Positions 1-64,000 of a stretch of DNA of 64,000 nucleotides are shown piece by piece. Location of the stretch: positions 1 through 64,000 of the forward strand of contig FLMG01001375.1 in the NCBI GenBank assembly GCA_900088475.1. Reading direction: 5' to 3'. Made by a program: the position numbers and the translations under genes. Numbering within the stretch: position 1 is the first letter of the stretch; each line of letters opens with the position of its first letter. The notes under the pieces are model-generated. The model was not told the DNA's origin, did no database searches, and worked only from the letters and a program-made list of their open reading frames with translations. This DNA is from Hyphochytrium catenoides (Eukaryota; Protista; Hyphochytriomycota).

Positions 1-119
1 GAGAGAGAGAGAGAGAGAGAGAGAAGCGAGAGAGAGAGAGAGAGAGAGAAGAGAGAGAGCGAATAACAATATCCGTCTGAGTCCTTCCTGTCAGGACCAT
101 CATCTACCTGCCGCTTACC

Positions 120-1030
120 TCCTTCAGTTTCCCTCTCGACGTCCTCGTGCTGCTCCTCTCCTCCCTCCTCCAGCTGTTGTTGCTCTCTTCTAAGTGGGCT
201 GTTGGGGTTGAGAGAGTAGTCAATGGCCAGCGGGATGAGCAGCATGAGAGAGAGAGTGAGCACTGTCGCATAACCCACGTAGCTCTGTTGGAGGAGCCAG
301 TAGAGGAGAAAGAGAGAGGCTATCAGCGTGAGAACGGCGCGGATTTTCTCCACTGCGGGAGGAAGATCCGCTGCTTGTCTCCTCTCCGCCAGCGTCATGG
401 CGCGGCCCCTCCTATCTGTCGGTAACACTTCGTCCTCTCTCGTTTTCCGGTTTGTCAGAATAGAGTCTTCAAGGCAGTAGAGCTCCTGGGAAGGGCCTTG
501 AAGCTCACGATGAGCCAGAGATGCCTTGGTATTGATTTGTCAACCGTGAGGGGAAGCAAGAGGAGGAAGAAGAGAGCTAGCAGCTGTGGGGCTGGAGGGC
601 AAGAGAGAGGAGCAGAGAGAGAGGGAGAAAGAAAGGGGAGAGAGACAGAAGTGGGGAGCCAGCCAAGAACGAAGCAGGAGAGAAGAGCCAGTAGGAAGTA
701 GGGAAACAGCGCAAGGGAGGAGAGAAAGAGGGAAGAGTCAAAGAAAGAGAGATGGAGAGAGCGTGATAATAAGAGAAAGAGAGGGAAAGACAGGGAGAGA
801 GAGAGAAAGAGGTCATCACTTTGCCAGCTCTGAAGATTTTCGACTGATCCCCTGCCTGATAATATTCCGGGTAGCAAAGGCTTGTTCACAAAAACAACTG
901 CCGCATTAGTCCAAACGTGTACCTCCTCAGACCGGCCTGGTCAATCTCTAACCTCTCACCAGCGCTTCTGTCCGTTAGCGGTAACTGTCCGTTAGCGGTA
1001 ACGATAACGCCAACCGACGCGCCTGGAGAA
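120..1030 (-). CDS. Partial multi-exon gene, unknown membrane protein; continues past window start, 5' exons uncertain (possibly up to ~2300)
   Basis: Open minus-strand exon ~526-120 (ASLAHRELQG...AVLTLIASLFLLYWLLQQSYVGYATVLTLSLMLLIPLAIDY...ERETEG) ends at a GTAAGC donor and has two hydrophobic stretches. Flanking tracts are CT-rich on the minus strand, as in other introns here. Confidence 0.45.
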
Positions 1031-1091
1031 AGTACGAAGGGGAAGGAGACAGAAGAGAGGAAACAGAGAGAGAGAGAGAAAGAGAGAGAGA

Positions 1092-1122
<31 letters not shown>

Positions 1123-2215
1123 TGGAGATGGAGAGAAAGAACGAGAGGGAACAGGGAGAGAGAGAGAGGTAGAGAGTTGACTGAGAGAACAGGAGAGACA
1201 GGACTGAGAGGAGACGAGAGAAGGGAGCAAGGAAGGAGTAAGAGGAAGAGAGAGAGTTGAAACGTCCTGGTCCTTGCGAATCAAGGACGTGCTCCCAAAG
1301 AGCTCATCTGCTAACCGAGGGACTGAGGAACCACCGCGCTCATCTGCTAACCGAGGGAGAGAAGAGAGAAGAAAGAGAGAGAAAGAGAGTCAAAGGGAAA
1401 CAGAGAGAGACCCCAAGAGAGACAGAGAACGGGAAGAAGAGCAGCTGAAGACCAATATCTCAGGCCATCACGTAGGTCCGGATCACATATAATGAGAAGG
1501 AAGGCCAACGGAAAGAGGAAGTTGTGACCTATCATCCTGCTGCGAAGATTGCTCTCTTTCCCCTTCCCATCTCCGCAACCTTCTCCTCTTTGTCTCAATC
1601 GCCTGGTGGAGCAGCTTGACGGATGAGTCGAGCTCTAGCCATCGAGCCACGAGGCGACAACAACGCCATGGAGGGCGCGCAGTCACCGTCCCGAGGGGTA
1701 CGTCCGACTTTCTCTCTCATTCACCGCCATAGATCTCCATCTCTCTTCCTTTTCTGCAGCAATGACGGAGCCGACGTTGCCACTTGGTCCATAACCTGAC
1801 TTCTCTTTCTCTCTCGTCTCCGAGCCTCGCATAAGCCTCATACTCTCTCTTTCTCTCTCTCTTGCCCTCGATATTTCTCTCTCTCTTTCCCTCACTCTCT
1901 CTGTCTCTTCGCGTCTCACTTTCGTTGACCTTCTCGCTCACTCTAACTCGCGCTCTATCCCTCGCTTCATTCCTCTTGTTTGTTCCTTACCCAGTCTTTC
2001 AAGATTAGAGGCTTCCCGTCAGAGTGGAATCCGACGCCGATCCGCCCTGAAGATGTTCCGCTCTCCCCCGGGAGAAACTATCGCCCTCTCTCTGCAGGTA
2101 TTTGGTGTCGTGGGGAAAGATGATAGTTATCTTGAAGCAAGGACGATGTAGACGCGAGAGAGGGAGGGAGAGATGTAGAAGAGCGAGAGAGAGAGAGAGA
2201 TGTAGAAGAGCGAGA

Positions 2216-2248
<33 letters not shown>

Positions 2249-2528
2249 GCGCCGAGAAAGCGGAGTCGACGGACCTTATGAGAAGGATTATGATGTCTGT
2301 CGGCTTTTATTCTGTTGGCCTCTTGCTTACTTCCGCCCTTGTGATACCCGCCCTGCGTCCTCTCTCTGTCTGTGGCCTCCTTTTTCCCCTTTCCTTTCCC
2401 CGAGCCTATCACTCGTCTAGTCTCATTTTTTCTGCCTGCAGTCCTACACAGCCTAACTCTCTTCTCTATGCTTGCATGGCCCAGGCTTGCGCACTAATGC
2501 GGACGTTGTGCCGAAGAAAGTGTCGACA

Positions 2529-5500
2529 ATGACCCTCGAGGATATTGAGCAAGAGTTCCAAGATATTATCTCTGAAGAGTTCTTGGTGAGACCTCTTCTC
2601 TCTAGAATGTAGAAACTATTTGCGCTAGTCTGTCCGCTTAGCTCCCTATTTCATCTCTTTCTCTCTCTTTCTCTTTCTCTTCTCGGACAACCTTACAGAG
2701 AAAGTCTCCCTATCATGCCCTTGAGTTCACGTCTCATCCTTTCCTCCATTCTATCAGAAGCGCGAATCGGGTCAGGACAACCTGTTTAAGGTTAGGAGCC
2801 TGGAACTCCGCACTATCGACAGCACGGAGCAATCGCTCGAAACTCTGGGTACCCTCCTTCCCAACCTCGAGCAGCTCAAGCTAACGGACTCGCTCCTCCA
2901 GAGCTTCAGAGATCTAGGGACCTCGTTGAATAATCTGAAGGTCAGGGAGCTCTCGCTCTCAGTCGCACTAGCATCAGTAGTCCTTTGCTTTTTTTTTCCC
3001 TTCTCTCCTTCCTCGGTCTCTATCACTCTCAGGGCGCTTTCCCGTTGGCAAAAACGCTTCTCCCTCCAGTTCCCATAGCTCACTTCCAATCCTATCCTTC
3101 TCTCTAGTCCTAGTTGTCTTTACCATGAAGATGCTGCTGACCCTTCGACTAGCTTGAGCTATACCTCTTCCGTTATAATGGCCCTTCGCTTGCAGAGCTT
3201 CTGCCCCTCTCCACTCTCCTTTTCGTTAACTGGACACTACGAGCTCCTATTCTAAGTTTTGAAAGGCCACTGCTCCCAACTCTAATCCCTTACTCTTCCG
3301 TCTCGCTCATTTTGCCCACTTTCCTGGTATGTGCTCACCTGTTCGTTCTCCTTGTAGATACTCTGCATTCCATCTGCCGGGATAAGAGAGCTTGATGGCA
3401 TCAGTGCGCTCTCCTGCCTGAGGGAGTTGATACTCCCAAACAACAAGATAGAGGATATCTCTCCCTTGTCTCTTCATGACTCAATAGAAGTGCTGGACCT
3501 CGAGGGTAACAGACTTAGGGACCTGTACCAACTGGATCAACTCGGTGAGTCACTTTAGGCAACGTCCGAGCAGAGAGGGAGGAAGAGGGAAGCTTGAGAC
3601 CAGTAGCAGAGACTCCTTACCAGGGAAGAGCCTTTGCTAGCCGCATCTCATCGAATGCTGTCTCCATGTTCCCCTCTCTCTCTGCTCTCCCAGCGTCATG
3701 TCCCAGGCTTCGCACGATGACTTTAAAGCGGAATCCTGTCAGTCAGCTTCCGTCCTACCGGCAGATTATGGCTCATCTGGTACCACAACTCAAAATTCTG
3801 GATGACAAGGCTCTGACACCAGAGGAGAGAGTGAAGGTATGATGGGTGCTTCCTCGAACCAGTGTACCTCCGGGCCTGCAGGGGACGAGGCAGCTTCGGC
3901 CGTGCTTTCTCCCTACGTCCACTTACCTTTCCTCTTATTGTCCTTTGTCAAGCTCCTTGGTCAACGAGGCGGCCTTGGTCTGCGTCGGGGGCTATGGGCA
4001 CCTTGTACTTTCTGTTTCCTTGCTACTTAAGGCCAGAGCCTCTTCCTGGTGTTCTGAATAATCCCCCTGTCGACCCTGTCACTCATACATCACCCATTAT
4101 CCACTAGTTGAGCGAAGAGGTTCTCCAAGAGGAAGCACTAGATGATTGCCTGCAAGTGGATTACTCAGCTCTTGATAAGGCGGCTGAAGCCACCCAAGCT
4201 CCTCCCTTGAGCCCTTCCCCCTCCAAACTGAGACAAAGGGGATCTTCTTTCGCAGTTGCCGTAAGGACCTTACCTATCTAGCGGTTCCATCTATCTATCC
4301 ATTGCCTTGCTTTCGCTTGCATGACACTGGGTGTGCCGTTATCCCTGTTATATCGATGTCTTTCCTGTTGGATCGTACGGTTAAGGACTAGGAGAGAGAG
4401 ATGTAAAAGAGTGAAGCAAGATCGCCTGAGCCTCTTCAGTCGTTTTCCTTCTTCGCACTTATCGGTTGAAGTGCAAGGATGTCTTGCTCACTGCATCCGC
4501 TCTAATCTCGTGTCTCACTTGGGTCTGCGTTTGCAGAGCCCAGGAAGCGAAGATAAGAGCGGAACGGGAAGCACACTGACATATGGCAGCGATGTCGTGT
4601 TTGCGGGCAATGCAGCAAATGCGCTCAAGCAGAGGCGGCGGTCAGAGAAAGAGGTCGCCAAGCAGGAAGAGGTAAGACCTCGTGGACAAAGCTGGGGCGT
4701 GGGCAGTGGAGTTTAGGCTAAGGAAGTGAAACACTGAGCAGGCTAGTCAAGCCCTGAACAGCGGCCACATATCTGCTTTTACTGAGTTATGGTGCTTTTT
4801 GCGGTGTCATGCAGGCACGTATATCTATAATGGAGACGCTAGACAGAGCGATGGCGATGGAAAGACTTCCTCAGGAAGACAGGTTCCGGGAAATAAAGGC
4901 ATGGAAAGAAGAGACAGATGCCCTTCCTGCCTCTCTGTTCGACTTTTCTTCTCCTCCGCCGGCTTCACCTGCCAGTCCAAAGGCTAGATTGCAGCAGAAG
5001 CGACCGGAGGAAAACAATGAAAAAGATACCGGCCGAGGTCCAGACAGCCTGTCGACATCTCTCTCTTCTTCTCTTACCTCCTCAGCTCGTGGGAGCCTAG
5101 TAGGAGGAGGAGGAGGGAAGGAAAAATTGCGAATTGCAGAGTTTGACAAGCTTAGGGCCATTGGAATGCCGGAGCCTAAGATGATGATCACACCCAGAGA
5201 GGAGGCTCTCTCTCAAGCAAAGCAAGAGGAGGATGGTCATAACAGCGATGATGAAGGGAAGAACAAGCAGGCTGGCTCGCTAAGTGCAAGGTAGGAGAAG
5301 GGCAAACAAGGATTGACCGGAGCAATTGGACAGTGGAGTATCGTCTGCTAGAGTGAGAAGCTAGTTACCGTGCAACAGAGCCAAAGTTTAGAGACTGGTC
5401 GATGGCTGCAGGGATAGGACTCAGAGCTTGCATCTCACGAGACAGAGAGAGGGAAGAAAGAGAGATGGACCTGATTCGTGGTGACCCCTCAACTCTCTTT

Positions 5501-6244
5501 TCTCTTCTTCCCTGATAACAGAGGTGCAGGCATCCAGTTCGATCTCTCCTCAGGTCTGGATGAGATCGATAGGTGGACCAGGTCAGAAGGAGAAAATGAA
5601 TCTGACGAGGGCATCACGCCCTTCAATATCTATAGGGCCACAAAGCATCTCTCTTCTTCTCTGTCTATTTCTTCCTCGCAGCCGAACAGCGGTGATAGGG
5701 ATGTAGCCAGTGGGGTGAGCCACGAGAGTAGGATGGAAGACTTTCTTCCCACGCCTTCTTCTTCTTCCTCTCCTAAGAGGAAAGTCATTGCTAGCGGTAG
5801 TCCAAGCTCCATCACTGCCACACAGAGCACTTTGAAGTCCACTGCCAAGAGCCCTTCCAAGCCTACCGCCCGGAGTAAGATAAACCAGCGCTCCACCCCC
5901 GAGCTTGCGATCTATAAGTGAGACAAAGGATATATATATATAATAAAACTAGGACCGTACGAAGCATAATCAGTCAGAGCACCCATAGCTTCATTCTATA
6001 CCAAGATAGATCATCTACAACTGAACCTGCGGTGCCAGCTAGCAGCCAGCAAGACAACCAACAAGAGATATCGTCCGACTCCCGCAAGGTGGAGGTGACG
6101 GAACGAGAGAGAAGGGTGAGGGATGTGAAGGTCCGTCGTTCCTGCTTGGCTGCCAAGGATGTGCTGACAGAGGAAAGAGTACCTCATCTGATGAGGAATG
6201 GATATGTGATGGTGAATGGACATGAAGGCAATGTTCTCTGCTAA
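2529..6244 (+). CDS. LRRC56: Leucine-rich repeat protein LRRC56/ODA8 (outer dynein arm maturation/transport factor), multi-exon
   Basis: Spliced exons give MTLEDIEQEFQDIISEEFL|KRESGQDNLFKVRSLELRTIDSTEQSLETLGTLLPNLEQLKLTDSLLQSFRDLGTSLNNLK|ILCIPSAGIRELDGISALSCLREL...LDLEGNRL|...CPRLRTMTLKRNPV...LKILDD, plus TLTYGSDVVFAGNAANALKQRRR. These match recalled LRRC56 motifs (LPNLxQLKL, RDLGTSL, LDLEGN, LTHG..V.CGNP). The C-terminal exons and stop (5921 or 6244) are uncertain. Confidence 0.8.
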
Positions 6245-6383
6245 ACACAAATACTATCTATTCAAAAGTTAACCTATTTTCGTAATGCGCTATCCAGCTA
6301 TAGACGACACAAGCCTTGCAGCAAGGCGGAGACCCAAAAGCAAAAGAAAGACATGTACCACCTCCTATTCCCATTCCTCACTC

Positions 6384-8141
6384 TTAGGAAGAGACGAGCT
6401 CCTCATCGGAGGAGGAATAGTCGACAGAAGAAGAGTAATCCACTGGCACCATCTCCTCAGCGATATAGTGCGTCCCGCAGCTCTTCGGGTTAGTGATTGC
6501 CGCTTTGGCAATCAGCAGTGCTGTCTGCATCCCGTTGCGAAGCGAGCAGAGTTCAGATGTAGGGGCGCTCCTCTCAAAGAGAGATTCCACAGCGTGACGT
6601 TGCCCTCGCAGCTCTTCAAGACCCTTGGCCATCCCAGAAGCCGTGCGGATGGGTCCAAACTTCTCCCACATCGTCGTCTGAAGCTGTTTCCACATACGCT
6701 TAATGGCTGTCTGATCAGCCACCTCTTGGCCACGGGTGTGTCCGAAAGGCAACACCTCATTGACATTAACGCTAGATTTCTTCAAGCCAGAGATGTCAAT
6801 GTCAAGAGCTGCACTCTTCCCCCAGACAAGTCCTTCCAACAGAGAAGTCGAGGCAAGTCTGTTGGCGCCATGCACACCTGTGCAAGCAACTTCTCCAGCT
6901 GCGTAGAGGTTAGGGACAGTCGTCTTTCCACTAAGATCAACTTCCACCCCACCACAGTGATAGTGTGCTGCCGGTACAACGGGTACAGGTTCTTTGGTCA
7001 TGTCAATGCCATACTTCAAGCAGTGCTCGTAGATAGTAGGAAAGCGGTTCTTGATCCACTCCGAATCCTTGTGGCTAATGTCCAGGTACATATTCTCTCC
7101 CTTGCTGATCCCAGCTGCTTTCTCCTTTGCCATCTCGTGCAGAATCATGCGTGCTACGATATCACGTGGCGCAAGCTCTCCAGAAGGGTGATATTCCGTT
7201 GCGAAGAGCTTCCCTTCCGAGTTTCTCAGCCTTCCTCCTTCACCCCTTAGTGCTTCAGTCAAAAGAAAGCGCTTCTCCCCTGGAATGTAAAGGGTAGTAG
7301 GATGAAACTGCACATATTCCATGTTGGAGACTTTGGCCCCCACTCTTTGGGCCATTGCTACACCAACGCCCCTCGCTCCCTCAGGATTTGAGGTGTGCAG
7401 GTACAAGTCACCTAGTCCACCCGTAGCAAGGACAGTCGCCCCAGCCGTGATAAGCTCCAAGCTGCTATCCTTCGTCATCACATAAGCTCCAACGCACTCA
7501 CCCCTCCGGTTGAGGGCAAGCTCGACGGCATTGCGGCCCGTAAGTATCTCAATGTTATCGGTCTTGGACGCCGTGTCAATGAGACTCTCAGTAATCGCCT
7601 TGCCGGTGTGATCGGCTTTGTAGATGATACGTGCCCGGTTGTGAGAGGCTTCTAGAGTAAGGTCCAACTCACCCTCCTTGGTGCGCTGAAAAGGGACGTT
7701 GGCATCGTTGAGAAGGATCTCTTCAACCACTGCAGGTCCTTCCTGTCCCATTTTCATCACCGCAGGGTTGTGGCTAATGATGCCTGCACGGTGGACGTCA
7801 CTGGCTAGGAGGTCTGGGGTGTCATCCTTTGACTTGTAGATGATACCGCCCTGAGCCCAGTAGCTGTTGCAGTCCAATGGATCGGTGGAAGCGGAAAGCA
7901 TCGCTACCTTGTAGCCCCTTTTAGCTAGGCTCAGCGCTGCAGCGCTGCCAGCCACACCACAGCCCAGGACTAGCACATCAGTGTGCCTGTGGGCAGGAGC
8001 TTCAAGCTGGGGTAGCTGCTGCTTGCTCTGAAGGAGAGTAGAGAAGTTGATTCTGGGGCTCTGCGCGGCCCGTGGATTGGCATGGTAATTCTTGCCGTAC
8101 GCTTGCATTAGAGGCGAGTTGCATGTGCCTGAGAACGACAT
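6384..8141 (-). CDS. nadB: L-aspartate oxidase (de novo NAD synthesis), intronless, 585 aa
   Basis: FAD-binding GCGVAG, NSYWAQGGI, LATGGLG, QFHPT, LLTEALRGEGG, ELAPRDIVAR, PVVPAAHYHCGG, GEVACTGVHGANRLASTSLLEGLVWG, C-terminal SCGTHY. Confidence 0.95.
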   Translation of the reverse strand: MSFSGTCNSPLMQAYGKNYHANPRAAQSPRINFSTLLQSKQQLPQLEAPAHRHTDVLVLGCGVAGSAAALSLAKRGYKVAMLSASTDPLDCNSYWAQGGIIYKSKDDTPDLLASDVHRAGIISHNPAVMKMGQEGPAVVEEILLNDANVPFQRTKEGELDLTLEASHNRARIIYKADHTGKAITESLIDTASKTDNIEILTGRNAVELALNRRGECVGAYVMTKDSSLELITAGATVLATGGLGDLYLHTSNPEGARGVGVAMAQRVGAKVSNMEYVQFHPTTLYIPGEKRFLLTEALRGEGGRLRNSEGKLFATEYHPSGELAPRDIVARMILHEMAKEKAAGISKGENMYLDISHKDSEWIKNRFPTIYEHCLKYGIDMTKEPVPVVPAAHYHCGGVEVDLSGKTTVPNLYAAGEVACTGVHGANRLASTSLLEGLVWGKSAALDIDISGLKKSSVNVNEVLPFGHTRGQEVADQTAIKRMWKQLQTTMWEKFGPIRTASGMAKGLEELRGQRHAVESLFERSAPTSELCSLRNGMQTALLIAKAAITNPKSCGTHYIAEEMVPVDYSSSVDYSSSDEELVSS

Positions 8142-8589
8142 GTTGAAGCTGTTGTCTTCCTTTTCACGGAGACAATGGAAAAAAGAATATGGACCGATAG
8201 GTAGACTTGAGGAGGAAAATCCGAGCTAAACCGCCTAATGCGTGGCGGTGAGGGTGGCGTACTTCTTGTTATAGCACCAGCTAGCCTTGGCAACCATGAA
8301 CCAGCACCGTCACAGCGCGATAACGATGACCGCGCCGAACTTCAAGGTTCTCCCTTGCCGAGGGGTTATTCAATTCAGCAGAAAGGCCTCAACCTTTCCA
8401 GAGATTATGTGAAGATTTATTGCAGTTACGCCGTGACGAAAGTGTGAAGCTCCGCTGCAATTTGCAAAGTGACGGAGAGGGAGCGGCAGGAACTGTCCGT
8501 ATAGCGGCAACACCGTTGCAAGGAGAACACAAGAGAAGAAGAGAGTGGGAAGCTTGTGGAGAGGGAGAGAGGGGAAAGAGTGTGGAGGT

Positions 8590-8787
8590 GCAGGAAAGAG
8601 AGAGACAGAGAACAAGAGAGAGAGAGAGTGAGAGAGAAAAGAGAGAGACAGAGAACAAGAGAGAGAGAGTAAGAGAGAGAAAGAGAAAGAAGAGAAAGAG
8701 GAGAGGAGCGAGACAAAGAGAGAGAGAGAGAGTAAGAGAGAGAGAGACAGAGGGAGTGTGTGTGTGTGAGAGATAGAGAGAGTGAGA

Positions 8788-8828
<41 letters not shown>

Positions 8829-8850
8829 CGAGGGAAGAGAAAAGATGAGG
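8590..8850. repeat. (GA)n/(GT)n microsatellite block upstream of nadB
   Basis: Long imperfect GAGAGA tract with a short GTGTGT run. Confidence 0.9.
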
Positions 8851-9202
8851 ATGAGAGGACAAAAGGAGGGTCAGTGTCCTGTTTCGTATGGGTGGGAGGG
8901 AACTCACCAGAATATGCAGCGCGGAGCCCCCCGTCGCAAGGAGGCCCTCGCAGGAACAATACCTATACAATGCCCCCTGAGTGTGAGTGTTCCCCGAAGG
9001 TTGTGAAAAGTGCTTCAGATATCCTCCAGGACTGTTCGGTCATCTTCTACAGGAGAAGAAGAAGGATGATGACAGTCCAGGCTCAGGGCCTTTTAGAGGA
9101 TGAGGGGCGGAGAGAGGAGAATGGCGTCAGAGTGTCAGAGTCATAAGTGTCCAGAGGAGAGGAGAAATACAAAGAAAGGGGTCGCTGCCGCTCACCCCCA
9201 CT

Positions 9203-9233
9203 NNNNNNNNNNNNNNNNNNNNNNNNNNNNNNN
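9203..9233. other. Assembly gap (N run)
   Basis: Run of n characters. Confidence 1.
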
Positions 9234-10629
9234 AGGGCCCACCCAGACCCGGTTTGGTACGAAGATTGGGAATTTTTAGCTTCCAAAAGCTGCCAAAATA
9301 GCACTTCCCTTCAAGGAAAGTATCAAGGCAATTTACTCCTCACAGGATTCTTTCAGAGCTCCTTATGCTAATGCTGACTATACACGAAACCTATCCTAGC
9401 TTTCAATGAAACTTCGACCGAATCCAAAAAGTCACTTCAGACGCGGATAGTGTGGAGGCTGTGATGGACGAGGAAAGCCTTGTGATTGGGTTTTCGTAGG
9501 GCCAAGCGTTATCTTCGGGTCTACACGGGCCAGAGTCGAAGTCGCATTTTAGACTAATAAACGGCAAACAATCAAGATGGCTGCCACAAAACTCAAAGAG
9601 AAATAGAAACAGAGCTTCTTAAGGTACCGCGAATATTGTAGGGTCAATCCTTATCTGAATCCGTTGACAATCATTCTAGCTATTTATCATTCAGTTTTAC
9701 AAAAGAGGTTGGTCAACAATAGGTGTTGTTATCGCGACAATAACAGACCTGGGCGGAGAAGACTGGGACTTGCCTCAGAGTCGGAGCTTTGATAATTCCC
9801 AGATCCTCGACTTCCTACCCAACTGTGCACTTGAAGGTGATAGAACTAACAGTAAAAAGATACTCTTCCCATAATAAAACACTGGAACCTTTAGGGAGAA
9901 CTAGACATAGCAGTTCTGCTATTCCTGTCACTATGCAGGGGCGAGCCACTTTACTTAGGCAGTTGGGTGTGTTACTGCGAGGATCTGAGAACTCTATCAA
10001 AATTTCTGCAGTTCTTTTGTGAGATGCGGTTGCCCGAGTTCACTCTCGTCTTCATTAGATAACCGCGATAAAATGTCCTTTCCTTTCTTTTTTTTAGAAA
10101 ACAAAAGGATCAAAGCATTCGCCCATTATCTCATTGATGCCCCGACCTGCACGCAACATTAGTCAGCTGGGCATCGCAGATAAGGAAGAACAGTTTACAC
10201 AGTTAGTAGTAGGTCTCTGTTCTTTATTGCCATTTTTTTAGGGAGAAGAAAAACCTTACACCGCCCTTTATACGCAGAGCAGCTTCTTGCTTTACAGGCC
10301 TCATCATCGTCCTATCCGTGTTGATGATCTCATCAGCAGGCCTGTCAACAACTGGCGTCGATAGTATTATGCTTTCCCTTTTTCCTCCTAGTTTAGCCTC
10401 TCTTTATAGAGAGCTACCTCTTTTGTAGCACCGCAGGTCCAAAACTGACATCATGACACAGCCGCAGCTGTATGGTAGATGTTCTCCCAGATGCAATGCG
10501 CTTGATGCACGCAGTCAGTAGAGGTGAGATCAAGCATCTTGTAACTTCGAAATAGGTCATGCAGGCTGTCATCATGCTGAGAAATGCATAAGATGGCAGC
10601 TCTCCTAGCAGTTGCTAGTCCTTTGTACA

Positions 10630-11367
10630 AATACCGGGGTCTTCTGTTCCATTCTTCAGATCACGATGCATTGTTATCGCAATGTTACTGTACAGTACTG
10701 AAACAACAGCGACAGTGACAATATTGATCATCTACCGAGGTTTGCCAAGGCAAGCGGCATAGGTACAATGCCCAGTGCCTATGGAAAGCTATTTATCCTG
10801 GTGCTGTTCAATTTTCTCTTCTCTACTACGGCGGCTGCGGTGCCGCTGTTCAGTTTCTACAGTAAGAGATCGACGTGGGTAGCAGACACGCTTTCGTCGC
10901 GCCCGAGGGGAAGAGGGGCGCTTGGGGGCTTGGCCTTCACAGTGGTGAGTATGAGAAGATCGAGCTTGATTGGACGATTTGGCCTGATTGGTGATGGAGG
11001 TCAATACCGGGGTCTTCTGTTCCCTTCTTCAGATCACGATGCATTATTATCACAATGTTACGGTCCTGAAAAAAACGGCGACAGTGACAATATTGATCAT
11101 CTACCGAGGTTTGCTAAGGCAAGCATAGGTACAATGAATGCCCAGTGCCTAACGGAAAGTATTTATCCTGGCGCTGTTCAATTTCTTCTTCTCTACTACG
11201 GCGGCTGCGGTGCCGCTGTTCAGTCTCTAAGAGATCGACGTGGGTAGCAAACACGCTATCGTCGCGCCCGAGGGGAAGACGGGCGCTTGGGCGCTTGGCC
11301 TTCACAGTGGTGAGTATGAGAAAATCGAGCTTGATTGGACGATTTGGCGTGATTGGTGGTGGAGGTC
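10630..11367 (+). repeat. Tandem direct duplication, ~370-bp unit x2
   Basis: AATACCGGGGTCTTCTGTTCC...TCAGATCACGATGCATT starts at 10630 and again at 11003. Both copies end ...GATTGGTG(A/G)TGGAGGTC and differ by substitutions and small indels. Confidence 0.9.
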
Positions 11368-13707
11368 GGTCATGCACGTAGTCACTTGTGGATCTCCAGA
11401 AGACCCCTGTTCTTCGTCGTCTATTGTTGCAGATCTTTGGTCGTTGCTTCTTGTGAGCGTCCGGCTGAAGGGATGGGGTGGGGAGGAAGGGGCGACAAGG
11501 GCTGTAGTGTAGTAGGGGAAGGTGCTGCTGTTGTTTCAGTGTCCGTATGACTGCGGTGCCTCCTCCGCTTGTCCTTCTCCTTATACAACTCGTATGGAAT
11601 AAAGGAAAAGTTCAGTTATAGGTAGTCACCACAGCTGGTCCGGCGGATATGTCTCGTGGCCTCTCTGCCCTGTGTTCACCTCCTCTTGTTAAACCATATT
11701 TCGACGTGAGCTCTTCTCCAGGTACGATGACTGCTCTGGTCATTTCCTGAGGGAGATCAAGAGGTTCAGCACTACTGATGATGCTATTATCAGCAGACGC
11801 TCCCCTTGTCATTGATGGTGGTGTGACGGAGAAGTTAGCAGTCATCCTATCTTGACGGAGATCTCCTCCTCGTCGATATTCTATGGTCCGCATCTCTGCT
11901 AATGACAATAATACTTGTATGACCCGGACTAGCCCTCCTAAGTCTAACCCTACCTCACGGAACCAATGGTGGCTTCTCTAAGTCAACTTCGTCAAAGGTT
12001 GTTGTAGCTTAGGCCTGGTGTGGTTGATGGGGCTTCTTCCAGTCCTCGGCGAGGAAGGCTGCTGGGTTGATTATGTTTTTATTGCATTATTGCGTCTTTG
12101 ACGTAGGAGGAGATGTAAGGCCTTATTAGGGGGATACGTCCCTGTGTGTGATCGCTCTCTTTATGTTCCTTCTCCAGCAGGAAAGGTGTATCAGCGATGA
12201 CAATGACGGCGTTACTCGATTGTCCAGATCTCCGCTGCTCAAATAGCTGCACCGTTCCGCACCACTTCTTCATGATAGATTAATTCCCCGCGCTGTCCGA
12301 TCCCTCGAGAGCACACCAATGATCTGAAGCGAGGTTCACAGTGTGCACCCAACAAGAAGTATCCGAAGAGCTTGTCAATGATTGTAGGGGCAATCTCTCT
12401 CTCTCTTTCTCCGCGTAGTTCCTTTCATCCCAAGGACACGAGGCTATCAGCTGTAGAACTACCAGCTACTTGGTGCTCTCTGGGCAAAAAGGCTGTTACT
12501 GGGCTTGCAGCTTTGAACAAGGAAGCAAGGTGTTAGCGGCTACAAATAACGACCCTGGAAGAACTCAAAACCATGTTTGAAAGATCTCTCAATCTCTCTG
12601 TTCTCACCACCTCTGGTTGTTGACTCTCTCTGTCTCTTTGGACCTCTGTTTCCCACTGAGATGATAGGTCTAATACTTACTTTTATCTATCTATTGCGGT
12701 CTCTGTCTCCTCCTCAAGTCTATGTCTATCCCTCGCTTTTGTTAATTTTTTCTCTCGTCTGGGTGACAGACAGATGTCAAGTTGAGCCCAAGGCCCATCA
12801 TCTGCCTGCCTGTCTGCCCACAGTGTGTTCTGCAGGCTCTCAGCGCTTGACAGACCTGACCTTTCATATATCAACACGAAGACGCTGACCATTAATAGCG
12901 CTCGGACTCCAGTCTATGGGCTATGTATGAGGAGGCCCTTGGGTGACACACACCGTATAGACGTATGTTATCTGACAGCAAGATGGTTGTCGACGTGGCC
13001 ACTCAGCGGGCTCGACAGGCCAGTAAGGCCAACCTGAGCACGGTAAGGGCTAACCCATTGTCGCGCAAGACTAAGCTCGGTGATTCTAAAAGTGTCGTTA
13101 TATCGGCTTTTGGTCCCTCTTCCTCTGTCGCTCTCGCATTACTTCTTCGCCACTTTCCTTTGTCCTCTCTTAAAAACTCTTATTGCCTTTCTGCTGTCGC
13201 TTAACTCCCTTGGTAATTGGTGCGAAACCTTCTGCCGTCACGCTGAAAATCACAGCTTCAAGCTCGATATGCCAAGGTAGGAGATCTTTGTTTATCTGGT
13301 GCTGTTTAGTCCCTTAGTGCCTCGCCCCGTTTTCTAGTTTGCTAACCGCCGCCGAAGTCCGGACCCTGCCGCGGATGAGACTGCAAGTGAAGATAATTCT
13401 GAGGCCGGCAGAGGTCTCCTTAGCTCGCCGAAGAAGGTGCGACTTTGAAAGCAATCCAATCCGGGTGTCTGTCTTGTTAGTCTGCAAAATCTGTAAGCTC
13501 CGTCTTTCACCCTGTCCTCGGTGCTGTGCGTCCTCCCCGATATATTCCTAGAGTGGGCCCATAGTTCCTGCCTCGTACTTACATCGCCGGGCGTAGGTTT
13601 CTTTTCAGGAAAGGGCGCCAACTCCCGCGAGCACCTCCTTCCCGCCGCCTTGCTCATGGAAAGGGAGACGGCAGACCCACAATATCTCTGATGCTTCTTT
13701 CAGCACA

Positions 13708-16700
13708 ATGGTTGGTCTTCATTCCTGCTGCCCTTATTTACATCCAATGTACCTCAGGACATACTAAGGCTTCTACCAGAACAAGCTTGCCTGGATAGCT
13801 TTGTGTGCATCCCCCTATCTCTCGTCTTCAACCGCTCTTCAGTATGGACTCCTCAGTTTCTATATAATCTGGTCTCTGCTACTCGAGGCTTTTCTCATAC
13901 CATACTGCTTGCAGCACGACTATAGTGACGCTCCGACAGCTGAGCTGACAGAATTATCGGTCGATGGGGGAGATCTGGACCGCTCACGCGAGTCTGTCGA
14001 CAGCTTTGTCAGTCCTATCGAAGCCAGGAAACGAGCTCCCCCTGAGGTAGAGAGGAAACCAACAGCAGCTTTTGAAGCTCGTCACGTCTTACGTTCGTCC
14101 ATTCATCTTTCCCCAATTTACCTGTGAATACTCCTTTTTTCCTTGTGCGTTGCGTCGTTTGGGCATGGTTTGCTCCAACTCTCCCAACACATGGCTCCCC
14201 CTTATCCGTCTACCCAAAGCTGACTCTCCCACTCTCTCTCGCATTTCTAGAAAGAGGTGACACAGATTGTAGAAAGCATACCTGACAAAGAGCAGAAAAA
14301 GACCGCAGCACTTTTGGGAACTCAACGGAAAGTCGTCGGTTCGAAAGCTCCCCCACAGCCCGCGTTGTTGCAGGAGGAAGAAGATGCCCGCAAAGCTACA
14401 GCTTCTCTTACGTCTACCACCTTGCATGAGGCCCAGAGGATTCGACAGGAAGCGGTAGGCAATGTACTTTTTTCGAAGGGCTTACAAAGGCGCATCTGTT
14501 GCTAATTTTGATTCTAGGATGAAATTAAGAGGAAGGCCGAAAGGACGAAGAGCAGAGCTGAGAAAGCAGAGGATGAGCTCCTGCTGTCGCTCCCTTTTGG
14601 TGAAAAAAGACCGATCGAGCTCCACAAAGCAAGGCCTGGACAAAAAGCATTTCTACCTATGTACTGGGAGACTCTTGCTCATGTTAGAGAGGAAGAGGAT
14701 AATCGGGAGAAGATTCGAGAAAGAAGAAAGGCTCAGAAAGTCATTGATGAGCTTGAGGAACAGAGAATGAGGGTTGTGGAGACAATCACAGGGTTTGGTA
14801 AAATGACAGAACCTCACCCTAAGGTGCCAGCGTACTTCGTCTGGGACCCAGTGTATGACGTGTGGAAGGATCCGGAGGTATGGCGGCTTCTTCGTCCTCT
14901 CAGCACATGGGTCACTAATCTCCAACTCTAAGCAGTTGCCTCCTTCGCATCGAGTTGGCTATCTCCTGAAATCTAGTGCTTGTCCATACCTCACTCTGCC
15001 TTAAGTCTAGTCCCCATTAGTCACTTCTTCCGCTCACTCTCTGATTTATCAAACAACCTTCTCCTCTTCTGACGATAATTGCACTTGTAGATCCAGCGCA
15101 GAGTTGCCGAGAAGAAAAGGATTGCAGCAGAGTACAAGCTGCATGTTCAGGAATTTGAGGAGTCACTTGAGAAGGAGGCAAGGAAAAGGAAAGCGAAGGC
15201 GTCTGAAGTAGATAACAAGAACCCTTGCTACTTCGTCTGGCAGCCTGTCTATGACGTGTGGAAGGACCCAGAGGTAAACCCCTCTCTTCCCTTCACAAAG
15301 CACAACAAGCCTCAACAAACTTCCTTGGGTCTTTCCGGTGATGCGTGTCTTATTTCCCTTGATATCTTACTTCCAATGAGAATCCTCCCGTCCTCTCCCT
15401 AGCTCAAGTTGTCATACGATTTCATTTTCTCTATCTCGTCCTTTGTTCTGCGCCACGGATGCCCACTAGATCAAGCGGAGAGAAGAGGAAAAAAGACGAC
15501 GAGAGGTGGAATATAGGCGCCATATCAAGGAGTACTTTGACTCTCTGAAAGCCAGCAAGCTACGGAACAAGGCTGCGCAACGAATTCCCGTTGAGTTTGC
15601 GTGGGGTCGAGAAGATGAAAGTTATCTTGAGGAATATGTAGGTGTCAAGTTTGTTAGAGCCAAAAGTGTCGTTGTGCCCCAAGACCTATTTTTCCGTTCT
15701 TCATGTGGGCTGGCTTTGAATGGTATCGCGTTTTTCTCAGCGTCCTCAGGAAATCTTCTACAGCTGTCTTTGCTGTTCGCTCCTGGTCTTTCTAATTAGT
15801 TCTAAGCTGCCTTGCTCATAGTCGTCCTTACTCATTACGTTGCACTCATTCAGCATAAAGAGATGGCGGAGCTGCATGCGAAACGGATGAGAGACCTAGA
15901 GCGGTATAGGAAGAGTATGGAAGAGTTCCATGCGTACATGGACAAGGCTGCGAAGATGGCGCCGACAAGAGAGACTGCTGTCCCTTACTTCTTTGCATGG
16001 GATAGAGACAAGAAAGTGGTCTCGCACAAAAGAAATGCAGAGGATTATAGTCCGATCACTCCTCCATGGACTCCTATCAGCATCAGCAACGAACCTGAGA
16101 TTGATTACCTCATAGACAGGCAAGAAAGCGCAGGACCAACTAGGGACGACGCCAATGAGAAGAGAGCTGTGCGATCAGAACCCGAGATCCTCGAGATCAA
16201 ACCTGAGGAAGTTGCTGTTAAACCATCGCCTGATACCACCTCCTCTTCGTCTGCATTTCCAACTCCCGCGACTGGGGCAGTGCATCTGGTGGAGCAACGA
16301 GCTGGCGACTATCATGTCTCGCCCACAGCTACCTTACCAGCATCCAGCCAGGCCACTCCTTCTGAACGGCTTAGTTTCTCTCAGCGAACGTCACCATCCC
16401 AGCCAATCGCTGCTCCACAGCCCCTTGCTCCTGTACAAATTCAAAGATTCGAAAAGGTGCAAGAACCCAACTCCAGGAATTGGTCACCGTTGAAGGAGGT
16501 GGTCAGGGAAAGGGTAAGTACTCCTCTCCTTTCCTCAAGCAAAACAAGCCAGAAGGATGAGAGATCATTCCATTTCTTCCTCAAGCGCCCTCAATCCATT
16601 TCATGCCTTTGACATACTATTTCCTATCCCCCTTGGTGAGTTGTCCTCACGCTTTCTTCACCTTCGCTACCACTCTGCTGCACCATCTGCCACCTGCTTA

Positions 16701-17933
16701 CTGTATGTCCCTTCACCACATAGCATCTGGGGTCCAAGCACCGGCGTTTTGAGTCGGAAATCAATCCTGGTTACGTCAGAAGGTCCGAGTATATGGATAG
16801 GTACAAATGGCCCCTAGAGAGTACCCCAGAGGGAAATGTGCGCTGCGTCTCGGCACCCGAGAAGATCTTAGTTGGTCCCAAGATAGCTAACTCGGACCAT
16901 GAAGTTAACGGAAGGCCAATCACTCGAGGTGAGGATCAAGGCGTTGGACTGCCTACGCTCATTGAGGCTCAACCTGTTCATACCGGAGACGAGGCAGTGA
17001 AGATTGCGCAAGAGGTCACGGCTCCAGTCAAGCGTATCGTCCCTGGCAGTCTTGCTGACTTAGAAAGAAGAAAGAGGGAGAAGCTCGCATGGCTTAAGAG
17101 AAAGAAAGAGAGAGAAGACATGATGAAGAGAATAAGGACCTTGACCCCTGCAGGAAGGCAAGATAAAGTTGCACCTCCTGTTACCAACGTCCCTCATTCC
17201 CTTACCTGGGAGGCACCAAAGCCAACAGGCAGAACGGTAAGGGACAGCGAAGGCTTTAATTGCTTATCCGCACTGCAGCCACGCTGACAACCTCCTCTCT
17301 GTTTTTCTTTTGCTCTTCCAAAGAGGGAACAAGCACTGAACGAAATGAAGCTAGAAGACCTTAGGGACATTAGCCGAATTACTTCTCTAAACTCTGCAAG
17401 TCTTAGAAACGGCGGCGCCAGCCCCAAGCCTCCTCTTTCGCCTTCTCACTCGATTTCGTCTAGCTTGATCTCTAACACTTCTAAAGCTTCAACCTTGAGC
17501 AGAGAGAGTCAAAAGATTCCTCGGTGGCGGCCCAAGGTAGGATCCTTCTATGTTCTGCGCGATCTTGACGAGGAGCAAGACGATGTAGACAAAGTTCTTG
17601 CACATCCTGTTTCCATTCTTAACCCGTTATGTCTCTTTTTTTGACTGCTTTGGGCCCATCTCCCCCTCTCCCGCCGGCTACACCTCTGCTTGTACTTGGG
17701 TGGACGCTGAGCCTCAGTTTGCTGACGAGCTCCCCTCTGGACTTCTCTCATTTTATCTGCGCCTTCGGTCTCGGTGTAGCTTATGCTTCGTCATACTAAT
17801 ATTTCTGCTTTTCTTGTTGACCCGTTCACACCAGGGTTGGAGGGAGTTCATGAAGAGCCCTATTCTCCAAAATCCGCGCTATCCGGTATACTCGGAGGCC
17901 GAGCGATTCACTCGTACGTCGAGGAGCATGTAG
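13708..17933 (+). CDS. Large unknown multi-exon protein with internal ~55-60 aa repeats and coiled coils
   Basis: In-frame exons joined by GT-AG introns. Repeated motif PAYFVWDPVYDVWKDPE / PCYFVWQPVYDVWKDPE / PVEFAW / PYFFAW. Ser/Pro-rich C-terminal half. Start position is tentative. Confidence 0.65.
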
Positions 17934-18296
17934 TCTCCAAGTCTTAGGCAGTGTTGTCTTCTAGTTCACCATTATATTACGGCTCACGCAGGCCTAGGCC
18001 GCTGTAGCTCCTCCAGGAATGCATTAGTTAAGAGAGTGAGCGCCGTTATGCTTTCTTTTTTGAGCGATAGATCCCCCTAGGATGTCAAAACAACATCGGA
18101 GGAGGTGACTATGCTCTCTATCGTCGCCCTTCCTGTCCGAAGAGAGAGAGGGAGTGAAATGCGAAGAGGTAACCTCGTTGGGAATCGAAGGTCCACCAAC
18201 GGAGACCAGTCCTAGAGAACTAGAGCTTTGGAGTATGAGTTACTCGTCTCTACAACTAATCTGTAGCCGTGTTTGGAGGGAGGTTGTTTTTTTTTC

Positions 18297-21200
18297 TTAC
18301 GCTTCTCGCAGGTAACTCTCAATCACTCGGTCGGCTCTCCTCACCCTCCTGTGTAGCATAAGTGGAGGAACATCCAACAGGCGCGCACAGTGGTCCAGTA
18401 GCAGGCTATAACAGCGATGAAAGGAGCCTTGGGGGTCCACGGTATCCTTGTATAGGGGGAAGAAGTAGACATCATTCGCTCTCTGCACCTCCTGCTCACT
18501 CTGTTTGCTACGTCCATTCCCGCGACCACTGTCGTCCTCAGAGAGAAAAGAGAGCCGGACAGGGTGTTGATGACCTAAGTCAACTCCTCTGCCTGACTCT
18601 GTCTCCCCTGTCAATCGTCGTAAGAAGTCGATATGATCTTCTTGATCTTGATGTCCCGCCTCTCCGGCGTAGATGCCGGTTTCGGCAAAGCTTGTATATC
18701 TGCTGAGCTCCTCTCTCTCCATGTTTTGGATGTCGTCGTAGGTCCAGGGGATAGGTTGCTCCTCCACTAAGTGCAGCATGCGCTCTAATTCAGCGATATC
18801 ATGCTGTCTCCGTCTTTCTTTATCTCGGCTCTTAGCTTTGACAAAAGAAGGAAGAAGGGCACAGCAGTCACCTGAGCACGTTGTTCTACCGTCAAAATAG
18901 GCGAACTTATGCCAATGTGGAAGAAGCTTTGTCGAAAGGATTACTAGGGCCATGACATCTAATGCGGATTGTGGTCGTAGCTTGTCTAGGAAGACACTTC
19001 GAGAGCGATATCCTGCCTCCAAAAAGTTCTGTGCCGGAGTGACTAGCTAAGGAAGTGGAGTAAGTACCATGAATAGGTGCATGGGAAGGTTAAGAACAAA
19101 GAAATACAGCAGGGAAGAGGCGAATGAGGATTGGGCTGAGATAGGACGAGAGCAGAAACAGCACACATTAGCGAGGAAGTGCACGTGGACAGAAAAGCAT
19201 GGCAACGAAGAAGACAAAGAAAGAGATAAGATTAAATCGTCCATGCGCAAATGTATGGGCAACTTAGAGGCTACGACTGGCATCGCACTTTGAGCTGAGG
19301 CAACCGGAGCCAGGAAATGAGGATCGCAAACGATCCAGATAACATGCAGCTTAAGGACCAGCGGAAGTAGAGACTAAGCCTTCCTGTGCTCAATAAGTAG
19401 TTGTAAACAGAAATCTCTCCGATTACTGTCGCATACCTGTTCATATTTCTTTAAGACTGTGGAAGGGAGGCCAAGTCGGTAAACTAGCTCCGCTCCTAGC
19501 GCCATTACCTCGTAGGGAGGTGGTGGGCTTAAACCCAAGGTAGAAGAGATATGCTCCATCATCAGACTGAGTCGAGAAGAAGAGACAACTCTTCTTGGCC
19601 GGAAAACCTCCCGGGCTTTGCGCACCTTCCGTTGAAGAGGGGCAGGTAGCATAGAGAAGGAACCAAAGTATGGCAGCTCCCCATTGAGAACGAAAGAGAG
19701 AAGAAAGGAGGGGACGATAGGGAGCCGGAGAGAGCGACAACAATAAAACAGAATGGCCAGTAACACGGGAAGACGAGGCCTAAGTTGTGCTCGAGCCGAG
19801 AACTTCCCTCTGAAGCCACTTCGACCTTCCAGCTTGTTCCTCTCTGCTTCAGCTTCGTCCGTCTTTCTCCCACTTCTCTCATTCGCATCCCCTTTTCTTC
19901 GAGAATCTTTGTCGCTGTCCTCCTCTTCTAGCTCCAGCTGCTCTTCATCGTTTTCCTGGTCTCCATCTTGTGCTAAGACAACCAGGCGAGAGAGAGAAAG
20001 AGAGCTTAAGGCTTGAAACGACAGAAAGCAGGTCTCCAAGCTCTATGACGAAATAAATGCCGAAGATCTCAGAAGACCAAGAGTCCACAGCGTTAAGATT
20101 TAAAACCGGGTCATCGACGTCAAATAGCGGCGACAAGCGAAGGCAAGCTCACCTCTCTCATCTTCTGTCTCACTCTCTGCATCTCCTTCCTTCTTACTAT
20201 AACGATTGCGTGTGATAGAGGTGAATGCCTCCACCAGCTCCACGTAAGAGAGCTCCTGTTGCCACCAGCGGACAAGGCTGCACCAGCAGCGCTCTACCAG
20301 AAGCTCGAAGTTGAGAACTGCTTGCTCTTCGAGCTTGAGAAGAGGGATGAGTGCATTTGTCTGAAGCTTTAGGGTGAACTGCAGAGCCTCGAGACATGCC
20401 AGGGGAGAAATCTCCTTGTCTTCAGTCTACATCGTGCGGAGAGAGCCAGAAAAACAAGTGAGTGAATGCTTACTTTTGTCAGATGGGAGAAAGAGCGAGA
20501 TAGACGCAAGAGATTAGGTGACTGAAGGAAGCTTGACAGAGACAGAAAGAAGGAACGACCAACAGAGATTGGACGGAGAAAGAGAAACTGGAAGCGGCAG
20601 AGAGGAAGAGGAAGAGACAACAGCACTGGAAGAGACGAGGAAGAGTGACCAAGTAACACAAACGTGAAAGAGAGAGGAAATAAGCGTCAAGAGGCATAGC
20701 AATAAGGGTAAAGGGTGACAGAGGACATAGAATAGTGGCGTTCAACACAAGGATTGCGTTACAAGGTGTTTTCATAGGCGAGCTAATCAGGTAAAGAAGT
20801 GAGATCATGATACAGAATACGCATGATTAGCCTATGAGAGCTAGAAGAGTAACGAAGAGGGGCTGAAGGTGCTACTGCGAGACGAAAGAAGAGGAAGAGA
20901 GAGAGAGAGGGTGAGATTAAGCTGGAGGTGACTGGGAAAGAGCGGGGAGAACGGAGAAGATGACACTGCAGTAGAGGTGCCAAACCTGATCTTCCGTTTG
21001 CTGTCTCAAGCTCTTCTGGCTGACTTTACGCGTGATAACTCGGCCACGAATACGGGCAATCTGCCCTCCATCATCAGCCTAGTGCCCCAGGTTGGGCGAG
21101 AGAGATCGGGGAGGAGAAAGGGCAGAGGAGCAGATAAGGGGAGCGTAAGCAGAGGGAAGAGGACGAGGGAGAGACACAGAGGCAGAGAGGCGGAAAGAGA

Positions 21201-21576
21201 GAGAAAGAGACAGAGACAAAGAGAGGCAGAGAGAGAGAGAGCATGCATAAGAAAAGAGCGAAAGCTTAAATAAGAAAAGAAGGGTTAAGCATAGCAAAAG
21301 GAAAGACACTACCAAGCAATCAGCTCAGAGAAAGTTCCCAAGAAAGAGAGAGAGTTTCGCCATGAGGATTTGACCGTAGAGAGTGAGAGCAGTGGAAGAG
21401 AGACCTCCTCTCCTCGAACGGAGACAAGATCTGAGACTAATCACAAAGGAACTCACCTCAAGCCGCTCTGTCCTGCCTTCATAGTGGCGAGTTCCGCACT
21501 CCTCACAGACGAGCTCTCCAAGATCATTCTCACTGAAGCAATCTATGGCCCGGCAGGTGAAGCAGATCAGAGGCAT
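18297..21576 (-). CDS. TAF1B: RNA polymerase I initiation factor Rrn7/TAF1B, multi-exon
   Basis: N-terminal zinc ribbon MPLICFTCRAIDCFSENDLGELVCEECGT. Cyclin-fold segment LPVLLAILFYCCRSLRLPIVPSFLLSFVLNGELPYF resembles the Rrn7 LxICYLAxxxLRLPVxxxD...GxIPY motif. C-terminal YSLLLDHCARLL. Confidence 0.75.
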
Positions 21577-21685
21577 CGAGCGGAACAGCCGTCGACGAGA
21601 CGGACACCTAAAAGCCCGTCCAGCGATTCTCACGCAGCTCGCGAGCTATTGAGACCAGAGATCTGGACAGGTAGAAACAATCGCT

Positions 21686-24600
21686 ATGGGATTCGAGGGA
21701 GAGGGAAGGTGGGAGAAGGTCGGCCAGGCCATTGACCTGACTGAAGATGGCAAGCAGTAGAGCTGCTGTGTCAGGTGATGCGCGAAGGGAAGAGCAGCTG
21801 AGACGGCGATGAGAAGCTTCAGAATTGATAAGCCTAGCCGCTAACGGCTGGAGGTCATGTTGCCTCTCGTCTCTTTCTTGCTCTTATTTCTCTGTCTCCA
21901 CCTCCATCATCTCGACCTCCTCTCCTGAGGCTGGCTGCTCCGTAGGGTGCTTTCTCTCTCTTCAGTCTCACATCTTTCCTTTCTCTCTCGTATCACCAGC
22001 GCCTCCTCTCGCCTCTCTTTGCTCTCCTTGGCTCCCATCCTCCCTCAAGGCGGCACTCAGCCTCGGCCTGGGTGATCTCAGGGCAAACTCGTGCCAGCTA
22101 CACTTTGTCCCTCTGCAGAAGCATGGCGAAGCGCCTGACGAGCACGAGGTACAAGGATGCAAGATGCTCTGCTCTGCCTCGTTGTCGTTGCTGTTTCTCT
22201 CTCTCTGTCTCTCTCTTTCTTTGTGGCTGTCCACTTCTTGTCCCTTACCCCTTCTGATGGCACCTATTGCGTGCGTTCATTCTTATCTCATTCCCTCTGC
22301 TCTCATAGGCTCATTCGTCTTCTATATACCTTTCACTGTCCTCTCTCTCTCTCCCTGCTTTCTCTCTCTTTCTCTCCCTCTACCTGTCCCTTGACAATGT
22401 CTCCTCGTGTCGGGGATTATCTTTCCCGCGCTGATACCTCCTTTTCCTGTCTCCTCTGGACCATTGAAGCGTCAACTATGGCCGAGCTTTGCCAAGAGCT
22501 GTTCGTCCTGCGCATTGCCCTCTCTACGTTCCTAGCTCTTCTCTCCTAGACGGGAAATTTGCTCAAAGCAGAGCCGCGGCCTCCTCCTGGGCTGCACTGG
22601 CAACCTTGAACCAGTTAAAGGAGAAGTATGCCCAGAGACCTAGTGGAAAGCTTGGCGGCATTTCATCCATCATTCCATCCTCTCGAGGGAAGCAGGCAGC
22701 CTCTTCCAATCAGCTGTCGTCTCTTGAAAGCTTTGCTCTGCGTCTCTCTCTCCTCTCTGAACCACGAGTTGGGGGCTCTCTCTCTTCACATGCTGTGGAA
22801 CACGTTCTTGGCAGCTTCAAAGCTGTCATAGAAGAAAAAGACCCTGAAGATGTTCCGTTTAATCTGCTTCTGGATCTTCTGAAGGTGCGCTTAAGCTCCC
22901 GGTCCCGGTCCCTAAAGCACGATCATTGCCTTTCTCCCCCTTCCCCTTACTTACTCTTCCCTCTCCTGCTTTCACATCTTCTCCCATTGCCCTTCGCCGG
23001 CACCGACCAATCGGTGTCTCCTCTTGCTCTGCGTGTGCTACCTACTCACTCTCATTCGTGGTTACCTCCACTCCCCTCCAAGAATGGCTAGGCCTCTTAA
23101 GCTGGCTGGTGGCTCATCCTCTGACTGTTATTTTAGGTCTCTCTTCAGACTGACCAGAAGATATTTGGGGAAGCATTAACGCAAGATCTTCTTGCGCTTT
23201 GTTCATCCTCTCTTGGTGGCGACTCCTCCCTGAAGGGAACGGCAGAGCTGTTTCTCATCCTCTCAAGAGCACAAGAAAGCTTCTCTGCGGAACTCATTCA
23301 TAAATCCTACGATATCTTTGTAGCCTCCCTGAAGGAGGTAGGAATTGAATGAACAGAGGAGATTGAGACATAAGGTTGAAAGGGTGAGGGCCTGTGGGGA
23401 GAAACAGAAAGGCGAAAGGATAGTCATAGATTCTCTGCTTGTAATGGTCTGACACTACTGTTTCGAAGTGGCATACGACTCTCGTCGTTGCTGATATCTA
23501 CTGCCATTGACCTGACCTTCTCTTCACAAGGTCTCAGTCCATCACCTCTGTTTCCGTTCATTTAAATCAGACGCCAGAGGAGCAGAAGAGAGAGCAGGAG
23601 GAGCTAATTGCCCAGGCCTTCACCAGAGCTTTTGAACGCCTGCCCCGCGAAGGGACCCAAGTGCATCAGCTGGCGCCAGTTGAGAAGATCCTCAACGACC
23701 TGGAGACTCTATTTCCTGCATCTGCTCTGCTTCCACCCTCTAGCGCTTACCCTCTTTACCAGGCAGCAGTAAGGGCGTCCACAAATCCATTCCTTGCAGA
23801 AGGACACGAAGGTTAGTCAGCCGACAAGTTATCTATTTTCAGCTATCGCACTGGTTCACGATCTAGACTTACCTGATGCCTCAACAAGACGTTGCAGAAA
23901 CGGATCCGATGCTTCTTCTGAAGTGTTTGGATAAGGGAAAGCCCATTGCCGATATCGCCCCCACTCTACTGATGGAAAGAGTTATGGGCTTGTTAGCACG
24001 AGTGACCCAACGGTTGCGGGTACCGAAAGAGAAGAGAGAAGAGGCTCTTCTGGAGGTCATCTCTCCACTACTTTCAAATGCAGAAAGTGATTCCGAACGA
24101 GTCATGCTTCTTCAACAGAGCCTTACTACCTTCGACCTGACCTTCTCTTCCCCATTAGCGGATCTTCTTCTCTATGCTTTGCCTGGCTCTATTGGTTGTT
24201 CTCGCACCTTTGTTGCCGAGCTGGAAAAGGCGTTTTCATGGTCTCAGAAGCGCACCACAGACGGCTTCAATGACTCGGCTGGCCGGACATTTGCCCTCAT
24301 TCCTCGTGTCGCAACGCTAGGGGAAAGACGGAGATTGTATGCGGAGGTAAGCTTGCATCGCCCCACACGTGCGTTGGAAGTGCACGTTAAATGGCAGGAC
24401 TGACCATAATGAATACAGGGCTGCCATCGACAATATCTAGGTGACAAGGGGCAAGACAACCCTCTCCCATCTGCGTCCCCTTTGGACAATCAGATTCTCG
24501 CAGCTGCTGCCTGCGCATATTTCAGCGATACACTTAGGCTTCTAAGAGAAAAGTATATTTGGCATGGGAAGGTGGACACAGAGGTACAGAGTTCACCAGA

Positions 24601-27134
24601 CCCTTAGCTCCCCTGAGCTCTTGCACATCGTGGCTTGTTGGTCCTCTTCGCTTCCCATGTTGCTCACCTTGCATCCAATCACAGTGCTACCCTGTAATGA
24701 ATTATCTACTTAGCCTGATACTTTATGGAGGTTCGATCTTTTTCCTACCTCCGGGCGTCTATTGTCTAATATTCCTACTTTCGTAGCTTTTGTTGGGTTG
24801 TTCGGCCTGTTCTCCGCCGACCAGTGTCACTAACTTATTTATGGTATCGTCTACCGTTCCCCAGATGTTCGGCACGGTTCTGGACATGTTCGCAAAGCAA
24901 GTCGCGGAGGGTGCGATGGATGCCTCGGTCTTATCGTCTGTGTTCTTAGATATCCTAGAGACAATGGAGGTAAGGTTCGCGCCAGTACCCTCAAAAATCA
25001 TTTGTTTAGTGTGGGTGGAACCACCGGGGCAGAGGTAGAGAGGATGACGATAAGCACGGGACATATAGCTTTCAGAGCGATCAAAGAGGTAAACTAGCGG
25101 ATCACGGAGGCCAACAAAGGTCCGGTGGCGAAGCCGCTTTCACCGTTATGGATTATAGAAGGAGGAGCTTTGAACGTGAGAAACGGACCATAGGCGGGAC
25201 CTTAGTCGAAACTGAGATAAAGCCATACCCGGTCATACTAGGACTGTGACCTCGTACTGACGCCGAAGATAGTGGAAAGACTTGCTTCCATGCTTCAAGA
25301 TGCCCTCAAGCGAAATACGAAGGATCGTGACTCCGAGGTCCGTGAGCTTTACTCTCCCTTTTAAAAAGTTAGGCTTCTCCGTCAGAGGCAGGCACAATGT
25401 AGAGGTTACGGTTTATAACGGAGAGTAAGGGGTAGATGTCTGCATGAGAGCGGTGACAGCCATGACCAATCTCATGTCTGCATGATCTTAAGGATCTGGA
25501 ATGTCAAAACTCCTTTAACATCTCTCCTTTTTTTTTCTGTAGCTAGCCGCGGATGATCCAACAACGGCGGATTATACCTCTCCCATGGTGGCAGAGTTAA
25601 ATGACGTGATCAACCGCTTGCAGGAGGAGATACTTTGGCTGGAAGGCGGACTCTCCCTGACGTGGAAAGACAAACTGCTAGGGCTTCACGCTTTAACGGG
25701 AAACGCTGAAGCCGCAATCGGGGTGAGTCCCTGGGCCATTTGAGAAAGTTCTTTACCGATGGGCTAGCAATACATCAGGGATGGCTGGGTTGCGGAGGCG
25801 CTAAGGCACAATAGGACATACGGTAGGGTTCATCGTGGAGCTAACGGTTGACTACTGCAGTTCTTCTGGTCCATCTTACAAGGCCCGGAGAGACCGAAGC
25901 TATCATTGCCTGGAATGGTAGGTCTCGTATCTGCTGTCTTTGGCTAGGCTGCATTCGATTACTTCTCGCGAGTGGGCCCCTCCTCTCACCTCCGAGGTTA
26001 TTAGATGGTCGGACCGTGCTGGGACCAGGGGTTATGCTCAATCCTATTTGCTCTGATTAACCTCTTATACTGCTTGGTTCTGTCCTTGTTTTATCAGGAA
26101 ACTCTCTTCCACCTGTTGCTTCGGAATGCCGAGTCCCAGCCTAGTGCATATGGGAACATCGAGAACTTGCTACAACAGATGCATAATAAGGGCATAGGAC
26201 CATGTATGGATCCAATGATGCCTTATTGCCTTTCACGGTCCTTACCTTTCTTACTACCCTCCACGATCCCATAACAATCTTTGCTCTCTAGCTGTCTCTA
26301 CGCGTACCTGGCTTCTTTACTCTGCCTTTATTACCGCCTACCCATCTACTGATCCTTTTAGATGCGTTAAAGCTTTCCGTGGACTCAGTTAGAACGATTG
26401 GTACCTGTCTCCTCTGTAGAGGTTGCTATCATGCCTCTGTGCTGCCTGGCGAGAAAGTTCCTCCTTGTGCTGGACTTTGCTCTCATCTAACGCCCAGCCT
26501 TCTCCCAGCTCCCTTTTTACTGCACGAGGTGACTTTGTTCATGGCGTTGCATGGTAAAATGGACTACAGTGCGGCTCTAAGCTTCTTGGAGCAATTTAGC
26601 ACCATGTATAACGTTAGGCCATTAGAGGTAAGCCATCGGTTAGACTAAGACCCAATGGGAGACCAAACTAGCTGATCTGTGTAAGCTCATCAGGACACTT
26701 TTGTGCGAGTCCTCCTCCAGCTCAGAGACCGAGAAGACAGGGCGGAGGTCCGTCGTCTAGTTACCGTTCTTAAAAAAGGAAAAGGGTTCTCCCCTGGTTT
26801 CCTCTGGTGGATTGACACACTAAATTCCAGTTGTCAGCGGAGATCAGCCATAAGGAGATAAAATGCGAACTCTCAAACACGTCCGAACAAAGTCACAAGC
26901 TCTCGGGACTGCAGGATACCCCAGATGTAACCTTTTACCGGTTTAATCGAAGGCGAAGATCAGTCATCTGCATCAAGAGGGTTAACGGTTGAAGTGACTC
27001 TTAGATCGTGGGTATCTTTGCACCCTGGCGCGAACATGCTCCCACTCAAGGTGGAGTCTGCAGGTGCCTCAAGTGGAGATGGCGAAGGGAAGCGCAAGGA
27101 TAGCGAACAACTACACTCACTTACTCCACAGTGA
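21686..27134 (+). CDS. Large unknown helical multi-exon protein
   Basis: Series of open exons bounded by GT/AG (e.g. MGFEGEGR|WQAVELLCQ|KHGEAPDEHE; the ORF segments at 22550-22885, 23570-24347, 24865-24969, 26098-26189 and 26362-26628). No recognisable family motif. Confidence 0.55.
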
Positions 27135-27497
27135 CGGAAACTCTCGTAAAAGTTGAGGGTGTGGATGACGAATGACTGAGATTTCGATGGGAAGGCCCGA
27201 CCAAGTAAAATATACGTGTCACTTTAATGTGTCTTCTCAAAGCGTCCTCTTGCAGTGGCTGGTTGTCCACTCTGGTTCGCGAACTCATGTCACTCCTCGC
27301 TACTAAATAGGAGCAATGGAGATAGGGACTAGACAGAGTATGCCATGAGAGGTCTTTAGCTACTAGAGCTTGTATGGCTTAAAAGAACTGGGTCCTTAAG
27401 TGCCGGTGGGCGATCTGAATAAGAGCAAAGCTCGCAGAAAAAGAGACGAAGGTGGGCAACGACTGGAGTACGTTGAGGGTTTCACAATCCCTCTCTC

Positions 27498-29289
27498 CTA
27501 CTTCCCACCCACATCCGCAGCGTCAGCAGGTGTCTTTGTTTCGGTGGCTCTCCACATCAGCCAGCTACCAAGCGAACGGTAAGGCTTCCATGAAGAGGAT
27601 AAAGAAACCATTTCCGCGGCGTCCGGAAGAGAAGAAAGAGAGTAGAAGATCTTCATCCCGCGCTTGACGCCAAGATCTCCAACAGGAAGAATATCTAGCC
27701 GTCCCAAGTGGAAGAGCAAGAACATGTCCACACTGCACATGAAAATTAAAAGCATGGCGCTTAGAGTAATATATACGCTAAGACTGACAGAAAGCGAAAA
27801 GGTCCTACCACTCCCATGAGAAGAGAGCGATGCAGCAGCAACACATAAAATGGCGGCGGGAAACAGGAGAGGAATATCTGCAACAACCGTTCCATCTTTC
27901 CCAGCAGGCAACCAGGTAAAAATCGACACACCTCCATGGGCCAATGCCCCTGACTTTGATCAGATTATCGGCGATGTCTTCGTTGTTCATTGTCTTCAGT
28001 TTCTTCTCATCCAAAGTCCTAATACGAGTGAGAGCTTTCAGTTTTCCAACGTCGAACGAGACCTAACAGAACAACCACTCGTATGACGGACACTGGGCGG
28101 CTCGAAGGCTTATGAAAAAGGTTCAGAGACAATATCATAGCCAGACAGAGGATCCTACCCATCAGCAAACTTTTCGGAGAGGTCGATGATGGACCGTGCC
28201 TTCGCCATTGACAATCCTAGAGTCCGTAACTCCTCTGGAGTCTTTTTTATCACCTAACCACCACCCAGCGCAATAAGCAAGAGCATAATCCAGCTGGCAA
28301 AGAAGTAAGGAAAGGAAGAACCAACTGCCAAAATAAAGAAGAAGAGGACCACTATAATATATGACTGTGTGGTTTAGGTTAGGAATGGCGCAGAAGGTAG
28401 AGGTGAAGCGAGGAAACTCGTGGCTACGACCCTACTTGCTGTGGAGTAGGATAACCGGTAGATCCAAAGTGCTTTAGAAAGCGCTGCAGTATTGCAAAGG
28501 CTGCAGAACCAGCAAGCTGCTGGTAGACTATCGCTCTCACAAGTGCTTCATATGCAGAGAGGTTCGCCGTAGTTTGGGCGTTCACAACAAACGGGGGAAG
28601 TCCATGCTTGTCCAGTAAAGGACCAAAGCCAGCCTTCCGCTTCAGAGAGAGTAGAGCAAACATTAGGGGATGCTACGGAATGGGTGATGGTCGATGTAAA
28701 ACGGACCAGAAGAGATAGAGGAAATGGAACTCATGGGGGGAATGCAGACCGACAAAGGAATTGCTTGCTTCAAAGTTCTTCTTACCAGTTGCTCTTGCGC
28801 TTTTTCAGCATGAGTGGCGTCCCAGGACTCTCCATTGTCTTGGCCCCGCGTATCTAGTACAGCCACGGTCTTCTTGACTTTCCTCTTTACCTGCTTCTTG
28901 ACGGTCTTCTTCACCTTTCCCGATTCTCTCTTTTCCTCTTCTTCAACTTTAATTACTTCTTCTACCTCCCTCGTGATGAACTTGCGCCGTCCACGAGGAG
29001 TTTTCTCCTTCTTATCGTTTGTTACCTCTTCCTCTTCTTTGACTTTCCTGATCGCCAATGTCTGCGCTTGTATGCGCGTTGACCTGCGTCTGCCTTCTAC
29101 TACCTGTAGGCCATGCTCTACTTCTGCTACATTCTTATCACTCGTTGACTCCAAAGCCTGTACTTCCTTTCTTCTTTTTCTTGGGGGCTCTAACGCCGTA
29201 CTAGAGAGGGCTAGGCTGGTCCCGTGCTGAAGGGACGGAGAAGTCGCTAGTGTAGGTGAAGAACTTCGAGGACGTGTTGAAATGACCAT
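27498..29289 (-). CDS. DNA-3-methyladenine glycosylase (AlkA/Mag1, HhH-GPD family) with basic N-terminal extension
   Basis: YEALVRAIVYQQLAGSAA, PTPQQV, LRTLGLSMAKARSIIDL, HhH motif LIKVRGIGPW, VDMFLLFHLGRLDILPVGDLGV, WKPYRS. Confidence 0.9.
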
Positions 29290-29962
29290 TGGAACTCTTT
29301 CCTCAAACTGCCACAATTGATGCCTCTAAAGCCGGCATCAGCAAGAGTTAGAGGTAGATAAGATTATTGAGATTAGCAAGAGCAGTCTACTCTGTCACGT
29401 ACCCAAAGATTGGCTCTGTTAAAGTGCCTTAATGCAAGCCGCTGAGCCCTGTGTGAGAGCCAGAGGGTCATTATTACAAGATAGTGAGAAACTTTGCTTC
29501 GACCGCAGCATCAAGCAGTCTCTGAAATATTTGTGAGGCAAAAAGATACTGGAGACACACCTAAGATAGAAGCTGTCCTCCAGATTCTTGTCTGCTTTGA
29601 CCCTTCTGAGCTTGGGAGTGCAACTACTGTCGCTCTAGTTGTCCTTCACTAGCCTTCTACCTGCTTGTATATCTCCCCACGTAGCCTGCCAGCTTGTCAT
29701 TTTGGCTCATTTTCATGCTCTGTCGGCCCTTCTTGCACCCATAAGCACTGTTCTCTGCAATATCTTGAAGGCCGAACACGGATCAGAACCCTCATGATCA
29801 TGCCCTTTCGGAGGGAAGATGATGGCGCCCCTGTTCGCGCCACACCAGACGGCAATTCAGTAATCAAAAACTAATAACTTGTTGGTGATTAATATGAACA
29901 TGATCTATATCTAGCGGTCAGCGGCTCTTCTTCACTCGCTAGCAGACCAACACTCTCTAAGA

Positions 29963-30676
29963 TTCTCATGATGGAACCTCTAATTCTACGGCCATTGGCA
30001 GGACACAGGACACAGACCGACTGATCTCCAGCTTGATCTCCCGACTGAGATGAGAGTTCAGCAGCTGACAATAATGCACTTTCGATCTCTGTGTCATCCT
30101 GTCAGTCATCCACTTTCCCTTTGCAGGTACTTGCGGACTGCTGCCCTGACGGCTTAGACTAAGGAAACGATGAGGCTATCAGAACCAGAGTTCCGAGTGG
30201 CCTCGATCAGAGCCAGCATTCAGGAATGGATAGACAAACTCGATGGCGAAGTTCCTGGTGGCATGACTGTTCGTTCATGAGAGGCATCTTCCTGAAGAGA
30301 AGCCGGCCTCAGAAGCGACGAGCAGAGGGGCAGCCTTGAGGGGCTGCCTTGAGAAACTACTCCTCAGGAAAATGCCTCTTATGAACGAACAGCCATGCCA
30401 GGAACTTCACCATGGAGTATATTCATTTCTTGGAGAAGCGAGCAACTGTGTTGGCTCTGATTGAATTGGAACTCTGGTTCTGATAGGCCCATCGCTCTCT
30501 TAGTCTAAGCCGTCAGGGCAGCGATCCGAAAGTAAAGGGAAAGTGATGAAAGACAGAATAACACAGAGATCGAACGTGGAACCCCATAGTTATTATTGCC
30601 AGCTGCTGAACTCTCTGTTGTCTGGAAATTAGGGGTCTGTGTCCTGACAATGGCCGTAGAACTTCCATCATGAGAA
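29963..30676. repeat. Long imperfect inverted repeat (~340-bp arms, ~60-nt loop); candidate hairpin RNA locus
   Basis: At least six collinear reverse-complementary blocks, including a perfect 24-bp pair (30140-30163 / 30499-30522) and a perfect 19-bp pair (30176-30194 / 30468-30486). Confidence 0.9.
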
Positions 30677-31111
30677 ATTTGGAGGAGAGCATTTGCTGCA
30701 GGGAGTGGTCTGAGCTCTATCTGGGAACAAGGGTGAGCCGCACAAATTGGAAGGGAAAGCAATGCTTTTCTGAGTCTGATTTAGTCGCTGCAGCGTCGGG
30801 AAGTTGCTACGGCGTTGTATGCTGTTGAGCACTCAGTGTCTTAAGGGGCCAAACGGGTAGGCAAATCTTCAACGTGTAATCTTGATACTCTTAATGGGCC
30901 AAACCCAGTCGTGATTTTTGGTACTCCTTTGTGAAAACTTTGTCTCAATCGCTATCTACAGAGGTGGTGCCTGTTGAGCCAGCGCTCGTGAAGAATCGAG
31001 AGGTGGGAAATGGATCTCCCAGGAGGTGATAATCGGGTAGGGTTCATAGATTGTACATTAATACGCAGGCGGAGACTACGAATAGCAGAGTGAGCTCCGA
31101 CTTCGTATGGC

Positions 31112-32842
31112 CTAGCTTGGAGTCCATAGGGAAGAACTCCCATCAAGTCTACTTTCTACTAGCTTGCGCCACGACCTGTGCAGCTCAGTCACCACTTCCC
31201 GGGCCTGGAGCTGGTGGGCAAAAACGGCCGCATTATTGGCGACAGACCATCTGGAAACTTGCATCGTGTCTCATTCAACTCACCGCTTCAATAGCTTTGC
31301 CATTAAAGGCGAACTGGTTCGCAGGCTTCCCGTCTGGGATCTTATAGTCTCGGAACCAGTCGTGGATCGCCTTCACCTTCCCAGGACAGTGCCTTTCCAG
31401 ATCTGATACGTCTGATTGTTGTCGTTGAAGATATTGTAAAAGCCCCGAGAGAAAGGTTAAAGATGGATTCAAGCGACAGGCAGGAAGAAAAACATGAGTA
31501 AACCTTGAAGCTTCGCAGCTAGAGGATCATCCATTCCAATGGCAAGAAGCTTCCAATCCGTTTCTCCGTCATCTATCAGTGCCAGAGCGCCCAGAAGTTT
31601 AACCTAATGGCCACGTCATTAGCTCCCGTTAGCTCACCCTTCACTTATGTCGGCCTACGTGTCGTGACCACCTCCGATTCGGGTCTGTGCCTGCCCTAGC
31701 AAAGGGAGAACTAAGATAGGTGGGCTTCTCTTACCTGGTAGACCTCTCCTACGTGCCGAATTTGGTCTCCTATCTCACATACATCAACCGGGTCATTATC
31801 CCCTATTAAGGAATAGGGTTGGTCAGTGATCCTCAAACAACTCCCAGTACACAGATGTTTGTCCACACAAACCTTTGCATCCCGTGGCTTTGTCCACTTC
31901 CTCCGGGTCTTCCCACGTCTGAGGCAAACAGCCGTAGTTGACTATAGACTTAATGGGATAATATCTAATAAGGAAAATATAATCCAGAAAGCAAGGAGTT
32001 ATTGAGAGAAGAGTCAATGGTCCTCAGTTGCGACCGATGGCGCTTGTTAAGGATAACTAGCGATCGCTGAGAAAAGTGGTAGAAAGGATAGGTGTCCCAA
32101 GACTGAAGTCTCTTACCTTAGCTTGCCGGCCTTGGTGTCCTGCTTTATGGGGTTGAACTCTTCTGTTGTTGCCACCTCATATTTTGCGGTGCCCCTACCG
32201 TGGCAAAACGGATAGATGGACTCTTAGCTGGCACTCTACTCCGCCCAGTTTTGCTGAAGCAATTCTTTTCAGATCTCTCCACTTGCCTTCAGATAAACCT
32301 ACCCAGTTCCCCCTAGGACTGCACTCCCGTCCTCCTCCTAAGAGCTCTTTTCCTACGCAGTCCAGATACCTTATCTCTGGTAGGCTGGCATTGCTTACGG
32401 ACTTACCCTCTAGGTATCTCGTTAACATAGTTAAAAACAAGGCTTTTTCTTATGTCATCTCGGCAAAGGGGAATGTGATGCCAGGGAGAAATTTTGTTTC
32501 CTTTGCTATCATGAAAGAACACTCGGAAGCTTGTCTCGCCCTCTCTGCCTACCGTCTTGCTCTTTAGCTATGGTTAAGAACCCACTTAGACGACAACAAA
32601 GAAGGAAGTCCAGCATCAGTGAAGGAGAGCTAGCCGGCTACGGGCCAACAGGAAGAACTAGATCAGCACGGAGAGCGAGACACGTAACCAAAGCAGACTC
32701 ACAATTTGCGCTGATCCTGCACGTTGGAGGAAGTGCAACACTGGTTAGGCCCCTTGTCGAATGGGAAGTGAGACGGGTTCTTACCACTGAGACCACGGAC
32801 TCTAGCCAGAGGGAGCTCGCGTAATCGCTTTGTGAGTGTCAT
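31112..32842 (-). CDS. Family I soluble inorganic pyrophosphatase, multi-exon, possible organellar presequence
   Basis: [103 protein letters not shown]. Arg/Leu-rich N-terminus. Confidence 0.93.
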
Positions 32843-33609
32843 GCTATATCTACGAAGGATAACAGAGCCAGCTATGGAAGCGGCCCTTATGCTACATCGA
32901 CACTGAGACAATGTCTACCAGCTTCTTCTACAAACCATGAGACTCTGACTGAGATGATTAGGGGACGGCGCAGATGGACGAAGATGACGATAAGAATTGT
33001 TGTCAAGAGCGCCGCACCTGCAGAAACTTATTACCGCCACAGTAGGACAAGTCCACGCCATCTTTCTGGTATTCAAAGCCTCAGCCATCAGCCATCATCG
33101 TTTATCAGGAATATATTCACTCCAGAATGAGCCCATGACAAATAGCTTTACAAGTAATTCGGCATACATACTCTATGTGAAGATGCAAGTACCACCAAAT
33201 TTTGAACTCAACCAAGTACGACTTGGATCCTCATCGACACCAGACAGAGATCAGGACTAGATATTTGGATATTCACAGAAAGCTCTTAGTCTCAGATGAG
33301 ATAGAGTAAACGGAGAGGCACACTGAATGAGATTTTGCCAGACGTGCTCTTGCCTTCGCAGTCAGGGCCGACGAGATGAGAAGTGCTTTGGAGCTTATTA
33401 CTCATAGCTCATAGCAGTGAAGCAGCAGCGCGCAGTCTCTATCATCGCTGCAGCTACCTCGCATCCAGCTTCATTAAGATATTATCTACCCCATTAATGC
33501 TGCATATACGGCGTTGATTTTGCAAGAAGGGAGAGCCAAACCTTGCAGCTAGAGTTCACGGCAGGGGGAAGGGGAATAGATCGCGTGGCAGATAGTAGTC
33601 AAAGTAGCC

Positions 33610-35803
33610 ATGGACGATAGGACCACTGTCTCCACTGTAGTCGTGGCAATCGTCCTACTGGTCTCCATTCTTTCGCTGACGTACGAGGCACCTAGAGGAG
33701 GAAGAGTTGTCCAGACTAAAGCCGATGGGAAGCACAATCTTTGCGTCGTAGGCGGCGGTATAGGCGGAGCTTCGACCGCTTTCTTTCTCAGAGAAGCCTT
33801 TCCTGACTCCAACATTATTCTGTTCGAGAAAACCGGAAGACTCGGTGGACGCCTTTCCTCCTTCTCTTACAACGGAACTGTGGTAGAGGCAGGGGGATCT
33901 ATCATACATGACAGAAATCGCTACATGCGGTTGTTCTCGACTGCCCTAAACAAAGAAGATGCCAACTTAGAAAGAAGAAGCTGGGGCATCTACAACGGGA
34001 AAGAGTTTGTTATCCGCACGGCCAAGTGGCAGATTGTAACGTTCTTCCGCATGTTCTGGCGCTATGGCCTAGACTTAATGTCTCTTTCCTCCGAGGTGAG
34101 CAAGCTCCTTTCGAGCTTTGATCGGATCTATGACTTTCTGGATGCTGGGAAGGCGTATGAGAGCCCGATCGAGCTCTTTAAGGCTGTTGGTAAGAGCTGA
34201 TTAGGGTGATCAGAGGATAGGGTTCTTACGATGAGGAAACAGGAACCAATAGCAAAGGTGGCCGTGAACTAGGATCAGCCTAGCGAGAAGGGGATGGAGT
34301 TGCGTAGTGGGAGATAGAGGTAATGCTCTTGTGGCGGTGTTCTGGGCATGAAGGAAATATGACCTGACTGCTATTGAGGCAAAAAAATGTGAAGCACCAA
34401 AGGAGAATGGTGAACAAAAGAAGAACCGGGAAGGCGCGATTAGCAGACTAGATTGTAACGGTTAACATCCCTGTTTCCTTCTGGCGTTGCAGATCTCTAT
34501 AACCTCACCCAGCAACGTTTGGAGGACTATCTTAATGCTAGGATCTCCACCCGGCCTACCTTCCATGACGAGATTTCTCACGCCATCAACAAGGTGAACT
34601 ATGGACAAACATTCAATATTAATGCTCTGGCAGGGATGGTTAGCCTATCAACCACTTCCGCGAAGCTATGGGCAGTTGAGGGAGGTCAACAGAAGGTAAG
34701 CCTGTCGTGATGTCAACAAAGTAGCTAGACTGCAGCCACCAAGACAGAATACGGAAGGGATGAGAAAAAGCTCTTTGTGAGGTCTGGTTGTAGGCACAGC
34801 GTCCTAGATATCCGTGCTCTAATAAGTGAGGGATGAACTGTTATATGAAGGTAGATAGAGTTTAAAGGAGAAACATGCATAGCGCTGTAACCGAAGTACT
34901 GACTCTTTTTCCAGCTCGTGGCAGACCTAATAGAGAAGGCACGGGCCGAAGTGCATCTTAACAATCCAGCCACAAGCATCACCAAGGGCGCGGCTGGGCA
35001 GTGGCTGCTAACAGCCAAAGACCGCACAAAGGCCGTCTGCTCGACGGTTACTATTGCCGCCCCACTCGAGTCAGCCGACCTTCAGCTTCCCTCAAGCATT
35101 CAGGAAAAGATCAACAGCTTCCCTCGTACTTCTTACTGGACCACACATACTACGTTTGTTCAGGGTACGGTGAACTCAGCCTTTTTTGTTCCTGAGGGGA
35201 AGAAGGCACCCCAGCAGGTGTTCACCATGGACTACAACGGAGTATTTTTCACCTCTGTGTCACTGCAATCAGGTAAATTGGTCTGTTCTTGCAAAACTAT
35301 TATGTGAGGTGGAAGATGCCTTCCTGCTGGCCGAGTCTCGTTAGTGGTCAAGACTGCTGCCTCTCCATGTCTGTCTCGCTATCCCTCCCAGCTATTTCGG
35401 GACTGACTTCGACCACGCAGCATGTCACTGGTATTCCACTGAGCCCGTTTGCCCCGTCATGTTCATGTTCCTCTCTGCAGGCACCAGAGATTTGTATAAG
35501 GTCTTCTCCAGGGAGGCACTCACTCAAGCGCAGCTGGAACTTCTCTTTGAACCAGGTTTCTCGGTTGTATCCAAATATCCGTGGAAGGCTTACCCCGAGT
35601 TCCAACCTCCTGAGGTGTTCAAACCCTTTATCCTAGATCCTGGTCTTTTCTATGTCAACGCGATAGAGCTAGGAGCTAGCGCCATGGAAGTCAGCGCGAT
35701 AGGTGGCAGAAACGCAGCCAACCTGGTGAAGCAGCACTTACAGCCATCACCTGCTGCTTCGGGGCAGGAGACGGACAAGGCAGAGACACACTCAGAATTA
35801 TGA
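33610..35803 (+). CDS. PCYOX1: Prenylcysteine oxidase/lyase, multi-exon, N-terminal hydrophobic signal, C-terminal HSEL
   Basis: VVGGGIGGASTAFFL, FEKTGRLGGR, VEAGGSIIHDRNRYM, MFWRYG, VNYGQ, LWAVEGG, YKVFSR, WKAYP, LFYVNAIELGASAMEVSAIGGRNAA. Confidence 0.9.
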
Positions 35804-37140
35804 GCACTCATTGGCTTGGCTAGTCTCAAGGCTATCTTTCTCTCTGCGGGCTCTGGACATTGCTCGCACGTTGGCCATGGTCACGGCTCGCTGCTTTAGG
35901 AAGGGCCAAATCTTGATATCTACCAATGCCTCAGGAGTCCGATGAGCTAGCAAAAGCTCATTACACAGCCGGGCCATTCCAGGAATAAAGATATCACACT
36001 CAATCTTCTCTTCCCCTGTATCTAAGAATAAAATAGAAGTCCAGCAACAGTAACCCTCGTAGCTAGTTCGAAAGCTCAACCTTTCTGGCTGTCTCTCCAG
36101 AGCCTGTGCCTGGGAACTCCGACCTGCTGCTCTATCGACGTGGATTCGACTCGTAGCCGTTGCTGGCCTTTCGTAGATTACGTTATAGAAACGTCGATTG
36201 AGCATGTTGCTTCCTGCTACACCCTCAGCAAGGGATTCTGTCATTAGCTCTTCTGCCTTCATATATTGACTCCAGGCTTCCAACCGGCTGGCGTGACCTT
36301 TGTCTTGTCTGCTCCAGAAAGAATAAAGGCGGTGAACTCTCAGTCTACTCTCAAGGGATCCTCACTCTCTTACGTCTGATTATAGCTCCATGATGCCCTT
36401 CGTGGGCCTAGCAGCCGTCTGGCAAATTCCCGAATGACTCTCTCATTCTCCCGAATCGCTTGCTGGTTTCTCTCTTGACGCTGGAGAGACGTCGTCACCT
36501 CAGCTAGATTGAGGAAAATGTCTTCGTGACAAAAGGCACCCACCTGACTAAAAACTGCAATTGCTTTCCTGATTAACGCTTCGTAGCGGCGCCGATGAAC
36601 CGGATTGAGAATCTGATTCAGCAGTTACCGTTAGAAGTCTAGAGGGTAAGCTTCATCTGGGCTTTAGACTGCCATTCTCTACCCTGCTTACCTCATGGCT
36701 CGTGCCACTTTGTTCAAGCTGCGCACCCAACTCAGCTATAATCGACTCCTCGTTGGACTCCCATATCTGCGATTTAGCCTCTGTTGTCCTCTTGTGCCCC
36801 AGCTCCCGCTCCAACAACAGTTGCGATTGCTCTACATGCAGCTACTCGGCAAAGTCAGGAAGGTGAGGCTTTGCTGAGGGAAGCGAAGCGCTAGTTTACC
36901 TCATCCAGTCTGACTTCTGCCTGCACAACTTCCTTCTTGAGCTTATCAAGAGCCTGATCGCATTGCTTTAGGCTTTCCTGCACGCCCGATAGAAGCCCAT
37001 GCACTGGCCCAACTTGCTCCAAGGCCTCGTTGTTAGGTGTGGCTTGGTCTATTGCATGCAGAGCAATAAGCAGATCCCGCTCTATCTTTGTAAGAGCCTC
37101 CAGACAGTCCGCCATAGCCCAAGTGTTGTTCCTTCGCCTT
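35798..37140 (-). CDS. Unknown coiled-coil protein, multi-exon; 5' end uncertain (may extend to ~37900)
   Basis: Four exons join in frame via GT-AG introns (MADCLEAL...LDE|LHVEQSQ...SHE|ILNPVHRRRYE...YNQ|QDKGHASRLEAWSQY...ANECS*). Confidence 0.6.
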
Positions 37141-38124
37141 CTTCAGCAACAGATTATCACAGCTGTGACTCGTTAGAATCGTAATTGGCAGGCTTTGGCC
37201 CTTGGCGACAGCTCAAGGATGAAAACTCCATCAGAATGACCATGTCACCGCGATAGCGTGCTAGGAGAACTTCCCACCATCAAGAATGTCCCCTAAAAGC
37301 ATTGCCAAATGTGGAATAGCACCAAGAAGCTACTCAAGGTACCGTGTTAAGACTATCTGCCTCCTCATGGATGGGCCCAGACGATCATTGAAGAACTATT
37401 GGAAAAGAAAGCTCCATCATCATTTCATCAATCTTCATCCTTCCCCCCAAATCCCAATAACCCATTGTTGATTATATCGATTTATACCAGTAGTTAACAG
37501 CAAGGGGGCGCTTTCTTTCACTGAGTGAAAGCTGTTCCTGATATCGGAAGCGATATCAGACTCCTTGCGAAACAGAACCGCTGAATACGGCTTATTAGGA
37601 ATCCAATTGCAATGCGGGTCCCAGTTACAGCAGTACAACCGCAAGATGAAAACGACAGTCTCCAGAGTTCCCCCTGGAGTCTCAGAGAACAGCATTTCTC
37701 TTCCCCGGCTGCGGAGATCTGAGTCTTCTCTGAGTCTCCATACCATCTGGAGCTACGTATCGTCTGTCAGGGTCAATGCCATTCCTATCTCAACGAGAGC
37801 TCAATGCGATGGGTTCGCAAAGACTGCATTGAGGGCGCCCATCTTAAGTTCAGGTGACGAAAGATCTCAAAAGCAATCTGCCTCCTGCCCGATTCTTGCA
37901 GAAAAGGTTGCGTCGCCCGCTGGTTGGAAGGAGAGGTAGAGCCACTGCTGACGATGCACCTAGGCGGCCAGCTGGAAGCTGGGCCTGTTAGTGAGCTCCT
38001 ACTATATTTGGCCTAAGGCAAAAGTAAACGTGAGAAGGAATCAACGGGTACATCGGGTACAGATAAATAAGTGTCCAGGGCCAGGACGGGGCTTGGACTT
38101 TGCTAGCTTCAAGTCAAATCTAAA

Positions 38125-40618
38125 ATGGCGGACCAGCTGCGGGTGTTTGTCCATCTGAATGGCGGGGGGGAAGATCCAAACAAGCTCAAGGAGACACCCG
38201 CTATTGTCTTTCTGCAAAAACCGCTACGATGGGATGAAGTCGTATCAGAACTCTTAAGGACTGCCAACGCCGACCTGCCAGGAACTATATACACCCGCGC
38301 CGATCTCGACCCTTGCCGGTTATTCCTTCTTCCCGGAGGACCAAGTGGCATTGCTGCAGAAGTACGTGCACGTCCTGTTCCTATGCTCTTGATTGAAGTG
38401 CCTTGTCGGCCCTCATACGGAAATGAGCCTATCATTATTATCCTTTGATTGGTGTTATGCTTATGCATCTTAACCCATATTTATCTGCCTCCCTGAGCAG
38501 CTAACTAGGCGGTCAATAGAAGTGGGGGTGAGAGACAATGATCACATCGCCATTAGCAGACACAGAGAGGACTACAAGAGGCCAGACAGGCCAAGGAAAG
38601 CTGTTGGACAGTCTCAGTTATCTTCATCCTTACCTCCTCGAAAAGAGAGTCACGTCCTCGCTGGCCCTCTACCTGCCCCGAGCGATATCCGCTTTCCCTC
38701 AGCGATCAATGTGCAGCCAAGGAGGGTACCACCGGTATGGACTTACAGCTTGTAGGGCTGCTAAATAGCCTTAGCTCTCATTGTTTACTAAGTTCCCTCC
38801 GCGATTTATTTTACTCTCAGCCACCGACCCAGCGGCCCGCTTATGGCCCCACCCAGGCCGAGATAGCAAAAGCTGCGGCAGATAATAGGAAGAAGAGATA
38901 CCGGAGCATATCAGGTAGTGGAGCCAACACTTGGACGCGATCTCTATCGTCACTATCCGTCCCGCTTCTAAGGCAGGAACATTTATGTGCTGTTTGTCTT
39001 TCCCACTAGCATGTCGTCTTTGTCTCTCTTTTTTTTCTTCTCTCTCTCTCTCTGTCTCTTCCTCTGTACCTTTCTCTCGGTCTGCTTCTCTTCCTCTGTT
39101 GATGATCACAGTCCACTTTGAGGATCGTTGCTGGTCCTTGGGCCTGTGTGTGCATTCTGCCTTTCCTGTAGTTGAATCCTTGTGTTTCATGATGCAGGGA
39201 AAATGGGTGCTATGAAGAAGCTTTTCTCCTTGGGCGTGATATCAAATGACGAGAAGGGTATTTTGAAGGATTTGCTGGTACAAGGAGACAACTCTTCTTT
39301 GGAAGAAGCTCTGGATAATTATGTAGCAACAGGGAATACTTCGCAGCTCACAGCATTGCTCAATGAGGTGAGATAAGAGAGTCCGATTGGGCTAGGCGAT
39401 CGTCAGGGAAACAGCATTGTCCTTACATACTAGAGTCCATTGACCTCGACAGCTAGAAGTCTTCGTTGTTAACAGCGATCGTGCAGGAGCGTACTAAGCT
39501 ATATAGAAAGAGAGGAGACGTCGGAGATGAAGAGTTCAAGACTGTGGCCGATCTTCTGGTTCAGGGCATCGACATGGATGGGCTCGCCTTTACTGAAGTG
39601 AGTCACCTAAAAGGCAGACCCTATGTTATCCTCACAACAACTAACATCGCGGTGCGAAACCTACCCCTCCTTGTATCTCCATCCCTGCTCATAGCCAGCT
39701 AGTTATGTTCCTGCACCCTCTCAGCACGATACGCACAACCTTCTACCCTCTGGACATCCTCTGGATGCTGGAGCTCGCTTACTTCAAGCTCTGGACGAAG
39801 ATTTACAGCCCTGGGCTCCTGTACAGAGTAACACCGCTCCTACGAGCAAGGCCGTTAGCCCTCCAATTGAAGAGCAAGCTTTACCTCCGCTTTCACTGGG
39901 GACAGTACCGGCAATAGGTGGCGGCGTGGGAACGTTCGCACCTTCCACAACATCTCCAGGATACCGCTTGAGTACCATGCCTACACCGCAACAGGCCAGC
40001 TTCTATTCCCATCAAGGAGCTGGGCTTGCTGCTGCTAGTTGGGGATATGTTCCTACGGCAGGAAGCATACCAGGTGTGGGTATACTCTCGCCTCAAATGC
40101 ACATGTACATGCAAGCTGGTGGCCAATTGCATGGCAACCCCCTTATTTCTCAACAACTATCAGCTGCAGGACTCGCTTCTTACGGGGCAGCTGCAAACTA
40201 TGCCATGTACTTGAACAGTTATGACTCTTTGGCCAATCAGAACACTGGTAGTAGGGCCAGGGCCAAGTTGGAGATGCCAAACTATCCTCCTCCTGTCTCT
40301 AAGGAAGAGAGAAAGAAGAAAATTCAGAAATGGCTAGAGAAAAGAGCTAGAAGGGACTTCTCGAACAAGTCTTCTTATCCTGTGCGGCGGAACATTGCTA
40401 CTCAACGCAAGAGAGGAGAGGATGGCCGCTTCATCAAGACAGGTGAAAAAGTAACCGGAACTGGCAGGGTGTCGACGGACGCTGGGGATAGTCCTCCTGA
40501 TGACCCGTCCTATTACTTTGCGGATGGGGAGCAGGAGGGCGGAGGGGGAGTGTATCTAGGGGAGGACCAATTTCAGGGAGAGTTCGTTTGGCCGCAGGCC
40601 TCCCCTAGCGCTTTATAG
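38125..40618 (+). CDS. CCT-domain protein (CONSTANS/TOC1-type C-terminal domain), multi-exon
   Basis: EERKKKIQKWLEKRARRDFSNKSSYPVRRNIATQRKRGEDGRFIK fits the CCT consensus. A central helical segment reads GVISNDEKGILKDLLV. Confidence 0.85.
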
Positions 40619-40947
40619 CTAGTTCAAGTCTCACTCCGTTTCTTTTGTGCTGTCTTCTCTGGCTTCCTGTCAGACTTTGTCACTAAGGCCGTGTTCCATT
40701 GCTATTCATCTTCTCCTCAGTTCATCTAGCTCCATTTCTATCTGTTCGGCCCCTATTTATGAAAAACAATCAAGCTCATGATGCTGATAGAGGATGCTTC
40801 ACCAGTTTTGCTCGCTGTACATTTGACAGACGTTCGGTAGTCGGCACAGTCAAATATCTGTTTCTTGTGCGGCGCGTTTAGAAGAAGGCTTGGAACCTCT
40901 AGGTAGTGAGGCTGTCCTAAGTTGTTAGGCAATGGATATACTGGCGA

Positions 40948-40993
40948 GGACCCGACTACTCCGCATTTGCTGGACCCGACTACTCCGCATTTG
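40948..40993 (+). repeat. 24-bp-period tandem duplication
   Basis: GGACCCGACTACTCCGCATTTG occurs at 40948 and 40972. Confidence 0.9.
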
Positions 40994-41891
40994 ACGCTCC
41001 GCTCTGGAAGACATGTCTTGCGGGCCTCTGCAGAAGGCTTCTTGCCTCTGGTCAGTTACTGGTAACCATGGTACAGGTAGCATTTATGTCACTAAGAAGT
41101 CACCTTGCACTGGAAGTTTGGTAGCGCACCCTACACCTTAAAGAACGAAAGCGGTGAGCTATTTGTGTTTGCCACAGATGAGGAAAGCAACTGCAGAGAT
41201 AGCTGCGTTCTGCTTGCGGGTGGATCATTATCCAACCTTTTAGTAAGCTTGACGAACCTTTAAGGCAGTGCCACTGTGCTCGAGGACATCATGACAGGGT
41301 TAGACACATTTGGAGAGAGATGCACACGAGCCCATGCGATGGACAGACAGACAGACGGCCCGACATTCGAATATGATCGTCCTTTTTTAGTTTGTCCCTT
41401 AGCAAGTGACACGTTTGGAGTGCATTTTAAGGCTGTCCAAGTGGCGTCCATTTTGCGTCCGTCATTCAATCGCAATTAGAAGGTGCTTCACAAGCCTCAT
41501 GCGACTAAAAGCCGCAATCAACCCATCACAGCTCACAACCACGTTTGTACTCCATCACAGGTTAGACCTTCAGCTTCAGCAGTGGATCGGCGCTCAGATA
41601 GGGTCAAGGACGACAGAGTTCAGCATAGATGCATGTTAGTGGAAACGTAGGTAGATAGTCTGCAGAAAGAGAATGCAACTGAGGCATCCCAAACTGCAAT
41701 GGGGTATCCTTGAAGCGGGATTATGGCGGTAAAGTGGCAACAGGCGCTTCTCCTGTTGAGAAGTTTATCAAGGATCCAACGACTAAGAAGTCTCACCACA
41801 GGCAATCAAGGTAAATAAGCTAATAGCTAATACTTTATTTGTACACAGGGTCTGTGTATACCCAGGAAGAAGGCGGAGAATAACCTCTCCT

Positions 41892-44635
41892 CTACCTGAC
41901 GCCATCTGCGGAAGCTAGAGCCTCCAAAACGAGTGTGCGGGCTAACAAATAGTCTCGTGGGTCTAAAGAAAAGAGCTGTTGGCGCTCTACACTACGCTTG
42001 CTAACCTTGTTAAAGTCGCTCAGGTCTGAGGTCCGTAAGATTAACTTCATAACCTGGTAGAAAAATAAAGTTAGAGAACATTTAGCTTCCTCCAATCTAC
42101 TTTGCATGCTTCAAAAACAACTGTGTCTCACGCCTTCTTCTCTCTCTGTAAAGTCCAAGTGGTGATGACTCTTGCCCTCCTTATACGCAATGCAGTCTCG
42201 TACCTTTCGGAACAGATCTTCCGCCTGCGTCTGAGGTAAGAGCGTCTCTGCAAGCTTCAGTAGCTCATAGTCCTGCACTGCAGCCCGCAGGGACTCGTAT
42301 CTTAAGGTCTCTACTGGGTACCCGTCCGGGCCAGGTAGTACAAAATACATATCGCCTACTTGCCAGCTCTCCGCCCTCCACTTGAGGCTCCTCCAAGGCT
42401 CAGCGGGCCATAAGCAGAAGTTCCAGCGCAGGAAACCGTCCAGCTTGAGGAAAAAGGTGAGCCAACCTATGAGCTGGCCCTCTACCAACGAAGAGCCTAC
42501 GAAATTGTTCGGAAAGGGAGGCACGCAACAGACGTACCAGAGCATCCTGCCGCCATTGGCATGCACATGCTCTCTCAACTCTCGTGTGATCTTCATGTCT
42601 TCACAGACAAGAGGTAGTAGTGGGACACAGTCAATCACTTCAGGCGGTGCAAACTTCATGAACTCGAAGTGATTGATGGCGACTTTGAGTTTGAATTCTG
42701 GTGCTACCGAGCGCAGGAATTCCACCTGGAAGAGAAGGCATTAGAACACTAGATTAGTCACAGGAGGCAGTCTATCCTGACAAAGAAAGAGAGTTCTGAG
42801 GAGCATGGATAGAGAGTGATCGCGGCAGCGCAATGATCTTCTTCTGTTCGTCAAAGTCCCTGAACTCTCAGTCCAAAAAGGGTTTCTACAGAGCGTGCTA
42901 CGCACCTGATTGTAGAAGAGTTGCATATTGCTAGGCTCATCCGCGCATATTCTCACTCTGTCGAGCACTCCCCTCTCTTTGAAAAAGTTATAGACCCCTC
43001 TCAAAAAGGCCTTAACCTCTGACACAGTCCGAAGGTAGCGAAAGGAACAGTCGCTCTGTCCCATCAGTGTGAGGATAGCGATGTCAGACGGTATGAAGCT
43101 CCAAGAAGGCGCCAAGCATAACAGCAGCTATTAAGCACTATAGGAAAGGCCAGAGAGAAATAGAGAGAGCTAGATAAAGTGTTACCTCATTATAGCAACG
43201 GATTCGCCAGTTATCTACTGCCCCTTCTATTGTGCCTCCAAAGCCATACGCCTCGTCCACCCAAATCTACCATCAATAAGGTGAGAAGCCAGACAGATGG
43301 GGAGAACGTTTGGCGGATGCTGAGGCTCCTTTCGCTAACCCAGCAGTGCCTCAGTGGTCAAGTAAGAATCAAGAACGTAAGGCTCACTCAATAACGCGAA
43401 CACCCTTGGCCCCTCAGGCAACACCTTCCTTACCGACATGATCCCGAACAGCTCTATCTCCTTATGCATCGAGTACTTTTCAGCCAAGTATAAGAGCTTC
43501 TCCACCACTGAGAAGTCTAAAGTGATAGGGGTTCCGGTTCCACCCGTGCTCGATACGAAGATAGCAGAATGCTCATATAGAGAGGAAGGATAGCCCTTCT
43601 CTAGATAGCATTGCTGGCCAGCCCATGGCACTTCCGTGCAGACGATCGTTACAGCTTTCTGCCCTAGGACGGATAGGGACTCATAATACCGGTCGATCAG
43701 CTCAAAGTGTCGCTCCGACCAGAGCGAAGTGTGATGGCCCCGTGCTTCAAAAGAAAGAGAGGCAGAGACAGGCAGAGCGTGATTCTCGTCAGACCGTTGT
43801 GAGACAGACCGCAATTGAAGAGCCGAAGCGTCAGACAATGACGTTTGAAATGGGTTCGGTTCTTCCTGATATACTGAGTCCCATAGATTAACAGATCTGA
43901 TCGTGCTTTGTCCACCTACCGATAGAGCTTAAATGCTGCCATAGATCCAGATGAAACTTCCAGTCCCCAGGGTCAGGAAGATGGACATTTTCGACTTTCA
44001 GCAGTATGGATCCTCTCCAACTGACTGCCTCATCGCAGAAGCCAGCAGCATGTGTATAGACACAAGCCTCCACCTCGTAGGTGCCGGGCGGGGTTGAAGA
44101 AGGGACTGTTATCCTGTCGATTAAAGTCAACGTCAAGAATGTATAGAACGAACCAAGGTGGAATGTGGTTAAGGTGTATATCAAGCCCTTGGAGAGCTGC
44201 CATGGTCTTGACGTCTCTCTCTCTCCTTTGTTAGCAGCGATGCCTCACATTTCTTTAAACTTCCATTTCTTGTACTTATTGATCGTATTTACTGGAGTCG
44301 GCGACAGCTTACCTCACAAAGACCGCGTGAGCCTTCGAGGCTTTGTTTGAAAAGCCGTTCTGCTCGAAGTATTCCATCACCATGTTTCCACCTTCATCCT
44401 CCACAAAGCCCACTATTAGGGCCTCTATATCGTCGAGAGAGATACCTCCCTTGTTGTTAACTATGTGGAAGGCCAATCTGGCTCGTGGAGCATGCCCGAA
44501 GGGATGGAGCCAGGCAGTTTCGTCTGTTGAGAAAACAAAAGGTCTCGAAGACGAGATGTGAATTTGAAGTGCACAGACTTCGTTCCTCGCTGCCGAGAGC
44601 TTGTAGGTGCTAGTAAGATCTCTGTCGTAGTACAT
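41892..44635 (-). CDS. DUF4091/GH123-like glycoside hydrolase of bacterial type, multi-exon
   Basis: LSAARNEV, WKFHLDLWQHLSSIARGHHTSLWSERHFELIDRYYESLSVLGQKAVTIVCTEVPW, RICADEP, LWYVCCVP, LDGFLRWNFCLWP, GDMYFVLPG, TLRYESLRAAVQDYELL (the last is the DUF4091 C-terminal motif). Confidence 0.8.
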
Positions 44636-44763
44636 GTAGATAGAAGGAGAAAGATATTAGACCGCGTAGCTGACAAGACAGACGGAGCCACCTTCATGAT
44701 GGGGAACTTTCTCGAGGACAGAGGGAAGAGAGATAGGTGAAAGAGTGTGGGATGACGGAGGAT

Positions 44764-46770
44764 TTAGGTGATTCCTTGGCTAAGAGTTCCATAAAGGGCA
44801 AGCCAGCAGTGGTAGGTGTCCGTAAGTTGAAGAAGAGCCATGGTGAATGACCTTTCATCTAACTCTAGGCCATCGGTTGACATCTCATCCTCGTGCTCTT
44901 GTGTTTCACTGGCCATCGGGGAGGATTTTGGAGCTGCGTCTTCGCTGTGCCGAATCTTTCCATATTCGACACTATGCATAACCAGGACGGGGGACCACGA
45001 AGAACCAAGAAAGTGAGGCAAGATAAGGGAGAGTCAGGACGATTGGATAGAAAAGGAAAAACAGGGACAACCGGAGCAAATAGGGGTGGCTGAAAGAGAG
45101 CCAACGAGCTCAATGATGGGTCTACTTTCTGAGGTGCCTGGCTGACCTTGTCCCTTCTTCGTCATGATCGCCAGCCTCTCCTTCTCCTCCTTCACTTTCA
45201 CTCTCTTCCATATGCGAGTGATCTCGCATGGCCTGACTGAGGGCGTACTTCTTCGCTGTACATGGGGAAGCTTTGTAAGAAGTAGGTTCGGCGATAGGAG
45301 AAGCATCATCTGGGCAATAGAGCACTACGGATAATATCTGACGAAAGGGCCAGGCTGCTCTTCCCCATACGCCGTGTAGACGGCACAGTGACAGCAGGGA
45401 GAAGAAGAGGAAGCTGTGGCATATTTTGAGAGAGAGACTACGGTAAGAGGAGAAGGTCGACGAGGCACTGACATGAGGTGTGGAGTCGGTGCCCTGGACT
45501 CTGCGTGTGAACCGTCGAGACTGCTGAGGCTGCTGGCGTGTCGTGTTCGGCACTGGTGCTAGCCAGAGTCTCACTCAACCGCATAAAGTCCACATCAATA
45601 GGCATAGGCTGAAAATTAGCTGAGGTGTGGGATAGAAAGGTAATAAAGGTCAGTGAGTGAGAGGGGATGAACGCCAGCAGTTAGCGGAATAGGACAGAGA
45701 AGGCAAGGGCAATGAGAGGATAGAGGTTGCCAGCCCTAAGATGAGTCGCTCGGCTGAAGACGGTCGAGCAATCCTGTTGGATGCCTTCAGGTAGACATGG
45801 ACATAAGATGCTAGTTCGATGAGTTGGAAGTTGCCGAGAGAGAAGATCGAGTAGATGAGTCGATAGTCAAGAGCATGAGAGAGGCGAAACACAGCAAGCT
45901 GAAGAGAGAGAGAAGAATAGACCATACTTGCGTAAGAGGAAGGACTTTGGTTCCTCGCTGCCAGGCTTGGGACTTCAGTCATCAGTGGAGGCCCTGCCTC
46001 CTTCCTCCTCCGATTGTACCCAATCTTGGTCATCGCATGCTGGAACTCGACCCGAACCTGACAACGAGAGGACATGTCAGATTATTATTGAGCGCAGGAC
46101 AAGGGGTACGCCCTTCAAAGAAAGAGAAAGCTGGAAAAAGTCATAGGAAAGAAAGGCCAAGTCCCCGCAGAGAAAGAATAGACTGAGAGGAGTGTGCATC
46201 CCGAGGGCCAAGCAATGCAAGCGCAAGGAGAAGGGGAGAAAAGCTCTACCTGGAATTCCTCGTCATCGAACATCTGGCCCAGCCGATGCTGCGAAGACAG
46301 ACAGAGAGAGAGAGAGAGAGAGAGAGAGNNNNNNNNNNNNNNNNNNNNNNNNNNNNNNNNNNNNNNNNNNNNNNAGACGAAGAGAGGAAGGGGACTCAGG
46401 AGCAGAGGTACAAAATAGGAGAATAGGAGTGAAGAGAGACAGAAGGAGGCAGAGGAGAGACAGAGAGAGAGAGCTTCTCAGCTTAGAGCTGCTGAGCAGA
46501 AGCCCGTCTCCAGGACTTACCGGGCGTGGCCGACTCTCCATCCTGCTTCTAGCTTCAGTTGAGATGCAGACACTTCCCCCTTCAGCCCATCCCTCAGCTG
46601 TCAGCGAGCTGTACGTCCCAGCTTGTCCGTTAGGAAGGTATGATAGTCCTCCGGGCTGCAAGTAGAGTAGAAGCTTACAGAGTGGTCTCAACAGTGACAA
46701 GTGCTCTCTTTCCCGTCACCGCTGCTGCTGCTGCTGCTGCTGCTGTGTCGCTGGGGACATGGATGGATGC
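44764..46770 (-). CDS. Unknown low-complexity multi-exon protein; model tentative
   Basis: Candidate exons with GT/AG ends (HRLGQMFDDEEFQ|VRVEFQHAMTKIGYNRRRKEAG...; acidic 45122-45310; terminal ...LYGTLSQGIT*). A (CAG)n run lies at ~46721-46745. The region spans an N gap. Confidence 0.35.
46329..46374. other. Assembly gap (N run) within GA microsatellite
   Basis: Run of n characters. Confidence 1.
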
Positions 46771-47448
46771 GAACTCCTGCTAAAGCTTTCTTCCTCCCAC
46801 ACTATGGCTGTTCTTCCCAGCAGATTATCTTCTTGCCTCTCTCCCTCTTCTCTTTCTCTCTCTCTCTCTCTCCCTCTCTCTCTCTCTGTCTCTCTCTCTC
46901 TGTCTCTCTCTCTCTTCCCTCTCTGCAGTAAGATCTCTCTCTCTCCTTTCAAACGGAGCCGTTCTCCTCCACTTTCCCTCCAGTTCTCTCTTCAACCCAT
47001 AAAACTCGTAATTCCAGATACACAGCTATAAACGGCTTTCTCTGAGGAGCTATAATAAGATCAGTATATCTGATATGGGTAAACGTCTGCTAGTGGTCCC
47101 ACAAACGTTGTATTTAGCAGACCCAGCACCCTGTTGATGGCTTTTGACTTTCCCCAAACATGTCTCTCTCCCTCTTTTTTCTGGCTCTCTTCTCCCATCA
47201 TCAGACGTCCAAGCCACGCCTCACGCCTCAACCTATCGGCAGCTTCCTGTCCTTCGATCCTCCTCAATGCCTCGGATCTCTGTCTGTCACTCTCTCACGG
47301 TCTCCATCTCGGCTTCTGAGACCTCCTCCTCGTTCCATCAAGCCTTATCTCTTTGTGGAAAGCCCTTGAGGACCAAACGAGTGTGAGAAAGGAGGCCTCG
47401 ATCTAGGAACTAGCCAAGAAGGAGAGAGAGGGACCTAGCCACCAAGCC

Positions 47449-49120
47449 ATGAACTCAGTGCAGACGCCCCCGGCCCTGTCATCTACTTTCTACGCCTTGG
47501 ACTTTGACGGCGTCCTGGTCGATAGCGCAGCTGAACTAGGAACGGCGGGATGGAAGACCTGTCGGGCACTTTGGCCTTCTAAGAGCTCTCCGTCTTCACC
47601 TTCCAAAGAGCTCATTGAGGACTTTTAGCGTGTTAGACCGGTACTGGAGACTGGGTATGAGAGTAAGGAAACTCCTGCTGAAGGGGAAAGAGTAGAATAG
47701 AGATGACACACTCCTTGTCGGCTCTTGCCATTCCCTAGTCCTCCCTGTGCCAGGAGCCTTCACCTTCGCAGGTCCACTTGCTCAGATTCTTTTGATCTAC
47801 CTTATGCCTACCCTCTCTTCTCACTTGGCTCTGGGTCTACCCACTCTACCCAGTCCGCTACGAAATCCTATCTGCATCAGATAGGCATTGCCGCTCAGAT
47901 CTGTGCCTCTTGCTGTCCCTTCTCCTGTATCACTGGGTCGCAGTCTCTTACTTTCTCCTTAAGAGCAGGCGTTATCTTGATTAAAGCGCTGGAAGAAGGC
48001 TGGAATACTGCCGAGGAACTCATCATTCGCTGGCCAGGACACAGCGATGACTTCTTTCACCGAGCTGGAGTCGGGCGAGAGAGAGTTATCGATCAGTTTG
48101 CGGCGTCACGGTGAGTCTATTAGGCTCTTAATGGGAACGAGACGATAGAGAAAGAAATGGCTGATTAGTCGCAAGCGGGAGACCAAAGGTAAACGTAGGG
48201 AGAAAAGGTGATGAAGGTCGGAAGAGTCCACAGACAGAGAAAGAGAGACAAAGAGAGAGAAAATGGAAGAGAAGAGGGAGAGTTAGGAATAGTGATAGGG
48301 CTTGGGGGATCAATAGGTCAGAATACTGAGGGTGAGAGAAAACGAGTATAAAGTGAAACGCCAAGCGAGTTGAAGCAAACTGTCTCGTGGGGTCTCTGTC
48401 TCTCTCTCCTTCTCTCTCTCTCTCTCTCTCTCTCTACCTCTACCTCCTCTCCCCCTCGCTCTCTTTCTCTCTCCCTCCTTAAACACTCTAGCTTACTTCT
48501 GGCTTTTTCACTATTGCAGAAAGGTCTGGATGGATGAGGATGTGCAGGCCTGGCTCTCTCAACATTCCTTCTATAGTGAAGCCGTCGACGCCGTCAAAGA
48601 TCTCTGCAAGACTGGGATTCCGGTGTATATTATCACAACCAAGGCCAAGGACTTCACGTTGGAGCTCCTTGATCATGCCGGGCTTCTAATTCCAGAAGAC
48701 AGAGTGTTCGGCCTTGGTAGTGGGGCCAAACAGGACGTTATAAGCAGGATCTTCGAGACAGATAAAGCCTTTCAAAGAGCTGTCTTCGTAGAAGACAGAG
48801 TGGAGACCTTAATCAAGGCTAAGCCACTTTTCGAGGAGAGGTTTGACTGTTTGGATCACCAATTTTCTAAGCTACCTTCCTGACGTTCACAACTTGTTCT
48901 CTCTATTTGTCCTTTGTCTGTTTGTCCGCTATATCTCCTTGGAACGTCTCCTATTCGGTTGTGTGCTAGGAGGCTCATTGTGGAACTAGTATTGGCAGAT
49001 TGGGGCTATAACACCGAAGCAGACAGGGAGAGAGCACGACAGAGTGGATGCAAAGTAACAAGCCTTAAGGAGTTCGAGCAGATGTGCGCGAAGCAGCATG
49101 GCATCGGGCAAGCTTCCTGA
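47449..49120 (+). pseudogene. HAD-superfamily hydrolase (cyanobacterial/plant-type) with one in-frame TAG in exon 1; null allele, sequencing error or readthrough
   Basis: YALDFDGVLVDS (HAD motif I), ...IEDF*RVRPVLETGYE, WMDEDVQAWLSQHSFY, IITTK, VFGLGSGAK, FVEDRVETL, LVLADWGYNT. TAG at 47626-47628; all other exons are intact. Confidence 0.7.
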
Positions 49121-49678
49121 TGCTATCAAAAGCCTAGCAGACCTACGTCAATGGCAATGGCACGATGAAGGCAAAGATGTAAGAGCAAAGATCCAAGGGC
49201 ATATTTGAACCTACTATTCATTCAGGGACCTGAGACTAAAAAAGTGACTGAGAGCTAAGGAGGGGCTGGAAGTGGGGTGAGAGATGAGAAGAGTAAGGTG
49301 AACATCTGCAGTTCGTTTCCAAAAGTGACATTAAGACTTAGTCTAATAAGAAACATTAGAGTACAGTCTCCGAAGAGAAAAATTTTAAAAAAGAGTAACC
49401 CTATCTTCAAAGCTTGCTGCCCACCTACTGTCAGCCTCTTCAACTCTCTCTCCTTCAGGCCATCTGACAAAATAGTGCTAGCGCTTCCTCTCTCTCTCGC
49501 TCGCTCCCTTCAGGCTTTATTGTTTCTTCCTGTAAACCACTAAGATAAATAAGCTGGATCTATTGAGTGTGTGCCCGCACAGTCGTTAGAGAAGAGCAAT
49601 GGAGGGGAGAAATAAACATCCCCTTTGTACTGCTCTGCTCTCTTTCCCTATCGCCCTCATTCCTCCACCTGCTGTCTT

Positions 49679-51442
49679 TCACTCTGTCGCAGTGATCATC
49701 ACCGGCGTGTGCATTTCTACAGTTAGAGAGCGCTTCATATGTCGCAGAGTCTTCGTCACGTATGAGGCGCTCCTGTTGGTCACCGAGCCTAGGATTAGGC
49801 ACTGGATCCCACCCAGGCGTCCCATCAATAACAGTTTGCTGAAGTATAGCGCGAAGCACTCTGCAGCAGCATTCTCACGAAGATTCAGATAGCGAAGAGG
49901 AGGAAAGTGCACCGAAGTGATGGCCTTTGCTAAATATTTTGCCCCCTTCCGTTGAATGAAGTTGCTATCTAGACAGAGAGTCTCCAGTTTGGGACAGCCT
50001 CCTGCTGCTAGAGCTGAAGAGAGTTTCTGCGCAGCTCCACAACCCAAGAGGTTACCGCCCAGGTTAAGGTTCTCTAACCGCAATAGCTTCTTTCCTTCTA
50101 TAGCAGCAGCTAAAGCGCCGACTCCTACCTCTCCGATGTAGTTCCTCCTCAGGTCTAAGCGTCGAAGGTCTGGACAACAGCCGGACTGTATCATATCTAC
50201 CAAGTCTAGGGCACCGGCATCGCCTATACCATTTCCTATCAGCTGTAGACTCTTCAGCTTCGGACAGACCCCTTTCTTTAAAGCAGCAGTGAGTAGGGAG
50301 ACAACGCTGTTCCTCTGACCATTGAAAAAGACTGCACATAAGCAGATGGATTCCAGGTTTGGGCAGGAGCCAGCGCTGAGAGCAGCGATAAAATTTCTAA
50401 TAACTCTCTCATAGTTGCTAGCAAGAAATCCGAGTTGGGGAAGAGAGGAAGAGCATTCTCCTGATATGCCCGCCCGGGTGATCCTTTTAACTGTTCCTTG
50501 GGGAACCGGCCAGTAGCTAGGAGGTGTCACATTCTCTGTCTCCTTTGGCTCTACGAAGATGCTGATGTGCCCAAGCTGAGGATAGAGAGAGAGCTGACCG
50601 CCTATGGCTGGAGAGTAGTCAAAGATGTCACTGAGCTGCTTTGGATGCACCTGCAGAGACTGGACACACTGAGGGAGGAAGCGCGCCGCAAACTTATTTA
50701 CTGCTGAGTGTCTAATAGCCTCTTTCCCATCGAGAAAGGCGTAGACAGACATGATGAGATCTTGGTTGTTCCCCAGGAGAAATGTTGAGCTAGGGCGAAA
50801 AGAATGGCGAGGGGTAAGGCACTTTGGAGTGCTAGAGGAGGAGTCAGCGATCGGGCTCGCGAGGAAAGGCTCCGCTCCGGCTTGCCCGAAGAAGTTCCCA
50901 ACCTTCAGAGTAACCAACGCAATGTCTGTCCTTCTCTTTTTTAACAGCCTACTAGGACCTTGAGGCCAGCTCTGCATAGGGAGACCGAGTTCCTCCGTCA
51001 TCTTTCTCTTGGGTTTATCACCAGAAAGGGGAGATGAAGACTGTTGGGAAGCGGCAGCATTAGGGGCTGCGCTGACCTTTGAGGCCTCTAGAGAGAGCTG
51101 CCCGAAGTCATTTGCACATGGAGGATAGGCAGTTAGAGCAAGGAACTGCAGGCGCTTGTTTAAGGTTGAGAGGTCTAGGTACTCCTCGAGTGAAGCCGCC
51201 CTCCGGTATAGTGCAAGCTCCATATGCCTAGCAATGTCAGGTAGATAGTCTGCTGCCTCCTGTTGGTTCTGCTGGTACGACCCTATCCTCGAGTGAATGA
51301 TGCCAAGAAGCCTATAGATCATGCTTACACGGTGAGGATGATCATTGGCACTTTGCCAGGTGAGCGGCAGAGGTGCTCCTTGCTCTGCCATACTTTGACC
51401 GTCCAATAGCACCCCATGGATATTTGATAAAGCTTGTCCCAT
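49679..51442 (-). CDS. Intronless 587-aa protein: KIX-like N-terminal domain + F-box-like motif + RNI-like leucine-rich repeats
   Basis: WQSANDHPHRVSMIYRL...LPDIARHMELALYRRAASLEEYLDLSTLNKRLQ (Med15/CBP KIX_2-like). NQDLIMSVYAFLDGKEAIRHSAVNKFA (F-box-like). Repeats CPKLKSLQLIGNGIGDAGA, CPDLRRLDLRRNYIGEVGV, LENLNLGGNLLG, CPKLETLCLDSNFI. Confidence 0.8.
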   Translation of the reverse strand: MGQALSNIHGVLLDGQSMAEQGAPLPLTWQSANDHPHRVSMIYRLLGIIHSRIGSYQQNQQEAADYLPDIARHMELALYRRAASLEEYLDLSTLNKRLQFLALTAYPPCANDFGQLSLEASKVSAAPNAAASQQSSSPLSGDKPKRKMTEELGLPMQSWPQGPSRLLKKRRTDIALVTLKVGNFFGQAGAEPFLASPIADSSSSTPKCLTPRHSFRPSSTFLLGNNQDLIMSVYAFLDGKEAIRHSAVNKFAARFLPQCVQSLQVHPKQLSDIFDYSPAIGGQLSLYPQLGHISIFVEPKETENVTPPSYWPVPQGTVKRITRAGISGECSSSLPQLGFLASNYERVIRNFIAALSAGSCPNLESICLCAVFFNGQRNSVVSLLTAALKKGVCPKLKSLQLIGNGIGDAGALDLVDMIQSGCCPDLRRLDLRRNYIGEVGVGALAAAIEGKKLLRLENLNLGGNLLGCGAAQKLSSALAAGGCPKLETLCLDSNFIQRKGAKYLAKAITSVHFPPLRYLNLRENAAAECFALYFSKLLLMGRLGGIQCLILGSVTNRSASYVTKTLRHMKRSLTVEMHTPVMITATE

Positions 51443-52049
51443 CTCTCTGTCAGAAGTCTATCACTTAGATCTCTCTTGGTGCCAGTGCTACGATGGGAGA
51501 AACTTCAGAAAGTCTCGGCTGCAAAACACCTGCGGACTGCAGACCCGCAAGAACGGAGACGAACGAATGCGCCAGAAATCTGGCTTTACCGCGATGGTCT
51601 CCACCTTTGACTGGCGGCCACCACTGCGCACTCTCTTCTTTTTCCTCTTTCTATTTTATTTCTCCTTCTGTTTATAGCTCCATGCTGCAGGGCTGCTGAT
51701 GAGGCAGTGAGTGTCGGCAGTCTCTGTTGCTATAACGGGCTAGGAAGGTATGAATATGTTGGTGCTTGTACGAGCAAAGAAGAGATTTGGTCCCGTCAAA
51801 AGATAAAAATATTTTTCTCTCGCCTCGAAGGTGGGACGGGTGATGAATCTCCCTCCTCTTCTTTCTGTTCTTTTTCTCTCCTTTCTCCTTCTTCTTTTCT
51901 TATCCTCTCTCTCTCTCTCTCTTCCTCTCTTCTCTTGCTCTTGTCAATGATGATGGCGCCAAACCTCGACAGTCGTGACTTCCAGCCCTCAGTTTCCTTT
52001 CAGCCCCATACAGAGCCAAAGAAGGGGAGGTGGCAAATGATGCTCTCTT

Positions 52050-52114
52050 TCAGCAAGAGAGACAGATCGATGAGAGAGAAAGGACAGCTGGGAGAGAGAC
52101 ATGCCATTCGCCAG

Positions 52115-52145
<31 letters not shown>

Positions 52146-52168
52146 CGGTATGGGAGAGAGAGAGAGAG

Positions 52169-52204
<36 letters not shown>

Positions 52205-52500
52205 CTACCTCAGACAAGGGAACAAAGGGAAAGGGAGGAAAATGGCCAAGGCCTCAACAGAAGGTGGCGGGAAATGGAAGGAGCTTGGAGAGGGATGATG
52301 GAGGCGATCGGGCTGTGGAAGAGACTGGAGGGGATGAGGTGATGATGGTGATGATGATGTGGAGAGAAAGGCCAAAGATGAAAGACAGAGTGAGACAGAA
52401 CAGGCCGGAGATATGGGAAGATCGACGGTTGAGTGGGTAGGGCGAATGAGTGGGTGAATAGGGTTGAGACAGAGAGCAGCGAGATGTGGATGGAAGATAA
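52050..52500. repeat. (GA)n-rich microsatellite block
   Basis: Near-pure GA runs at ~52118-52200 with purine-rich flanks. Confidence 0.9.
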
Positions 52501-53394
52501 GGAGACCCAGATTGAAGAGCTGGGCCAAGAGATAGGAATTCCAATCTCCAGCTTCTGTGGGAGACGGCTCCTAAACGTGGGTTTGGCACGATAGGAAAGA
52601 ACATAAGGTGCTATTTCCATATTGAAGTTGCGTTTGATACTGCAGTGAAGCTGTGTTTGAGGAGTTTAGGACTTAGGAGGACTGTGTCCTATGTCATTGG
52701 TCATCCTGCAGGGCTTTTCCTCTCTTTCCTTTTGGAACCGCGTCTTGTGCCTTCCCGCTAAAGTCTAATAATATTCCTTCTTTACTGCATGTTGCTTGTC
52801 TATATAAGGCCTTATACTGACTGTCATGGTGGGGCTTTTTCCTATCCTCTTCTTTTCTTGATAAATAAAGTGCAAAGCTTCAATATGTGAAAGGTTCAAA
52901 GGTGAGAGTACTGTAGTGGTTGTACTGCTATATTCGGCTCTTCACCAATATTTCGGTTTTGGAATGTTTTCATGGAGGAAAAAGAGAAAGGAGGGTGGGA
53001 TATTTTAGAAGCTTTACCCTTTTAGTACAAAAATAGACGGCCAAATCGGCACATCCCAGTCAAACCGAGGAAAAGTTGTCCATGATGGGACGTCTCAGCC
53101 TATTTTTCTAAACTGATTCATGTCATTCTTGACAAGGATTATGCTGCCATACTTTCTTGTCATAGGAACTATAGTTCTAGAGTAGTTTTACAGCCAGTGC
53201 GAGATACACGGCTCATTGTCATTTATGAATCGCTTTTATTGTCCAAATCTGGTAAATTGACTGTCAATAAAGCTTTATTGACACGAATAATTGGTTTGTG
53301 ATTTCGAAGGTATGGAAACTGGTTCTATTGGGTAAGGAAAATGTTAGTCAGCCAGAAATCTTGGACTCCTTTTCCTCCCTTCACGTCTTAGATC

Positions 53395-54540
53395 AGCGCG
53401 CTGCCCAGCCATTTATTCCTGGAGTCCTACTACTGTTTTGTTTGACACTACTACTCTGTTTGGTGGCGCCTCTGATCTACAGTTTTAACACCCGCTGGGA
53501 CGATGCCATGGTCCCTTGATGCCCTACCTTCCTTTGCCCTTATGATGAGCTAGCGGGGTCAGATGCCTGCCCCTGGCTTTATTACCCTGACGACAAGCAC
53601 GAAAGGTACCATTATTTCGGGGCAGACATAGAACTGAAACAGAAGACCTGGGAGACTGTCATAAGAAGACCCGAAGACCCGACCCCAAAATTCTAGTCGC
53701 AGTCAAAGTAGAATATGAGCAAGGTTCTTGGTGGGCGTTGCTAATCAGCAGGTGAGCAGCTGGTGAACTGTCGCCCTACCCTGCGCAGTGGTCTCTGATG
53801 AAGAAGTCAGTAGTACGGCCAAACCAAAAGCCAAGCCAAGACAGCAGCGAGGATGTTGTACAGGATGATCTGGCTCTATTTGTCGAATTTTCTTTCTGGA
53901 GCTTGTGGTAGAGCAGCTGGCTGGGAGCACAGTGTCGACGAGAAGGGTTGCTGACTAGTAAATAGAAGCACACAAGCGTCGTACCACACACGACTACGTA
54001 CTATGAGTGCCACACAAAACTAATCACCAATCCATGATCTATAGAATCCATGGCAGTTGCTGGCCAGTAACATTTAGTAGAGAAGCAACTAGTGGAAGGC
54101 TAGGGAGGGCCATTATTTTTTTAAGACAGACTACTATACAAGCATTAATAAAAAAAAGCTTACCACTTTTGAATGATGACGACGCTGTAGATGGTTTTTC
54201 ATGGGGTCTGTAGGGTCACGAACGTAGGACGACAGGACGACCACCGCTTCTTTCACCGAAAAGGAACCCAGCTCCAGCCTCCAGGTGTTGGTACGTTGGA
54301 CTTACACGACATCACGATGCGTCACCGCATCCGCTAGATGCCCCTTCCGCCGGTAAGTACACTGAGGGGGAAGGTAGAGTCTGACATGGCAAGGGTACTT
54401 ATTACTCCTGGTATGTGCACTGATGATAGCAAAATTCGAGTGCCAAAATTTTGTGATACCTTCCTCAAGTTGAACCACCCATTCACTACTATGCACGAGA
54501 AGACTTCGCTTTCTTGCCCCAAACAATGCCGCTAGTTACT
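53395..54540 (-). mobile_element. Highly degenerate DIRS/Ngaro-like retrotransposon relic (RNase H followed by tyrosine recombinase)
   Basis: Motif remnants occur in the expected order on one strand, broken by stops and frameshifts: TSGIVWGKKAKSS, RILLSSVHIPGVISTLA, WLGFWFGRTTDF, L*IRGAT, KWLGSA. Confidence 0.35.
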
Positions 54541-55350
54541 GCTTCATCGCTTGAACCTACTTTGCGTACGCCCGCATTAATTAAGAAGTGATCATGCCCT
54601 TGTTGCCATTTGCCCACATGTCGTGGCACGTTGGTGATCATAAGACCGCGGAGCCTGAAATGCACCGATAAAAATTATACGTGCTCAGCAATATGCTAGG
54701 GTTGACTTCAATCTTTCCTGCGATTGCGTGACATCTGACTAAACAAAAGGTTGTCAGACGGAGGGTCTTTCTATCTTCCTATTTACCGACCTTTCGTACC
54801 GGTCGCCTCAAAAGAGGTTTGATAATTAGGAACACTACTACTCGCACACTTAATGGCAGGCCACTACGTTGTAGAAATAGGTCATAGCATTAGCGCCTTC
54901 TTCACCACCACAGTCTCCGAGCTCTGTCCAAGGGTAGCTACACCGTGGCAAGGCCCAGAGATGCGTTCTTCAGGACACCCAGAGAAAGAAGTGCAAGCGT
55001 AGTAGTGAAAGGCAACGTTCTCTGCAGCGGTCTGGATACCAGGCTTAGCTGGGCTGGGCCCGCCCTTGGCTTCCCTACCAGACGAAGTTGGAAGAAAGGG
55101 CCGTCTTGCTCGATCCTACCTTGTTCTGTCCTAATAATTTACTATTTGCCCGTAAGATGACCTCTGTCTTTACATTGTTGACGTGCATCTAGCCAGAAGA
55201 AGGCTTCTCCGTTCGTTACTGTTGGCCGCAGGGACAAAAAGATGTCCCAGAAAGTGAAGCTTCAATGGATGGAAACCTAGTCCTGCAAAGTTCTAATACC
55301 CTTTAAGCCCTTTCCGCTTCTATCCAAAGTCTCCTCTTTGGCAGCGCCCT

Positions 55351-57588
55351 TTAAACGCCCATCATGTTGAGGAGCTCGTGCAGACCCCAAAGATTCTTCC
55401 TAAGCTCATCAGAGCGCTGATTCAGGGCTTTCTTAAGCTTGAACGCCTCAGACTTCGGTCTCTCCGCTGGCAGAATAATTTCATCTAGTCCCCCGTACTG
55501 CAACTGGTCTACCTCGGAGAAGAGAGTAAGAACCTCGTCATGCAAGGCTGGATGGACTTGGCCCTTCTCGTACTGTCAAATAGCAAGCACGTGAGGAGCA
55601 ACCTGGTACGACGCGTGTCAAATAGCTAGCGCTCACCTCTCGCTTGAGCTCCTGCAACCGCTGCTCGCAGAGAGTCAGTCTGCCGCTGATGCTATAAAGT
55701 CCTCGAAGTGCACAATCCACGATGACAGTCTGTCGATCCGGCACGCCATAACTCTGTCTATTGCCTCCAGGGGTTGATGCTCTTGGCTGAGAAACTCTGT
55801 CGGGGAATCTGTATTCCTGACCTCCTGAAGTCCGAAACTCTTCAACAGGGACTTGTGCTTTGGTCAACTGCTGCTGTGTAGCGGCCGATGCTGCAACTAT
55901 TTCAGAAGGAATTAAAGGGAAAAAGAAGAAGGAAGACAGTTGACCTCTCATTGTGGCCTGATGGAAGAAAATCGGCTGTCTCCTCACCATTTGCAAGCTT
56001 GGACTGGTCTTCTGATGGACGTGATGAGGTAGCCATACCACCTTTACCTCCTGTAGCTGCCATCTGTTCCTGTGCAGGCCTACGCTGCCCCAAGGGCTGG
56101 GCAACAAAGGCGACAGTCCTGAACCAACACTTTGTGCTATTACCTAGTACTATCGCGTTGCTGATACCAGTGCCTGGGTCATCAGCGATGCCAAAGTAGC
56201 AATCTGGCCAGTGGACGGACTGCAAAACGAAAGGTGTGTCACAGGTGAGATACTCTCCCCCTTCAAACCTTATAGTGAAGAGACTCTTTGTGCTTGATAG
56301 CTGATTATGGCCCCAAGTGCAGTATCTGTGAGGAGATACAACGGTGATGTCCGTTAGACGAACATTCGTATCCACCCTCGTTTCACCTCCGCTATCCTCT
56401 TCCTCACTCTCAATCCAGCTGCCACTTCCTAACTTGCGTTGCCCAAGCGGACTCTATCTTACTCTCTTCCTCATTATCTACATACTTTCATATGCACAGA
56501 TTGGCCCTAGGCCATTATTTCTGCATCATAATAGCAGGTCATCTGCTCGCCCACTGACGACAACGCTACCTTCCCCTACCTTGATAGCTTCTGGCCTTTA
56601 ACAAAGCGGTTCTGCTTGGTCCGCCGCTCGTGAAAGCGTACATAGACCTTGTCGTCTTTCTTCACGCGAAGGTCTCGTGTAGGCGATAGGTCATGAGCTT
56701 CTAAGTAAAGAACCTCGTTCCAGTCAACGGAGGCCTGCTTGCTTTGAGGGAGTAGACAAGGCGGACCTTCAATGAATCTAGCCGACAGCACCTTCGAAGG
56801 ATCTGAGGCTGAGCAGAGCCTTACTGGAAATCCGTAAAAGACAAAGAGGGATGGAGCTCTGGCCGTGTATGAGCGCGTAGGAAGTTCGTCTCTGGGTGCG
56901 ACTGGTGGGCTGAGGGCAAGGTGCATCATGATAAATAAAAACAAAAATTGAACGCCTACACCACGTAACAGCCTTAAGGGTACTGAGCGTAGAGAGAAAA
57001 TAGAGAGAGAGTTCGTACTTCTGGCCTGCGACTCTCTAGCCTTTCTTAGAGCTTTCGCAAGGACAACATCCTATGCTGAATACTCTTTCTCTTCCTCAAA
57101 GCTGAGATTGTTGGCCCCTCTTCTAGGCCTCTAAAAAGGCTGCATTCCACCATAATCTATCCTGTGTGGACGTAACACAATGCCACGAAGCAGCTTAAAA
57201 AAGTGAGCTCAACCTTTTCGGTGAGCTCTAATATCTTGCTTCGTTCTGCTATAGCTTCGCAGAATATGCGGCGAACGGTGTTCTTAGCTTCACCAGAACT
57301 TCCATCTGACGCCCTTGATCGCCATCGTTCCTTCCCTGTGGTCGGTGGCACATAAAGGAAGGAGAAGACAGACAGAGAGGCAGGACAGTCAGGCGACGAC
57401 ATCTGTCTCCTCAAAGCCGTCCTGGTTCCTTGATTCGCCTTGTGGATCATTATGATGAAGAACAATGAAAGAGAAATGCCAAACCAGAGTGTGCACCAGA
57501 GAACAGAAGATACAAAAGGTAGAGAGAGGGAGGGGACCCCTCGCAGAGACAAAAGTCAGACACAGGGCAACAGAAAGAGAGAGAGCGT

Positions 57589-57628
<40 letters not shown>

Positions 57629-57638
57629 GAGAGAGACA

Positions 57639-57670
<32 letters not shown>

Positions 57671-58008
57671 AAGGAGGCAAAGGGCACAGAAGAAGGTGAA
57701 GGACAAAAGAGTACAGATCTTGGCTCCTCCTTGTGTCGCCTGCGGCTGGCATCATAAAAACTGCGGGTACCACAACCTGCCCGCAAGAATAGCCGCTAAC
57801 ATCAAACCGCAGATCAGCATTATATATTGGGGATATTTGCAGCCCCTTATGGCGTCTGTTCGGTAATCGAAGCTTCTCTATCACAGATCTTGAAGCTGGT
57901 CAAATTACCGTTACATCTGATTCTCCAGGGCTTGTTCTGACCGCTGACGCCGGAGGAGAAGGCCCAGCCATCCAGGAGATTGGCGTCCTTGCTTGTCCTC
58001 ATGGCCAT
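55351..58008 (-). CDS. Unknown multi-exon protein with a beta-rich central region and a possible BAG-like C-terminal helical bundle
   Basis: Open exons at 56576-56910, 55902-56375 and 55351-55570 have GT/AG ends. C-terminus LFSEVDQLQYGGLDEIILP...EAFKLKKALNQRSDEL. 5' exons are tentative. Confidence 0.5.
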
Positions 58009-58322
58009 GCGTCATCATGGGGCAGCATGCAGCGACTGCTGCATCCTCGTCAACAGAGAAGAGCATCCGTCGGTGCACCTTGTAGAGGATCTCTTAGATA
58101 GAACGTTTTTGATAGCTATTGCTACTCCCTTGTCTTGACAACCAGCTTTCTCTGTCGTTGCTTGTCAAACAACGTTTGCCTGATAGAGGCGCTTCCTACT
58201 ACAATCGATCTTCCGTGACGAGCTACTTCAACCTTCCCAAAAGAGCGCCACCATCATACACTACGTGCAGATAGAGTGAAGTATTCGAAGCTCTTGGGTT
58301 AATGTACCCTAGCCCTAACATG

Positions 58323-58418
58323 CTGAAAGTTATCGAGACAAAGGCAGCCCTTTCCGCAATCTGGTCAATTCCTGAAGGTTATCGAGACAAAGGCAGCCCT
58401 TTCCGCAATCCGGTCATT
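58323..58418 (+). repeat. 49-bp-period tandem duplication
   Basis: CTGAA(A/G)GTTATCGAGACAAAGGCAGCCCTTTCCGCAATC(T/C)GGTCA at 58323 and 58372. Confidence 0.9.
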
Positions 58419-60277
58419 CTTCGTTCTTCTTCTATCACTATATAGAGCTAAGTGTGGAGAGACTCGGTGTTATGGACTGGTGGATCTTAGAGGAAGGAAA
58501 AAGCGACTCAGTTCGAAAAGGGTAAGAGAAATCTGGCTAATTATGCCCAAGTGAAAGCAGTTAGGAAGCCAAAAGCTTGCCCGAAACAGCTATGAGGATT
58601 GAGGGTCCTTCTTATCACCGCCAAAATCTATCGTTGCATTATCGCTCCTCTTTCACCTCCGATGGTAAAGGAACGCCATGAGCCTATTGCTTGATAATGA
58701 ATACCATGGACCCCGTCTAGCCTGGGCGTTTTTATTGTTAACTACGATTCGACAGGGGGCTGCCTCGTCCAGTCAGAGGACTCTGAAGAACAGCACATCA
58801 CTCATGGAGAATAACCAGGTCTAGCGGTAGTAGTAATGCAAATCCAATGGCTGGACATTGCCAGATTGTGTCTATCTATGTCAGCCTCTGGTAGGAGTTT
58901 ACCTCACCTTTGGAGGTGGTGATGCAAGGAGACACCTTTACCGAGCTAACATAATATCACCGTTCTTCTGCCAAAGCTGACCCGTATTAGGCCACCTCAC
59001 CAAAGATGTTTTCACTCTTCTTAGGTCAGCGACATGCATTTTTAACTGAACTCCCCACAAAAGGCAGACTTGTTTGCCTTCGTTCCCCCTCACAACTCCT
59101 CCTCCAAGTTTCACTAGGAACTACTGAGGGAGAGTCCACATATGACTAGGCACTCAATACTATAAAATCGTGGGGCCGGCACTGACCTAGAATGAAAGAC
59201 AAAATCATTAAGACCTGTATATAGCGCTCCCCAAACAAGGACGACCACGCCATATCGTCCCGCATCCAACTCTCCGCAAAAGCACAGGCCGTCCAACAAT
59301 CATCACATTAAGTACTTGAGAAGAGCGTAGCTGTGGTAGACATCTTGACGATGTTATTGTGCCCTGTCAAAGAAGCTGTGGATGACATATTCGGTCCCTT
59401 CGAACCAACTGATATGATATGCCTACATTAAGTAAAGAACAATCACAGTCCAGCTTCTTCCCTGGTAGAGGCAGCTTTCATCGTCATCTTCCTTTTCGAC
59501 ATAGCAGAGCTCACATCAGCCACTAACTAACTTGGTCGTCTTCTTCACAGGTCTGCTCCCTCAATAAAATGATGATGATAGCCCAGCGAAGAAGAAGCGC
59601 AATGATTGAAAGGGTGGAGAGCTGCCCAATCAGAAGGGCACAAGCGGCGTGAGATGAACCACTCCATATTTGTCAATTTAGGTTAAATAAACCACACTTA
59701 ATGAGAAATATATAGTTTCATGGAGGAGATGGGTCTAGAACACTCTGGAGAGTACTACCATATTTGGCGCTTTTATTGACAAATACAGGTTTATGAGTGG
59801 TTTGACATTATTTCCACCTGTGTGCCAGCCATCAGCGCCCATCTCACCTCCCACCTCCACCTTCCAACCTGAGCAGATGTGATTGACGCTTCTCTCTCTA
59901 GAGCTCTGTCTGGCCTGCAGTCACTCTGTCTCTCAAATTGGTTCTGTTTATACGGTTCTTTGCGTCCCTGTCATCCTAGTTTTCTCTCTGCACCTCTCTG
60001 TCTCGTCCTCTCTCGCTCGTTATTCAGTGTATGACCTGACCTGCCTCCCCACAGTTCAACTTCATCACTCTTTACTACCATCTCCATCTGCTTTCTCAGT
60101 TTGCGTCCTTCAGAGCTCGGCTCGACCAGCTACCGCGCAGGAAGGAGCGTACGGGAACAGCGAGATGACGTGACCTCTGTTCTCACTGGCAAGCCTGCCA
60201 GCAAGGGAAAGCTGGAAGTCTCGCCCTCTGCCACGTAAGAAGACGAGAGAGACGGAGAGAGACCAAGGGGAGGAACG

Positions 60278-63233
60278 ATGACAAGGAGTTTTGAAGGACG
60301 TGAAGGTGCAAAAGTACAGGCAGGAGAGGGGCCAGAAGAGAGGGTGCAGACCCTTTTAATCGACAACTATGACTCCTACACTTTCAACCTCTATCAGATG
60401 TTGGCAGAGGTGAATCGGAGTCCTCCGATTGTCATAGAGAATGACAGCTTCAACGGCAGCTGGGAGGAGGCGTGGGCCTTCTATAAGGGAAAAGTTGACA
60501 ACATTGTCATCTCTCCTGGTCCGGGCCACCCCGCAAAGAAGGCAGACTTTGGGCTCTGTGCCGAGGTATTCGCCTGACGTCTCTAACATCTCCTCTTTCT
60601 TTCTCATCTAGATATATCCACCATAGATTGACCGTCTCCGGTGCTCTACCACTTTCAGTTGCTTATGTTGCTCTTAAGACTTCCCTTTTATGGATGCATT
60701 GTAGAAGTGGTAGTGTTGCAGTCTAATGCAGGGCGTGATTCTTATCCTCTTTCCCTGGCAATATCGCTCTTCCCTTGCCTCTCTCCCTCTCTTCTATCCT
60801 TCTCCCTTGGCCAGCTTATACATTAACTTGCATTTCGTTGGCAAGGCACTTTTGAGTTCAGAGGTGCCCATTCTAGGAGTCTGTCTAGGGCATCAAGGGT
60901 TGGCGCAACTCTATGGCGGCAAGGTGGTTCATGCTCCAGAAGGGATGCACGGCAGATTAAGCACAGTAGAACACAAGGGCGATGCACTCTTCTCTCACAT
61001 CCCGTCGTCTTTTAGGGTTGTACGGTATCATTCTCTCATAGTAGAAGAAGACTCTCTTCCCAGCTGCATTGAAGCCATCGCCTGGACGAGAGAAAGAGAA
61101 GCCAATGCTGCGTCTCCGTCTTCTTATCAATGCACGCGTTCATCCGCCCGTTCGCTTATCATGGGGTTAAAACATCGGTCTAAGCCCTTTTGGGGCGTCC
61201 AGTTCCATCCAGAAAGCGTTTGCAGTGAACATGGGCACCAGTTGTTGGCCAACTTCAAGGCTTTAACTTTAGGAAAAGGAGCGACGAAGCTGACAGGAAT
61301 CTATGGTCGAGGAAACGAGGTGCACTCGCACCCGCATGTTTCTCGAGCACTCTCTGGCCCCTCTATCTCCTCTGCCACCGCCTATTCCCTTTCCGATAGC
61401 AATAGACAGGTGCTTGCTGAACCAAGGTGTGAGGTGTTGGTGCAACGGGTCCCGTCTCACATCCATCCAGAAGCAGAGCAGGTGTTCTGTCGGCTCTTCT
61501 CGCAGTCGGAAGTCTCTTTCTGGCTAGACAGCAGCAATTATGAGCCACCTCTATCTTCCATATCCCGCAGTGCTTCTTCCAAAAGTACACAGCACCGTTC
61601 ACGCTTCTCCTTCATGGGGGATGGAGGAGGCCCTCTAGCCAAGCTTATTCAGTATGACGTGACCGCAGGAAAGACGACGGTTACTCAGATGAGAAGAAGA
61701 AAGAGGATAGAGGTCCAGTCTGATTTCGCGGGCTACCTTGAGAGTGAACTTCGGCACTTGGGACTCCACAAAATTGTTTCAGTGGAGAAAGAGGAGCGGA
61801 AAGGCGTAGAAGACAGAGGAGATGACACAGATCACGAGTCAGAAGATGGAGCCGACAGCGGCGACATCTTGCCCTTCAACTTTCACTGTGGACTCGTTGG
61901 TTACTTTGGCTATGAAACCTTAGGGGTCGATGACCCGTCAATATTGAGAAGATGGGAACAGGGAGGGTCTTTCTGCCATCCATCTTCTTCTGAAAATCCT
62001 CCTACCGCAACATTTCTCCTTGCGGACAGAGTTGTGGCCTACGACCACGATAGGAAAGAGATCTACCTGCTATGTCTCCAAGCTGTACGAGAGAACGGCG
62101 AAGAGGGCGGTGACGAGGAAGCGTGTCGGAGCGAGGATGGGAAGGCGTCGTGTGAGTTGAAAGAGTGGTTTGACACAGTCCAGAAAGTGCTTCAGGAGTG
62201 TGCTGCAGATACCCAGACAGAAGAAAAGAAAAGGAAACTCTCTCTGAGAAGTGAAGCACAAAGACCACAACTGCCGATGTTCTCTTGTTATTCCTCCAAC
62301 GTGGCTGAAGAAGAGATCATCTTCCGTCCTAACAGGAAGAAGGAGAGGTACCTGAAGGATATAGAGGAGGTCTTACAGGAAATTCGGAACGGAGAGACGT
62401 ATGAGGTCTGCCTGACCAACCAACTAGTGTCAGAGACGGTCATTGAAGACCCTCTCTCCTTCTACTTGGTTCTGAGGAAGAGGAATCCTGCGCCGTACGC
62501 AGCGTTCTTCCGGGTAAACTTCACTATGCCTTTTCCGTGCGATGACTCTTTACTTCCGTTGCCATCTCTTCCCAACTTTGCTGTCTGCTGCTCGTCTCCA
62601 GAGAAGTTCATCTCTGTGGACAAGGATGGTTGGGTGGAGAGTAAGCCTATCAAGGGGACGAGGCCAAGGGGAAAAGGGTTCGAAGAAGACAGAGAAAGAG
62701 CGGAAGAGCTGGCTAGCAACGAGAAAGATAGAGCCGAAAACCTTATGATTGTTGACCTAGTGAGGAATGATCTAGGCAGAGTGTGCGAGGTGGGAAGTGT
62801 GCACGTGCCGCAGCTGATGCAGGTAGAAAGCTACGCTACCGTCCATCAGCTTGTCTCTACCGTCAGGGGGAAGAAAAAGGAAAGTTCCTCTCTTCTAGAT
62901 GTTGTCCGGGCGTGTTTCCCTGGAGGATCGATGACAGGAGCACCAAAGAAAAGGACTATGAGCATTATCAGGAGATTAGAAGGCGCCAAAAGGGGTATCT
63001 ACTCTGGAAGCTTGGGCTTCCTCTCAATTTCTGGGGCGGCGGATTTGAATATAGTTATCAGGACGGCAATCTGTACCAGAGAGGGAACAACTCTGGGGAC
63101 AGGGGGAGCCATCGTCGCTCTGTCCTCTCCTGAGGAGGAGTACGAGGAAATGCTACTGAAGGCAAGAGCTTTGGTGTCTTCTGTGGGTTTTTCTCTATTA
63201 GGAGATCCCACAAGGGCCAAGGTCGTTTTCTAA
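60278..63233 (+). CDS. Aminodeoxychorismate synthase (PabA-PabB fusion, folate synthesis); exons ~60278-60565 and 60846-63233
   Basis: TLLIDNYDSYTFNLYQ, VISPGPGHP, PILGVCLGHQG, VRYHSL, GVQFHPES, FWLDSS, GETYEVCLT, NPAPYAA, KPIKGTRPRG, KDRAENLMIVDLVRNDL, FPGGSMTGAPK. Confidence 0.95.
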
Positions 63234-63694
63234 AGGGGAAAACTACCTCCTTTCCTCGCTTCCATCTCGTTCTTTCATTCTCAATCTCCTCGTTGCCACT
63301 CGTACTGTCCCCTGTACTCGTACTTTTGCACCTAGGAGGTGGTTTGGTTTATCGTCAGACCCTTGGTTCTCAGGCTAGGCTCTCTTTCGCCTCTAGACCG
63401 TCTTACCCTCTATAAGTAGGAGATGTGGAAGAGGCACACAAGGAGATCTTATCCCTCCTCTAGGTGTTTACCTTGATAAAAGAAATAGAGCCCCAGCAGC
63501 AGTAGTAATTGCTATGAGAAGAACTACCTGCGCGTAAGGTGTATATGAAGGAATAGGAGAGTCAGGACGGATGGAACAGGACACAGAGCTCAAGTAACGT
63601 TCTGGGCAGTCGATTAGCGGGCCAGCCCCAGAGGTGCCTGCATCGGCCACAATGCATAAAGAGCGCAGAGACAGGAGATGCGAAACTGAAGATC

Positions 63695-64000
63695 TCAGTC
63701 CTTTCTTATCTTCTTAACAGTCGTTAAGATGTGATTTCTAAGCATTTCTCCAAGCTGTCCCTGCTTCTCCTTGAACGATGGAAAGTAGTTCAAGTCAATG
63801 ACGTAAAGCTCTCCTTTCTCTCCCACGATGACGTCGAAGCCGAACAGAGATAAAGAAAAATGCTGCGCAAGGACGCCAGCAATCTCTCTCATAGCCTTAG
63901 ATATGTCTACTAGGGGATGGGTGATCGAAGTTTGGCTATGTTTGGCTTCACCGTCCCTCTCTACGTCCCTCTGAGTGGACCTGAGGTAGCAGTAGCGCGT
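63695..64000 (-). CDS. ITPK1: Inositol 1,3,4-trisphosphate 5/6-kinase, 3' terminal exon (63695-~63906); gene continues beyond the window
   Basis: ATP-grasp C-terminal signature LSLFGFDVIV...ELYVIDLNYFPSF. Confidence 0.8.
   Translation of the reverse strand, partial: TRYCYLRSTQRDVERDGEAKHSQTSITHPLVDISKAMREIAGVLAQHFSLSLFGFDVIVGEKGELYVIDLNYFPSFKEKQGQLGEMLRNHILTTVKKIRKD

Follow-up and report, generated by a model that had tools for sequence, protein, structure and literature searches.

MicroRNA precursors with long hairpins of several hundred nucleotides are known from Chlamydomonas and from brown algae. In animals, plants and oomycetes, endogenous loci for hairpin RNA (hpRNA) and inverted-repeat siRNAs consist of long imperfect inverted repeats with several hundred nucleotides per arm, which originate from duplicated genes or transposons in genomes encoding Dicer and Argonaute, and which are defined by their small-RNA reads. 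In maize, Mu killer (Muk) is a natural inverted partial duplication of MuDR (PMC3440606). Cryptons, by comparison, are transposons without terminal inverted repeats, and the CryptonS elements, which have been described as recombinase-only elements of oomycetes and diatoms, carry terminal direct repeats of 5-6 bp, mostly TATGG (Kojima and Jurka 2011, PMC3212892). In Phytophthora infestans, small RNAs derived from Cryptons have been observed (PMC3522703). The draft genome of the hyphochytrid Hyphochytrium catenoides was assembled from short reads with Platanus, 1.79% of the assembly was assigned to transposable elements, and the genome paper makes no mention of Cryptons, Dicer or small RNAs (PMC5795050).

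Here, we analysed a stretch of 64,000 nucleotides of the H. catenoides assembly (contig FLMG01001375.1, positions 1 to 64,000 of the forward strand; referred to as the window), which harbors a long foldback at positions 29950-30694. We conclude that this foldback is probably an old, single-copy locus at which the 5' end of a CryptonS-type tyrosine-recombinase transposon was partially duplicated in inverted orientation and has since decayed neutrally; it could at most yield anti-transposon small RNAs and is not a microRNA gene. It is best filed as a further example of a transposon-derived inverted duplication, a known type, and does not conform to the testable characteristics of a miRNA gene or of a MITE. 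With this, a candidate miRNA or structured-RNA gene is struck off, and a concrete, checkable origin takes its place.

Among the described systems, Muk is alike in that the terminus of a DNA transposon is duplicated in inverted orientation together with the 5' part of its transposase-type gene, beside a host gene from which read-through could produce a hairpin RNA (PMC3440606). However, the parent of Muk is a DDE Mutator element, whereas that of the foldback is a tyrosine-recombinase Crypton, and Muk gives rise to a hairpin RNA of about 4 kb, while the arms of the foldback measure about 0.35 kb and are 13% diverged, the foldback being the shorter and older of the two. The hpRNA and inverted-repeat siRNA loci share with it the long imperfect inverted repeat of several hundred nucleotides per arm, the origin from a duplicated gene or transposon and a genome with Dicer and Argonaute, but they are defined by reads, whereas the foldback is known as a sequence whose tested signs of selection were negative. 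The precursors of Chlamydomonas and brown algae are comparable in hairpin length; the foldback differs from them in being repeat-derived, in lacking membership in an Rfam family and in residing in a host that is probably not an alga.

Structure and genomic context of the foldback

The foldback at 29950-30694 is real, comprises about 740 bases and consists of 10 collinear inverted-repeat blocks between 29955 and 30684 as identified by a repeat search, which bears out the collinear arms at 29963-30676 that an earlier inspection without database searches (hereafter the sequence-only reading) had proposed. Indeed, the perfect 24-mer and the 19-mer noted at that time were recovered, the longest perfect runs being 24, 19 and 16 nt; the first of them is the longest perfect duplex block, located at 30140-30163 on the plus strand and pairing with 30499-30522. 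The inner stem, previously estimated at about 55 nt, is present and was measured as 44 nt with 89% complementarity (30259-30302 paired with 30357-30400). Folding of both strands, which the same reading had suggested, resulted in structures that are far more stable than those of shuffled sequences (about -230 kcal/mol), i.e. -434.6 kcal/mol for the plus-strand RNA (z -25.6) and -447.9 kcal/mol for the minus-strand RNA (z -29.3).

Within the 64-kb window, the foldback is the sole long inverted repeat that is not of low complexity. All other long inverted repeats of the window are GA-rich/CT-rich low-complexity pairs in inverted orientation, 0.2-2 kb apart, at positions 756-1916, 21203-22231, 46284-48465 and 51881-52190.

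The two minus-strand genes that had been proposed as neighbors, encoding a pyrophosphatase (PPase) and AlkA, are both found, each by weak exon-level Pfam matches. The downstream neighbor on the minus strand is an HhH-GPD (AlkA-like) glycosylase gene at 27498-29316, for which the match in the exons at 27498-28663 (E 0.0096) is weak and lies below the cut-off, and whose putative first exon ends about 650 nt from the foldback. The upstream neighbor on the minus strand is represented by an inorganic pyrophosphatase exon at 31275-31472 (Pfam E 0.0012). As this exon covers profile positions 98-132 of 153, the 3' end of the gene is expected a few hundred nucleotides from the right arm, and read-through from it would produce a minus-strand transcript of the foldback.

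The arms belong to a dispersed repeat family

Using the left arm as a query against its own genome, we retrieved the right arm as well as single-arm relatives on contigs C1947, C2088 and C2148; the C1947 copy as a query additionally identified C1677 and an interior-only match on C1619. Single-arm homologues are thus located on C1947, C2088, C2148 and C1677. No inverted partner was found within 1.5-10 kb of the three relatives that were inspected, and the foldback locus is the only one genome-wide at which both orientations occur. Two of the relatives, C1947:2-838 and C2148, are about 90% identical over 865 nt including flanking sequence outside the element, probably as two haplotypes or through recent segmental duplication; the Crypton relic of C2148 has an internal deletion.

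About 15 genomic sites carry the outermost ~26 nt of the arm. In an alignment of these sites, unrelated flanks switch abruptly to the common sequence TATTCTCCGAAA, followed by TTCTCATGATGG, which reveals a sharp insertion boundary of a multi-copy element with about 15 termini in unrelated surroundings. Eight of the sites are contig ends, which halt 31-44 nt inside the element with identical sequence (C792, C2463, C2536, C3379, C3381, C3393, C3894 and C4455). Young, near-identical copies break short-read assemblies in just this way. From this we conclude that the short-read assembly lacks the young members of the family, which also explains why the 3' end of the element and its full length are absent from it.

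That contigs break at this same repeat family, in an assembly made from short reads only, could raise the suspicion that the foldback itself is an assembly artefact. However, such an artefact would give a near-perfect palindrome, whereas the arms differ at 13% of positions and by 12 indels, and unique flanks are present on both sides, so that we regard this explanation as extremely unlikely.

The copy number of the arms, a point that the sequence-only reading had put forward for checking, is informative with regard to a mobile foldback element or MITE with terminal inverted repeats of about 350 nt, its own alternative. Both outer ends of the foldback consist of the same terminus in inverted orientation, as this alternative predicts. 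Yet the search yielded multi-copy single arms without an inverted partner within 1.5-10 kb and no second two-armed locus, the arms carry the start of an ORF and not the terminus alone, and the Crypton class lacks terminal inverted repeats, the repeats of CryptonS being direct (PMC3212892). A target-site duplication is not evident at the outer borders either, where the flanks share no direct repeat, a test that is weak since the termini are decayed. Taken together, the alternative of a mobile two-armed element does not hold up and is very unlikely.

The parent element is a CryptonS-type transposon

The C1947 copy extends over more than 1.1 kb and aligns with sequences on C1619, C4408 and C4545. 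In tblastx comparisons between the copies one reading frame was favoured, which on C1619 corresponds to an intact ORF of 753 aa. At their inner ends, both arms show homology to the N-terminus of this ORF (NGYINSMVKFLAWL). Another paralogue, with a long open frame of 844 aa and 48% identity to the C1619 protein, is located at C3571:142395-144395. Apart from these two, about 20 broken recombinase fragments are present, and about 23 protein-level matches were obtained genome-wide. A 5'-truncated tail of a non-LTR retrotransposon had also been considered, since the copies share one end and vary in length, and was rejected when the shared end turned out to lie upstream of the recombinase start codon.

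The 753-aa protein had no match in a Pfam scan, and PDB searches yielded no match with the single sequence and chance matches only with a family profile, which is why the protein class was settled by structure. An AlphaFold (AF2) model of the recombinase reached a mean pLDDT of 80, and its best PDB matches in Foldseek were all Cre/Tre (best E 6e-4, probability 1.00), followed by XerA/XerH, Flp and phage-type integrases. In a large protein database 124 homologues were found; those that are named belong to Phytophthora, Lagenidium, Aphanomyces and the diatom Fragilaria, and a small number are annotated as integrase or core-binding-domain (CB-domain) protein. The columns R, K, HxxR (HSxRKG), W (GW) and Y are conserved in 25-26 of the 26 aligned family members. 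Based on these conserved columns and the predicted fold, the repeat family encodes a tyrosine recombinase with a Cre-like fold.

The recombinase-only gene, the multiple copies, the stramenopile host and the homologues in oomycetes and diatoms correspond to the published description of CryptonS elements (PMC3212892), by which the parent family is a CryptonS-type DNA transposon. The family resembles the CryptonS elements of oomycetes and diatoms in its recombinase-only gene, whose C-terminal region is conserved, in its multiple copies and in a sharp boundary with TAT as its first letters; in 12 copies, the 5' boundary begins with TATTC. The foldback itself differs from these elements in having inverted termini, which Cryptons lack. 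An inverted terminus was also sought within 10 kb of the C1947 copy and not found, and the assembly is without any complete young element. The analysis thereby documents a CryptonS-type family in H. catenoides, whose missing young copies matter for estimates of the repeat content (1.79%, PMC5795050).

The intact 753-aa paralogue at C1619:81271-83529 shows the substitutions R221H, H334Q and Y372S at otherwise invariant active-site-type positions. All three are unique to this protein among the 26 aligned members, and the gene lacks the 5' terminal region of the family upstream. With these features, the copy may have been inactivated or domesticated.

Anatomy of the arms

The left arm (29950-30302) is a copy of the CryptonS-type 5' end in sense orientation on the plus strand, as delimited by its homology to C1947:747-1097 and C2088:28941-29232, by the alignment of the termini and by mapping to the C1947 copy and the C1619 gene. 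It begins with a degenerate terminal stretch of 13 nt (29950-29962), continues with 5' non-coding DNA (29963-30169) and ends in an N-terminal coding remnant, which starts with the ATG at 30170 and is frameshifted by a 17-nt deletion. The right arm (30343-30694), sense on the minus strand, is a second copy of the same 5' end, which was identified by the genome search with the C1947 copy (matching 30343-30676) and by alignments to C1947 and C1619. Its coding remnant occupies 30343-30492, with the ATG at 30492-30490, and its 5' non-coding part and terminus reach out to about 30694. The view that the structure contains no convincing ORF holds, but the first ~45-50 codons of a recombinase gene survive within each arm in frameshifted form.

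Between the arms lies a junction or spacer of 40 nt (30303-30342), as the local alignments stop at 30299 on the left and at 30343 on the right; homology to the family was looked for in this spacer by local alignment and not detected. Read directly, the spacer sequence repeats a short piece of the right copy's inner end in direct orientation. The right arm enters the element about 30-45 nt deeper than the left arm, with truncation points at about 353 nt (left) and 385 nt (right). In total, each arm therefore spans about 350-385 nt, made up of a sharp 5' terminus, a non-coding part of about 220 nt and ~45-50 codons from the start of the gene, with the 5' termini pointing outwards and the two gene starts converging across the spacer. 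This corresponds to a build of the Mu killer type, i.e. an inverted partial duplication of terminus and gene start that is found in both arms.

Age, decay and origin of the foldback

Based on pairwise and E-INS-i alignments, the two arms are 87% identical (K2P 0.14) and separated by 12 gap events, a distance not much smaller than that between either arm and the solitary relics (K2P 0.17-0.25). In a quartet composed of the left arm, the right arm, C1947 and C2088, the informative substitutions were distributed 6/5/3, which describes a star, and the private substitutions amounted to 20, 15, 21 and 17. Shared indels, by contrast, support the arms as sisters (5 versus 1 and 1), so that the apparent sisterhood of the arms rests mainly on these indels.

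These data bear on the question of whether the arms go back to one duplication or to two independent convergent insertions of related copies, which were trimmed later by a central deletion. The star-like quartet, in which informative sites place neither arm closer to the other than to C2088 or C1947, and a mild enrichment of arm-arm mismatches at sites that vary among other copies (OR 2.0, p=0.035) are in line with two insertions. However, the shared indels, the arm-arm K2P as the lowest of all and the near-symmetrical truncation points speak against them, and we consider two insertions distinctly unlikely.

With regard to the mode of decay, the private changes of the arms showed no enrichment of transitions in comparison to the relics (transitions:transversions 25:10 versus 23:15, p=0.46). 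Since the private changes are equal in extent to those of relics, which are unable to form a hairpin, the decay of the arms has kept pace with that of solitary copies. The sequence-only reading had pointed to paired blocks alternating with diverged segments, and this pattern is indeed present; it is, however, what a random placement of interruptions predicts, as 45 interruptions placed at random among 223 matches gave mean longest runs of 23, 18 and 15 nt, compared to the observed 24, 19 and 16 nt (P ~0.35-0.39). We read the foldback as having decayed at an apparently neutral rate since its origin.

For the inverted partial duplication that we favor, a single event near the time of the last spread of the family would most likely have made both arms, with a template switch or fold-back repair, or the central deletion of a tail-to-tail pair, as candidate events. 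Afterwards, both arms would have decayed at the neutral rate. The suggestion of an old foldback element, which had been raised beside the hairpin RNA, was hence on the right track insofar as the arms are transposon DNA, and the hairpin potential stands; a miRNA gene or a dedicated hairpin gene is not supported.

RNA potential of the foldback

The genome contains one Piwi-domain (Argonaute) gene with an open frame of 910 aa (E 8e-110) as well as loci with two or three tandem RNase III domains, which look Dicer-like. An RdRP was also sought in the genome and not detected, but the controls were unmatched as well, so that this search carries no weight. A transcript across the locus, arising either from pyrophosphatase read-through on the minus strand or from the convergent 5' regions of the element, would form an imperfect dsRNA of about 300 bp, which the Dicer-like and Argonaute proteins could process to siRNAs matching Crypton 5' ends, in accordance with the Mu killer principle. 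In view of the Crypton small RNAs of P. infestans (PMC3522703), the idea of siRNAs from the foldback is not far-fetched.

With respect to possible targets, a stretch of 23 nt in the right arm (30391-30413, minus strand) matches the 5' coding region of the C1619 recombinase (81361-81383) exactly, and this sequence occurs genome-wide at these two sites only when up to 3 mismatches are allowed. The match slightly exceeds the expectation under neutral decay (P ~0.03 as a rough, informal estimate). No exact 21-mers are shared between the arms and the dispersed (young) copies, and when 1 mismatch is allowed, the C2088 copy has the most matches of any single copy, namely 10 right-arm 21-mers. The remaining targeting capacity of the arms thus appears modest.

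The sequence-only reading had favored an RNA gene on the minus strand that is processed by Dicer, citing a 7:2 excess of mismatches that become G-U pairs on this strand. This bias is gone on a full count, in which 25 of the aligned mismatches are G-U compatible on the minus strand versus 20 on the plus strand (p=0.55); for isolated arm mismatches the numbers are 8 versus 6 (p=0.79), and the MFE structures contain 21 versus 16 G-U pairs. A search of Rfam with both strands returned only sub-threshold matches to MIR861, a generic plant miRNA hairpin (32 and 27.8 bits versus a gathering score of 70), and neither the 24-nt stem nor the terminus motif pair gave a match in metagenome pattern scans. 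The appeal to algal precursors started from a doubtful premise, as no light-harvesting-complex (LHC) gene was found in the genome and the host, H. catenoides, is a heterotroph.

A long-hairpin miRNA precursor on the minus strand, regulating host genes, would be compatible with the hairpin shape, with the slightly higher stability of the minus-strand fold and with the MIR861 match. However, this match stays far below the gathering score on both strands, the G-U bias is not significant, and the arms derive from a multi-copy Crypton-type family, so that the hairpin is not unique and its genome matches are family members only. Together with the relic-like decay, these results leave a dedicated minus-strand RNA gene without support, and a miRNA precursor is highly improbable.

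It is also unlikely that the foldback is a selected, active hairpin locus, i.e. a "Crypton killer" that is transcribed, diced and kept, and whose siRNAs silence the Crypton family or tune the C1619 paralogue. The architecture, with the terminus and the start of a transposase-type gene in inverted orientation as in Mu killer (PMC3440606), argues for such a locus, as do the very stable fold on both strands, the AGO and Dicer-like genes, the 23-nt match to C1619, the 21-mers close to C2088 and the existence of Crypton small RNAs in Phytophthora (PMC3522703); an absent RdRP would make hairpins a main source of dsRNA, although the RdRP search carries no weight. On the other hand, the arms decay like solitary relics, wobble-compatible transitions are not in excess, a G-U strand bias is lacking, the run lengths are as chance predicts, and the young copies are matched by no exact 21-mer. 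Rather unlikely, too, is a hairpin that is formed from the two 5' ends of the transposon, drives its own transcription and gives rise to siRNAs which silence the family or, via the 23-nt match, regulate the catalytically altered C1619 gene. Signs of selection for siRNA output were not seen in the decay rate, the transition:transversion ratio, the G-U strand bias or the run lengths, and the neutrally decayed partial duplication remains our preferred reading.

If small RNAs were made from this duplication, it would represent a silencer of the Mu killer type for a tyrosine-recombinase transposon. To our knowledge, no such silencer has been described. It would also be located in the hyphochytrids, a lineage whose RNA silencing appears unstudied (cf. 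PMC5795050).

Further repeats and reading frames near Crypton copies

On the minus strand of C4408 (L064:1913-3709), an ORF of 598 aa without Pfam match adjoins a broken Crypton fragment. An unrelated repeat of about 440 nt, with at least 50 copies of up to 94% identity, is nested in the Crypton relic on C1947 (L061:1927-2393). Copies or fragments of this repeat are paired in opposite orientation at several loci, among them C4060:16596-17051/17153-17586, C3676:444-611/620-775 and C733:1035-1205/1276-1358, and these side-by-side arrangements suggest that inverted repeat pairs may be frequent in this genome.
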